From Eubacteriales bacterium (GTDB lineage Bacteria > Bacillota > Clostridia > Oscillospirales > CAG-272), in contig JAZOUQ010000145.1 in the NCBI GenBank assembly GCA_045658185.1, forward strand, positions 1 through 51,246: a stretch of 51,246 nucleotides of DNA. Reading direction: 5' to 3'. The notes under the pieces were generated by a model. That model did not search any database and was not told the DNA's origin. It saw nothing but the letters and a program-made list of their open reading frames with translations. This document shows, piece by piece, positions 1 through 51,246 of the stretch. Position 1 is the stretch's first letter; the number at the start of each line of letters is the position of its first letter. A program made the translations under genes and the position numbers.

Positions 1-602
1 ATTTTTCTGCATGCATCTGTTCCAAGTATATCTGCATCGGGGTTGCTTTCTGCATAGCCTTTCTTTTGCGCATCCAGAAGTGATTCCTCAAATCCTGCGC
101 CGTAAGAGAACATTTGAGTGAGAATGTAGTTGGTGGTTCCGTTGAGTATACCGCTTATTTTATTTACCTTGTTTGACGAAAGGTCATTTATCAAGGGTCT
201 TATGATCGGGATACCGCCACCGACACTCGCTTCAAACAAATATCTTACGCCGTTCTTCTTGGCAAGTTCACAAAGCTCAACTCCGAATGTAGACACAACC
301 TCTTTGTTCGAGGTAACTACGTTCTTACCCGCCTCAAGACAAGCCTTTGTAAAATCATAAGCAGGGTGAGAGCCGCCCATCATTTCGGCAACCACGGTAA
401 CCTCGGGGTCATTAATGATAGTGTCAAAATCGTGAACTATGCGGTCACCAAAGGGACTGTCGGGAAAATCTCTGAGATCGAGAATATATTTTATATTATA
501 TTCACAGCCAAGTCGCTGTTCAATTATAGCTTTGTTTTCCGTTAGAACCTCGGCAGTTCCGCTACCTACCACACCGAAGCCTAAAAGTGCAATGTTGATC
601 AT
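1..602 (-). CDS. hom: homoserine dehydrogenase, 5' part (3' end runs off the window start)
   Basis: Reverse-strand translation from the ATG (complement of 600-602) reads MINIALLGFGVVGSGTAEVL...NVVTSNKEVV...EASVGGGIPIIRPL...LNGTTNYILT...AESNPDADI. This shows an NAD-binding GxGxxG followed by homoserine-dehydrogenase catalytic-domain motifs. It is absent from the ORF track because no stop lies in the window. The + strand track ORFs 130-360 and 439-666 are its shadows. Confidence 0.9.
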   Translation of the reverse strand, partial: MINIALLGFGVVGSGTAEVLTENKAIIEQRLGCEYNIKYILDLRDFPDSPFGDRIVHDFDTIINDPEVTVVAEMMGGSHPAYDFTKACLEAGKNVVTSNKEVVSTFGVELCELAKKNGVRYLFEASVGGGIPIIRPLINDLSSNKVNKISGILNGTTNYILTQMFSYGAGFEESLLDAQKKGYAESNPDADILGTDACRK

Positions 603-669
603 AATTTTACCTCTCAAAAATGTGTATACTAATATAATAACACATTTTCTTAGAAATTGCAAATAAATA

Positions 670-698
670 TTGAAAAAAAATCAAAAATATGGTAAAAT
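670..698 (+). promoter_or_regulatory. sigma-A-type promoter for the DUF4364 gene
   Basis: TTGAAA (670-675), 17-nt spacer, TAAAAT (693-698), with TG at the extended -10 position. An AGGAG RBS and the ATG at 742 lie downstream. Confidence 0.45.
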
Positions 699-741
699 AT
701 TTACTATAAGCAGATAAAGTGTCCCTAAAAAGGAGTTTTTT

Positions 742-1287
742 ATGAGTTCAGCAATAGGAAGCATCAATAACGTCAAGATATTTATTCTTTATTTAATGAA
801 AAACGTAAATTATCCTATGGATTTTTTTACAATAAACGATATAGTTATGCAAACCGATTACGTAATGTATTTGGATTTTGCGGTTGCGTTTAATTCTTTG
901 CTCGATTCAGGCTTGATCGAGAAAATAGAAGAGGACGGCGAGGAAAAGTACCGCGTGACGAAAAACGGCTCAATGGTTGCGGGAGAGCTTAAAAGTGATA
1001 TTCTTTCAAGTATACTTGATAAATCTCTTGCGGCAGCACTCAGATACCTTGACTTTAAAAAGAGAGGCGTTACGCTGAAGTTTGATATAAATGAAATGGA
1101 CGATGGAAATTATCGTATAGAAACAAGCTTTATAGAGGCAGGGCAGTGTGTCTTTTCACAAATGATAGTAGTAGATTCACTTGATAGAGCTAAAAGAATG
1201 AAGCAAAATTTCTATGAGCGACCCGAGGCACTTTACAGAGGCGTTCTTGCATTGTTGTCAGGAAACGTTAATTATATTTTTGATTGA
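742..1287 (+). CDS. DUF4364-family protein (PadR-like winged-helix fold suspected)
   Basis: 181 aa with RBS AAAAGGAG. The N-terminal pattern KIFILYLMKNVNYPMDFFTINDIV...YLDFAVAFNSLLDSGLIEKIE...KYRVTKNG matches my memory of the DUF4364 signature. No HMM was run. Confidence 0.6.
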   Translation: MSSAIGSINNVKIFILYLMKNVNYPMDFFTINDIVMQTDYVMYLDFAVAFNSLLDSGLIEKIEEDGEEKYRVTKNGSMVAGELKSDILSSILDKSLAAALRYLDFKKRGVTLKFDINEMDDGNYRIETSFIEAGQCVFSQMIVVDSLDRAKRMKQNFYERPEALYRGVLALLSGNVNYIFD

Positions 1288-1293
1288 TTTTTT

Positions 1294-1336
1294 AATTCCC
1301 ACACCGAAATTATTTTTGGTGTGGGAATTATTTACA
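1294..1336 (+). terminator. rho-independent terminator
   Basis: Perfect 12-bp stem AATTCCCACACC (1294-1305) / GGTGTGGGAATT (1318-1329), followed by a T-rich run. Confidence 0.7.
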
Positions 1337-1417
1337 AAAAAATAATATTTTTTCTGTACATAATAACAAAAGTCAAATTTTCGTCAAAATATTACAAAAG
1401 TTTTTTTAAAAACACCC

Positions 1418-1445
1418 TTGACATTATGTAAAATAATGATATAAT
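1418..1445 (+). promoter_or_regulatory. sigma-A-type promoter for the SigH-like sigma gene
   Basis: TTGACA (1418-1423), 16-nt spacer, TATAAT (1440-1445). Confidence 0.5.
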
Positions 1446-1489
1446 ATACTTATGGAATTGTGCATGTTACGTTTATTGACGGAGGAAAA

Positions 1490-2074
1490 ATGAGCAAAAC
1501 ATCCCAAAACAGCGAAATATTGCAGCTTATTTCTCAAGTCAGAAACGGAAATGAACCAGCCTTTGAGCAGTTGCTTCAAAAATATACCCCCTTGATCGAG
1601 GGTGCTGTTGCAAGAGTTATCAGCGACGAGGCGTACGTTACACACAAGGAGGATCTCAGACAAGAGGCAACCGTTGTGTTTTACAATTCTATATTGACTT
1701 ATGACATACAGCAGCACGAAGTAGAGTTCGGTTTGTACGCAAAAATTTGCGTGACAAACGCACTTGTTTCTCAGGTCAGGCTGTTGCAAAAGAGAAAAGC
1801 CGAAAGACTTTCTGAAAAATCCGATGAACAGTTGTTTTTATGCGATTCGGAGGACCCGTCAGCACAAATGCTGGAGCAAGAGAGCTTACGAAAACTTTAT
1901 TCGGTCATAAGAGGAAATCTTTCCGAGTTTGAATACCGTGTATGGCAGATGTATATGTCAGGAAGAACCGCAAGAGAAATCGGTTTGGCAGTGCACAAGG
2001 ACGAAAAGTCGGTAAATAACGCCATATACCGTATACGAAAAAAGTTGAGAGTAGTTCTCCACAGTAACAATTGA
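1490..2074 (+). CDS. sigma-70 family RNA polymerase sigma factor with SigH-like layout
   Basis: I prefer the ATG at 1490, 4 nt after GGAGG (1481-1485), over the track's GTG at 1460. Region 2 reads EDLRQEATVVFYNSILTYD...FGLYAKICVTNALVSQVRLLQKRK. The region 4 HTH reads LSEFEYRVWQMYMSGRTAREIGLAVHKDEKSVNNAIYRIRKKL. The spacing resembles B. subtilis SigH. Confidence 0.8.
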   Translation: MSKTSQNSEILQLISQVRNGNEPAFEQLLQKYTPLIEGAVARVISDEAYVTHKEDLRQEATVVFYNSILTYDIQQHEVEFGLYAKICVTNALVSQVRLLQKRKAERLSEKSDEQLFLCDSEDPSAQMLEQESLRKLYSVIRGNLSEFEYRVWQMYMSGRTAREIGLAVHKDEKSVNNAIYRIRKKLRVVLHSNN

Positions 2075-2175
2075 ATGATACGGGAAACCGAATCAGATAG
2101 ACAGGCCCATCCGCAGATTTGTCCATAACTGACGGAAAAGGGGAAAATTCATAACAACAAAGCGAGGTAAAACCA

Positions 2176-2493
2176 ATGAACGAAGAAGTAAGAGTCGATA
2201 TGGAAAACGAGGAGTTTGTTGACGAAACTCTGGTATGTAAAGAGTGCGGCAACGAATTTGTTTTCACAGCTGGCGAGCAGAAGTTCTACAAAGAGAAGGG
2301 CTTTATGAACAAGCCTAAGAGCTGCAAGGCATGCCGTGATGCAAAGAAGAACGCAGGAAAGGCTGCTCGTGAGTACTTCACCACAACTTGTGCAAAGTGT
2401 GGCGGCGAGGCTAAGGTTATATTCCAGCCCTCCAACGACAGACCTGTTTACTGCAGTGCTTGTTTCGAAGAAATTAAGAACGCAAATAACTGA
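2176..2493 (+). CDS. zinc-ribbon protein with a CxxC-x17-CxxC domain
   Basis: CKEC...FVFTAGEQKFYKEKGF...CKAC, then CAKC, 17 residues, CSAC. Four CxxC pairs are counted directly in the translation. Confidence 0.75.
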   Translation: MNEEVRVDMENEEFVDETLVCKECGNEFVFTAGEQKFYKEKGFMNKPKSCKACRDAKKNAGKAAREYFTTTCAKCGGEAKVIFQPSNDRPVYCSACFEEIKNANN

Positions 2494-2509
2494 TTTGTAT
2501 TAAATATAT

Positions 2510-2537
2510 CCTCTTGGCGGAAATATCTGCCAAGAGG
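2510..2537 (+). other. stem-loop without a U-tract
   Basis: CCTCTTGGC (2510-2518) / GCCAAGAGG (2529-2537). It is not followed by T residues, and its function is unknown. Confidence 0.4.
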
Positions 2538-2553
2538 CATTGAATAATATGTA

Positions 2554-2591
2554 AACAACACAGGCTTGTGGACAGCCTGTGTTGTTTTTTT
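2554..2591 (+). terminator. rho-independent terminator
   Basis: Stem AACAACACAGGC (2554-2565) / GCCTGTGTTGTT (2575-2586), followed by TTTTT. Confidence 0.8.
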
Positions 2592-2667
2592 GAAAAATAT
2601 GTGCAAATTAAACAAAAAATATATATTTATTTCTACATTCGCGGTTGAAAAATTACAATAAAATCTC

Positions 2668-2696
2668 TTGAAAAAAATGACAAATTAATGTATAAT
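2668..2696 (+). promoter_or_regulatory. sigma-A-type promoter for the EF-G paralogue
   Basis: TTGAAA (2668-2673), 17-nt spacer, TATAAT (2691-2696). Confidence 0.55.
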
Positions 2697-2760
2697 CTAA
2701 AAGAGAGAGATTCTCAATAATTTGTTTTTTTCGCCGATGGCGAAGAAGGAGGACAAACCG

Positions 2761-4821
2761 ATGGCTAATATGGAAACCAAAAAAATCAGAAACGTTGCTT
2801 TGCTCGGACACGGAGGAAGCGGAAAAACTTCACTTGTTGAAGCAATGCTTTATATAACGGGAACGACTGACCGTTTGGGTAAGGTTGCCGATGGAAATAC
2901 CGTATCTGACTATGATGCAGAAGAAACGAAAAGAGGATTTTCACTTTCAACGTCACTTATGAATATGACGTGGAAGGATTGTAAGATAAACGTTCTTGAT
3001 ACCCCCGGATATCTTGATTTTGTCGGCGAGGTAAATCAGGCACTCAGAGTTGCGGACAGTGCAGTAATTCTGGTTGACGGTAAGGCAGGTATTGAGATAG
3101 GAACGGAGCTTGCTTGGAGTTATGCGGATGCTTACGGACTTCCCAGAGCGTTCTTTATAAACAAGTTTGACGATAACGATGCTCGTTTTGCAAGAGTTCT
3201 TGACGACCTGCACGTTACCTTTGGTAAGCACGTTTGTCCCTTGACTATTCCTATGGTTAAGGACGGCGTTGTTACAGGTTGTATCGACCTTATAGACCAG
3301 TCTGCACACGTATTTGATAACAACGGACGACACAGCGTAGAGATCATTCCCGAGGAATCAATGGAGGCTGTTGAAAAGTACCGTGATATGCTTATGGAGG
3401 CTGTGGCGAGTACCAACGAGGATCTTATGATGAAATACTTCGAGGGAGAAGAGATAACTCATATGGAAGCTATCAATGCTGTCCACGAAGGTATTATTCA
3501 CGGTGAGATAGTTCCCGTATTCTGCGGAGCAGCTACCAAGCTTTGGGGTGTATGGACTATGCTCGATAAGATAACCGAATCCTTCCCAAGACACACAGCA
3601 AAGAAAAACGAAACCCTTGAGGACGGAACTAAGACAGAGATAATTCCCGAGGGTGAGCCTTCATTGTTCGTATTTAAGACCGTCGCTGACCCGTTTGTAG
3701 GAAAGATGTCCTACTTCAAGGTTATGAATGGTACTGTAAAGCGTGATATACTTATGCAGAACAACACAACCGGTGAGAGCGAAAAGCTTGCACATATCTA
3801 TGTGATGAACGGAAAGAAGCAGACTGAGGTTGACGAGCTTTGTTGCGGTGATATTGGTATGGTTGCAAAGCTTACAAGTACCAATACTAACGATACACTC
3901 ACATGGAATAAGACTATGAAGTATGCTTCTATTACATACCCCACGTCTTATTATACAAAGGCAATGACCCCTGTGTCCGCAAAGGACGAGGGTAAGATCT
4001 CCCAGAGTATCGTCAAGATGCTGGAAGAGGATCTTACACTTAAGTATGAAAACAATGCCGAAACCAAGCAGATGCTCGTATCGGGTCTTGGAGATATGCA
4101 CCTTGCAGTTCTCGCCGCTAAGATGAAGAATAGATTCGGAGTTAGTGTTGAGTATAACGATCCTAAGATCGCATACCGTGAAAAGATAACCAAGAGAGCT
4201 GACGTTGAAGGTAAACATAAGAAGCAGAACGGCGGTTCGGGTCAGTACGGACACGTTAAGATCCGCTTTGCTCCTGCTGAGAGCGAGGGACTTACCTTTA
4301 CCGTTTCGGTTGTTGGCGGAACTGTACCCAAGAACTTCTATCCCGCAGTAGAAAAGGGACTTCAGGACGCTATGGTAAAGGGTGTTGCAGGATTCCCGTT
4401 GGTTGGACTTGCGGCTGATCTGTACGATGGATCTTATCACGACGTTGACTCGGACGAAATGTCCTTTAAGATGGCGGCAAACCTTGCATACAAGAAGTGT
4501 CTTGAGCAGGCTGCTCCCGTTCTTCTTGAGCCTGTCGGAGATTTGGATATTACCATTCCCGATTCTCTCGTGGGCGACGTAATGGGCGACCTCAATAAGA
4601 GAAGATCTGCTGTTATGGGTATGGATCCCGCAGAGGGCAAGAAGGGATATACCGTTGTTCACGCAATAGCACCTAAGGCTGAATTGGTAGAATATCCGAT
4701 AGCTCTTCGTGCTATGACTCAGGGCAGAGGCTCATTTGAATACTCCGTAAACGGCTATGATACCGTTCCGGGTAATATAGCAGCGAAGATAGTTGAAAAC
4801 TATAAGAAGGAAAACGCATAA
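2761..4821 (+). CDS. elongation factor G family GTPase (stand-alone paralogue)
   Basis: I prefer the ATG at 2761, which follows AAGGAGG. G1 is GHGGSGKT, G3 is DTPG and G4 is NKFD. EF-G domain IV/V motifs follow (GGSGQYGHV, GSYHDVDS). The gene is not in an rpsL-rpsG-fusA-tuf context. Confidence 0.9.
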   Translation: MANMETKKIRNVALLGHGGSGKTSLVEAMLYITGTTDRLGKVADGNTVSDYDAEETKRGFSLSTSLMNMTWKDCKINVLDTPGYLDFVGEVNQALRVADSAVILVDGKAGIEIGTELAWSYADAYGLPRAFFINKFDDNDARFARVLDDLHVTFGKHVCPLTIPMVKDGVVTGCIDLIDQSAHVFDNNGRHSVEIIPEESMEAVEKYRDMLMEAVASTNEDLMMKYFEGEEITHMEAINAVHEGIIHGEIVPVFCGAATKLWGVWTMLDKITESFPRHTAKKNETLEDGTKTEIIPEGEPSLFVFKTVADPFVGKMSYFKVMNGTVKRDILMQNNTTGESEKLAHIYVMNGKKQTEVDELCCGDIGMVAKLTSTNTNDTLTWNKTMKYASITYPTSYYTKAMTPVSAKDEGKISQSIVKMLEEDLTLKYENNAETKQMLVSGLGDMHLAVLAAKMKNRFGVSVEYNDPKIAYREKITKRADVEGKHKKQNGGSGQYGHVKIRFAPAESEGLTFTVSVVGGTVPKNFYPAVEKGLQDAMVKGVAGFPLVGLAADLYDGSYHDVDSDEMSFKMAANLAYKKCLEQAAPVLLEPVGDLDITIPDSLVGDVMGDLNKRRSAVMGMDPAEGKKGYTVVHAIAPKAELVEYPIALRAMTQGRGSFEYSVNGYDTVPGNIAAKIVENYKKENA

Positions 4822-4827
4822 AAAGTT

Positions 4828-4861
4828 GGACTGACTCGAAATCGAGTCAGTCCTTTAATTT
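4828..4861 (+). terminator. rho-independent terminator of the EF-G gene
   Basis: GGACTGACTCGA (4828-4839) / TCGAGTCAGTCC (4842-4853), followed by TTTAATTT. Confidence 0.75.
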
Positions 4862-4887
4862 GAAAACTACTTGCAAATTCTACCAAC

Positions 4888-5904
4888 ATGTGTTATACTT
4901 ATGATGACCTAAACAGATTTGATAACCGTGGAAGTACCGTAGCAATCACCGATATGAATGAAGCTATTACCGACAGAAACGGACTTATCTATATGCGAGC
5001 GAGATATTACTCGCCTGAAATGCGTAGATTTATCAATGCGGATATTGTTGCAGGTGAAATCTCAAATGCTGTAACTCTTAACAGATATGCATATGCAAAT
5101 GCAAATCCTGTGACGTTTATAGATCCATTGGGATTATCAGTTGCATTAACGCTTGGAATTATGGCATTGGGAGGATTAATCGTTTCAGGAATTAGTGCTA
5201 TATTTTCTGTGGCAGAGCAAAAGAAAACACACGGAGAAGTGAATTGGAAGGAAGTTGCTGTAGATGCAGCGTGGGGATTTGTAGATGGAGCTATTTCTGC
5301 TAGTCCACTTGCTCCTGTAGGTAAGATTGTTAGTGATGCTTTTATTAGCATTGGAAATCAAATGACAGATGCTTATTTTGATTCAGAGAACCAAGAAGAT
5401 GGTCAGTGGCTAAAAGAGATAGATCCTATTCAATTTATGGCTAACGTAGTTTTGGATACGGCTTTTTCTGCAACCTATATTAAAGAAATGCGGCATAAAA
5501 AAATATTATACCAGAATTTAGATGTTTGGGAGAATGTGAAAAAGAGAGAGAGTCGTCGACTAAATAGTAATGTTGCAAAAAAGCGAATTAAAGAAGCTGA
5601 ACAAAAAATTTTTGATTTTTGCGTTCCAAATACAATTAAAGAAGCTCTTCCGGATGCTAAAACTTTTGTATTTGATGTAGTTGGTGAATTGTTTAATAGT
5701 TTATATAGTTGTGTCACTGATTATGTTGCTTTATATGGTGATAGTGACCCCATTGAACAAGGTGATGTAACAGCCACCGATGATTTAACAGTTACCGATG
5801 ATTTAATAGCATCCAATAATTTGACAGACCACGGTTATTCAATGCGATATAATTATCAGAGAAACGATTTTTTGATGAGTACGCACTTATCAAATTCAGT
5901 GTGA
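4888..5904 (+). CDS. orphan RHS-repeat-associated core C-terminus fused to an uncharacterised toxin-like C-terminal domain
   Basis: The YD-type repeat YTYDDLNR is followed by GLIYMRARYYSPEMRRFINADIV...LNRYAYANANPVTFIDPLGL, the TIGR03696-type core ending in DPxGL at 5122-5136. About 255 aa of unrecognised sequence follow. The frame opens only at 4864, just after a TGA, so the RHS shell and N-terminus are missing. No Shine-Dalgarno sequence precedes the ATG. Confidence 0.7.
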   Translation: MCYTYDDLNRFDNRGSTVAITDMNEAITDRNGLIYMRARYYSPEMRRFINADIVAGEISNAVTLNRYAYANANPVTFIDPLGLSVALTLGIMALGGLIVSGISAIFSVAEQKKTHGEVNWKEVAVDAAWGFVDGAISASPLAPVGKIVSDAFISIGNQMTDAYFDSENQEDGQWLKEIDPIQFMANVVLDTAFSATYIKEMRHKKILYQNLDVWENVKKRESRRLNSNVAKKRIKEAEQKIFDFCVPNTIKEALPDAKTFVFDVVGELFNSLYSCVTDYVALYGDSDPIEQGDVTATDDLTVTDDLIASNNLTDHGYSMRYNYQRNDFLMSTHLSNSV

Positions 5905-5945
5905 TTATAACAACATGAAATGGGTTGCTTAAAGGAGTGGAAATA

Positions 5946-6722
5946 ATGGATCTTAACAGTCTTGAATTTGAAATTTTTGCACTAATATTATTACCGACGC
6001 TTTCTTCGAGTATACTGTATGGAGCAGCTAAGTTATTTGTCAAAAGTTATATTAAGGATGTACCTGAAAATTTTCGTCGTGTAAAACCTGCAAAATTTAT
6101 AAAAAGACTTTTCAAGATAAACAGACAAACAATACCTTTAATAATATATATTCATTGTATAGTTGGATTTTTAGCATTACTTCGTATTCCTATTCTGTAT
6201 ATTTTAGATATTTTTTTAGTCGTTTTATATGGTTCTACATTCGGTGTTGCACTCGGGTTGTGGATTGAACATATGACAGCCGCTTTATTTGCCTTGTTCA
6301 CATTTCCAAGTTATTTTACAATTGCTATACAGTTTACCAGATACGATAGGGAAGAGTACAAAAGAAGACGAAAACTCCGACAAGCGGCAAGAAAGGCCGG
6401 TACATATAAAAAGCCGCCAAACTTATTTGAAGAAATTCGCAATGAGATACACTTAAAATCTTATCTAAAAAGAACAGATAGCTTTGGTGAATTAAAGAAA
6501 CAAATAAAAAAAAATTATATTGATTCTAAATATTCTACTAAGAATAAATATTACATAGCATCTAAAAATGCAAAAAAGGTTGAAGAATTGATAGCGAACG
6601 AATATCCTCATACTCACATTCAATACAAAGAGGAAAAGAACAAGAAAACTATGGTCATATATGGTAAATATAGTGATAATAGGACTTGTACCGTATTAGA
6701 AGCAACTATCAGGGATAAATAA
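5946..6722 (+). CDS. polytopic membrane protein with a Lys-rich tail; candidate immunity protein
   Basis: The ATG at 5946 follows AAAGGAG (5930-5936). Several hydrophobic segments are visible (FEIFALILLPTLSSSILYGAA, IPLIIYIHCIVGFLALL, ILYILDIFLVVLYG, TAALFALFTFPSYFTIAI). A K/R/E-rich C-terminal half follows. The immunity role is inferred only from its position directly after the RHS toxin tip. Confidence 0.45.
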   Translation: MDLNSLEFEIFALILLPTLSSSILYGAAKLFVKSYIKDVPENFRRVKPAKFIKRLFKINRQTIPLIIYIHCIVGFLALLRIPILYILDIFLVVLYGSTFGVALGLWIEHMTAALFALFTFPSYFTIAIQFTRYDREEYKRRRKLRQAARKAGTYKKPPNLFEEIRNEIHLKSYLKRTDSFGELKKQIKKNYIDSKYSTKNKYYIASKNAKKVEELIANEYPHTHIQYKEEKNKKTMVIYGKYSDNRTCTVLEATIRDK

Positions 6723-6771
6723 TAAGTAATTATCACCATAGAGATATTCTTGAAAAAACTAAATAAGTTTT

Positions 6772-6815
6772 ACCGCATTGGCGATGGATTTTCTGTTGCC
6801 AATGCGGTTTTGTTT
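6772..6815 (+). terminator. rho-independent terminator closing the RHS islet
   Basis: ACCGCATTGGC (6772-6782) / GCCAATGCGGT (6798-6808), followed by TTTTGTTT. It overlaps the stop codon of the convergent DUF11 gene. Confidence 0.7.
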
Positions 6816-7674
6816 AAATAGTACCCGTTATAACGTATTCAACAACGCCGGGAGTAACGATCACTTCGCCTGATTCGTTACGGGTGAAGGTTGCTGCGGG
6901 AACGGTATCCGCATCTGCATCTCCGGCTGGAACAACGAGCGTTCCGTCGGTATAGTCGTAGCTTGTTGCTGCAAGAGGAGTACCGTTTCGGTAAACGGTA
7001 ATGTTTGAGGGAGCAGGGGTAAAGGTATCGGTAAGCTGTACGTTTTCAGCGGGAATATTTCCGTAATTATATATACGTATTGTATACGTTAGGGTATCAC
7101 CGCAAACCACAGGATTGGGACTCATTGTCTTTACTACCTCCACATCCGCACCGCACAGAACCGATACCGTAGCATCAGCAGTTCCGTTTGCACATTCAGT
7201 ATCACTTGTCAGGTCGGCAGTGTTTGTAATTGTTGATCCACAGGACAACGGGGCAAATTGATTTGGTGTTGCCGTGTAAATTATGTTAGCGGTTGCACCG
7301 GCGGCAAGCGAGGGGAATGAAAACGTTACGGAATCTTCGACAGACGTATCTACAGTAAGCTCTGCGGTGAAATCCTGACCGTTTATCAGAAGAAGTACGG
7401 GATTGTTGAATGAAAGAGGGGTAAGTTCCAGAGAGTCGTATTCAAACGTTCCCAAATTGTCCTCTATAACAATATTTGATACTGTAGAGGAAGATCCGTT
7501 TGTTACGGAAAGGACGTACGTTATAGGTGAGTTTTCGGAATAGGTATCGCCAAGTGTTATTTTTGAAAATTCAAAAGAGGATTCAATCTCTATTTGTGCG
7601 AGATTTGATACCTTTGTTTCAAGCACACCATCGGACGTATACGTTACCGTTGCAAAATTTTCTATTGTTGCCAT
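6814..7674 (-). CDS. DUF11 (conserved repeat domain) protein with two repeats and no signal peptide
   Basis: RBS AAAGGAGAT. There are two copies of the DUF11-like pattern: GDTY...ITYVLSVTNGSSSTVSNIVIEDNL and GDTLTYTIRIYNYGNIPAENVQLTDTF. The composition is T/S/V/N-rich. The N-terminus MATIENFATVTY is not hydrophobic. Confidence 0.65.
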   Translation of the reverse strand: MATIENFATVTYTSDGVLETKVSNLAQIEIESSFEFSKITLGDTYSENSPITYVLSVTNGSSSTVSNIVIEDNLGTFEYDSLELTPLSFNNPVLLLINGQDFTAELTVDTSVEDSVTFSFPSLAAGATANIIYTATPNQFAPLSCGSTITNTADLTSDTECANGTADATVSVLCGADVEVVKTMSPNPVVCGDTLTYTIRIYNYGNIPAENVQLTDTFTPAPSNITVYRNGTPLAATSYDYTDGTLVVPAGDADADTVPAATFTRNESGEVIVTPGVVEYVITGTI

Positions 7675-7685
7675 AAATATCTCCT

Positions 7686-7720
7686 TTAAAAAATAGGTAG
7701 GAGCGTTAACTCCTACCTAC
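7686..7720 (-). terminator. rho-independent terminator after addA
   Basis: TAGGTAGGAG (7694-7703) / CTCCTACCTA (7710-7719). An A-run at 7687-7692 forms the U-tract on the minus-strand transcript. It directly abuts the RBS of the DUF11 gene. Confidence 0.7.
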
Positions 7721-7746
7721 ATTGTATGATGCTGAGTATGAAATTG

Positions 7747-10700
7747 TCATAGTATGTCGGCAGAAAGCTTTAGGGACTTGATGTTGACGTCAAAAAGCTT
7801 TGCCGCGTGAGTCGAGTATACAGCAACCCTTTCGGGGGATTTACCGAACAGCTGTTTAACGGCTTCGGAATAATAGGAGAGCTGAAGACCGTGTAGGTCA
7901 TTCATTTTTTTAGAAGCCCAAGCATCGTTGTTAAGCTCAGCGTTGTTCAATCTGTCCGTCTTATAGTCAAAGAGCAGTATATTGTCGTCTTCGTCAATAA
8001 GAATAAGGTCAATAACACCCTGAACCGCAATGGTTTCATTGCCTATTGCTTTTCTCAATTCAATATCTTCCGTGAAATTTTCGCAGGGAAGCAGAATATT
8101 AAAGCGTTGCTCTCGTATTATTTTTTTTGCATTGAGTATTTGAGAGAAAAACTCAGTATTGATAAAAGCCTTCAACTCGTCAATATAGATAATATCGGCA
8201 TACGAGTAGGGAATAAATCCTTTTTCTATAAGCATATCAACGGTTTTTTCTACTCCGTTTTCAGCCATATAGGCAAAATCGCAAAACTGCAGAAAATTGT
8301 GAGTTGCCGTTCCTCTTTCAGATGCACTCGTTCTTGGGGATTCACCTGTGAAAAATTCGGGAATTTTCATATTTTTCTCGTTGTCGAAAATGGATATGGA
8401 GGTATCATCTTCATCAAGCACGTCAGGTGAAAGCTTTGAAACGGATATTTTGGCTGGAATACGTCTTAGCCCTTTATACGGATACTCAAACGAAAAGCTT
8501 TTTTTCATAAATTCGTAAAGCTCGGTGTTATATCCTTCTTCAGGCTGTTCACACATTGAAGCCTTCAAATTATCTTGCGGCAGAGCATCTGTTGCATACA
8601 TATGAAGTTCAGCACAAGGTACATCGGTGTTATTGAAGAATACCGGGAGTATCCAATCAAAGAAGCTTGTGGCGTGTAATATGGTATAGTCACCCCAAAA
8701 ATCAGCGTTATATTTTGCAGAAGCAATAGCAGTATTGACAAGTGAACGGCTGTATGCACCCGTGACGAACAGCTGTTCCTTGGCACGGGTAAGTGCTACG
8801 TATAATACACGCATTTCCTCTTCAATTCCGCGTATTTTGCTATATAGGTCGATTATTCCTTTTAGAGGAGATTTGTATCTTGCGAATCCCGTTTTATCCG
8901 GAATAGACATAGCCATTCCAACACCGTATTCGAATGCGTAATTTTCCGATTCCTTGAGGCAGGGGAAGCTTCCGGCAGCACCTATAACGAAACAGATAGG
9001 ATATTCAAGTCCTTTTGAGCTGTGAATGGTGGAGAGCTTTACGCAATTATCAGAGCCGTCGTCCTTTTTGACCTTAAGAGTAGCTCCGTTTTCAATAAGT
9101 GTATTGATAAACTCAATGAAATTATAAAGTCCCTTAAATGAGCCTGACTCAAAGGTTCTTGCGTATTCATACAAGGTCTGAAGATTTCCACCCTCTCCAA
9201 GCTCGTCCTTGTCGCTTACAAGCCCTGAGGCAACGAACCTATCGCTGGAAAAAATCCTACGCAAAAATTTGTCAATAGGCATAGATGCCGATATACATCG
9301 CCATTCCTCTAAGGTGTCACAGAAATCGCGACATTTTTCACCCAATAAGGTATCCGTGACTGAGCACTCGCACAGCTTGTCATAAAGGGAATACGATTTG
9401 TCGCCGTATCCGTTTATCAGCATAAGCTCTTCAAGAGAGAAACCGAATATAGGCGAACGCAAAGCCCCTGCCAGATGAACGTCCCGTTGAGGATTGTCAA
9501 CTGCGTTGAGGATAGAAAGCGTCATAACTACGTCGGGATTTTTGAAATATTGAGATGCATCGGAGTTGGAGGTCTGTATTCCATATTGAGCAAGAGCGTC
9601 TGTGATTGCCGCGGCGGCAGAATGTGCTTTATAAATAACCGCAATATCACAGGGCTTGATTGCATCACCGTTCAACCGTTTGCCGTTCAGGATAAGATTG
9701 TTTATAGTTTGTGCGATAAACTGTGCTTCTGCATTTGTAGGCGAGGGAATCAAGCGTCCGTCGTCCGTCATCGTTGGCATTTTTTGCTTTGGCTTGGCAA
9801 AAAACGCAACGTTAACCTTCGGCCCTTGAGGATTTTTTTCAGGGTCTTTTCTTTTTGCCTCAGGATAAACAAGGTCGTCGGCATCCGTATATCCGATGCT
9901 ACCTTTACAAGCACGGAATATATCCGAACATATAAGATTTGTAAAATCAATTATATTTTCGGTGCAGCGGAAGTTCTCCGACATAAATATTGTTTCACAG
10001 TTAGAGTTTTCAGCCGCGGGAGTGCCGTGTGCGGGGAAATTCGCTCGGTAATCGGCAAACAGCTGTGGCTTTGCATCTCTGAAACGGTATATGCTTTGCT
10101 TTATATCGCCCACCATAAATCTATTGGTGGGGGTGCATATGCAAGAGAAAATGAGATCTTGCACGGGATCAACGTCCTGATATTCGTCAATATAAATATC
10201 CGAATATTGTTGAGCGGTAAGCTTGGCAAAATCCGTAGGTGTTTTTTCGGGTGTTACGAACAGCTTGTACGCATATCGTTTAATGTCTGCCAATTCAAGA
10301 ATATTTCTCTGTGATTTTTGTTCCATATACCGTCTTTCAAATTCTGATACGACACGGTACAGTGTGGTAAGCAGCTTTGACGTTTCGGTAAAGAAAATAT
10401 TAAAATCTTCCGAAGAAAAGCAAAAGTATTCTTTTTTTAGCGACTCCACGGTATTTTTGAAATCATCTCGGAATTTCTTACAGTACTCGCTTGTATCCGA
10501 AGCAAATTTTCCGCTTAAGCTTCCTATTGGGGGGAATTTATGCTCGCGTATCATTTTTGATATCGTGGCATAGCTTCCGTCCGATGTCTTTTTTTCAAGT
10601 CCGTTTACAATTTTCAGACAAAAAGCCCTGTCGTCCTCAAAAGAGCTACCGTAACCTGTAAGCAGCTTTTCGTCCTTTGCCATGTATACGTCGATAATTT

Positions 10701-11394
10701 TATCGTATTCGTTGAAAAAAGCTTTAAAAACAGATAGAGAATAGTCGTGTACGATATTACCGAAGCTTGTATTAAAGAAATCTTCGTCAGAGCCTACGTT
10801 TGCTGCTTCTGCACACATCTTTATGTATTCTACGCCCTCTGGAACAGTTCTGCATTTCTTCATGTAAATATCAATAAGCAGCTGAGCGATCATTCCATCG
10901 TCCGTATCTCGAATATTTTCAAAGCATTCGCAGAGAGTAGGGAAGTCGGAATCGTTATCAAAGAAGTCGCTGACCACCTGTCTTGCCGTTTCCTCAGCGA
11001 TCAAAACGGTTTCCGTTTCGTCTGCTATCCTGAAGGAAGACGAAAGTCCGAGAAGTGAGAAATTTTGTTTTACAGAATTAAGATAAAATGAATCAATAGT
11101 GCTTATTTTGGCACTTCCCAGCTTAATTAGCTGATTTGACAAATGCTTGTTCGACGGATCGTTTGCAAGAGCGTTGTTTATTGCCGCGGTTATTTTTGTT
11201 TTCAAATCATTTGCAGATGCTCTTGTAAAAGTAACGATAAGCATTTTTGAAATATCTGCGTTTTCCTTGGTTATGGAGCTTATTATACGTTGAGTCAGGG
11301 TGGTTGTTTTACCCGAACCCGCAGCAGCACTGAGAAGAAGAGTTTTATTGCGTGTTTCTATGGCTATCTTTTGAGCAGGTGTAAATTCAGGCAT
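7747..11394 (-). CDS. addA: ATP-dependent helicase/nuclease subunit A
   Basis: 1215 aa. UvrD-type helicase motifs are present (AAAGSGKT, DEYQD, TIHSSKGLE, LYVALTRA), with a C-terminal RecB-type nuclease (GVIDLI...DYKTD). It lies directly downstream of addB. Confidence 0.95.
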   Translation of the reverse strand: MPEFTPAQKIAIETRNKTLLLSAAAGSGKTTTLTQRIISSITKENADISKMLIVTFTRASANDLKTKITAAINNALANDPSNKHLSNQLIKLGSAKISTIDSFYLNSVKQNFSLLGLSSSFRIADETETVLIAEETARQVVSDFFDNDSDFPTLCECFENIRDTDDGMIAQLLIDIYMKKCRTVPEGVEYIKMCAEAANVGSDEDFFNTSFGNIVHDYSLSVFKAFFNEYDKIIDVYMAKDEKLLTGYGSSFEDDRAFCLKIVNGLEKKTSDGSYATISKMIREHKFPPIGSLSGKFASDTSEYCKKFRDDFKNTVESLKKEYFCFSSEDFNIFFTETSKLLTTLYRVVSEFERRYMEQKSQRNILELADIKRYAYKLFVTPEKTPTDFAKLTAQQYSDIYIDEYQDVDPVQDLIFSCICTPTNRFMVGDIKQSIYRFRDAKPQLFADYRANFPAHGTPAAENSNCETIFMSENFRCTENIIDFTNLICSDIFRACKGSIGYTDADDLVYPEAKRKDPEKNPQGPKVNVAFFAKPKQKMPTMTDDGRLIPSPTNAEAQFIAQTINNLILNGKRLNGDAIKPCDIAVIYKAHSAAAAITDALAQYGIQTSNSDASQYFKNPDVVMTLSILNAVDNPQRDVHLAGALRSPIFGFSLEELMLINGYGDKSYSLYDKLCECSVTDTLLGEKCRDFCDTLEEWRCISASMPIDKFLRRIFSSDRFVASGLVSDKDELGEGGNLQTLYEYARTFESGSFKGLYNFIEFINTLIENGATLKVKKDDGSDNCVKLSTIHSSKGLEYPICFVIGAAGSFPCLKESENYAFEYGVGMAMSIPDKTGFARYKSPLKGIIDLYSKIRGIEEEMRVLYVALTRAKEQLFVTGAYSRSLVNTAIASAKYNADFWGDYTILHATSFFDWILPVFFNNTDVPCAELHMYATDALPQDNLKASMCEQPEEGYNTELYEFMKKSFSFEYPYKGLRRIPAKISVSKLSPDVLDEDDTSISIFDNEKNMKIPEFFTGESPRTSASERGTATHNFLQFCDFAYMAENGVEKTVDMLIEKGFIPYSYADIIYIDELKAFINTEFFSQILNAKKIIREQRFNILLPCENFTEDIELRKAIGNETIAVQGVIDLILIDEDDNILLFDYKTDRLNNAELNNDAWASKKMNDLHGLQLSYYSEAVKQLFGKSPERVAVYSTHAAKLFDVNIKSLKLSADIL

Positions 11395-14300
11395 TTATTT
11401 TCTCCTTCCAAAATCATTTTTTCTGCAAAGCTGGGTGTATTGACAATAAGCACAAGGATCTGTTTTGATAGGATACATAGGCTGTGTATCTGCCCGACCG
11501 CCGTATATCCTTTCGCCTATCTCTGTTATGGTTTCATAAATTTGCGAATAAAGGTCTTTAAAGTCATCCGAGGAAAGCAAGGCTTTTCCGACAAACGCCC
11601 CATTCTTTTGCTCTACACCCAATAGAATATTCTTTGAGTGCGAGTGGCTCATAGCCGTTATAACACTCTCCTCGTCTAAAATTATTCCGCTTCTGGAAAT
11701 AGAATTTTTTGCTGTTTCCAAAATATCGTCCTCGCTGGTTGAAAAGTCCCCCAAGGTTTGTTTTGTCATATACGAGGACAGATATACCACACCCGCAGGA
11801 ACAGGAGCGTTATCAGCGTTAATTCCGGTACTGAGCCTGAAGGCGTTACCGGGATCACGGCAGAGAGCAAACAGATAGAGAAGCATCTGAATATTTATGC
11901 CGTTAGAAACATCATCAAGGCTGAATTGCTTTTTACCTGACTTGTAATCAACTATCCGTACGTATACCTTTTCGTTGTCCTTCCAAATATCGACGCGGTC
12001 AATATATCCCGTAAGCAAAAGGGACGCGCCGTTTGACAGTAACACCGAAAGAGGCGAGGCATCCTCCGTTGATTTTCCAATGCTGTATTCAAAGAAGAGC
12101 GGTCTGAAATCACTATCGCGGAACTCATTGATCGTGTTATCGATTATCAGCAGAGAGAGTCGCTCAAGCTTATTGTAGAGATATTCCATTCTCTTGGTGT
12201 TATACGACGGATCTTTAATGAGTAATTGAATGTATTCTGAAACTATTCTTTTTATCTCGGCACGTATTTCCTCATCTGTGGGAATAACAAGGTCTTTTGT
12301 GTTCGGAATTATAAACTTAACAATGTTCTCCATAATGTAGTGAACAAAGCTACCGAAATGGTTAGAGCCAAAGCGACCGTATTTAACCTCACGCAAGGAA
12401 AGCCAATAGTGAGCAAAATAGTTAAAGGGACATTTTGCGTATTTTTCAAGGCTTGACGGAGAAATAATAAGCTTATCACCCAGTATTCTTTTCACTATGA
12501 TTGGATCAATGCTCTTGTCCTCAGGAGTTGTAGAGGCAGAAGAAATCTCCGCAACAAGAGGCAGATGCTCTGCAACGGCATCAGTTGCGGCTAATCGGTC
12601 AGCGGCGTTAGATATAGACCTCAGGTGCGTAGCCGCACTTGTGGGTGAGCCGCAAAGGAAAGAAAGATCGTTTCCGTTAAATTTATGAGGTGTAATATCA
12701 AACATAGAGATTACCCGCCTGAATGGCAGAGATGGAGACCGTTGATCTCCTTTGGGTGTTGTGCAGGGAGTGAGCAGAAACAGCTTTTCAGTTGGAGTGC
12801 TGAACGCGTTTTTTATATACATAAGCTCGTCAGACACACGAATATCCTCCGTGTTGCCCAGTATAATATCATATTTCTCAAGTATCTCTCTGTCGGTACT
12901 GCAGAGAAGTCCCGTGTCATCAACATTCATAGGATACTCGCCCTCACAAAGTCCCGGGATAAAAACATATTTAGGGGACGAGGAACGCAGCATAGAGGCA
13001 GAACCGATTATAACCTCGTCTATGGACGTGGGGATAGTGCCTACCTCGGTTTGATCAAATACAATTTTTAGAATGGTGTAAAAATCCTCAGCAGATGGCG
13101 GCATATCTCCGCTAACCTCACCAATATCAGCAAGAGTGGAGAGAATTATATCGTAAAGTGAAGTAAGCTCGGAGGCTGTTTTTTTATTGCCGTATGAAAG
13201 CTCTTTTTTCGCAAGTTCAAGAGTTTTTTTACGAAGCTCGGACTCTTCCATGTACCTATAAAGTGCACGGCACATATCGGCAATGCTGTCGGACGCATTC
13301 AAGTTGATAAAGAACCGTTCAAGAGGCTCGCAGATTTTTTTTCGCACCTCGTTTGCCGTTTTTAAAATGTTTTTACCACGGTCGGATATGCGGATCTCAA
13401 AGCCGTCAGGGTTCATCGTCCACTCATCGGCGGTAAAACGCTTTCCGGAAATATTCCAAGTATTGACGTATTCTTCAAATATATCAGCATCTCTTAAAGT
13501 AACGTTGCAAAGACCTGTTTTTATATGAGAAATAACGTCCTTTCTTTGCCAATTATAGCGATGAATTTTTAACGCGGTCAAAATAAATTTAACGGGAGGA
13601 AGGGAACACAAATCGGTTTTTTCAGAAAAATAATACGGAATACCTGCGTTTTCAAAAGCGAAATCTATTATTCCTTTATATTTTGAAGAATCACGAGGAA
13701 TAATTACTATATCCTTACATCTCGCACCCTCCGAAAGAAGTTTGAGAATATATGATGCCATAGCTTCCGCTTCTGAATAAGTATTATCGCAAACCTCGGT
13801 GATTATGTGGTCTTGATATTTTGGAACGGCGTCTTTCTTTGGGGATATATTCCAGATGTTTTTTGACAGATAGGACAGTGACGGATGAACCATTCGTTTG
13901 TCTTCGCCCAAGTCTATCGCCTCGTAGCCTCCCCACTTGTTTGCTGATTTTTTCAAAAGTTTCAGAGAGCCTTCCGTGCTTTTCGTGCTTATGTCGGTAT
14001 ATGTACCGTCATTAAGCGGTATGGATACGATTACGTTTTTTGCAGAGGCAAATATTTTGTCTATTATTTTATGTTCCACGCCGGTAAAAGACGTAAAGGA
14101 GTCGATATATACATTTTTGTCTTTAAAGAAGGGATATTCATCAAGTATCCGGCAAAGCTTTGCCAGATCATCTGCGGAATCGTTGTAGCTGTTATCCAAA
14201 AGATGACAGTACGTTGCGTATATTGTAGAAATATCATAAAGACGGTCGGAAAGAGATAGATGGGAATCAGCACATTCCGCCGCTGCCACTTCCAGCTCTT

Positions 14301-14703
14301 CGGGGGTGATACTTGCAGCCTTCATTTCCGATACGGTTGAAATCATAGTAGATACAAACGCAGGGTCCTCTATGGCGTTTTTGGAATACTGCTTCAAGTT
14401 TTGAAAAACAAGACGCAAGGTTTGCCACATAAGCAGATGCTTTATGGGCTTTGTAGCATAAGAATAGCACAGACCGCCGTAATCCCGACATACTCTATTG
14501 TAAAGTCTTGAAAAGTTAAGAACTTCAAGCGTAAGCTGAGCATTGTTTGGCAGTTTTGTTAGTGTCAGTCTTTCGGTTTGAACAGCTTCTTGTTCAGGAA
14601 CGATAAGAACAGAGGCAACGCCTTTTTCAGCATCCTCCTTGATCATTCTTAATATTTCGGTGGTTTTACCGCTTCCGTATTTTCCAAAAATAAATTTTAT
14701 CAT
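11395..14703 (-). CDS. addB: ATP-dependent helicase/nuclease subunit B
   Basis: 1102 aa. It has an N-terminal Walker A (GKYGSGKT), a C-terminal nuclease (GYIDRVD...DYKSGK) and the Fe-S cysteine set (CPFNYF ... CAYCQYTQLC). Its stop abuts the addA start. Confidence 0.95.
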   Translation of the reverse strand: MIKFIFGKYGSGKTTEILRMIKEDAEKGVASVLIVPEQEAVQTERLTLTKLPNNAQLTLEVLNFSRLYNRVCRDYGGLCYSYATKPIKHLLMWQTLRLVFQNLKQYSKNAIEDPAFVSTMISTVSEMKAASITPEELEVAAAECADSHLSLSDRLYDISTIYATYCHLLDNSYNDSADDLAKLCRILDEYPFFKDKNVYIDSFTSFTGVEHKIIDKIFASAKNVIVSIPLNDGTYTDISTKSTEGSLKLLKKSANKWGGYEAIDLGEDKRMVHPSLSYLSKNIWNISPKKDAVPKYQDHIITEVCDNTYSEAEAMASYILKLLSEGARCKDIVIIPRDSSKYKGIIDFAFENAGIPYYFSEKTDLCSLPPVKFILTALKIHRYNWQRKDVISHIKTGLCNVTLRDADIFEEYVNTWNISGKRFTADEWTMNPDGFEIRISDRGKNILKTANEVRKKICEPLERFFINLNASDSIADMCRALYRYMEESELRKKTLELAKKELSYGNKKTASELTSLYDIILSTLADIGEVSGDMPPSAEDFYTILKIVFDQTEVGTIPTSIDEVIIGSASMLRSSSPKYVFIPGLCEGEYPMNVDDTGLLCSTDREILEKYDIILGNTEDIRVSDELMYIKNAFSTPTEKLFLLTPCTTPKGDQRSPSLPFRRVISMFDITPHKFNGNDLSFLCGSPTSAATHLRSISNAADRLAATDAVAEHLPLVAEISSASTTPEDKSIDPIIVKRILGDKLIISPSSLEKYAKCPFNYFAHYWLSLREVKYGRFGSNHFGSFVHYIMENIVKFIIPNTKDLVIPTDEEIRAEIKRIVSEYIQLLIKDPSYNTKRMEYLYNKLERLSLLIIDNTINEFRDSDFRPLFFEYSIGKSTEDASPLSVLLSNGASLLLTGYIDRVDIWKDNEKVYVRIVDYKSGKKQFSLDDVSNGINIQMLLYLFALCRDPGNAFRLSTGINADNAPVPAGVVYLSSYMTKQTLGDFSTSEDDILETAKNSISRSGIILDEESVITAMSHSHSKNILLGVEQKNGAFVGKALLSSDDFKDLYSQIYETITEIGERIYGGRADTQPMYPIKTDPCAYCQYTQLCRKNDFGRRK

Positions 14704-14902
14704 AAAATATCCCTTTAAAACAATATTTACATCTATATTTTATCATATTTATTTTATAAAGACAAGGAAAAAAGTCAAAATTAAGTACAATATATGATAA
14801 TTTTATTTTAATTCAATAACTATTACAAATTTCTTCAAAAAACTGTCACATTATCAATTTATAATGTATATAGGAAAATGTTTCCCTTAAAGGAGATTTA
14901 AT

Positions 14903-15226
14903 ATGGACGATAATAAATTCGACTTTTGAAAATAACAGAAACGAGAAAAAGAGGAGAATATTAATGATCTTCAGAATAGTCAAAATATCAAAGAAAGCCA
15001 AAAAGAAAACGATTGCGTCCTTGAAGAAAAAGCGGAAGCAACTGATAAAAAAGAAAAAGATATTGATGAAGAAACCAAAGCAGATAAAGAGAAAATTCAA
15101 GGAGATATAAAGTATCAAGAAAACTCTTTTTCAGCTAATTACGAGCCGGCGAATTTGCAGATAGTAAGATCAGGAAAGACGTATTCAGTACAGCTGAAAG
15201 TACTGTCTGATACGTCACAAAATTAA
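14903..15226 (+). pseudogene. RBS-led 108-codon frame interrupted by TGA (14927) and TAA (14933); possible decayed small gene
   Basis: AAAGGAG (14889-14895) precedes ATG 14903. The frame reads MDDNKFDF, then TGA, K, TAA. It continues in the same frame for 97 codons (QKREKEEN...YEPANLQIVRSGKTYSVQLKVLSDTSQN) with no ATG or GTG and only one late TTG as a possible start. It ends 15 nt before the response-regulator ATG. Confidence 0.3.
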
Positions 15227-15241
15227 TTTAAAGGAGCGATT

Positions 15242-15931
15242 ATGTATCATTTGTTGGTTGTTGACGATGAGGTTAGAATACGTTCAATAATAAAAAAATA
15301 CGCTGAATTTGAAGGTCATACAGTTACCGAGGCGGCAGATGGAATAGAGGCTGTAAGACTGGTGAGAAATTCTGAGTTTGACATTGTTATTATGGATATA
15401 ATGATGCCCGAGCTTGACGGATTTTCAGCGTGCAGAGAGATAAGAAAAACATCAGATGTTCCAATAATAATGCTTTCCGCAAGAGGAGAGGAATACGATA
15501 GAATAAACGGTTTTCAGCTTGGTATAGACGACTACGTTGTCAAGCCGTTTTCACCTAAGGAATTAATGCTGCGTATTGAGGCTGTTATGAAGCGTATTCG
15601 TGTACGGGAAAATAACGACTCTAAAAATAAGAATAAAATAATAACCCTTGACGAAGGTGGACTTGTTGCAGACGTGACCGCAAGAATAGTATATATTGAC
15701 GGTTCAAGAGTGGAGATGTCACCTAAGGAATACGATCTGTTTTTCTATATGCTGGAAAATAAAAACGTTGCCCTTTCAAGAGAGCGACTGATAAGCGACG
15801 TATGGGGATATGATTTTTACGGTGACGTAAGAACGCTTGATACTCATATCAAGCTTTTGAGAAAGAGCCTCGGAAGGTACGCAAGAATGATAGTTACACT
15901 CAGAGGTGTGGGATATAGATTCGAAGGATAA
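15242..15931 (+). CDS. OmpR-family response regulator
   Basis: Receiver domain (LVVDDE...DIVIMDIMMPELDG...KPF) plus a winged-helix output domain (LDTHIKLLRKSL...LRGVGYRF). Confidence 0.95.
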   Translation: MYHLLVVDDEVRIRSIIKKYAEFEGHTVTEAADGIEAVRLVRNSEFDIVIMDIMMPELDGFSACREIRKTSDVPIIMLSARGEEYDRINGFQLGIDDYVVKPFSPKELMLRIEAVMKRIRVRENNDSKNKNKIITLDEGGLVADVTARIVYIDGSRVEMSPKEYDLFFYMLENKNVALSRERLISDVWGYDFYGDVRTLDTHIKLLRKSLGRYARMIVTLRGVGYRFEG

Positions 15932-15951
15932 CGCGAATAAAGGAGAGAATC

Positions 15952-17535
15952 GTGAGTTCATCTGCATTTTTTAATACCCCTAAAAAAAGAATAGGCATAA
16001 AGTGGAAAATGTTTGCCATCTTGATAATATTTATCGTATGTGTTTTGATAGGTATATGGGTAGTGCAAATCAGAATGGTGAATTTTTTCTTTCAAACCGC
16101 AAAATTTTATGATCTGGAAAAATCCGCAACAGCTATATCAGAGCAGTTAGATGATGTGAGTATTGCAAAAAACACAGCACTTTACTATTCAGATAACTAC
16201 GGCTTTGATATATGGATATTGGAAATTGCGGATAACGAGGCAAGGTGGATTGTGGAAACCAATAATCCGCAAGTATCGGGGGATATTATTCTTTCGGAAA
16301 AAATGCAAACGTTGTATGCTCAGACGGAAAAGAACGGGGGTATATATGTTGCCACTATCCCCTCGCAAGAGCTTACAACGGGAAATCGGATAGAGGTTAT
16401 ACACGATAATTTTGGAAATGCAAAGGGTTTTCCTAAAACAAGCAGATACAATAATACTATGGGAATATTGTATTCCCGTATAGATACCGTTGGCTCTGCT
16501 GAATACTTAATATTGCAGTATGCAAGCCTTTCATCATTCAGAACTACTGTTTCAATGCTACAGTATCAGTTTATTATTATTGGATTTATGACTGGAATAA
16601 TAGCCTTGATCATCGCTGTTTTACTGTCTAAGTTAATTACCAAGCCCATTGTGAAAATGAATGAATCCGCGAAAAAATTAGCAGAAGGAAATTATAACGT
16701 AGATTTTAACGGCAAAGGATACAGAGAGATAGGTGAGCTTGCTGATACGTTGAATTATGCTTCTCAGGAATTAGCGAAAACAGACAGGCTACAGAAGGAG
16801 CTTATCTCAAACGTTTCTCACGATTTGAGAACTCCTTTGACAATGATAAAGGGTTATAGCGAAATGATGAGGGATATTCCCGATGAGAATACTCCCGAAA
16901 ACGCCCAAATAATTATAGACGAAACAACAAGACTTTCAGAGCTTGTAAACGATATGTTGGATCTTTCAAAAATACAGTCAGGAACTCGAAAGCCGAGTAA
17001 AGAGGAATTCAGCATAACGGAAATACTAAACGCTACACTTAAGCGGTATGAAAAGCTCACTATGCAGGACGGATACCGAATCGACGTATATACCGACCAG
17101 GATGTTAGTGTGGTAGCTGACAGAGGAATGATTTTACAGGTAATATATAACCTGATAAATAATGCTATAAATTATACAGGCGAGGATAAGTATGTATCGG
17201 TAAGACAGACCGTTGACAATGCTAAGGTGCGTATATCGATTACAGATTCGGGAGATGGTATATCTCCTGAAGATATGGGAAATATTTGGGAGCGTTATTA
17301 TCGTGTGGATAAGATTCATAAAAGAGCAACGATAGGTACGGGTTTAGGTCTGTCTATCGTTAAAGGAATACTTGAATCACACGGTGCCACCTATGGTGTT
17401 TGCAGTAAGCTTGGACACGGAACAACGTTTTGGTTTGAGCTGGATATAGCACCCGTTCCTGAGATTTTTGACGCAGATTATGACAACACGGATGAAGAAG
17501 GAAATGAGAACGTTAACAAACAGCAAAATAATTAA
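15952..17535 (+). CDS. membrane sensor histidine kinase (HAMP-HisKA-HATPase)
   Basis: GTG start after AAAGGAGAG. Two TM segments flank an ~170-aa extracytoplasmic region. H-box SHDLRTPLT, N-box NLINNAINYT, G-boxes DSGDGI and GTGLGLSI. Confidence 0.95.
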   Translation: MSSSAFFNTPKKRIGIKWKMFAILIIFIVCVLIGIWVVQIRMVNFFFQTAKFYDLEKSATAISEQLDDVSIAKNTALYYSDNYGFDIWILEIADNEARWIVETNNPQVSGDIILSEKMQTLYAQTEKNGGIYVATIPSQELTTGNRIEVIHDNFGNAKGFPKTSRYNNTMGILYSRIDTVGSAEYLILQYASLSSFRTTVSMLQYQFIIIGFMTGIIALIIAVLLSKLITKPIVKMNESAKKLAEGNYNVDFNGKGYREIGELADTLNYASQELAKTDRLQKELISNVSHDLRTPLTMIKGYSEMMRDIPDENTPENAQIIIDETTRLSELVNDMLDLSKIQSGTRKPSKEEFSITEILNATLKRYEKLTMQDGYRIDVYTDQDVSVVADRGMILQVIYNLINNAINYTGEDKYVSVRQTVDNAKVRISITDSGDGISPEDMGNIWERYYRVDKIHKRATIGTGLGLSIVKGILESHGATYGVCSKLGHGTTFWFELDIAPVPEIFDADYDNTDEEGNENVNKQQNN

Positions 17536-18349
17536 AATATTAAGATGTCCAATATGCAGAGGAAAAATGACGATAACGGAAACAGGTGCAAGTCTTTGTT
17601 GCGATGGAGTGAAGCGTCATTGTTATGATTTTTCCTCAAGCGGTTATATAAACCTTTGCAGTCCTACGCAAAGCGGAGGTGGAGATTCCAAGTCGGCGGT
17701 AAGAGCGAGAAGTGAATTTCTTGACAGACAGTACTATCGCCCGGTTGCAGAAGAAATTGCGAAAATGTCAAAAAAGCACGGAAACACAAACGGAGTGCTT
17801 ATTGATGCAGGTTGCGGAGAAGGGTACTATTCTGATTTTCTTAATAAACAAGGTTTTTCCGTAATGGGAGTGGATCTATCCAAATTTGCAACAGATGCCG
17901 CTTCGAAACGATTGTCTAAATCAAACTCGACCGATTTTTTGTTTGCCGTTTCAAGCGTATTTTCACTCCCCGTTGAGGATAATTGTGCAAGTGTTGTGAC
18001 AAACGTATTTGCACCTTGTGCCGAGGAAGAATATTGTCGTGTGCTTGATTCCAACGGTGTTCTTATCGTGGCTTGGGCAGGTCCTCGACATCTTTGGGGA
18101 TTAAAAGAAGCTATTTACGATACGGCTCATATGAATAGTGAACGTGCAGATATGCCTAAGACTATGAATAAAATTGACGAGTCAAGAGTGTGTTACAATA
18201 TAAAGCTTGAATCAAAAGAAGAGATAAAAAATCTTTTTGCTATGACTCCGTATTACTGGAGAACTTCTGCTGCGGATATTGATAAGCTTGACGAACTTGA
18301 AACTCTTGAAACAGAGGTCGATATTATTATTTCTGCATTTAAAAAATGA
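17504..18349 (+). CDS. RlmA-like SAM-dependent rRNA (guanine-N1) methyltransferase with an N-terminal zinc finger
   Basis: LRCPICRGKM...CCDGVKRHCYDFSSSGYINL...GDSKSAVRARSEFL...YYRP...LIDAGCGEGYY parallels E. coli RlmA. The start is uncertain: TTG 17468 and ATG 17480, 17492 and 17504 all lie inside the 3' end of the kinase gene. Confidence 0.75.
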   Translation: MRTLTNSKIIKILRCPICRGKMTITETGASLCCDGVKRHCYDFSSSGYINLCSPTQSGGGDSKSAVRARSEFLDRQYYRPVAEEIAKMSKKHGNTNGVLIDAGCGEGYYSDFLNKQGFSVMGVDLSKFATDAASKRLSKSNSTDFLFAVSSVFSLPVEDNCASVVTNVFAPCAEEEYCRVLDSNGVLIVAWAGPRHLWGLKEAIYDTAHMNSERADMPKTMNKIDESRVCYNIKLESKEEIKNLFAMTPYYWRTSAADIDKLDELETLETEVDIIISAFKK

Positions 18350-18372
18350 CGATAGATAAACAGGACGTGCGT

Positions 18373-19098
18373 ATGAAAATAAGTGTTATCATTCCTATGT
18401 ACAATGAATCGCGTATTATTGCCGATACGGCAAAAAAGCTCTTTGTATATATGAGTGAAAATTTTGAAGATTATGAGGTAATATTCAGCGACGACGGCTC
18501 TTCGGACGGAAGTGCTGATATTGTGAACGATTTGGGTCTTGTCGGTGTTCGTGCCGTGAGATACGATAAAAACAGAGGCAAGGGCTGTGCGGTAAGACAG
18601 GGAATGTTAGCGGCAACAGGAGATATACGTATATTTACCGATGCCGATCTTGCGTACGGTGTAAACGTAATCGGTGAGGCAGTCAATATGATGCAGAACG
18701 ATGCCGACGCAGATATGCTTATTGGATCAAGAAATATCTCTAAAAACGGTTACGATGGTTACACTCTATTGAGAAAGATAATGTCAAAGACGTACATAAA
18801 ACTTTTATGTGTAATGGGAGGCTTTAGGCTGTCGGATTCTCAGTGCGGATTCAAAGCGTTTAGCAAGGATAGTGCCATAGCAGTTTTTTCGGAATGTAAG
18901 GTGGACGGATTTGCATTTGATTTTGAAGTTATATTGAGAGCATTGAGTTACAATAAAAAAATTATAGAAATGCCTGTTAAAATAATCAATCACAGAGAAT
19001 CCTCCGTACGACCTATGAGCGATTCTGTAAAAATGCTTGGCGACCTTTTAAGAATAAAAAAGCTAATAAAGAAAGAGAGTAGGGAGAGCAAGATATGA
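18373..19098 (+). CDS. family 2 glycosyltransferase (dolichyl-phosphate glucosyltransferase-like)
   Basis: MKISVIIPMYNE...FSDDGSSDGS...TDADL. The alternative ATG at 18346 overlaps the upstream TGA (ATGA). Confidence 0.85.
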   Translation: MKISVIIPMYNESRIIADTAKKLFVYMSENFEDYEVIFSDDGSSDGSADIVNDLGLVGVRAVRYDKNRGKGCAVRQGMLAATGDIRIFTDADLAYGVNVIGEAVNMMQNDADADMLIGSRNISKNGYDGYTLLRKIMSKTYIKLLCVMGGFRLSDSQCGFKAFSKDSAIAVFSECKVDGFAFDFEVILRALSYNKKIIEMPVKIINHRESSVRPMSDSVKMLGDLLRIKKLIKKESRESKI

Positions 19099-20042
19099 AT
19101 ATAGTTATTCTTGATAAATGTACAGTTACCAAGGGAGATGTAGATCTTTCTGTGCTTGAACAACTGGGTAAGGTTGATTATTATGATATTATCTCGAAAG
19201 ATGAGATAATCGAAGCTTTGCGAGATGCAGATGCGGTAATTTGCAATAAATCTGTTATAGATAAAGATATAATTGATGCTACAAATCTTGGCTTTATAGG
19301 TTTATTTGCAACGGGATACAACAATATCGATATAGAATACGCGAAGAAAAAAGGCATCGTTGTTTGTAACGTACCGGGGTATTCTACCGATAGTGTCACT
19401 CAGATAACGTTTTCATTTATACTTGAACTGGCTTGTAATACGTCTAAATACGTTTCTTCCGTTGCGGCGGGCGATTGGAAAAGAGCATCACAGTTTTCCT
19501 ACTTCGACTTTCCCATAACAGAGGTGTCGGGAAAAACACTTGGCATTTACGGACTCGGAACTATTGGACTTTCCGTAGCACGAGTGGGTATTGCACTTGG
19601 AATGAAGGTCATAGCATATACCCGTACCCCCAAGAGCATAGACGGCATAGATAACGTAACGGAAGAAGAGCTGTTTTCAAAAAGCGATTTTCTTACGTTT
19701 CACTGTCCGCTCACCGACAAGACGGCAAAGATAGTTAACGAAAAAACACTTTCGCTTATGAAACCGACAGCATTTTTGATAAATACGGCGAGAGGCGGAA
19801 TTATCGATGAGTATGCACTGGCGGACGCACTTATCAAAAAACGTATAGCAGGTGCCGCACTTGACGTTATGACCTACGAGCCTATGGCAGAGGACTGTCC
19901 GTTGTGGGGAATAGATAATTGTATAATAACTCCCCATATTGCCTGGGCGTCTATTGAAGCCAGAACGAGGCTGATAGGAAAAGTATACGACAATATTCAG
20001 GCATTCAAAATCGGTAAGCCTATAAACGTAGTAAACAAATAA
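19095..20042 (+). CDS. D-isomer-specific 2-hydroxyacid dehydrogenase (glycerate dehydrogenase-like)
   Basis: NAD-binding GKTLGIYGLGTIGLSVA, plus the catalytic region TARGGIID...ALDV...P...HIAW. The ATG overlaps the upstream TGA. Confidence 0.9.
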   Translation: MNIVILDKCTVTKGDVDLSVLEQLGKVDYYDIISKDEIIEALRDADAVICNKSVIDKDIIDATNLGFIGLFATGYNNIDIEYAKKKGIVVCNVPGYSTDSVTQITFSFILELACNTSKYVSSVAAGDWKRASQFSYFDFPITEVSGKTLGIYGLGTIGLSVARVGIALGMKVIAYTRTPKSIDGIDNVTEEELFSKSDFLTFHCPLTDKTAKIVNEKTLSLMKPTAFLINTARGGIIDEYALADALIKKRIAGAALDVMTYEPMAEDCPLWGIDNCIITPHIAWASIEARTRLIGKVYDNIQAFKIGKPINVVNK

Positions 20043-20073
20043 AAAAACAGGACACAGTTAACTGTGTCCTGTT
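20041..20073. terminator. terminator hairpin between convergent genes (best for ackA)
   Basis: AACAGGACACAGT (20046-20058) / ACTGTGTCCTGTT (20061-20073). The preceding A-run gives the U-tract on the minus-strand transcript. Confidence 0.75.
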
Positions 20074-20083
20074 GATTGATAAA

Positions 20084-21310
20084 TTAAAGACTTGCAACGA
20101 TAGCCGCGGTATCCTTTGCGATAACCAGCTCTTCGTTGGTAGGTATAACGTATACGCTGACCTTTGAAGATTCGGTGGAAATTTTTGTAGCGTCAGAGCG
20201 GCGGAATGCACGTTCGTTTGCTTCTGCGTCAAGCTCAATTCCGAGGAAGTCCATATCCTCAAGAATAAGCTTACGGAGCATAGTGCTGTTTTCACCGATA
20301 CCTGCCGTAAATACTACTGCGTCAAGTCCATTCATAATAGCTGCGTAAGAACCGATATATTTCTTTATCTGGTGCTTAAGAATATTGACTGCAAGAAGGG
20401 ATTTCTCATAATGAGCATCAGAAGGACCGGCCTTTATAGAATCTTCTATATCTCTGGAGTCAGAGGAGAATTCGGTAATTCCGAGGAATCCGGAACTCTT
20501 GTTCATAAGATTATTCATTTTTTCGCAGGTCATACCTTCTTTGTCCATAAGGTAGGTAACGATAGCGGGATCAATATCTCCGCAACGAGTACCCATTTCA
20601 ACACCCGCAAGAGGAGTAAAGCCCATAGAGGTGTCCATAACCTTTCCGCCCTTAACTGCGGTGATAGATGAACCGTTTCCTATGTGGCAGGTAACGATCT
20701 TGGTTTCTTCGATAGGTTTACCGAGCAGCTTAGCCATCTCTCCGCTAACGTATCTGTGAGATGTTCCGTGCATACCGAAGCGGCGAATACCGTACTTTTC
20801 ATAGTACTTATAGGGCAGTGCATAAATATATGCCTCAGGCTCCATCGTTTGGTGGAAAGCTGTGTCAAATACCAATATTTGGGGTTTGCCGGGCATAATT
20901 TCAAGACAACCCTTAATACCCATAAGATGTGCAACCGTATGTAAGGGTGCAAACTCACGGCAAAGCTCAAGCTTTGCAAGTACGTCATCCGTCATGAGGA
21001 TTGATCCCGAGAAGAAAGAACCGCCATGTACTACGCGATGTCCGATAGCCTGGATCTCATTCATACTTGCGATACATCCGTATTCGCCGTCGGTAAGGTA
21101 CTTAATTACCATCTTCATGGCATCTGCGTGATCCTTCATAGGAGAATCGACCTGTGTTTTCAAGCCTTTTATAACTTGCTTATGCTCAATTCGAGAGCCG
21201 TCCATACCAATTCTTTCGCAAATACCCTTTGCAGACACCACGTCTGTGTCGGTATCGATAAGCTGGTACTTAAGTGAGCTTGAACCTGCGTTTACAACGA
21301 GAATGTTCAT
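20084..21310 (-). CDS. ackA: acetate kinase
   Basis: MNILVVNAGSSSLKYQL...HRVVHGG...FDTAFH...GMHGTSHRY, full length at 408 aa. Confidence 0.97.
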   Translation of the reverse strand: MNILVVNAGSSSLKYQLIDTDTDVVSAKGICERIGMDGSRIEHKQVIKGLKTQVDSPMKDHADAMKMVIKYLTDGEYGCIASMNEIQAIGHRVVHGGSFFSGSILMTDDVLAKLELCREFAPLHTVAHLMGIKGCLEIMPGKPQILVFDTAFHQTMEPEAYIYALPYKYYEKYGIRRFGMHGTSHRYVSGEMAKLLGKPIEETKIVTCHIGNGSSITAVKGGKVMDTSMGFTPLAGVEMGTRCGDIDPAIVTYLMDKEGMTCEKMNNLMNKSSGFLGITEFSSDSRDIEDSIKAGPSDAHYEKSLLAVNILKHQIKKYIGSYAAIMNGLDAVVFTAGIGENSTMLRKLILEDMDFLGIELDAEANERAFRRSDATKISTESSKVSVYVIPTNEELVIAKDTAAIVASL

Positions 21311-21419
21311 TTTATATTTTCCTCCGTAACAGTAAATAATATATTAACATAAATATTATACTACAACAAAAAAATTTTTCAATAGCAAAACACAATTTTT
21401 TCAAAAAAAGGAGAGCGAA

Positions 21420-22577
21420 ATGTCAAAATTCGGAATTATATGTGAATTCAATCCTTTACATAACGGTCACGCATATCTTATAAGATATGCCAAAGAGCTT
21501 GGTGCATCTGACGTTATTTGCATTATGAGTGGCAATTTTACTCAAAGAGGAGAATTGCCGATAATGGATAAATATTCGAGAGCGGAATCAGCTATAAAAT
21601 GCGGTACTGACCTTGTTCTTGAATTGCCGTATCCTTGGTCGGGAGCGAGTGCGGAGTATTTTGCGACCGCGGCGGTGAAAATAGCCTCTTCATTTTGTGA
21701 AAAATTACTCTTTGGTTCTGAGTGCGGTGATATTGAATTACTGAAAAAAGCAGCAAATATTTGCGGTAATGCAGATTTTGCAAACGAATATACCGAATGT
21801 ATTTCAAACGGAGAAGGTGCGGCGTTTGCGTTTATGTCTTGCTTGAAAAAATATGGAATCGTAGGTCTTTCTTCGAACGATATTCTGGGAATAGCCTATA
21901 TAAGAGCAATTAATCGCTTGGGGGTTGACATAGAGCCTGTAACCGTAAAAAGACAAGGTGCTGATTATAATTGCTCTGAAATAAATGATAACGTTTATCA
22001 ATCTGCTACGGCCATCAGAAAGGCATTGTTATCGGGAAATGCGGTGGAACTTCATATCCCACAAAAAGTGAATGAAATAATTAAACGTGAAGAACAGAAT
22101 GGTATGCTTGTAAGCATAAAAAACGTTGAGAAGGCTATACTTGCTCGTTTCAGAGTTGCAGATGTTGGAGATTTTGAGAAATTTGCGGATGCGGGTGGAG
22201 GAATAGGGAATAGACTTATACGAGTTTCCCGCGAGGTAACTACGTATGATGAAATGCTTGAACACGCAAAAACGAAGAGATATACGGACGCTAAGCTCAG
22301 ACGAGCAATAATGTTTTGTATGACGGGAGTAATGCCTGACGACGTTAGATCCTTACCCGAGTACACAACTCTTTTGGGGGCTAACAGTAACGGTAGGAAG
22401 CTTTTGTCAAAGACTCGTAAAAGCGATGGAATAAAAATAGTTACAAAATCCGCAGACGCACCCGATTGCAGACCAAAAGAGCTTTCTTGTAAGCTTGACG
22501 GTATTTTCGGACTTGCTACGGACACGCCTATAAAGGCGGACTGCTTTTTCAAAAAAGGGGCTTATATTGAAAAATAA
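21420..22577 (+). CDS. tmcAL: tRNA(Met) cytidine acetate ligase (YlbM/TmcAL family)
   Basis: The N-terminus GIICEFNPLHNGHAYLI matches the B. subtilis YlbM signature (EYNPFHNGH). The length of 385 aa is typical. Confidence 0.85.
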   Translation: MSKFGIICEFNPLHNGHAYLIRYAKELGASDVICIMSGNFTQRGELPIMDKYSRAESAIKCGTDLVLELPYPWSGASAEYFATAAVKIASSFCEKLLFGSECGDIELLKKAANICGNADFANEYTECISNGEGAAFAFMSCLKKYGIVGLSSNDILGIAYIRAINRLGVDIEPVTVKRQGADYNCSEINDNVYQSATAIRKALLSGNAVELHIPQKVNEIIKREEQNGMLVSIKNVEKAILARFRVADVGDFEKFADAGGGIGNRLIRVSREVTTYDEMLEHAKTKRYTDAKLRRAIMFCMTGVMPDDVRSLPEYTTLLGANSNGRKLLSKTRKSDGIKIVTKSADAPDCRPKELSCKLDGIFGLATDTPIKADCFFKKGAYIEK

Positions 22578-22586
22578 TCGGCGTAC

Positions 22587-22615
22587 TTGACAAAAGAAAA
22601 ATGCTATGGTATAAT
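22587..22615 (+). promoter_or_regulatory. consensus sigma-A promoter
   Basis: TTGACA (22587-22592), 17-nt spacer, TATAAT (22610-22615). Confidence 0.6.
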
Positions 22616-22689
22616 ATACTTTAAAGAACTAGACGACGAACATCTTGGTGCTTCAGGATGGATTTTAATACGAGGAAGGCGGACGAAAA

Positions 22690-22977
22690 GTGGAAAAGAA
22701 ATTAGTTGGCGGAAAATATCTTGAGTATAAGGGCAGACCTTTGGTAAGAGAGGGCGACACCATATGCTACGGAAATATGGAGGATAAGTGCATACTCATT
22801 CTCGAAATAATGTCTTATAAAGCTACGGATAACGGAGAGCTTCCCGACAAGATTCTTATTCAGGTTGTCGAAAGTAAGAATCAATCAAATATTCTAAGAC
22901 AGGGTTCAAAATCCGGTCTTTACGAGGCGTGTGATTTGGGAATAGTTTGGCTTGAGCATGAGCTGAAGAAAGCATAA
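22690..22977 (+). CDS. hypothetical 95-aa protein
   Basis: GTG start after AGGAAGG. It has its own consensus promoter and terminator. I recognise no motif. Confidence 0.5.
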   Translation: MEKKLVGGKYLEYKGRPLVREGDTICYGNMEDKCILILEIMSYKATDNGELPDKILIQVVESKNQSNILRQGSKSGLYEACDLGIVWLEHELKKA

Positions 22978-22984
22978 TAAAAAA

Positions 22985-23016
22985 ATCGGTGTTTCCAAGA
23001 AACGCCGATTTTTTTG
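22985..23016 (+). terminator. rho-independent terminator
   Basis: ATCGGTGTTTC (22985-22995) / GAAACGCCGAT (22999-23009) with one G-U pair, followed by TTTTTTT. Confidence 0.8.
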
Positions 23017-23064
23017 CAAAAATGTAAACTTTGAAAAAAAACAAAAATTTTTTCGAATAAGGGG

Positions 23065-23092
23065 TTGAAAAAAATTTTTTATGTGATACAAT
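23065..23092 (+). promoter_or_regulatory. sigma-A-type promoter for the ferredoxin gene
   Basis: TTGAAA (23065-23070), 16-nt spacer, TACAAT (23087-23092), with an extended -10 TG. Confidence 0.5.
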
Positions 23093-23125
23093 ATATGCGT
23101 ATACATTAAAACGGAGGTATTTATC

Positions 23126-23296
23126 ATGGCATACAAAATTTCCGAGGATTGCATCGCTTGTGGAGCATGTACCGAGGCTTGTCCCGTAAACGCTATCACT
23201 GAAGGCGATTGCAAGTATGAGATCAATGCAGATGAGTGCATCGAGTGCGGTGCATGTGCTGAGGCATGTCCTGTTTCTGCACCCGCAGCAGAGTGA
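23126..23296 (+). CDS. 2x[4Fe-4S] clostridial-type ferredoxin (56 aa)
   Basis: Not in the ORF track because it is under 60 aa. GGAGG RBS. The translation is [56 protein letters not shown], with two CxxCxxCxxxCP motifs. The minus-strand track ORFs here are shadows. Confidence 0.9.
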
Positions 23297-23330
23297 TTTC
23301 ATTTATCCAAGAACATAAGGATAACAAAAC

Positions 23331-23365
23331 GGGCTGTTGCAACGCAACAGCCCATTGGCTTTATT
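23331..23365 (+). terminator. rho-independent terminator
   Basis: GGGCTGTTGC (23331-23340) / GCAACAGCCC (23344-23353), followed by a T-rich tail. Confidence 0.65.
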
Positions 23366-23379
23366 AGGAGGAAAATAAT

Positions 23380-24150
23380 ATGTCAAATATACAGCTTAAG
23401 AGTGACGAAAGGCTTGATAAGGTAAATGAGAAAATAACTCTGATTCAGAAAAAAGATGGACTTACCTTTGGAACGGACGCTTTTTTATTGGCTGCATTTA
23501 TAAAACGGCAAAAATATTCAACGGGTGTTGAGCTTGGTGCGGGGACGGGAATTATCTCTCTTCTACTTGCGGCGAGGGAAAAACTTGCTACTATAGACGC
23601 GTTTGAGATACAGCGTGATTTTTACGATATTACAGCCAAAAACATTAAATTTAACGGCTTTGATGACAAAATAAAAGTACACAACGTTGATATAAGAGAG
23701 TTGAATCAGTCGTATCTCGGTTACGAGGTTGACGTGGTGTTTTCAAATCCGCCGTATATGTTGGCTGACAGCGGCAAGAAAAACAGTTCGGAGAGAAAAT
23801 ACATAGCAAGGCACGAGGTGTGTGGCGGGATTGAGGATTTTTGTCAGGCGGCATACCGAGTTCTTAAGCACGGCGGTAAATTTTACTGCGTATGGCGACC
23901 TGACAGACTTACGTCGATTATGTCTGCTATGAGAAAAAATCGGCTTGAGCCTAAAATAATGGTTTTTGTTCATTCGGATAAAAACAGCGAACCGTCTATG
24001 GTGCTGCTATCGGCAACCAAAGGAGGGGCTGAGGGTATGAGAATATTACCTCCGCTGTTCCTTAACGAGGACGGAGTAGGAGATAACGGCTCGAGAATTA
24101 TGAGCGAAAGGGCTCAGGCTATATACGATACAATGAGTTTTGGGGAATAA
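23380..24150 (+). CDS. tRNA (adenine-N6)-methyltransferase family (TrmN6/YfiC-like)
   Basis: SAM-binding VELGAGTGIISLLLA and the N6-adenine motif FSNPPYM. Confidence 0.8.
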   Translation: MSNIQLKSDERLDKVNEKITLIQKKDGLTFGTDAFLLAAFIKRQKYSTGVELGAGTGIISLLLAAREKLATIDAFEIQRDFYDITAKNIKFNGFDDKIKVHNVDIRELNQSYLGYEVDVVFSNPPYMLADSGKKNSSERKYIARHEVCGGIEDFCQAAYRVLKHGGKFYCVWRPDRLTSIMSAMRKNRLEPKIMVFVHSDKNSEPSMVLLSATKGGAEGMRILPPLFLNEDGVGDNGSRIMSERAQAIYDTMSFGE

Positions 24151-24155
24151 AATTT

Positions 24156-24914
24156 ATGGATGGAATGAAAAGAATACTCAGCTATGTCCGAAGAGCGGTA
24201 GATGATTATGAAATGATAAAAGATGGTGATAAGATAGCGGTGGGAGTTTCGGCAGGAAAGGATTCCTTGACGTTGCTTTTAGCACTTGCGGCTCTCAGAC
24301 GGTTTTACCCAAACAAATTTGAGCTTGTGGCAATAACCGTGGATATGGGGTTTGAGGGGACTGATTTTACAGGCATAAAAGCACTTTGCGACGAGCTGGA
24401 GGTAGAATATCACGTAGTTCCAACACAGATCTCAAAAATAATATTTGACGTTCGTAAAGAAAAAAATCCTTGCTCATTATGTGCCAAAATGCGTAGAGGT
24501 GCTCTTTATAATTACGCCAAGGAGCTTGGCTGTCGCTCCGTTGCGTTAGGACATCATTTTGACGACGTGGTGGAAACCTTTATGCTCAATCTTTTCTAGG
24601 GAGGACGGATAGGATGCTTTCAACCTGTAACCTACTTGTCGAATACGGGAATAACGTTGATAAGGCCTATGATATATATGCCCGAAAAGGACGTAAGATA
24701 TTTTGCGGCAAAAAACACTTTGCCCGTAGTCAAATCCTCTTGTCCTGCTGACGGCAATACCGAACGCGAGGAGATGAAAAATCTTCTACACGAGCTTGAA
24801 CGCAAAAACAAGGGGCTTCGTTATCGCATATTCGGTGCAATACAGCGTGGCGAAATAGACGGCTTCAAGGAATTTGGAAGAATGCAGGGAATGAAGGATT
24901 ACGAAGAAGACTGA
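24156..24914 (+). pseudogene. ttcA: TtcA-family PP-loop tRNA 2-thiocytidine synthase interrupted by one in-frame TAG (24597-24599)
   Basis: Track ORFs 24156-24599 and 24636-24914 are in the same frame. PP-loop VGVSAGKDS, Cys motifs NPCSLCAKMRRG and SSCPADG, and HHFDDVVETFMLNLF-TAG-GGRIGCFQP...IRPM are present. E. coli TtcA reads LNMFYGGKMKGMPPK at the same place. Confidence 0.8.
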
Positions 24915-24950
24915 AATTCACTAAAAGTTATTTATTAAACTGCATATAAC

Positions 24951-24979
24951 TTGACAAAATTCTCAAAATATATTATAAT
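24951..24979 (+). promoter_or_regulatory. consensus sigma-A promoter for miaB
   Basis: TTGACA (24951-24956), 17-nt spacer, TATAAT (24974-24979). Confidence 0.55.
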
Positions 24980-25025
24980 AATATATTATGTTCTAACATT
25001 AAACGTTTTGTTTTAGGATGGTAAT

Positions 25026-26450
25026 ATGTCGAATAAATTAAATACCGTTTCGCTCAATGAAATTGAGTTGGAAAATGGATATATGTCGTTTGTCAAAACG
25101 GAAAATGAAGCTTTTCTGGCGACTAACGGTTACAGACGAGGTGCGTTTGTTTTGACTCTGGGATGTCAGCAAAACGAATCAGACAGTGAAAAGCTTGCCG
25201 GTATGGCAGAAAAAATGGGGTATGAGATCGTCAATGATCCCAATGATGCGTATCTCATAGTTGTAAATACTTGTGCTATACGTGAGCACGCGGAAAAAAG
25301 AGCACTTTCTTTGGTCGGACAGTATAAGCATATAAAGGCTAAACGCCCCGAGCTTATAATAGCCGTCTGTGGCTGTATGGTGGTCCAGTCGCACCGTGCT
25401 GATGCGATAAAGCACAGCTATCCATACGTTGATATAGTGTTTGGTACGTCTTCGATACATCGTTTCCCCGAATATCTTTGTGAAAAGATGAAACGCGGAC
25501 GCAGAGTTCTCAGAGCGGATTTTCCCGAATATACCGTGGCTGAGGATATGCCTGTCAGACGTGAAAGCAACTACCGTGCGTGGGTGTCGGTAATGTACGG
25601 ATGCAATAATTTTTGTACCTACTGTATCGTTCCGTATGTTCGCGGAAGAGAAAGAAGCCGTTGCAAGGAAAAGATAATTGAAGAAGTCAGAGGCTTGGTA
25701 GCCGAAGGATATAGGGACATAACGCTTCTCGGTCAAAATGTAAATTCCTACGGTAAGGACATTGGTGCTGAGTATGATTTTGCCGATCTGCTCAGCGAGC
25801 TTGATGAAATTGAGGGTGAATACTTGTTGCATTTTATGACCAGCCACCCCAAGGACGCAACACATAAGCTTATCGATGTTATGGCAAACGGAAAGCATAT
25901 TGCACATCACTTCCATTTGCCTATGCAGTCGGGAAGTGACAAAATTCTTGCCGCAATGAATAGAAGATATACGTTTGAAAAATACATATCAATAGTGGAT
26001 TATATCAGAGAAAAAATGCCGGATGCAACCATAACCTCGGATATAATAGTAGGCTTCCCAAATGAAGAAGAGGAAGACCTTGAGGCAACCCTTGATGCTC
26101 TGAGAAGAGCAAGATTTGATATGATATTTTCATTCATATATTCGCCGAGAAAGGGAACTCCTGCTTTCGAAATGGAGCAAATTCCCGACAAGGTCAAAAG
26201 TGAAAGATTCGAGAGATTACTCGCCGTTCAAAATGAAATTTCTTTTGAATCAAACAAACAGTTTGAAGGAAAAACCGTTCGTGTTCTATGTGACGGAAAG
26301 AGCAAAAACAAGGAAAATGCCATCAACGGACGAACAGACGGTGGAAAGATCGTATTTTTTGACGGCGATGAGAGTATGACCGGAAGTTTTATTAATGTAA
26401 AAATTGAGCGTGCAGAAACATTTGCACTCTACGGTAAAATTGTGAAATAA
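25026..26450 (+). CDS. miaB: tRNA-2-methylthio-N6-dimethylallyladenosine synthase
   Basis: UPF0004 N-domain (TLGCQQNESDSE...NTCAIRE), radical-SAM CNNFCTYCIVP and a C-terminal TRAM domain. Confidence 0.95.
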   Translation: MSNKLNTVSLNEIELENGYMSFVKTENEAFLATNGYRRGAFVLTLGCQQNESDSEKLAGMAEKMGYEIVNDPNDAYLIVVNTCAIREHAEKRALSLVGQYKHIKAKRPELIIAVCGCMVVQSHRADAIKHSYPYVDIVFGTSSIHRFPEYLCEKMKRGRRVLRADFPEYTVAEDMPVRRESNYRAWVSVMYGCNNFCTYCIVPYVRGRERSRCKEKIIEEVRGLVAEGYRDITLLGQNVNSYGKDIGAEYDFADLLSELDEIEGEYLLHFMTSHPKDATHKLIDVMANGKHIAHHFHLPMQSGSDKILAAMNRRYTFEKYISIVDYIREKMPDATITSDIIVGFPNEEEEDLEATLDALRRARFDMIFSFIYSPRKGTPAFEMEQIPDKVKSERFERLLAVQNEISFESNKQFEGKTVRVLCDGKSKNKENAINGRTDGGKIVFFDGDESMTGSFINVKIERAETFALYGKIVK

Positions 26451-26467
26451 CAAAGGAGAAACAAAAT

Positions 26468-26866
26468 ATGGAAAACAAGGATATTTTTGCACTTGCCACC
26501 AAGCTTGGCAATGCACTTAAGGCTGACGACAGACTTGTACGTCTTGAAAATGCAAAAAACGCATATAAAGAGGACGGCGAGCTTCAAAAGATGATGGTTG
26601 AATATGAGGTTCAGCAGAGAGCTCTTCAGGGTGAGATCACTAAACCCGAAAGAGATACCGTTTTCATAGACATCATTCAAAAGAGAATTGACGATTTATA
26701 TAAAGCAATTATGGAACACCCCGTGTTTGCAGAGCTTAACGAAGCACAGGCAGATGTTAACGAACTTATGAACTCTGTAAATAACACTATAAGCTTTGTA
26801 ATAACCGGCGAACAGCCTTCCTGTACGCACGATTGCTCTACCTGCGGAGGAGCTTGCGGTCATTGA
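26468..26866 (+). CDS. YlbF/YmcA-family protein with a Cys-rich tail
   Basis: A helical 132-aa protein in the miaB-ymcA-mutS-mutL position known from B. subtilis. The tail reads CTHDCSTCGGACGH. Confidence 0.75.
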   Translation: MENKDIFALATKLGNALKADDRLVRLENAKNAYKEDGELQKMMVEYEVQQRALQGEITKPERDTVFIDIIQKRIDDLYKAIMEHPVFAELNEAQADVNELMNSVNNTISFVITGEQPSCTHDCSTCGGACGH

Positions 26867-26903
26867 CCGAATGTTTAATTTTTAGAATGCGGAGGGCTCA
26901 GAA

Positions 26904-29492
26904 ATGACGCCAATGATGCAACAGTATTTTGAGATAAAAAATCAATATAAGGATTATCTTCTTTTTTACCGTCTTGGGGACTTTTACGAGATGTTTTTTG
27001 ACGATGCAATTCTTGCATCAAGAGAGCTTGAGTTAACTCTCACGGGAAGAGATTGCGGTGAAGCGGAAAGAGCACCTATGTGCGGTGTTCCGTATCATTC
27101 GTCGGAAAACTATATTTCACGACTTATAGAAAAAGGCTACAAGATAGCTATATGTGAGCAAACGGAAGACCCTGCACAAGCAAAAGGTCTTGTTAAAAGA
27201 GAGGTTATCCGTGTAGTTACCCCGGGAACACTTATTGAAACCAATTTGCTTACAGACACAAAAAACAACTATCTTTGCTCGGTATATATGAGTGAATTTG
27301 AGTGTGGAGTGGCGTTTGCAGACGTATCTACGGCACAGATATTCGCAACCTCGTTTTGCGGAGATTCTATAGAAACAAGGTTGAGAAATGAGCTTGGAAC
27401 GTATGTACCAAGTGAGGTTATTACCAATTTGTCCCAGAAGAAGCTTGGCGAAACGGCAGAGTTCATAACGGGACGTATAGGTGCTATGCTTACGGATAAC
27501 CGTCCGTCCCAATTCGAATTTGAACCCTCGCTTGACGCAGTTAGAGTACAATTTGAAGAGGATATTCGCGACGGCATAGAAAACAACAAGGCTCTTGTTT
27601 GTGCTTTGGGTGGATTGCTGTCGTACATTGCCGAAACCCAGAAAAAGGACATTTCTTATATCAAGGATCTGAACGTATATTCAGACGGTCAATATATGGA
27701 AATGGACATAAATACTCGAAGAAACCTTGAGCTTATCGAAACCCTCAGAACAAAAGAGAAAAAAGGGTCACTTTTGTGGGCATTGGATAAAACAAGAACA
27801 GCGGCGGGAGCAAGACTTCTCAGGCATTGGGTAGAGCATCCTCTTTTGAACGTTGGAGATATAACCTCAAGACAAAACGCCGTAGAAGAGCTTCACGGGT
27901 CTTACATTTTGCGTGAGGAGATCGGCTCATTGCTCGATAGTGTGCTTGACCTCGAAAGACTGATAACAAAGATAGTATACGGTACGGCAAACGGTAAGGA
28001 TCTTCGTGCCGTATGTTCTACTATATCCATACTTCCCGAGCTTAAAAAACTTATATCCGAATGTCACTCTGACGAGCTTTCAAAGATGAATAGAGAGCTT
28101 GAAACCTTAGAGGATATATATACTAAAATATCCACGGCAATATCTGAAGAACCTCCGTTTACGGTCAGAGAAGGCGGCATTATTCGCGACGGATATAACT
28201 CCGAGGTGGACGAGCTTCGTGAGATAATGACTAACGGTAAGGGTTATATCGAGAAGATCGCCGAGGAGGAAAGACAAAAGACTGATATTAAAACCCTGAA
28301 AATTGGTTTTAATAATGTCTTTGGATATTATATAGAAGTTACAAAATCCTTTATGGACAAGGTCCCCGAAAGATACATACGAAAGCAAACACTTGCAAAC
28401 TGCGAGAGATATATAACGCAGGAGTTGAAAAATATGGAGTCAACCATATTGGGTGCGAAGGATAAGCTTTGTGCGATTGAGTATGAGCTGTTCTGTGGTG
28501 TGAGAAATTATGTGTCTGAGAACAGTCACCGTGTCCAAAAGGTTGCAGCCATCATGGCTCAGCTTGACGTATATTACAGCCTTGCCACTGTGGCGGCGAA
28601 GAACGATTACGTTCGCCCTGAGGTCAACAGCTTGGAGGGTATATACATAAAAGACGGAAGACACCCTGTGGTGGAGCAATTCGTTAAGGATACTTATTTC
28701 GTTCCCAACGATGCAAATCTGGACACGGGTGCAAATAGGCTAATGCTTATTACAGGTCCTAATATGGCGGGGAAATCCACGTATATGCGTCAGGTAGCCA
28801 TAATAACCCTTATGGCACAAATAGGCTCTTTTGTTCCCGCAAAGGAAGCTACAGTAGGTATCGTTGATAAGCTTTTCACTCGAGTGGGGGCATCGGACGA
28901 CCTTGCTTCGGGACAGTCTACCTTTATGCTTGAAATGAACGAGGTGGCTTACATACTTCGTAACGCAACGAGAAAGAGTCTTATTATTTACGACGAGGTT
29001 GGAAGAGGAACGTCCACCTTTGACGGAATGAGTATAGCAAGAGCTATTATCGAGTATACCTGTAGCAGAAAAATCGGTGCAAAGACATTGTTTGCAACTC
29101 ACTATCACGAGCTAACTGTTATGGAAAACGAGATAGAGGGTGTAGTAAACTATAACATTGCTGCTAAAAAAAGAGGGGATACGATCACCTTCCTTCGTAA
29201 AATAGTAAGAGGCTCTACCGACGATAGCTACGGTATTGAGGTAGCAAAACTGGCAGGAATACCCAATGAGGTTATCAAACGTGCAAAGGAAGTGCTTGTT
29301 TCGGTTGAAAAGACAGCTCGGGCGTTAAGCACGTCAGAAGAGATTGCAGAGAAACATGATGACGGACTTATAAGCATTGACGATTGCATAAATGACCAGG
29401 TAATAGCAGAATTGAAGGCTGTGGATATAAACACGCTTTCACCGTATGAAGCTATGAGCTTTTTGTTTGATTTAAAGAAAAGATTAAAGTAA
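26904..29492 (+). CDS. mutS: DNA mismatch repair protein MutS
   Basis: MTPMMQQYFEIK...GDFYE mismatch-binding domain, Walker A GPNMAGKSTYMRQ, and DEVGRGTSTFDG. Confidence 0.97.
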   Translation: MTPMMQQYFEIKNQYKDYLLFYRLGDFYEMFFDDAILASRELELTLTGRDCGEAERAPMCGVPYHSSENYISRLIEKGYKIAICEQTEDPAQAKGLVKREVIRVVTPGTLIETNLLTDTKNNYLCSVYMSEFECGVAFADVSTAQIFATSFCGDSIETRLRNELGTYVPSEVITNLSQKKLGETAEFITGRIGAMLTDNRPSQFEFEPSLDAVRVQFEEDIRDGIENNKALVCALGGLLSYIAETQKKDISYIKDLNVYSDGQYMEMDINTRRNLELIETLRTKEKKGSLLWALDKTRTAAGARLLRHWVEHPLLNVGDITSRQNAVEELHGSYILREEIGSLLDSVLDLERLITKIVYGTANGKDLRAVCSTISILPELKKLISECHSDELSKMNRELETLEDIYTKISTAISEEPPFTVREGGIIRDGYNSEVDELREIMTNGKGYIEKIAEEERQKTDIKTLKIGFNNVFGYYIEVTKSFMDKVPERYIRKQTLANCERYITQELKNMESTILGAKDKLCAIEYELFCGVRNYVSENSHRVQKVAAIMAQLDVYYSLATVAAKNDYVRPEVNSLEGIYIKDGRHPVVEQFVKDTYFVPNDANLDTGANRLMLITGPNMAGKSTYMRQVAIITLMAQIGSFVPAKEATVGIVDKLFTRVGASDDLASGQSTFMLEMNEVAYILRNATRKSLIIYDEVGRGTSTFDGMSIARAIIEYTCSRKIGAKTLFATHYHELTVMENEIEGVVNYNIAAKKRGDTITFLRKIVRGSTDDSYGIEVAKLAGIPNEVIKRAKEVLVSVEKTARALSTSEEIAEKHDDGLISIDDCINDQVIAELKAVDINTLSPYEAMSFLFDLKKRLK

Positions 29493-29511
29493 TCGGAAAG
29501 GGGGATATACC

Positions 29512-31482
29512 GTGGGAAAAATAAACGTACTTTCATTTGCCGTAGCAAACCTTATTGCGGCGGGCGAGGTAGTAGACAGACCCTCGTCGGTTATAAAGGA
29601 ATTGCTTGAGAATGCAATTGATTCGGAAGCTAATAAGATAACCGTTGAGATACAGAACGGCGGCGTTACGTATATGCGAGTAACTGATAACGGTTGCGGT
29701 ATTTCTCCCGACGACCTTCCCGTGGCAATAAGACGCCACGCAACCAGTAAAATAAAAGACGCAAACGATCTGGATTCTATACTAACCTTGGGATTCAGAG
29801 GAGAGGCGTTGGCGGCAATAGCATCTGTGTCCGATATGAGAATAATATCAAAAACGGCAGATGCGACCACCGGCTCTATGCTTTCGGCAAGCGGAGGAAA
29901 CATAATCGGAGTAACCGATCGTCCTGCCGCTGACGGTACGACGGTTATAGTGGAAAATCTTTTTGCCAACGTTCCCGCAAGACGGAAATTTTTGAAAAAG
30001 GATATTACAGAATCACTTGCGGTCAGTGCAATGGTGGAAAAGATCGCACTTTCCAGACCTGATATTGCTTTTAAGCTTATAGTTGACGGTAACGAAAAGA
30101 TTCAAACTGTTGGTGATGGACAGTTGAAAAACGCCATTTACTGTATCTTCGGCAGAGAATTTGCATCAAAGCTTATCGAAACAAAGATAGAGATCGACGG
30201 TGTAAAGGTCAGCGGATACGTTGGACGCCCCGATAACGTAAAAGCAAACAGAAATTATCAGAATTTCTTCATTAACGGAAGATACGTAAAGACTAAAACC
30301 GCACTTGCCGCTATCGAACAGGCATATACGTCTTATATTTCGTCGGATAAGTTCCCGTGCTGTGTTTTGTTTATAGATATTAATCCAAACACGGTTGACG
30401 TGAATGTTCATCCCGCAAAGCTTGAGGTTAAATTCTCTAATGAAAGACCTGTTTTTGAGGCAATATTTTATGCCGCAAGAAATGCGTTGGAAAGCGACAC
30501 GGCACGTCCTGAGATCAGGCTGTCTGCTCCTACACGCTCCGCAGCTTCTCAAAGCATCGGAAGGCGTGTTTCGGATATGACCGTTCCTATTGAAGACGGT
30601 CCTAAAGAATCATTGAAAAAGCGTCAGATAGAAAGTGAGCTTTACATAAGCAAAGATAAGCCTCAAAATACCTTTGTGCATATTACGGCAGAGCAATATC
30701 TTTCGGAATATATGAAGGACAAAGCGGACACTTGGCAAAACAGCACCGTTCCTTCTGTTTCAGCAGAGAATACCGCTGAGCAGGATAATAAGCAAGAAAA
30801 AAAGGAAGACGCAAAAATCCTTATTGAAAGTTCCCCCGAGGACATTCCCGCTACATCTTCTGACAATCATGCGGCAAAAACAGAAAAGACAGTAAAAAAA
30901 TTATTTTACCGTATTATAGGAGAAGCTTTTAATTCATACGTTATCGTCGAGAGAGAGGACAAGCTTTTACTTATAGACAAACACGCCGCACACGAAAGAA
31001 TAATCTTCGAACAGCTAAAAGCACAAATGCTTTCCCAGGACGTGGGTGGATCACAGCTTTTGATGTTGCCTATTGAGGTAATGATGACAAGCGAAGAGAT
31101 ACAAACGCTTTGCGAATATAAAAAAGAAATAGAGGCAGTAGGCTTTGAATTTAGTGCGGGAAGATATACGGCAAACGTTACGGCAATTCCCGAGGGAGTA
31201 CAGGCTGACGCGGTTGGAGATATGCTTACCGTAATGGCTGACAGATTGAAAAACAACACGGGAACGGTAAGGCTTACCCGTGACCTGATATTTGAAAAGG
31301 CACTGTATCAGGCTTCATGTAAGGCTGCTATAAAAGCGGGAAGAGAATATCCCAAAGAATACGTAGAATGGCTTATTGATAAGCTAATGGAGCTTCCTGA
31401 CATAACAGTATGTCCTCACGGACGTCCGGTAGCAATGGAGCTTACAAAGAAAAAACTGGATTATCAGTTCGAGAGGAGTTAA
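29512..31482 (+). CDS. mutL: DNA mismatch repair protein MutL
   Basis: GTG start after GGGGGA. GHKL ATPase motifs are present (IAAGEVVDRPSSVIKELLENAIDS, DNGCGI, GFRGEAL). Confidence 0.97.
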   Translation: MGKINVLSFAVANLIAAGEVVDRPSSVIKELLENAIDSEANKITVEIQNGGVTYMRVTDNGCGISPDDLPVAIRRHATSKIKDANDLDSILTLGFRGEALAAIASVSDMRIISKTADATTGSMLSASGGNIIGVTDRPAADGTTVIVENLFANVPARRKFLKKDITESLAVSAMVEKIALSRPDIAFKLIVDGNEKIQTVGDGQLKNAIYCIFGREFASKLIETKIEIDGVKVSGYVGRPDNVKANRNYQNFFINGRYVKTKTALAAIEQAYTSYISSDKFPCCVLFIDINPNTVDVNVHPAKLEVKFSNERPVFEAIFYAARNALESDTARPEIRLSAPTRSAASQSIGRRVSDMTVPIEDGPKESLKKRQIESELYISKDKPQNTFVHITAEQYLSEYMKDKADTWQNSTVPSVSAENTAEQDNKQEKKEDAKILIESSPEDIPATSSDNHAAKTEKTVKKLFYRIIGEAFNSYVIVEREDKLLLIDKHAAHERIIFEQLKAQMLSQDVGGSQLLMLPIEVMMTSEEIQTLCEYKKEIEAVGFEFSAGRYTANVTAIPEGVQADAVGDMLTVMADRLKNNTGTVRLTRDLIFEKALYQASCKAAIKAGREYPKEYVEWLIDKLMELPDITVCPHGRPVAMELTKKKLDYQFERS

Positions 31483-31483
31483 A

Positions 31484-32629
31484 ATGGAAAAGAAATTTGA
31501 AATTATTGCAACGGACGGCCGTGCAAGACGCGGTGTTCTTCACACAGTCCACGGCGATATACAGACACCCGTATTTATGAACGTAGGAACGTGTGCCGCG
31601 ATAAAAGGCGGTGTGTCATCAAGAGAGCTTATTGACCTTGACTGTCAGGTAGAGCTTTCAAACACATACCATCTTCACATACGTCCTGGAGATAAGCTTA
31701 TATATGAAATGGGCGGTCTTCACAAATTTATGAATTGGGAAAGACCTATTCTTACCGATAGCGGTGGATTTCAGGTATTTTCTCTTTCTTCCTTGCGTAA
31801 AATAACCGAGGAAGGTGTTAAGTTTGCATCTCACGTTGACGGAAAACGTATTTTTATGGGACCTGAGGAGAGTATGCAGATACAGTCCAATCTTGCGTCT
31901 ACCATAGCTATGGCTTTTGACGAATGTATTGAAAATCCCGCACCCTACAAATATGTTAAGGAATCTTGCGACAGAACGGTAAGATGGCTTGTCAGATGTA
32001 AGACCGAGCTTGACAGACTGAATTCGCTGCCTGAAACCATAAATAAAAATCAGATGCTTTTCGGTATAAATCAAGGAGGAACTTACGAGGATCTTCGTAT
32101 AGAGCATATGCAAAAAATTGCAGAGCTTGACCTTGACGGATATGCTATAGGCGGACTTGCCGTAGGTGAGGCTACTGAGGATATGTACAGAATAATCGAC
32201 GCAGTTGAGCCTCATATGCCAAAGGATAAGCCTCGCTATCTTATGGGAGTGGGAACACCTTGCAATATTCTTGAAGCCGTGCATATGGGCGTAGATTTCT
32301 TTGATTGCGTAATGCCAAGCAGAAATGCCCGTCACGGAAATCTGTTTACTTGGCATGGAAAAATGAATCTTCTTAATGAGAAATACGCGAAGGACCCCAG
32401 ACCCTTTGATGAAAATTGCGGTTGTCCCGCGTGCAGAAACTACAGTCGCTCATATATTCGTCACCTTATTAAAGCAAAGGAATCGCTTGGAATGCGACTT
32501 GCAGTTGCTCACAATCTTTATTTTTATAATAATCTTACTAGAAAAATAAGAGAAGCGTTGGAAGGCGGATACTTTGAGAGCTTCTATCAAAAATACAGAA
32601 ACATTCTTGGCGAGAGGAGTCAGGATTAA
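31484..32629 (+). CDS. tgt: queuine tRNA-ribosyltransferase
   Basis: ARRGVLHTVHGDIQTPVFMNVGT...LTDSGGFQV...GGLAVGE...and a Zn site CGCPACRNYSRSYIRHL. Confidence 0.97.
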   Translation: MEKKFEIIATDGRARRGVLHTVHGDIQTPVFMNVGTCAAIKGGVSSRELIDLDCQVELSNTYHLHIRPGDKLIYEMGGLHKFMNWERPILTDSGGFQVFSLSSLRKITEEGVKFASHVDGKRIFMGPEESMQIQSNLASTIAMAFDECIENPAPYKYVKESCDRTVRWLVRCKTELDRLNSLPETINKNQMLFGINQGGTYEDLRIEHMQKIAELDLDGYAIGGLAVGEATEDMYRIIDAVEPHMPKDKPRYLMGVGTPCNILEAVHMGVDFFDCVMPSRNARHGNLFTWHGKMNLLNEKYAKDPRPFDENCGCPACRNYSRSYIRHLIKAKESLGMRLAVAHNLYFYNNLTRKIREALEGGYFESFYQKYRNILGERSQD

Positions 32630-34008
32630 TGATAAATCAGCAAATACTTGAAGAGGTTTTGTCCGTTGCTATGTCTACGGGCGGTGACTTTGCAGAGGTC
32701 TATGCGGAAAATACAAAATACAATACCATTCAGCTTGTTGACGGAAAGATCGACAGAGTTGTGGACAACACCGTTTCGGGTGTGGGAATACGTGTATTTT
32801 TAGGCGAAAAGACGGTTTATGCAACGACCACAGATCTTACGAGAAACGGTCTTGTTGCTTGTGCCGCAAACGCGGCACAGATAATGGGAGAGTTGAAGAA
32901 AAATATAAGTGTAAACCTATCTCCCACGGCGGTGAAAAATAACCATCTCGTAAAAATAAACCCCACGACTGCTGATATGAAATACCGCACGGACGTTCTC
33001 AAGTCTGCGTGCTTTGCCGCAAAAGAATATAGCGACAAGATAAGCCAGGTTCAAGGAACGCTCCTCGGTGTTGACCACGCTATCCTTGTTGCCAACAACG
33101 AAGGACTGCTCAAAGAGGACAAACACGTCCGTACTCGTATTATAGTAAATTCCATCGCATCGGAAAACGGTGAAAATCAATCGGGAAGCTGTGCACCCGG
33201 ACGCGGTATGGGAATGGAGCTGTTTGACATTTTTGATCCCAAAGAGGTGGGAATCAAGGCATCTAAACAAGCTCTCGTTAATTTGAGTGCAGGATATTGC
33301 CCCGCAGGTCAAATGACGGTAGCAATAGAAAACGGCTTTGGCGGTGTTATATTCCACGAAGCGTGCGGACACTCCCTTGAAGCAACTCAGGTAGGTGTTG
33401 GAACATCTGAAATGTGCGGAAAGCTCGGTCAACAGATTGCAAATGAAAAGGTTACTGCCATTGACGACGGAACGATTGTCGGTGGCTGGGGCTCGGGTAA
33501 TATTGACGACGAGGGAAATCCTACGCAGAGAAATGTTCTTATTGAGAACGGAATTTTGAAAAGCTATATGGTTGACAGACTCGGCTCACGCAGAATGGGT
33601 ATGCCTATGACGGGAAATAGCCGTCGTGAGGGGTATTCCTATGAGCCTACCTCGCGTATGACCAATACCTTTATTGATAACGGTCCTGATAAAAACGAGG
33701 ATATTATCGCCTCTATCGAATATGGCCTTTATGCTAAAGAAATGGGTGGCGGCTCTGTAAATCCGCTTACCGGGGCATTTAATTTCTCGGTAAGAGAAGG
33801 ATATATTGTAAGAAACGGAAAGATATGCGAGCCTGTCAGAGGTGCATCGCTTATCGGAACGGGATCACGCATACTTCAGGATATTGATATGGTAGGACAA
33901 AATCTTGCTACGGGGCAGGGAATGTGCGGTTCTGCAAGCGGAAATGTTCCTACGGACGTGGGACAGCCCTTGATAAGAGTTAAGAAAATAACGGTAGGAG
34001 GTCGTTGA
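32629..34008 (+). CDS. tldD: TldD-family metalloprotease
   Basis: The ATG overlaps the tgt TAA (TAATG). HEACGH (HExxxH) and the GxC motif region are present. Length is 459 aa. Confidence 0.93.
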   Translation: MINQQILEEVLSVAMSTGGDFAEVYAENTKYNTIQLVDGKIDRVVDNTVSGVGIRVFLGEKTVYATTTDLTRNGLVACAANAAQIMGELKKNISVNLSPTAVKNNHLVKINPTTADMKYRTDVLKSACFAAKEYSDKISQVQGTLLGVDHAILVANNEGLLKEDKHVRTRIIVNSIASENGENQSGSCAPGRGMGMELFDIFDPKEVGIKASKQALVNLSAGYCPAGQMTVAIENGFGGVIFHEACGHSLEATQVGVGTSEMCGKLGQQIANEKVTAIDDGTIVGGWGSGNIDDEGNPTQRNVLIENGILKSYMVDRLGSRRMGMPMTGNSRREGYSYEPTSRMTNTFIDNGPDKNEDIIASIEYGLYAKEMGGGSVNPLTGAFNFSVREGYIVRNGKICEPVRGASLIGTGSRILQDIDMVGQNLATGQGMCGSASGNVPTDVGQPLIRVKKITVGGR

Positions 34009-34013
34009 GCAGT

Positions 34014-35351
34014 ATGAATTTTGAAAATGCAAGAACACTCCTTGAAAACGAGGCAAAAAGACTTGGTATAGAGCAATATGAAATATACTATACTTCGTCT
34101 GAAAGCCTTAATACTGAAACGCTTAAGAATGAAATATCATCCTTTTCAAGCGGTTGTAGTGCGGGAATAAGCTTTCGCTGTGTGGTTGACGGACATACGG
34201 GAAATGCCGCTACCGAATTATTTGAAGAAGCAGAACTAAAATCACTTGTCAGCAGAGCATATGAAAATGCAAAGGTCATAGAAAATGACGAGCCTGCAAT
34301 AATCTTCGAAGGTTCGGAAAAATACGAAAGCATCGATGATACAGTAACATCGATGCCAACCACGACAGAAATAAAGCAGATAGCTCTTTCGTTGCAAGAA
34401 AAAACGTATGCTCAAAGCGAATTTGTAACAGATGGAACACAATCAGGCGTTTTTGCGGATACAAGCGTATACGAACTTGTCAATTCAAAGGGACTAAGAC
34501 TCTCAAATAAAGTGTGCTGTTCAGGTGCGTACGTTCAGGCGGTGGTTAACTGCGACGGAGAGGCATCTGACGGTTTTGAATATGCTTTAGGCTTTGAAAA
34601 TGCTGAAAAGCTTTCTGAAAAAGCAGTGGCAACCTCAATATCTAAATTGGGGGCGGGAAGTGTTAAATCGGGAAAATATCCCATAATAATAGACGGTCGA
34701 CAAATGAGAGCTTTGCTTTCTACCTATTGCTCCGTATTTTCGGGAAAAAAGGCATTGCAAGGACTTTCGCTGCTTTCAGGCAAAGAGGGAGAAAAGATAG
34801 CCGCTGATTGCGTTACGTTGGTTGACGATCCGCAACACAAGGACTGCCCTGTAAAGACCGCATTCGACGGCGAAGGAGTTGCAACATTTAAGAAAAACGT
34901 TATAGAAAACGGAACGCTCAAAACACTTCTTTATGACCTTGCAACAGCACACAGAGTAGGGGTTAATACAACCGCCAACGGTCAGAGAGGAAGCTATGCT
35001 CAACAGGTAGGTATTGCTCCGTTTTGTTTCTACATTCAGCAAGGAGAGCTTTCCGAGGAAGAGCTTTTTGAAAAGATGGGAGATGGCCTTTACGTCACCG
35101 AGCTTAAGGGACTTCATGCAGGTGCGAATGCCGTAACGGGAGATTTTTCCATTGAAAGTGCTGGTTTTCTTGTCAAGGACGGTAAGATCGCAGGTGCGGT
35201 GAAAGGCTTTACCGTGGCAGGAAATTTCTTTGACTTGCTAAAGGATATTGATGCTATTTCGAACACCGTAAAATTTGGCTTACCCTCAGGCTTTACAATG
35301 TTCGGTTCACCTAACGTATTGCTTAAGCCAATGAGCGTTGCAGGTGAATAA
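34014..35351 (+). CDS. pmbA: PmbA/TldE-family protein
   Basis: It pairs with tldD, has the same fold family and lacks HExxxH. I prefer ATG 34014 over the track's TTG 34005. Confidence 0.9.
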   Translation: MNFENARTLLENEAKRLGIEQYEIYYTSSESLNTETLKNEISSFSSGCSAGISFRCVVDGHTGNAATELFEEAELKSLVSRAYENAKVIENDEPAIIFEGSEKYESIDDTVTSMPTTTEIKQIALSLQEKTYAQSEFVTDGTQSGVFADTSVYELVNSKGLRLSNKVCCSGAYVQAVVNCDGEASDGFEYALGFENAEKLSEKAVATSISKLGAGSVKSGKYPIIIDGRQMRALLSTYCSVFSGKKALQGLSLLSGKEGEKIAADCVTLVDDPQHKDCPVKTAFDGEGVATFKKNVIENGTLKTLLYDLATAHRVGVNTTANGQRGSYAQQVGIAPFCFYIQQGELSEEELFEKMGDGLYVTELKGLHAGANAVTGDFSIESAGFLVKDGKIAGAVKGFTVAGNFFDLLKDIDAISNTVKFGLPSGFTMFGSPNVLLKPMSVAGE

Positions 35352-35354
35352 ACG

Positions 35355-35395
35355 AAAAAAAAGAACACTCCAAAATTTTGGAGTGTTCTTTTTAT
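35355..35395. terminator. bidirectional rho-independent terminator (pmbA / yajC)
   Basis: GAACACTCCA (35363-35372) / TGGAGTGTTC (35379-35388), flanked by an A-run and a T-run. Confidence 0.85.
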
Positions 35396-35679
35396 TAGTC
35401 CTGTGCGTCCTCTGCGTGAACGTCAACACATCTCACTGCAGAACGCAGGAATCTGATCTTTGTACGATCATGGCTTGTTTCAATAGTGATAGTTTCATCC
35501 TTAATGCTGACTATCTTTCCTATAATGCCTCCAATGGTTGTTATTTCATCTCCAACCTGAAGACCGTTTCTCATATCGGCAACCTCTTTTTCCTGCTTCT
35601 TTTGAGATCTTCTCATAAAAAACATCATACCGATGATAAGAGCAATCATTAAAAATGTGGTAACCAAGCTTCCGCCCAT
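35395..35679 (-). CDS. yajC: preprotein translocase subunit YajC
   Basis: An N-terminal TM segment is followed by RRSQKKQEKEVADMRNGLQVGDEITTIGGIIGKIVSI, the YajC signature. Confidence 0.9.
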   Translation of the reverse strand: MGGSLVTTFLMIALIIGMMFFMRRSQKKQEKEVADMRNGLQVGDEITTIGGIIGKIVSIKDETITIETSHDRTKIRFLRSAVRCVDVHAEDAQD

Positions 35680-35797
35680 AATACACCTCCATAAAACAAT
35701 TTGATTTATTATATCATATATTTGTGATTATTGCAATTAAAGATTTGTGAATAATTTGTTTATAATTTGCCATAATCAAATTAAATTGACAAAAGTG

Positions 35798-35826
35798 TTG
35801 AAATTTACCTTATATTGTGATATAAT
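35798..35826 (+). promoter_or_regulatory. sigma-A-type promoter for rimM-trmD
   Basis: TTGAAA (35798-35803), 17-nt spacer, TATAAT (35821-35826), with an extended -10 TG. Confidence 0.55.
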
Positions 35827-35861
35827 ATTATAATAAATATTTGTTTTTTTCGGAGGTCGCA

Positions 35862-36371
35862 ATGGCTGAACGTAAATATATTGAATGCGGAAAAATAATT
35901 AATACTCACGGCTGTCACGGCGGAGTGAAAATAGAATCATGGTGTAACACTCCTTACGATCTTGCCGAGCTTAAGCGTATTTTCGTGATTGAAAATGGTA
36001 ATTACCGTCAGATAAAGGTTAAAAAGGCGTCTGTTTTCAAGCAGTTTGTTATTGCTGACCTTGATGGGGTATCGGACATGGATACTGCGATGGCTATGAA
36101 AAATACCGTACTGTATGCAGCAAGAGAGGATTTCTCCCTTGAAGAAGGCGAGTATTTCATTGCGGATATGATAGGTATTAACGTTATAGATGCAGACAAC
36201 GGAAACGTGTGCGGCAAGGTTACGGATATTATCAACAGAGGTGCTTCGGATATTTACGTGGTTGAAACACCCAACGGTGAAAGAATGATTCCTGCTGTTG
36301 ACGAATTTATTATAAAAGCAGATATTAACGAGGGAATATTCGTAAAACTTATCCCCGGATTATTGGATTGA
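35862..36371 (+). CDS. rimM: 16S rRNA processing protein RimM
   Basis: ATG after GGAGG (35852-35856). The sequence IECGKIINTHGCHGGVKIESW and a PRC-barrel C-terminus are present. Confidence 0.9.
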   Translation: MAERKYIECGKIINTHGCHGGVKIESWCNTPYDLAELKRIFVIENGNYRQIKVKKASVFKQFVIADLDGVSDMDTAMAMKNTVLYAAREDFSLEEGEYFIADMIGINVIDADNGNVCGKVTDIINRGASDIYVVETPNGERMIPAVDEFIIKADINEGIFVKLIPGLLD

Positions 36372-36381
36372 GGATGTTGGT

Positions 36382-37089
36382 ATGGTTTTTGATATAATGA
36401 CGCTTTTTCCCGAGCTTGTCAACTATGTTTTGGGAGAGAGTATAATTGGCAGGGCACAGAAAAGCGGAGCTATTACTGTGGAATGTCATAATATACGTGA
36501 CTATACTGAGGACAAGCACCGTAGAGTAGACGATACTCCATATGGCGGAGGAAAAGGTATGCTGATGATGGCTCCGCCGATATATAACTGCTTTGAGGCA
36601 ATTGTAAACAAAAGGTCAGAGATGTCGGGAAGCAGAAGAGTGGTTTATATGACACCTGCAGGAACGATACTTAATCAAAAAAAGGCAGAAGAGCTTGCTA
36701 CTTATGATAACATAGTTATTCTATGTGGGCACTACGAGGGTGTTGACAGACGAATAATAGATGAAATTGTTGATGAAGAAATTTCAATAGGAGATTACGT
36801 TCTTACGGGGGGAGAGATACCCGCATGTATACTTGTTGATAGCGTTGCTCGACTTGTTGACGGAGTTCTTGCTGCCCCTGAATGTCATACAGAGGAGAGT
36901 ATAACGAGCGGTTTGTTAGAGTATCCCCAATATACTCGTCCCTATGAATTTCATGGAGTTAATGTTCCGGACGTTCTGATATCCGGTCACCACGAAAATA
37001 TTGATAAGTGGCGAAAAGAAAAATCAATTGAACTTACAAGAGAACGAAGACCCGATCTTTTAGAAAAGTATAACGAAAGGAGTGAGTAA
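36382..37089 (+). CDS. trmD: tRNA (guanine37-N1)-methyltransferase
   Basis: FDIMTLFPEL...HNIRDYT.DKHRRVDDTPYGGGKGMLM...LCGHYEGVDRR...IGDYVLTGGE. Confidence 0.95.
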   Translation: MVFDIMTLFPELVNYVLGESIIGRAQKSGAITVECHNIRDYTEDKHRRVDDTPYGGGKGMLMMAPPIYNCFEAIVNKRSEMSGSRRVVYMTPAGTILNQKKAEELATYDNIVILCGHYEGVDRRIIDEIVDEEISIGDYVLTGGEIPACILVDSVARLVDGVLAAPECHTEESITSGLLEYPQYTRPYEFHGVNVPDVLISGHHENIDKWRKEKSIELTRERRPDLLEKYNERSE

Positions 37090-37091
37090 GT

Positions 37092-39083
37092 TTGAAAAAG
37101 AATAAGAAGAATGATAAAGTCAAAAAGGTTACGAAAAAAAGTGAACGTTCTTCTGCTAACCTTGCCGGAATAAGCATATTTATTTTCTTACTTGATAAGC
37201 TTTCCGACAGCATTTACAATATGTTTGTCAACGGTTTTTTCGGTCGTATTTTTTCATCTTATTCTGCTGAACTCTCCTCGTATGAAAACGGACAGCTTCT
37301 GGCGTATTTTAAAGGTACAAATAAATCATGTAACTTTTTCAGGAAGATACGAATGTTTCTGTCTTGTCACTTTGAAAATAGTTTTATTCTAAAGCTGTTA
37401 AGGAAAGGTGTGCGAAGTTTAGCTTTTGCAACGTTGAAATCTTACGGATGTTTCTTTCTTGCTTTTGGAATATACACTATGATAGTATATCTTATCAAGA
37501 AATTTATTCCTGTAACAGGCGAAGCAAATATTGATCATATGTTTATAGGAATATATATTTGCCTTATATCGATACCGTTATACTTTTCAAGAAAACCATT
37601 GGCAATAGCTGTGAAAAACAGCCGAATGCTTGGTGCATTGTTTGTTGATGCATTTGGATACAGAGAGGAAAAATTTGATGATATAAACCTAAATACTGAT
37701 TCCAAAACAGGCGTGGCAATATTGCTTGGATTAATTGCAGGAATATTGACTTTTGCTATAACTCCATTAAGCATTATAATTGCTTTGCTGTTCTTGGTTG
37801 TTATAACACTCGTTATTATATCACCTGAAATCGGTGTTTTAATATGTATATTTGGACTCCCGTTTTGTTCGTTTTTATCTAATCCAACATTGATCTTGAC
37901 ATCAGCGGTTATCCTTACGACTTTTTCGTATGTCATTAAGTTGATTAGAGGAAAAAGGATATTTCATTTAGAGCTGCTTGATGTAGTTGTTCTTATATTT
38001 TCTATTATTATATTTTTCTCAGGTGCGATAACTATGGGCGGCAAAGCCTCTTACTATGCGGCTATAGTTTCGTGTGTTCTATTGTTCGGATATTTTTTTG
38101 TTGTCAATTTGATGAGAACGGATATTTGGATAAAGCGTTGTATTCTCGCCCTCGTAACTTCAGGAACAATCGTAGCTATAATCGGTGTTTTACAATATGC
38201 ACTTGGAGCGGCAGTAAACGATTGGCTCGATTTGAAGTATTTTTCCGATATATACGGAAGAACCACGTCTTTGTTTGAAAATCCAAACTATCTTGCGGCA
38301 TATCTTGCATTGATTTTCCCCTTTGCAATTTATCTTACGTTCGCATCAAGAACTAAAAAAGAAACCTTGCTTTGTATTTTGTGTGATCTCATTATAGTTT
38401 TATGTACTGTTTTTACATGGAGCAGGGGTGCTTGGTTGGCAATGCTTATTTGCTTGGTCGTTCAGTGTACGATCTATTCAAGAAAAACGCTGAGATTGGT
38501 ATGGTTATCTATAGCGGCATTACCTATCTTACCGTTTGTTTTGCCAAACAATTTAGTAGCAAGATTTTTGAGTATAGGAAACCTTTCAGATTCCTCGATA
38601 ATGTATAGAATGTACACATGGAGAGGAAGTATGAATATGATAAAAGATTACTTTTGGGGTGGTATAGGTTACGGAGCAGAATCTTTCTCAGAGATTTATC
38701 CCCAATATGCCTATGCAGGAATGGAGTCGGCGGCACATAGCCATAGTTTGTTTTTACAAATACTTTTGGGAGTAGGAATAGGCGGTCTTGTATGTTTTAT
38801 ACTCATTCTTGTTTTTTATACCCAAAAGAGTTTTGAATATTTGAGAGCACCATCTGATAGGTTGAGCTTTATGAGAACCGTTTCGGCAATGACTGCTGTA
38901 GTTGCTCTTACAATTATGGGAATATTCGACTATGTTTGGTATAATAACAGAATATTCTTCTTATTCTGGGTTGTTATGGCAATTGGTGTTGCTTGTATTA
39001 AAAACGGTAATATAAGAAAATCAAAGGCTCAAAATTTAAGTATATATGGCGAATACTCGGCAAGTGTCGATATTGATAAATAA
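37092..39083 (+). CDS. O-antigen ligase (Wzy_C)-like polytopic membrane protein
   Basis: The TTG start lies 2 nt after the trmD stop, with AAGGAG upstream. There are at least 10 hydrophobic segments. The periplasmic-loop region reads WSRGAWLAM...YRMYTWRGS...AHSHSLFLQIL, as in O-antigen ligase/polymerase families. Confidence 0.7.
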   Translation: MKKNKKNDKVKKVTKKSERSSANLAGISIFIFLLDKLSDSIYNMFVNGFFGRIFSSYSAELSSYENGQLLAYFKGTNKSCNFFRKIRMFLSCHFENSFILKLLRKGVRSLAFATLKSYGCFFLAFGIYTMIVYLIKKFIPVTGEANIDHMFIGIYICLISIPLYFSRKPLAIAVKNSRMLGALFVDAFGYREEKFDDINLNTDSKTGVAILLGLIAGILTFAITPLSIIIALLFLVVITLVIISPEIGVLICIFGLPFCSFLSNPTLILTSAVILTTFSYVIKLIRGKRIFHLELLDVVVLIFSIIIFFSGAITMGGKASYYAAIVSCVLLFGYFFVVNLMRTDIWIKRCILALVTSGTIVAIIGVLQYALGAAVNDWLDLKYFSDIYGRTTSLFENPNYLAAYLALIFPFAIYLTFASRTKKETLLCILCDLIIVLCTVFTWSRGAWLAMLICLVVQCTIYSRKTLRLVWLSIAALPILPFVLPNNLVARFLSIGNLSDSSIMYRMYTWRGSMNMIKDYFWGGIGYGAESFSEIYPQYAYAGMESAAHSHSLFLQILLGVGIGGLVCFILILVFYTQKSFEYLRAPSDRLSFMRTVSAMTAVVALTIMGIFDYVWYNNRIFFLFWVVMAIGVACIKNGNIRKSKAQNLSIYGEYSASVDIDK

Positions 39084-39097
39084 AGGGGTGTAAAATT

Positions 39098-39622
39098 ATG
39101 AAAGAAAATAATAGCTCTTCTTTGAAAAGCACTCGTAAAACAAAGATTGGAAGATTTAATCTTATAGATTTTCTTTTGATTGTTGTAATACTTTTGATTA
39201 TTGCGGCAATGGTTTATGTTTTTCTACCGGGATCTGTAATAAGTAAGCTTACAGCAGATAAAACTGTCAAGATAGACTACGCTATTGAAATAATTGGTGT
39301 AGATGAGGCTTTTATTGATAACATAAAGGAAAATGACGTTGTTCTAGATGCTATAAGCAAAAACCAATTAGGAACGGTAACAGCAATAGATTATAACATT
39401 CAAACTACCGAATTAAAATACAATGAGTCAGAAAATATAGGAGTTCTTTCTCAGGTTGAGAAAAAGCGTAATGTCATTGTCTTCATATCTGCTGAGGGAG
39501 AGTATGAAGAAGGAAAGGGATATACTATCAACGGAACAAGAATTGCCGTTGGAGAAAAGATAAACGCTAGATTTCCTGACTATGTTTGTGAAGCTTACTG
39601 TATAAGTATACCGCGAGATTGA
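39098..39622 (+). CDS. DUF4330-like single-pass membrane protein (paralogue 1)
   Basis: A basic N-terminus is followed by RFNLIDFLLIVVILLIIAAMVYVF and a beta-rich domain. Both size and N-terminal pattern fit DUF4330 from memory. Confidence 0.6.
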   Translation: MKENNSSSLKSTRKTKIGRFNLIDFLLIVVILLIIAAMVYVFLPGSVISKLTADKTVKIDYAIEIIGVDEAFIDNIKENDVVLDAISKNQLGTVTAIDYNIQTTELKYNESENIGVLSQVEKKRNVIVFISAEGEYEEGKGYTINGTRIAVGEKINARFPDYVCEAYCISIPRD

Positions 39623-39636
39623 TTGGAGAGAGAAAT

Positions 39637-40173
39637 ATGAAAGAGCAAAAAGAAAAATCAGTAAAGCGTCCTCGCTTTGGCGTTTTGGACGTAGTAATAA
39701 TTCTTCTTGTTATTATTGCTTTTATCGGAGTGTATTTCAGATATAATATCATAAGCTTTTTTGAAGATACGCAGAATATCAAGGAATACAGCGTTAGCTA
39801 TTCTATAAAAAACGTGAGATATACCACGGAACGTTTTGTTGATATAGGGGATAAAGTATACTTTGCATCAAGTGGAGAAGAATTTGGTACTTTGACTAAC
39901 GTATCTGAAAATATGGGAGCACTTAGTAGCAAACCTTCTTCGGAATTATTCACTAACTCCAAGGGTGAAATTGTCGAAGTAACTTATCCTAATATTCAGA
40001 CCAGAATTGATGCCGAAGGAAGAATGATCTGCTCAGGAAGATATTCTGAAGAAGGTGGTTTTCTTGTTAACGGTTCTACTTATGTAGCCTCAGGACAATA
40101 CGTGGACGTAAAAACCGAATATGTTACAGTGACAATAAGAATTAATGATATTGCTCCTATCGAACAAAACTAG
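39637..40173 (+). CDS. DUF4330-like single-pass membrane protein (paralogue 2)
   Basis: ATG after GGAGAGAG. RPRFGVLDVVIILLVIIAFIGVYF shows the same layout as the upstream gene (…GTLTNV…GFLVNGSTYVASGQYVDV…). It ends in TAG, with a TGA two codons later. Confidence 0.6.
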   Translation: MKEQKEKSVKRPRFGVLDVVIILLVIIAFIGVYFRYNIISFFEDTQNIKEYSVSYSIKNVRYTTERFVDIGDKVYFASSGEEFGTLTNVSENMGALSSKPSSELFTNSKGEIVEVTYPNIQTRIDAEGRMICSGRYSEEGGFLVNGSTYVASGQYVDVKTEYVTVTIRINDIAPIEQN

Positions 40174-40292
40174 CGATGAAAATTGAATTTTGACCAAATT
40201 AATTGGCTTTATATTTGTGCAAATGTACAAAATGAAGGTTTTTGGGGCTGTTTTTCAAAAAAAGTTTATTCAAAACGCACAAAAAATATCTA

Positions 40293-40321
40293 TTGATTTT
40301 ATTCCACTTTTTTGATATACT
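40293..40321 (+). promoter_or_regulatory. sigma-A-type promoter for ptsH
   Basis: TTGATT (40293-40298), 17-nt spacer, TATACT (40316-40321), with an extended -10 TG. Confidence 0.45.
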
Positions 40322-40388
40322 ATTAGTAGATTACTAGCATTATATTTAATATGTTCAAATATATGCATTAGAGACAGGAGCAAACACT

Positions 40389-40658
40389 ATGACGAGAAGA
40401 GACGTAACCATTACAAATAATATTGGCTTGCATGCAAGACCTGCTACATTTTTTATTCAGAAAGCAAATTCATATAAATCATTGATTTGGATAGAAAAAG
40501 AAGATCGCAAGGTAAGTGCTAAAAGTTTGTTGGGTGTATTGTCACTTGGAATTGCACAGGGAATGACGATAACCGTTATTGCAGACGGTCAGGATGAAAA
40601 CGAAGCGGTTAACGGTCTTGTTGAACTTGTAGATACTAAATTTGCTGAATTCGAATAA
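40389..40658 (+). CDS. ptsH: phosphocarrier protein HPr
   Basis: GLHARPAT (His15 site) and SAKSLLGVLSLG (Ser46 site). Length is 89 aa. Confidence 0.9.
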   Translation: MTRRDVTITNNIGLHARPATFFIQKANSYKSLIWIEKEDRKVSAKSLLGVLSLGIAQGMTITVIADGQDENEAVNGLVELVDTKFAEFE

Positions 40659-40666
40659 TGAAACAG

Positions 40667-40712
40667 TATAGGGTTGTTGCTTGTGGGTAACAACCCTGTA
40701 TTAATTTAATTT
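40667..40712 (+). terminator. rho-independent terminator
   Basis: GGGTTGTT (40671-40678) / AACAACCC (40689-40696), extended by flanking pairs and followed by a T-rich tail. Confidence 0.65.
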
Positions 40713-40727
40713 TAAGGAGCAGAAATT

Positions 40728-42602
40728 ATGCCCCAATCAAAAAAGATAGACGAGTTATTAAAAAAAGCCAATTCTTTGCCGTTGTGTCCAGGCGTTTATA
40801 TAATGAAAGACAAAAACGGTAAGGTAATATATGTTGGAAAGTCAAGGAAATTAAAAAACAGAGTTTCGCAATATTTTCAAAATTCCAAAAAAAATTACAA
40901 GACATCTCGAATGGTCGTAAGCGTTAATGATTTCGATTATATAATTTGTGATACCGAAATCGAGGCTTTGACCTTAGAAAATACGCTGATAAAGCGTTAT
41001 TCTCCAAAATATAATATAAGATTAAAAGATTCAAAGGCGTATCCGTATATAAAGATTACCGATAGCGTTTATCCAAGAATTGTCTTTACCCGTTCGAGAA
41101 TATCGGATAGAGCAAAATATTTTGGACCTTTCTCGGGAACATCCACGGTATATTCCGTTTTGGATATAATTCATAAATCCTTGGGGATACCTAACTGCAA
41201 AAGACAGTTTCCTCGCGATATTGGCAAAGAAAGACCTTGTATATACTATCAAATGGGGCAGTGTTGTGGAGTGTGTACAGGGAAGGTCTCCGCTGAAGAG
41301 TATAAGGCTTTAATCAAGTGTGCATCGGAAATTCTTAGAGGAAACATTTCAGACGCTAAAAACAAATTGACCGAGCAAATGTTGAATTTTGCGGAAGAAG
41401 AGCGTTTTGAAGCCGCCGCAAAATGCAGAGATACCATAGACGCATTGGAAAAATTACATCAAAAACAACATGTCATTGCTTCACCTGAAACCGAAATGGA
41501 TGTTTTTGGTATGTGGAATGATGATTATGGTACGTGTGTTTCTTGTCTTTACGTTCGCGAAGGACGGGTCATCGACAATACCGATTATATGTTTGACGTA
41601 GATGCAGAGGCAGATGAGGATGCATTGTGTGCATTTCTTGTCGAACATTATAATGTAAGAGAAGACATACCGAAAGAAATAATTACTTCTTTTGATTTGG
41701 AAATTGAGTCCAAGGAACTGTTAGAAAGTTATTTTACTCAAAAGTCAGGCAGACATATAACTGTAAGAACCCCCGAACGTGGCAATACCAAGAAGCTCTG
41801 TGACACGGTAGTTGCCAATGCCAAGCAAAAAGCAACCCAAAGCCGTTTAGAGGCACAGAACGATGAAACCGTATTAGTCAATCTATCGAAAATTTTACAG
41901 CTTGAAAGTGTTCCTCAGCGAATTGAAGCATACGATATTTCAAATATCGGTACTGAGAATATTACGGCAGGTATGGTAGTTTACGTTAATGGTAAACAAT
42001 GCCGCCAAGACTACCGTGTATTTAATATAAAAACGGTAGAGGGTACGGACGACTACGCATCAATGAGAGAAGCTCTTACGAGAAGAATAAAGCATTTGCT
42101 AAGTGATACGACGGGGTCTTTTTCGGAATATCCCGATCTTATGCTCATAGACGGAGGAAAGGGACACGTAGGCGTAGTCAAGGAGGTCTTGAGAGAGTTT
42201 AACGTGGATATTCCCGTATTCGGAATGGTAAAGGACGAGTATCACAAAACGCGTTCTTTATGTACCGACACCGATGAAATCAATATATCAAGGGACAGAG
42301 CGATATTTACTCTTATATATAAGATACAAGAGGAGGTTCACCGTTTTACCGTAAGTAAGACGTCAGGTGCAAAACGGGCAACTCTAAAAAAGTCGTCGCT
42401 TGAAAAGATACGCGGAATAGGTCCGTCAAAGGCAAAGATACTGCTACAATCCTTTGGAACATTATCAGCGTTGCGAGAGGCGACAGAGTCGCAGATAGCA
42501 GCAGTTTCCGGAATCAGCAGCAAGGATGCCAAAAACGTGTATTTGTATTTTAATGAAACAAGGGTGACAGAAGATGATGAGAATAATAACGGGAACAGCT
42601 AA
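40728..42602 (+). CDS. uvrC: excinuclease ABC subunit C
   Basis: GIY-YIG (GVYIMKDKNGKVIYVGKS...L.NRV..YF), a UVR domain, an endonuclease V-like domain and a C-terminal (HhH)2. Confidence 0.97.
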   Translation: MPQSKKIDELLKKANSLPLCPGVYIMKDKNGKVIYVGKSRKLKNRVSQYFQNSKKNYKTSRMVVSVNDFDYIICDTEIEALTLENTLIKRYSPKYNIRLKDSKAYPYIKITDSVYPRIVFTRSRISDRAKYFGPFSGTSTVYSVLDIIHKSLGIPNCKRQFPRDIGKERPCIYYQMGQCCGVCTGKVSAEEYKALIKCASEILRGNISDAKNKLTEQMLNFAEEERFEAAAKCRDTIDALEKLHQKQHVIASPETEMDVFGMWNDDYGTCVSCLYVREGRVIDNTDYMFDVDAEADEDALCAFLVEHYNVREDIPKEIITSFDLEIESKELLESYFTQKSGRHITVRTPERGNTKKLCDTVVANAKQKATQSRLEAQNDETVLVNLSKILQLESVPQRIEAYDISNIGTENITAGMVVYVNGKQCRQDYRVFNIKTVEGTDDYASMREALTRRIKHLLSDTTGSFSEYPDLMLIDGGKGHVGVVKEVLREFNVDIPVFGMVKDEYHKTRSLCTDTDEINISRDRAIFTLIYKIQEEVHRFTVSKTSGAKRATLKKSSLEKIRGIGPSKAKILLQSFGTLSALREATESQIAAVSGISSKDAKNVYLYFNETRVTEDDENNNGNS

Positions 42603-43140
42603 AGGAATACGTCTTAAGACGCTTGAAGGAGATGCAACAAGACCCACCTCCGAAAGAGTGAAGGAAGCGGTGTTTTCTATGCTTCAAGGTGATATTGAAG
42701 ACAGGGAAGTGCTTGACCTGTTTGCAGGTTCAGGACAGATGGGCTTGGAAGCATTGAGCCGTGGGGCGTCACACGCAACGCTGTGTGATAAATCCGCTCA
42801 GGCTATCAATATAATTTCCGAAAACGCAGAGAAAACAAGGCTTGTTTCAAAATGCACGATAAGAAAATGCGACTATTTAGATGCATTGAGAAACAGTATG
42901 GGAAAGAAATATGATATAATTTTTCTTGATCCGCCGTATGCTTCGGGATTTTATTGTATTGCACTTGACAGTATGTTAAAGAATAATGTTCTCAAACCCA
43001 CCTCACTTATAATATGCGAAAGCGGTACAGAAGAAATATTTAACGGAAATAATGATTTAGCTAACAAATTTAAAATAGTTAAGCAGTCAAAATACAGCAA
43101 GACATTTATTACTATACTTTCTTTGGAGGGTGACAAATGA
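42574..43140 (+). CDS. rsmD: 16S rRNA (guanine966-N2)-methyltransferase
   Basis: MRIITGTAKGIRLKTLEGDATRPTSERVKEAVFSML...DLFAGSGQMGLEA...DPPY. It overlaps the 3' end of uvrC. Confidence 0.9.
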   Translation: MMRIITGTAKGIRLKTLEGDATRPTSERVKEAVFSMLQGDIEDREVLDLFAGSGQMGLEALSRGASHATLCDKSAQAINIISENAEKTRLVSKCTIRKCDYLDALRNSMGKKYDIIFLDPPYASGFYCIALDSMLKNNVLKPTSLIICESGTEEIFNGNNDLANKFKIVKQSKYSKTFITILSLEGDK

Positions 43141-43631
43141 AAGACGGAAAGACTGTTGCGGTTGTACCGGGAAGCTTTGACCCCATAACATTTGGACATC
43201 TGGATATAATACAAAGAGCGGCAAAAAAATACGATATGGTATACGTTGCTGTAATGATAAATGACCAAAAGAAATATCTTTTCGGTATTGAAGAACGCGA
43301 ACATATTGCCCGCGAAGCCGTCAAAAACATCTCCAATGCGGTGGTAATTTCTTCTACGGGTATGCTTTGGCAGTTGGCAAAGGAGCTTTCAGCTGATGCT
43401 ATTGTTAAAGGATACAGAAACCCGGTGGATTATGATTATGAGATAAAGATGGCAGAATATAACACAGCTCACAATCCCGATGCTCCTACGGTACTGCTTG
43501 AGGCGAACAATGAGTTTGAGAATGTAAGCTCAACCAAGGTGCGAGAAATGTTATCAGAAGGGAAGTCACTTGAAAAATATCTTCCTGAAAATGTGGAAAA
43601 TATAATAAGAGAAATTCTTCTAACTAGATAA
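43137..43631 (+). CDS. coaD: phosphopantetheine adenylyltransferase
   Basis: AVVPGSFDPITFGHLDII...VKGYRN..D..YE...A..N. The ATG overlaps the rsmD TGA. Confidence 0.95.
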   Translation: MKDGKTVAVVPGSFDPITFGHLDIIQRAAKKYDMVYVAVMINDQKKYLFGIEEREHIAREAVKNISNAVVISSTGMLWQLAKELSADAIVKGYRNPVDYDYEIKMAEYNTAHNPDAPTVLLEANNEFENVSSTKVREMLSEGKSLEKYLPENVENIIREILLTR

Positions 43632-43638
43632 TCATTAT

Positions 43639-43667
43639 TCATAAAAACAAACAACCTCCCATATAAT
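43639..43667 (+). promoter_or_regulatory. possible sigma-E-type sporulation promoter for spoIVA
   Basis: TCATAAA (43639-43645), 14 nt, CATATAAT (43660-43667). This resembles my recollection of the sigma-E consensus (ATATT ... CATACA-T). The consensus is quoted from memory, so this is a weak call. Confidence 0.3.
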
Positions 43668-43710
43668 TTAGCAGAAATAATTTTTTGTTAAATAATTGGG
43701 AGGATTTTTT

Positions 43711-45189
43711 ATGGGTGAACACTCAATTTATAGGGATATAGCCGAAAGAACGGGCGGAGATATTTATATCGGAGTTGTAGGCCCTGTCAGGACGGGGAAA
43801 TCTACGTTTATTAAACGCTTTATGGAGGCATTGGTTTTGCCTAATATAGGAGATGAGTATTCCCGTGACAGAGCAAGAGATGAAATGCCACAGACGGCAG
43901 CAGGAAAAACCGTTATGACGACCGAGCCGAAATTCGTTCCCGATGAGGCGGTCACCGTAAAGCTGGACGATTGTGCGTCTTTGAGAGTAAAAATGATAGA
44001 TTGCGTGGGATATATCGTTGGCGAGGCACTGGGTACGATAGAAAACGGTCAGCCGCGAATGGTACATACTCCGTGGCAGGAAGAACCTATGCCCTTTGTT
44101 GAAGCTGCTGAAATGGGTACGGAAAAGGTTATCAAGGAGCATTCCACTATTGGTATGCTGATAACAACAGACGGAACTATAGGTGACATTTCAAGAGAGA
44201 GCTACGTTGATGCAGAAGAGCGTGTGGTTAAGGAATTGAAGGATATTGGTAAACCCTTTGCAATGATACTTAATTCCGCAGATCCAACCTCCGAAAAGGC
44301 AATATCTCTTGCGTATGACCTTGAAGCAAAATATAAGGTCCCCGTTGCACTTGTAAGCTGTATAGATCTTGATTCTGAGGATATAAAAAACATTCTTGAT
44401 CTGGTATTACACGAATTTCCCGTATCTGAACTTTGTATAAACATACCCTCTTGGATGAACGCCATAGACAGCTCCCACGAAATAAAAACGTCTATTTATT
44501 CCACAGTGCGTTCAGTAGCCGAAAAAATTCAAAAGGCGGGCGATATTAAAGACGCGGTAAAAGCTTTCTCGGAAAACGAATATATCAAGGCATTTACTTT
44601 GGATAACGTAGACCTTGGAACGGGCAAAGCATATGTAAGTCTTGATTTTGACAGAGCACTTTATTTCGATGTGATAAGTGAGCTTACAGGCTTTGATATT
44701 GACGGAGAAGAAACGCTTGTCAGACTTCTGCGTGAGTATGCTGAAGCAAAGGAGAATTTCGACAGGGTAGCCGAGGCGTTAAAGCTTGCCGAAGAAAAGG
44801 GATACGGAATCGTTATGCCCACGATAGATGAGTTGCATCTTGAAGAGCCGCAGATCATTAAGCAATCGGGCGGTTATGGGGTGAGATTGTGTGCATCTGC
44901 TCAATCAATACATATGATAAGAGCGAACATAGAAACGGAGATAAATCCCATTGTTGGTACAGAGCAGCAGTCGGCTGATCTGGTTAAATATATGCAAAGT
45001 GAATTTGATAGTGACCCGTCAAAGATTTGGGAGTCTAACGTTTTCGGAAAGAGCCTGTATGAGCTTGTAAACGAGGGACTTCATACCAAGCTCGAGCATA
45101 TGTCCGAGGACTCCAGAACCAAGCTCTCCGAAACGCTTGAACGCATCATAAACGAGGGAAGCAGCGGTCTTATTTGTATTATACTTTAA
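43711..45189 (+). CDS. spoIVA: stage IV sporulation protein A
   Basis: ATG after GGGAGG. IYRDIAERTGGDIYIGVVGPVRTGKSTFIKRFME (Walker A), about 492 aa, is the hallmark of SpoIVA. Confidence 0.95.
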   Translation: MGEHSIYRDIAERTGGDIYIGVVGPVRTGKSTFIKRFMEALVLPNIGDEYSRDRARDEMPQTAAGKTVMTTEPKFVPDEAVTVKLDDCASLRVKMIDCVGYIVGEALGTIENGQPRMVHTPWQEEPMPFVEAAEMGTEKVIKEHSTIGMLITTDGTIGDISRESYVDAEERVVKELKDIGKPFAMILNSADPTSEKAISLAYDLEAKYKVPVALVSCIDLDSEDIKNILDLVLHEFPVSELCINIPSWMNAIDSSHEIKTSIYSTVRSVAEKIQKAGDIKDAVKAFSENEYIKAFTLDNVDLGTGKAYVSLDFDRALYFDVISELTGFDIDGEETLVRLLREYAEAKENFDRVAEALKLAEEKGYGIVMPTIDELHLEEPQIIKQSGGYGVRLCASAQSIHMIRANIETEINPIVGTEQQSADLVKYMQSEFDSDPSKIWESNVFGKSLYELVNEGLHTKLEHMSEDSRTKLSETLERIINEGSSGLICIIL

Positions 45190-45195
45190 AAATTA

Positions 45196-45237
45196 TCGTC
45201 GAGGACGACATTGAATGTTGTCCTCGACGAGTTTTTT
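45196..45237 (+). terminator. rho-independent terminator
   Basis: TCGTCGAGGAC (45196-45206) / GTCCTCGACGA (45220-45230), followed by GTTTTTT. Confidence 0.85.
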
Positions 45238-45360
45238 ATGGACTAATTAAAAAAATTATGATATAATTATCTAAACCACCCAACCTTTTTATTCTGATTT
45301 GTGTCTTAAAGACAAGCGCTTATGAAAGGGAATTCCTAATTTTCAGAAAGGAGAGTGCAT

Positions 45361-48300
45361 ATGTACTATCAGAACGACTCGGACGAAACTTTGGTAATGC
45401 TTACACTTGCAGGTGAGCAATCTGCATATGAAGTTTTGGTAACAAAATATCAAAGTGCAGTAATTGCTTCCGCAGTATCGGTGACACAGAACCGATTTAT
45501 GGCTGAGGATGCCGCACAGGATGCTTTCGTTACGGCTTGGATGAAGCTCAATACTCTGCAAGATCCCTCCAAATATGGCTCTTGGGTATGTCGTATAGCC
45601 AAGAACTGTGCTTTGAATATGATAAACAGATATCGCAGCTTTCTTCCTCTTGACGTAGTAGATAACTTGGAAGCTTACAGTGACAGATCGCAAAATCCCG
45701 CAGAGTTTTATGCACTGTCCGAAGAGCGAAACGAAGTAAACAAGAGCATTGAGATGTTGCCCGAAAAGGTACGGCAGATCATTCATCTGCATTATTTTGA
45801 GGACCTTTCCATTGCGGAGATCGCAGACCGTATGCGAATTTCCGAAGGAACGGTCAAGTGGCAGCTTCACGATGGAAGAAAACGAATCAGAAAGGAACTT
45901 TGCGCTATGAATGAAAAGTATAGTGATACACTCGTTATGCGTGTTATGAAAAAGGTTGAGGAACTTAAATTATGGCAGGTCAAGAACAATAAGACAGGCT
46001 TTGAGAAGGTATATAAGGAAGTACTTCGAGAGGTGGAAGAGCTTCCCGAGTGTACTCAAAAGCAGCACGCCCTTGCCGATGTGCTTATGCGTGGCTGGTG
46101 GTGGCTGCCCGGCAAAAAGAACGACGCTATGTTTGCACGTATAGTCAATGCCGCTATGGAGAGTAAAAACGAGGAGGTTATGACCTTTATCGTTACCCGT
46201 GAGGATTCAAAGGTATATGGCGGTGCGAAAATAGATTTTATTCGTGAGAAGCAGATTCCCCGACTTGAAAAGGCGGGCTTTGTAAAAACTCTCGGACGGG
46301 AGTGGTTCTGGCTTGGATATTATTTGTTTGAGGAGGGCAAAACAGAGGAGGGAAATGCCGCCTTTGCTAAGGTGGAAGAGATACTCGAAAGCGGCGACGA
46401 CTACCGTATTCTTGTCCCCTATGCAAAAATGATGGAAGAACAGCTGTCTACCCGCTATAAAGAAACGGCAAAAGAACGGTTTATTATTGGCGGTTCTGCC
46501 GATGAATATCGCATAATTGACGGTCAGCCTCGCGCTTGGAAGGATAACGGCTTTAGTGAGGGATGGCTTGGCTCCATTGACAGAAGGGGACAGAATATAT
46601 TCCGAAACGCATCTTGCTGCGACGGTTATTTCTTTGCTGACTTATCTCTCGGTGAATCTTTTATAGGATCCGACGGAACAAAGCTTACTTACGTATCAAA
46701 TAACGAAGAAGTGGAAACACCTGCAGGTAAATTCGATAACTGTCAGCTTTGGGAAATAAGACGGTGGACGGATACACAAAAAATAGTATGCCGAAGCTAC
46801 TACAAGGACGGTATTGGTATAGTCCGTCAAGATCATATAACCGACGGTGTGAGTGACGTCCATCTGCTATCCGCCTACGACGTCAAGGGTGGAAGCGGTC
46901 TTCTCCCGTTTTATAAGGGTAATATCTGGGAATATGCTACCCAATATCCCTCCGATATACTCTCTGCCGAATTGAAGATAACCGTTTCCTTTGCCGATGA
47001 TGAGAAGGTTGTGCTTTCCCGTTGGACAAATATTGAACGAATCGGATACGACCAAAGCTCCTGGTCGGATACGGTACAAGAGATTGCAAATGAGTATGCT
47101 CACAGCAAAAAGGACGGATCGTATATATGCGACGTTTATCCTGCTATCGAGCGTGCCGAGCGACTTGCCGTAACGCCTATGGAAAAAGCGCATACGAAAG
47201 CTGCGGCATCGGTGGCGAGAAGAATATTGGCTACGGATACCACCTTCAATCCCGATCATACGGCCACGGGACATTGGAATTTCTTTTGTAGGGAATATAT
47301 TCGTAAAAAATCGGATTCTCTTTATCTTACCGATTACAATTCTCGTTGGAGCTTTGAGTGGAAGTGTACGGGGGTTATGCCCGGTGCGGAACCCCCCATT
47401 CTTTACAATGATATCTTGGGAATATTGCAGGATGCCACAAACTGCGTTTGGTCGGACGAATGGCGTATCGGTGCATCCCCAATCGTAGAATACACCAGGT
47501 ATTCAAACGATGTAAGAACTCAGATCACTTGTGAGGATGGCGGTACTGTCACAACTAAAGCAGGGACTTTTGAAAACTGCTTCAAGCTCTGTCTTGATAT
47601 TGACGGAATGACTGACGGATTGTCTTACCGAGGCGGCAAGAAGGTTTACTATTTTGCCGAGGGTATTGGTATCGTCCGTACCGAAAATGAGTATTTGGGC
47701 GGTTCAAGAACGGCGGTTTACGAGTTGACCTCTTATGAAGGTACAGGCGAAGGCTTTATGCCGCTTACTGACGGTCTTGTGCGTCGATATGATGCTCTTG
47801 AGCTTACCGACGGATTCGTTGGCTCGGTAGAATATACCTACGTAGCGGACGAGGACGGAGATATTGTCGTATTTGCAGATCTCACGGGTATTCGTGAGCT
47901 TCCGCCTCCAATTACACAGTACAGTGCTATTCAAGGCGAGATAATAGAGGATATGATATGGTCCAAAAAGGAATGGAACAAGGGACATATGAAAAACAGT
48001 GCAAACAATTTCCATCTCCTTCTTCATTTCCTTGCAAGACCCAGCAGAAATGCTTGGAATTCCAATAGAACCATTGAGATACAGGGTTTCTATATGAAGT
48101 TAATGGAAGTGCTGGGCGAGGACGGTCAGGTTCCTCCTGCTTGGTATGGACATTATGCCCGTACTGCACTTATAAGAGCGGCAGCATTGCTGTTCAGAGA
48201 AAGATATGATGAGGGATATGCTTCCCTTGAAACTGCAATGGCCTACTGTGAAAAGGTAGCATCATTCAAAAAGGGAGATCTTCTTGACACGGGAAATCAG

Positions 48301-48519
48301 TATCTCTTTGGCGGTGTTAAGTATGAATACGGTAATGGCGTGATTCTTCTTAAAGACGGCTCAAAAGAACCCGTTGCGTACGATTGGGAGTTGGAATTTA
48401 GTGGATCGAATCTCTATCGTTGCATTACCGCCCCCAGTGGTTGGGAATGGCTTAATCCCGTTCGTAACGATGAACGCTTTAAGGAATACGTTGACCGTGC
48501 CAGAAAGTTTGTTGATTAA
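45361..48519 (+). CDS. ECF-type sigma-70 factor fused to an ~860-aa uncharacterised soluble C-terminal extension
   Basis: ATG 45361 lies 5 nt after AAAGGAGAG. Region 2 reads EDAAQDAFVTAWMKL...WVCRIAKNCALNMINR. Region 4 reads LPEKVRQIIHLHYFEDLSIAEIADRMRISEGTVKWQLHDGRKRIRKEL. The same frame then runs uninterrupted for ~860 more codons with no obvious TM segment. Confidence 0.8.
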   Translation: MYYQNDSDETLVMLTLAGEQSAYEVLVTKYQSAVIASAVSVTQNRFMAEDAAQDAFVTAWMKLNTLQDPSKYGSWVCRIAKNCALNMINRYRSFLPLDVVDNLEAYSDRSQNPAEFYALSEERNEVNKSIEMLPEKVRQIIHLHYFEDLSIAEIADRMRISEGTVKWQLHDGRKRIRKELCAMNEKYSDTLVMRVMKKVEELKLWQVKNNKTGFEKVYKEVLREVEELPECTQKQHALADVLMRGWWWLPGKKNDAMFARIVNAAMESKNEEVMTFIVTREDSKVYGGAKIDFIREKQIPRLEKAGFVKTLGREWFWLGYYLFEEGKTEEGNAAFAKVEEILESGDDYRILVPYAKMMEEQLSTRYKETAKERFIIGGSADEYRIIDGQPRAWKDNGFSEGWLGSIDRRGQNIFRNASCCDGYFFADLSLGESFIGSDGTKLTYVSNNEEVETPAGKFDNCQLWEIRRWTDTQKIVCRSYYKDGIGIVRQDHITDGVSDVHLLSAYDVKGGSGLLPFYKGNIWEYATQYPSDILSAELKITVSFADDEKVVLSRWTNIERIGYDQSSWSDTVQEIANEYAHSKKDGSYICDVYPAIERAERLAVTPMEKAHTKAAASVARRILATDTTFNPDHTATGHWNFFCREYIRKKSDSLYLTDYNSRWSFEWKCTGVMPGAEPPILYNDILGILQDATNCVWSDEWRIGASPIVEYTRYSNDVRTQITCEDGGTVTTKAGTFENCFKLCLDIDGMTDGLSYRGGKKVYYFAEGIGIVRTENEYLGGSRTAVYELTSYEGTGEGFMPLTDGLVRRYDALELTDGFVGSVEYTYVADEDGDIVVFADLTGIRELPPPITQYSAIQGEIIEDMIWSKKEWNKGHMKNSANNFHLLLHFLARPSRNAWNSNRTIEIQGFYMKLMEVLGEDGQVPPAWYGHYARTALIRAAALLFRERYDEGYASLETAMAYCEKVASFKKGDLLDTGNQYLFGGVKYEYGNGVILLKDGSKEPVAYDWELEFSGSNLYRCITAPSGWEWLNPVRNDERFKEYVDRARKFVD

Positions 48520-48527
48520 AATAAACG

Positions 48528-48556
48528 CCGATAGCGACCTTTACGGTCGCTATCGG
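48528..48556. other. perfect 12-bp stem-loop without a + strand U-tract
   Basis: CCGATAGCGACC (48528-48539) / GGTCGCTATCGG (48545-48556), followed by AAAAGAAACG. It lies 17 nt upstream of the XRE gene ATG. Confidence 0.5.
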
Positions 48557-48572
48557 AAAAGAAACGTGCGTT

Positions 48573-48776
48573 ATGAATATAGGAAATAATATAAAACGAT
48601 TAAGACAACAAAATAATTTAACTCAAGCTCATCTTGCAGAAAAATTAGGTGTAAGCTTTCAAGCAGTTTCAAAATGGGAGAATAATCGAGGATCTCCTGA
48701 TATTCAGTTGATTCCACAAATAGCCGGTATTTTTGGAGTTTCTATTGATACGCTTTTTGTTGAGAATATAAAATAA
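48573..48776 (+). CDS. XRE-family helix-turn-helix transcriptional regulator (67 aa)
   Basis: IKRLRQQNNLTQAHLAEKLGVSFQAVSKWENNRGSPDIQLIPQIAGIFGVSIDTLF is a canonical Cro/C1 HTH. Confidence 0.85.
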   Translation: MNIGNNIKRLRQQNNLTQAHLAEKLGVSFQAVSKWENNRGSPDIQLIPQIAGIFGVSIDTLFVENIK

Positions 48777-48780
48777 AATT

Positions 48781-48812
48781 ACCGCTGAGATTTCTCTCGG
48801 CGGTGATTTTTT
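48781..48812. terminator. terminator hairpin between the convergent XRE and recombinase genes
   Basis: ACCGCTGAGA (48781-48790) / TCTCGGCGGT (48795-48804) with one G-U pair, followed by GATTTTTT. Confidence 0.75.
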
Positions 48813-49818
48813 AATCATCCACGCCGCCTTGACCCGAAAGGGGATTTTTAGTCATTGCTTCCTCCATACTTCGGTTGCTGACGTGTGTATATATTTGAGT
48901 AGTATTGAGCTGTTCGTGACCGAGAATGTCTTTAAGTACTCTCACGTCTACGTCACCCGTTTGATACATCAGCGTTGCGGCTGTGTGTCTGAGCTTGTGA
49001 ACGGAATAGTGCTTGGATTCAAGCCCAGCCATGTCCAAGTATTTATAAACCATCCATTGAACGGTCTTTACGCTCAAACGTTGCTCTCGATTGCTGATAA
49101 ACAAAGCATGGCTCATACAAGCCTTGTGCTTTTCTCCAAGACGCTCTTCGAGATGGTCAGCAAGAGCTGTGCGGCAAGCCTCATTGAGATAGATTATTCT
49201 TTGCTTGTTTCCTTTTCCCGTAACAGTCAGGGAACGAAGCTTTGCGTCAACGTCTTGAAGATTTATGCCTACAAGCTCGGAAACTCGCATTCCGCAGTTT
49301 AAGAAAAGCGTTACTATTGCGTAATCTCGAACGGTTGTTTTGGATTCCTTATCATTTTTTACTGCGTTGAGAAGATCCAGACTTTCTTCAAGCGTTAAAT
49401 ACTTAGGCAACGCTTTCTTTCTTTTGGGAGTTTCTATATCAATAGCGGGATTGGTATCAAGCAACATACGTTTTGTAACAAGATATTTGAAAAAGCCCTT
49501 TATAGAAGACAGCTTCCTTGATTTTGCGGCGGCAAGATTACCCCGCACGTTATCCGTATACATAAGAAATTCGTAAATATCGTCGGTAGAGATATTTTTG
49601 ATAAAATCAAGGTCGATATTTCGTATATCAATTTTTTCAAATTCCTCGGAATCGGTAGCGATATTTTCATCTCTTGCAATCAGAAATCTAAAAAAGACAC
49701 GTAAGTCAAGCAAATATTCCGATATCGTTTTTTCAGATGCATTTTGAATGACAGATTTGTATGACGCGAAATCTCTAACCAAGGGTGGCAGGGAATTGAG
49801 CGGAACGCTATATGCCAT
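48811..49818 (-). CDS. tyrosine recombinase, XerC/XerD family
   Basis: An N-terminal SAM-like domain (SEKTISEYLLDLRVFFRFL) precedes the catalytic R...HKLRHTAATLM...LGHEQLNTTQIYTHV. Confidence 0.85.
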   Translation of the reverse strand: MAYSVPLNSLPPLVRDFASYKSVIQNASEKTISEYLLDLRVFFRFLIARDENIATDSEEFEKIDIRNIDLDFIKNISTDDIYEFLMYTDNVRGNLAAAKSRKLSSIKGFFKYLVTKRMLLDTNPAIDIETPKRKKALPKYLTLEESLDLLNAVKNDKESKTTVRDYAIVTLFLNCGMRVSELVGINLQDVDAKLRSLTVTGKGNKQRIIYLNEACRTALADHLEERLGEKHKACMSHALFISNREQRLSVKTVQWMVYKYLDMAGLESKHYSVHKLRHTAATLMYQTGDVDVRVLKDILGHEQLNTTQIYTHVSNRSMEEAMTKNPLSGQGGVDD

Positions 49819-49885
49819 AGTTTCTCCTTTTATGTAGCAGAATTTATATTTTGATTGATAAAGTGTAAATTTTTGCGTGTGTGTA

Positions 49886-49914
49886 TTGAAAAAAATCTTA
49901 ATATTGTTTATAAT
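49886..49914 (+). promoter_or_regulatory. sigma-A-type promoter
   Basis: TTGAAA (49886-49891), 17-nt spacer, TATAAT (49909-49914). Confidence 0.5.
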
Positions 49915-49953
49915 TAATCCGTAATCCTTTATATCGTACTACGGAGGTTTGTC

Positions 49954-50532
49954 GTGAAAGCGTTTTTTAGCAACTATTCATATAGTATTATAAAGATGTT
50001 CGTAAATCAGTTTGCAATTTCTATATTCGGTGCAGTATTATCTATGGCTACCGATGCATCTGGAAGCAGGGGACTGACTATTTTTGTTAGTTGCTTTGCA
50101 ATTCTGTTCTATCTTTTCCTCATATACACCTTAATGTGGGAGGTGGGTGCTAAAGATAGAATACACGTTGATATGGGAAAAATGAAGAAACACCCTCATA
50201 CAGGGTTGGTTATGTCACTTATCGCGAATGTACCTAACTTTATCATAGCAATTATGTTTACCGTTGCATCCCCCTTCATGGCAACCGTAACTTGGGCAGG
50301 GAACTTGGCGGCAATAGCTTCGACCATAACCGTATTTATTCAGGGAATGTTCCTTGGCTGTATCACTTCGTTTTCCATCGGTGATGTGCTTCTGAATAGA
50401 TTCTGGTGGACTTATTTCCTGATCATCATTCCCGCATTGATCACGTCTTGGATAGCTTACTACGTTGGATACAGAGAGTTCCGACTGTTTGCTACTCTTA
50501 CCGGAAAAGGAAAGTCTAATAACAAGAAATAA
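49954..50532 (+). CDS. uncharacterised integral membrane protein
   Basis: GTG start after ACGGAGG. About five hydrophobic segments are visible. I recognise no family. Confidence 0.5.
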   Translation: MKAFFSNYSYSIIKMFVNQFAISIFGAVLSMATDASGSRGLTIFVSCFAILFYLFLIYTLMWEVGAKDRIHVDMGKMKKHPHTGLVMSLIANVPNFIIAIMFTVASPFMATVTWAGNLAAIASTITVFIQGMFLGCITSFSIGDVLLNRFWWTYFLIIIPALITSWIAYYVGYREFRLFATLTGKGKSNNKK

Positions 50533-50536
50533 TATC

Positions 50537-50567
50537 TCCCCCTCGCTTTTGAGCGAGGGGATTTTTT
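50537..50567 (+). terminator. rho-independent terminator
   Basis: TCCCCCTCGCT (50537-50547) / AGCGAGGGGA (50552-50561), followed by TTTTTT. Confidence 0.8.
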
Positions 50568-51246
50568 ATTGATAGAATCTTTTTGAAACGTTTTTATTTT
50601 TACGTTTTGATTTTCTTGAATTTACTATATTTAAGCGACTGTATATCAATAACCCAACAGTAGAAAAGCATACCGATAAAATAAAAAATCTTCCTGTAAA
50701 AAAGCCTTTAAGATTATCTAAAACGATCAATAGATTACTTGCTTCAACGCCGTCCTCGGTCATAAGAAAAGCATTTCCTATAACCTCTCCGTTATATAAA
50801 ATATCCACGCCGCCAACAATAATACCTTGTTCAACGGGAGCCGCTAAAGGCTCTGTATAAAAATACGGTCTGTATTCAAGCTTATTTTCAAGATCGACGT
50901 CATTGTGTGTCAGAGTAAATACGTCGTTCATTATGATGCATCTGACGACCGCGTCTTTTTTGTTTTCGGGAAGGGCGAATTTTGTATTTATAGTGCAAAT
51001 GAATTTATTCTTTTCGGCTATTTGAACGTAAGAATAGTTATCAAATGCATAATCAAGTAGTGCGTTGACAATAGTGTAAGAGTAAATTTCGTCACTATCA
51101 CCCTTGGCGTTCATCGCACCGCACAAGTATCCCGTACCATTTATCTCGGAATACGTTACAGTACAGTATCCACCTAATGACGTATTTCCCGAAATAAGTC
51201 CGTATGCATTTAAATTTCTGTATCCCAAAGCATAAAAATTGCTTAT
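50566..51246 (-). CDS. serine-type D-Ala-D-Ala carboxypeptidase, C-terminal part (5' end beyond window end)
   Basis: The frame stays open to the window edge. A KTG-like region (SGNTSLGGYC) is followed by a PBP5-C-like beta domain (LAAPVEQGIIVGGVDILYNGEVIG) and a C-terminal membrane anchor plus basic tail. Confidence 0.7.
   Translation of the reverse strand: MSNFYALGYRNLNAYGLISGNTSLGGYCTVTYSEINGTGYLCGAMNAKGDSDEIYSYTIVNALLDYAFDNYSYVQIAEKNKFICTINTKFALPENKKDAVVRCIIMNDVFTLTHNDVDLENKLEYRPYFYTEPLAAPVEQGIIVGGVDILYNGEVIGNAFLMTEDGVEASNLLIVLDNLKGFFTGRFFILSVCFSTVGLLIYSRLNIVNSRKSKRKNKNVSKRFYQ

Follow-up and report, generated by a model that had tools for sequence, protein, structure and literature searches.

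In the 51,246-nt stretch of DNA analysed here (the window), a complete open reading frame encodes what is, by its domains, an ECF-type sigma factor continued by an extension of about 865 residues; a terminator-like hairpin, two promoter-like sites and two short palindromes precede it (Table 1). The listing of open reading frames starts the frame at a GTG (45355..48519, + strand). From the ATG at 45361 it gives 1,052 residues, and the N-terminus of the homologues, MYYQN, agrees with the ATG start. An earlier note on this DNA had described one frame of 1,052 codons with a well-placed ribosome-binding site and ATG; the spacing of the AAGGAG element and the N-termini of the homologues both agree with it.

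Table 1. Features of the sigma-fusion locus, with positions in the window
Feature	Position	Strand	Details
Terminator-like hairpin (intrinsic type) with T run	45196..45230	+	End of upstream spoIVA; 16-pair stem, T tract
Sigma-70-type promoter-like site	45239..45267	+	TGGACT-17-TATAAT, extended TG; 10/12 match
ECF-type promoter (predicted)	45279..45309	+	-35 CCCAACCTTTT (45279-45289), 13-nt spacer, -10 GTCTTAA (45303-45309)
Palindrome 1, AAGCGCTT	45314..45321		Near predicted transcription start; position conserved, sequence varies between clades
Palindrome 2, GGAATTCC	45329..45336		Leader; position conserved, sequence varies
Ribosome-binding site	45348..45353	+	AAGGAG, 7 nt before ATG
Sigma-fusion ORF	45361..48519	+	1,052 aa plus stop, complete
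Sigma region 2	45436..45636	+	Residues 26-92; Pfam Sigma70_r2 PF04542, E=7e-10; Foldseek ECF sigma matches
Sigma region 4 HTH	45733..45888	+	Residues 125-176; Sigma70_r4_2 PF08281, E=1e-14, also PF04545
Junction and first extension helices	45895..46164	+	Residues 179-268; motifs DTLVxRVMKKVEELKLW, ADVLxRGWWWLPG
All-helical domain	45913..46449	+	Residues 185-363; nine helices in AlphaFold2 model
Beta domain 1	46480..47040	+	Residues 374-560; DUF3108-like; invariant Cys461
Helical linker	47062..47232	+	Residues 568-624; AlphaFold2 model
Beta domain 2	47272..47892	+	Residues 638-844; DUF3108-like; Cys740 at position equivalent to Cys461
Helical C-terminal tail	47920..48516	+	Residues 854-1052; accessory

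Sigma domains and reality of the fusion

Judged by its domain matches, the N-terminal part constitutes a complete ECF-type sigma factor, with sigma2 and sigma4 and without sigma3. A Pfam search of the protein found regions 2 and 4 and matched neither region 3 nor region 1, consistent with an ECF (group 4) sigma factor, in which regions 1.1 and 3 are absent. The NCBIfam model sigma70-ECF (TIGR02937) scored 90.7 bits (cut-off 42.9), and the structures matched by Foldseek with the whole model were ECF sigma factors only, including AlgU, SigW, RpoE and SigK. The placement of both sigma modules in residues ~1-190, made by eye in the earlier note, is thus borne out by the sigma HMMs (Sigma70_r2, Sigma70_r4_2 and TIGR02937).

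The gene product is a real protein, widely conserved among uncultured Clostridia of gut and rumen. The sigma-extension architecture is shared by >230 non-redundant full-length homologues (33-94% identity), and relatives occur in at least 285 species-level genomes, those listed all being gut or rumen Oscillospirales/Clostridia MAGs. The family is common, being present in hundreds of uncultured species. An assembly artefact, in which a sigma gene was mis-joined to an unrelated downstream gene or fused to it by frameshift correction, would account for the fact that metagenome contigs often end near the sigma4/junction region. These breaks are explained, however, by a nucleotide sequence that is highly conserved here between co-occurring species, with depth peaks at 45864-45947, and independent assemblies, numbering in the hundreds and spanning many studies and hosts, show the same unbroken frame. 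Moreover, contigs of four gut metagenome runs covering 45150-46400 are free of indels within the ORF part; the frameshift or stop at the sigma/extension junction that the earlier note had named as a possible refutation was not seen. Since the >230 full-length homologues and at least 285 species-level genomes keep the architecture, the artefact is refuted as far as sequence data allow, and we leave it almost no probability. The data support a fusion that is conserved and under selection.

When the extension only was used as query, nearly all full-length matches started at about residue 188-200 of the target; the targets therefore carry the sigma part. Forms lacking sigma would have suggested a separable anti-sigma-like protein. 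Those that were checked, the ~660-686-aa representatives P0162, P0165 and P0228, are contig-end truncations, with starts 35-182 nt from the end of the contig, and the frame upstream of P0162 still encodes the end of sigma4.

Domains of the extension

The extension is made up of a helical/TPR domain, two beta domains and a helical tail. It contains no hydrophobic segment or signal peptide, and no transmembrane helix was detected by hydropathy, the highest Kyte-Doolittle mean over 19 residues (0.98) being located in sigma2. The earlier note was thus right to describe an extension without a transmembrane helix, soluble and several times longer than those of ECF41 and ECF42. Regular expressions for the ZAS motif (HxxxCxxC) and for CxxC found no match in the protein, which accordingly lacks the HxxxCxxC motif plus transmembrane helix after sigma4 that mark a fused anti-sigma factor. 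Pfam searches of the protein and of 33 diverse members of the family also gave no match to the ECF42-type extension, which we take to be DUF6596, to the SnoaL domain that defines ECF41, ECF56, ECF294, ECF295 and ECF205, or to the WD40-like repeats (or any beta-propeller) expected of ECF57.

Conservation is unevenly distributed along the protein. The junction and first helices score 0.67-0.72, sigma2 and sigma4 0.70-0.74 and the remainder 0.45-0.56, such that the first ~80 residues of the extension (190-268) match the sigma domains and the distal domains are less conserved. Residues 179-268 are a candidate sigma-contacting module. The full-length AlphaFold2 model has a pTM of 0.63, with pLDDT below 50 at the junction (175-189) and in the sigma2-sigma4 linker. 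A mean-field DCA analysis of sigma-extension coevolution (Meff ~177) yielded mainly gap artefacts, and its result was set aside.

Within the helical domain, TPR profiles match a canonical motif at about residues 312-355, the single clear TPR motif found; Pfam TPR_2 was matched in 13 of the 33 diverse members. Downstream, Pfam DUF3108_like (PF21347) matches two stretches of the protein with 45.6 bits (gathering cut-off 27, E=1e-11), and is found in 32 of the 33. The second beta domain has profile matches to 4fvs (E=2.5e-5) and 3fzx (E=4.8e-4), annotated respectively as a 'putative lipoprotein' and a 'putative exported protein with YmcC-like fold' of Bacteroides fragilis. The extension can therefore be placed in part, contrary to the earlier note, which had been unable to assign it to any known family: it combines a TPR motif with two DUF3108-like domains related to 3fzx and 4fvs, both of which are structural-genomics structures. 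An internal duplication was also detected, both by BLASTP (residues 451-586 vs. 729-871, E=1e-6) and by profile-profile comparison with hhalign (417-578 vs. 689-869, probability 99%, E=3e-18). The two-copy module previously proposed thus stands as a duplication but not at its size of ~60 residues: the repeated unit is a DUF3108-like beta domain of ~160 residues, and the module corresponds to its conserved core, TPAGxFxxC ... GxGIVR.

Both beta domains have the core motif TPAGxFxC ... GxGIVR in common with the DUF3108-like proteins. The latter, however, are stand-alone, exported proteins of ~215 residues and of unknown function, whereas here two cytoplasmic copies are fused to a sigma factor. 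Structural similarity is weak: 3fzx matches the model with a Foldseek E of 0.048 and a TM of 0.25. Beta domain 1 modelled alone reaches a pLDDT of 93. The isolated beta domain had no Foldseek match with E <0.02 (best E=0.024), and its weak matches, to START/Bet v1-like proteins and 3fzx, have a TM of at most 0.36 and cannot be used to deduce a ligand. No enzyme family was detected in the extension by Pfam, profile or Foldseek searches.

The C-terminal tail, described as helical-looking in the earlier note, is indeed modelled as helices (residues 854-1051, pLDDT ~90). Only about half of the family has it; forms of ~840 aa lack the tail, and forms of ~1,130 aa carry a third helix-plus-beta unit in its place. 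The tail was also considered as a duplicate of the helical domain, and this was not accepted (hhalign probability only 30%).

Promoter region and neighbouring genes

The terminator-like hairpin at the end of spoIVA would isolate the sigma gene from upstream transcription. Next comes a sigma-70-type site that is a candidate basal promoter, at which a TATGATATAAT block recurs in many related loci. It is followed by a site with the AAC-containing -35 and the GTC/CGT-containing -10 that are typical of an ECF factor's own promoter, and which is predicted to be used as such. Of 76 related loci, about 75 keep the CCCAACCTTTT-N13-GTCT motif ahead of the gene, even where protein identity has fallen to 35-40%, and a PWM scan of the 51-kb window found this one site (score 30.8), nothing else reaching 12. 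The near-universal conservation of the promoter, and its occurrence only once in the window, argue for an active, autoregulated sigma factor; we predict that this is the autoregulatory promoter of the sigma gene.

The two palindromes that follow are conserved in position. Perfect palindromes of at least 8 nt occur at the first in 63% of loci (2.4% of shuffles) and at the second in 41% (3.5% of shuffles). The leader folds no better than shuffled sequences (z=-0.9), giving no sign of RNA structure, and the sequence was found in no RNA run from which a transcription start could be read.

Searches for a regulon beyond the gene itself, in the window, in 886 kb of flanking DNA and in metagenomes, revealed no recurring target family. 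The flanking DNA contained only one extra site, L015:1174, which precedes a small membrane ORF and a MutS-domain-V gene. The metagenome scan for the promoter motif yielded 120 loci, many from unrelated environments, among them about 12 sigma fusions, several ordinary ECFs at only 22-30% identity and a recurrent gut lipoprotein gene. It also located a second site downstream of one fusion gene (L189), preceding a gene for a 229-aa membrane protein. The asnA promoter, another of the matches, is probably there by chance.

The neighbours of the gene in the window encode SpoIVA, a 67-aa XRE HTH protein and a tyrosine recombinase, confirming the earlier observation that no anti-sigma gene is adjacent. 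No neighbour of any kind, anti-sigma and protease genes included, is conserved across 80 related loci, and none of the uvrC, rsmD, coaD, spoIVA, XRE and xerD-like genes of the window recurs around the fusion in these loci. The suggested co-occurrence with the downstream XRE gene did not hold up, this gene adjoining the fusion in only ~7 of ~80 loci. PADLOC, which looks for anti-phage defence, had no match for the fusion. The family thus combines an extension of well over 50 aa, conserved in >230 non-redundant proteins, with the lack of a co-encoded anti-sigma gene in the 80 loci, and the lack of a conserved neighbour fits a self-contained regulator.

Modes of control

Bacteria rely on ECF sigma factors as one of their major signalling systems, and control without an anti-sigma factor is understood for only a few groups. 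In ECF41, ECF42, ECF238 and other groups, C-terminal extensions replace the anti-sigma factor (PMC7826278, PMC8999054). Fused regulatory extensions are thus already known and the principle is not new; the one described here is the largest soluble ECF extension found in the literature searched, and is built from domains of unknown function.

ECF42 (e.g. Sven_0747 of Streptomyces venezuelae) likewise joins an ECF core to a soluble, TPR-containing C-terminal extension, has no cognate anti-sigma factor and is proposed to be regulated in cis (PMC7826278, PMC8999054). Its extension, however, is all TPR and ~200 residues long, compared to ~865 here with one clear TPR motif, two beta domains and a tail in part of the members. 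ECF42 is also found mainly in Actinobacteria and Proteobacteria rather than gut Clostridia, and has a conserved YCII-related neighbour (PMC8999054) where the present family has none. ECF41 (e.g. SigJ of M. tuberculosis, Ecf41 of B. licheniformis) is again a single polypeptide without anti-sigma factor, in which a small-molecule-binding-type fold after sigma4 contacts the core domains; the extension here is similarly fused after sigma4, but the ECF41 fold is a SnoaL_2 domain of 100-150 residues, and fold, size and phylum all differ. ECF48, ECF52, ECF53 and the IutY-type fusions also have a long C-terminal extension (up to ~400 residues) on an ECF core. These extensions bear a zinc-finger anti-sigma motif along with one or two transmembrane helices, and their release by regulated proteolysis has been proposed (PMC8999054); the present family has neither the motif nor a transmembrane helix. 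Lastly, ECF262 (model protein SFB89493.1, Ruminococcus albus) is an ECF group with a regulatory extension of uncharacterised mechanism (PMC8999054, Table 2). Its bacterial order is the same, and on this listing the group could be either identical with the sigma-fusion family or distinct from it; the R. albus label was on no match of the homologue searches.

With somewhat better than even confidence, we propose that the gene product is a functional ECF sigma factor with positive autoregulation and a built-in regulator, i.e. a cytoplasmic one-component sigma. Residues 1-183 (sigma2-linker-sigma4) would bind core RNA polymerase and recognise CCCAACCTTTT-N13-GTCT(A/T)(A/T)A, a site that lies between a basal sigma-A-type promoter and the sigma gene itself. 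The extension would remain in the cytoplasm, its first ~80 residues most likely packing on sigma4 and/or sigma2 and so governing engagement with polymerase or DNA. An input module would be formed by the TPR-containing helical domain together with both DUF3108-like domains, each of these two with its invariant cysteine; it would bind a small molecule or partner protein and relay a change to the sigma-proximal helices. The extension thus most likely regulates its own sigma factor in cis, whether by inhibition or by activation. The architecture and its conservation, the absence of a transmembrane segment and of a conserved partner gene, and the conserved promoter are observations; intramolecular control, its direction and ligand binding are inferred, and for modulation of sigma activity the high conservation of residues 190-268 gives indirect support. 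Counting against the proposal are the low model confidence at the junction and in the sigma2-sigma4 linker, the failure to find a significant structural relative of the beta domain with a known ligand, and the lack of a regulon beyond the gene itself in the searches above.

A more specific version of this proposal is possible, but we hold it only tentatively. The proteins would form a hitherto undescribed class of giant cytoplasmic one-component ECF factors confined to uncultured gut and rumen Oscillospirales, whose tandem DUF3108-like domains act as direct sensors of a metabolite or redox signal inside the cell and switch the sigma factor via the sigma-proximal helical module, with the dyad-symmetric operator pair at the transcription start as a second layer of control.

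Rather unlikely, in our view, is the mode proposed for ECF42, in which a partner protein exerts control. Here the extension would be needed for activity, as are the TPR-containing extensions of ECF42 (PMC8999054), and its TPR and beta domains would be a docking platform for an unlinked partner instead of a direct sensor or autoinhibitor. TPR domains usually mediate protein-protein contacts, and the modular C-terminus (no tail, helical tail or third beta unit) could offer exchangeable interaction surfaces. However, only one TPR motif is clear, most of the extension is beta domain, and no conserved neighbour could encode the partner, whereas ECF42 has its conserved YCII-related neighbour (PMC8999054).

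The low predicted order of the junction (residues 175-189) despite its high conservation would suit a processing or recognition site, and proteolytic activation has been proposed for other ECFs with anti-sigma-like extensions (PMC8999054). A cytoplasmic protease (e.g. Clp or Lon) could remove an inhibitory, anti-sigma-like extension at or near this point to free a sigma factor of ~185 residues. We consider this improbable: the known examples of this mode are membrane-anchored, whereas ZAS motif, transmembrane helix and known anti-sigma domain are all absent here, no protease gene is conserved nearby, and 865 strongly conserved residues in several domains are a lot for a mere inhibitory plug.

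Still less probable is an extension with an unrelated function, as an enzyme, carrier or localisation scaffold that tethers RNA polymerase to a cell structure or couples transcription to another process. The PDB relatives of the DUF3108-like domains, exported proteins or lipoproteins, have no known function and the invariant cysteine of each beta domain could be catalytic, but no enzyme family was detected, the extension practically always comes with the sigma part, and its most conserved portion is the one next to sigma.

If the sensor reading is true, it would extend the ways in which a sigma factor can be controlled without an anti-sigma factor, and would assign a first role to the DUF3108-like domain, otherwise known only from exported proteins; identification of the signal would give this domain its first function. 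Because the promoter motif is sharply defined, the proposal is directly testable in a heterologous reporter, and the sigma fusion could be used as an orthogonal, possibly ligand-switchable transcription part.

The fusion gene and its family

The fusion gene occupies a single uninterrupted frame on the + strand (45355/45361-48519), giving 1,052 residues from an ATG at 45361 that is preceded, 7 nt upstream, by AAGGAG, as the earlier note had read it. The N-terminus (MYYQN...) coincides with the consensus start of its homologues. Pfam recovered both sigma modules that had been recognised by eye (Table), and no sigma region 3. In NCBIfam, the protein falls in the sigma70-ECF superfamily (90.7 bits vs. 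a cut-off of 42.9) and stays below every equivalog and subfamily cut-off; Sig70_bacteroi1 and SigW score highest, at about 99 bits (cut-offs 126-209). The absence of a TM segment from the extension was borne out by Kyte-Doolittle analysis, the maximum over 19 residues being only 0.98 and lying within sigma2; from the sequence, neither a TM helix nor a signal peptide is expected. A motif search found no HxxxCxxC or CxxC in the protein.

Among 5.8 billion proteins searched, more than 120 full-length relatives were recovered at 66-94% identity; each has both the sigma and the DUF3108_like domains. Short-form members used as queries yielded 120 more at 33-60% identity. Exhaustive searching with the extension as sole query produced matches in 416 clusters (50% identity level), of which 155 had E < 1e-30; for almost every full-length cluster the match begins at target residue 188-200, and the sigma part is therefore present in those proteins. 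At least 285 species have a relative (GTDB, one genome per species). Every one of the 80 species genomes listed is a MAG (source material faeces, rumen, caecum or colon; hosts ruminants, horse, rabbit, chicken and human), with taxon labels such as Oscillospiraceae, Acutalibacteraceae, Eubacteriales and Clostridia. An artefact is very unlikely: no mis-join or frameshift was seen at the sigma/extension junction, and contigs of four gut metagenome runs compared with 45150-46400 show substitutions and zero indels within the ORF. The sigma-extension fusion is a genuine, widespread family.

Three apparently sigma-less versions of the extension were rejected; all are placed at contig starts, and upstream of one, the representative protein P0162, the frame continues as ...GRKQLRKEYG, the end of sigma4. 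In gut metagenome runs X1, X2, X3 and X5, contig depth rises several-fold at 45864-45947 (sigma4 and junction), where unitigs end. This DNA is near-identical among several co-occurring species; assemblies of mixed communities consequently break here, leading to false 'sigma-less' gene calls.

On its upstream side, the fusion gene is flanked by uvrC, a methyltransferase gene, coaD and spoIVA, the latter (assigned by its Pfam SpoIVA domains) indicating that the host is a spore-forming Firmicute. Downstream are a 67-aa XRE-type HTH gene, a tyrosine recombinase gene and two unassigned ORFs. Among the 80 related loci, there was no conserved gene neighbour, either from the window or from other families; the biggest neighbour cluster, an ABC ATPase, occurs at 9. 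Co-occurrence of the XRE gene with the fusion, suggested as a check in the earlier note, did not hold up, the two being adjacent in only ~7 of the 80. An anti-phage defence library gave zero matches for the fusion. The XerC/D-like tyrosine recombinase (48811-49818, - strand) adjoins the locus and, alone among the window neighbours, recurs elsewhere: in related locus L011 a copy with 77% identity (L011:1-798) lies beside the fusion gene. Between the fusion stop codon and the XRE gene, a hairpin with a 12-bp stem (48528-48556) scores as terminator-like on the minus strand only; because a T run is missing on the plus strand, transcription could continue into the XRE gene.

Architecture and conservation of the extension

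The AlphaFold2 model (44 homologues, mean pLDDT 79, pTM 0.63) and column conservation among 237 non-redundant full-length members are summarized in the Table; the modelled tail agrees with the helical-looking end described earlier.

Table. Features of the fusion protein (residues) and of its upstream region (nucleotides of the window)
Feature	Position	Basis or remark	Conservation
Sigma70_r2	26-92	Pfam match	
Sigma70_r4_2	125-176	Pfam match	
sigma2	8-92	AlphaFold2 model	0.70
linker	97-127	AlphaFold2 model, low confidence	
sigma4	133-183	AlphaFold2 model	0.74
junction	175-189	AlphaFold2 model, low confidence	
nine helices	185-363	AlphaFold2 model	
sigma-proximal helices	190-268		0.67-0.72
remaining extension			0.45-0.56
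beta domain 1	374-560	AlphaFold2 model, pLDDT > 90	
helices	568-624	AlphaFold2 model	
beta domain 2	638-844	AlphaFold2 model	
mainly helical tail	854-1051	AlphaFold2 model	
strong terminator-like hairpin	45196-45230	spoIVA end	
sigma-70-type promoter, extended -10	45239-45267	TGGACT-17-TATAAT, TG-n-TATAAT; directly upstream of ECF-type promoter	
ECF-type promoter of fusion gene	45279-45309	motif alignment	
palindrome 1	45314-45321	centre 13-19 nt after G of GTCT, about the expected start site; same positions in related loci L001-L080	
palindrome 2	45329-45336	centre ~15 nt beyond palindrome 1; same positions in L001-L080	

A profile of 33 diverse extensions revealed one TPR repeat (residues ~312-355), matching consensus TPR proteins, and matched beta domain 2 to two structural-genomics entries, 4fvs ('putative lipoprotein', E=2.5e-5) and 3fzx ('putative exported protein', E=4.8e-4), both of which beta domain 1 also matches. 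Pfam detects DUF3108_like in 32 of the 33 and TPR_2 in 13. Modelled alone, beta domain 1 (pLDDT 93, pTM 0.89) had no significant structural neighbour, the top match having E=0.024; 3fzx ('YmcC-like fold') gave E=0.048 and TM 0.25, and START/Bet v1-type ligand binders gave weak partial matches (TM ≤0.36). The internal duplication proposed in the earlier note is supported by BLASTP (residues 451-586 with 729-871, E=1e-6) and by hhalign of family profiles (417-578 with 689-869, probability 99%, E=3e-18), but the repeat spans ~160 residues rather than ~60.

The family comes in three sizes: ~840 aa without a tail, ~1,050 aa ending in the helical tail (the form encoded in the window), and ~1,130 aa with a third helix-plus-beta unit in place of the tail; 121 of the 237 members have at least 1,000 aa and 116 are shorter. 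The representatives P0126, P0142, P0280, P0297, P0306 and P0320 (~1,125-1,141 aa) are tail-less and carry a third helical-linker-plus-DUF3108-like copy instead, showing that module number is variable. Directly after sigma4, almost all members have DTLVxRVMKKVEELKLW, followed by ADVLxRGWWWLPG. Cys461 (1.00) and Cys740 (0.97) are among the extension's most conserved residues; each sits in an AGxFxxC motif, at the equivalent place in its beta unit. In this motif of 3fzx and 4fvs, a cysteine is found one position off.

Promoters and proposed control of the sigma factor

When the 200 nt preceding the start codon were aligned across 76 loci, almost all of them showed a CCCAACCTTTT-N13-GTCT(A/T)(A/T)A block (spacer rarely 12 or 14), kept even at 35-40% protein identity. 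An AAC-containing -35 and a GTC-containing -10 at such spacing are a hallmark of ECF promoters, and autoregulation is typical of ECF sigma genes. With a position weight matrix from the aligned sites, the window site scores 30.8 bits and no second site reaches 12 bits in the 51-kb window; 75 of the 76 sites scoring at least 17 in 886 kb of related-locus flanks precede a fusion gene. This conserved promoter is a new observation. The adjacent sigma-70-type promoter would supply basal expression; recurrence of its TATGATATAAT block in many related loci points to paired promoters, one basal and one autoregulated.

The ECF core is intact and preceded by the conserved promoter, and we propose that the sigma factor is active and autoregulated. 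The extension is conserved, soluble and multi-domain, and would control sigma in cis, being either inhibitory (ECF41-like) or needed for activity (ECF42-like). It is essentially never found without the ECF core, and an unrelated function is a less likely explanation; no partner is co-encoded, and docking of a partner protein is likewise less probable than control in cis, as is proteolytic release. For control in cis, the sigma-proximal helices could be the transducing or contacting element, since they are constrained as strongly as the sigma domains, while the TPR and DUF3108-like domains would take the input, candidates being a small molecule, a redox change at the invariant cysteines or a protein.

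Regulatory extensions fused to ECF sigma factors have precedents, and the principle itself is not new. In the 2021 ECF reclassification, C-terminal extensions are the second most common regulation mode (19 groups), with TPR (ECF42), SnoaL-like (ECF41, 56, 205, 294, 295), cysteine-rich (ECF238, 287, 288), DUF1835 (ECF264) and multi-TM (ECF263) types (PMC7826278). A 2022 review describes WD40-like repeats in ECF57 and ZAS-plus-TM extensions of up to ~400 residues in ECF48/52/53, and places ECF262, with a Ruminococcus albus type protein, among groups with unstudied extensions (PMC8999054). The defining features of ECF41, 42, 48/52/53 and 57 were each looked for and are absent from the fusion protein. 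The main texts of both papers describe no DUF3108-like or ~860-residue soluble extension (PMC7826278, PMC8999054), and literature searches on DUF3108, ECF in Ruminococcus or Oscillospiraceae, and YmcC found nothing relevant. The family may belong to ECF262 or to another of the numbered groups. What is new is the unusually large, sensor-like and structurally unassigned extension together with a sharply defined putative autoregulatory promoter; the family is interesting and directly testable.

Leader palindromes and candidate regulon

The leader, from the -10 element to the RBS, contains two perfect palindromes, fixed in position and clade-dependent in sequence (e.g. AAGCGCTT, GAGCGCTC, GAGTACTC, GCAGCTGC and TGAAAGCTTTCA for palindrome 1; GGAATTCC, CGGAAATTTCCG and ATGAAAATTTTCAT for palindrome 2). 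Palindrome 1 is perfect at ≥8 nt in 63% of 70 loci vs. 2.4% in shuffles, and palindrome 2 in 41% of 53 loci vs. 3.5%, the loci being related and the trials non-independent in both cases. Sequence turnover with symmetry kept argues for selection on the palindromes. The predicted fold of the window's leader RNA is not better than those of shuffled sequences (z=-0.9). Both palindromes are self-complementary right through to the centre, a property not needed in the loop of a hairpin; DNA operators are therefore preferred, and we lean towards viewing them as putative operators for a dimeric regulator.

The single extra flank site (L015:1174-1204, full score) lies 2 kb upstream of the L015 fusion gene and precedes genes for a 120-aa membrane ORF (1244-1605) and a 503-aa MutS-domain-V protein (1625-3136), possible regulon candidates in that species. 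An exact-motif scan of metagenome contigs gave 120 loci, ~12 with fusion genes; others include several ordinary ~190-aa ECF genes, just 22-30% identical to the fusion's sigma core, and many asnA copies, where the match overlaps the sigma-A -10 and is probably due to chance. No recurring target gene family emerged behind the motif from the 886 kb of flanks and the 120 metagenome loci.

A recurrent human-gut lipoprotein gene (~480 aa; L085, L087, L108, L113, L126, L130 and ~20 more metagenome loci) has the exact motif 58 nt upstream, with the -10 element within a 7-bp inverted repeat (CGTCCGT ... ACGGACG); its product has a signal peptide plus Cys and a weak EF-Tu domain-2-like C-terminus. Metagenome locus L189 (reverse strand) carries a fusion gene and a longer XRE-type gene; downstream of both, a second motif copy, at reverse-complement position 1857, precedes a 229-aa two-TM protein with zero Pfam matches. 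Lastly, a 588-aa ORF at L119:755, preceded by the same type of promoter motif, joins an ECF core (33% identity across residues 12-191) to a different long extension, and may represent a second kind of extended ECF.
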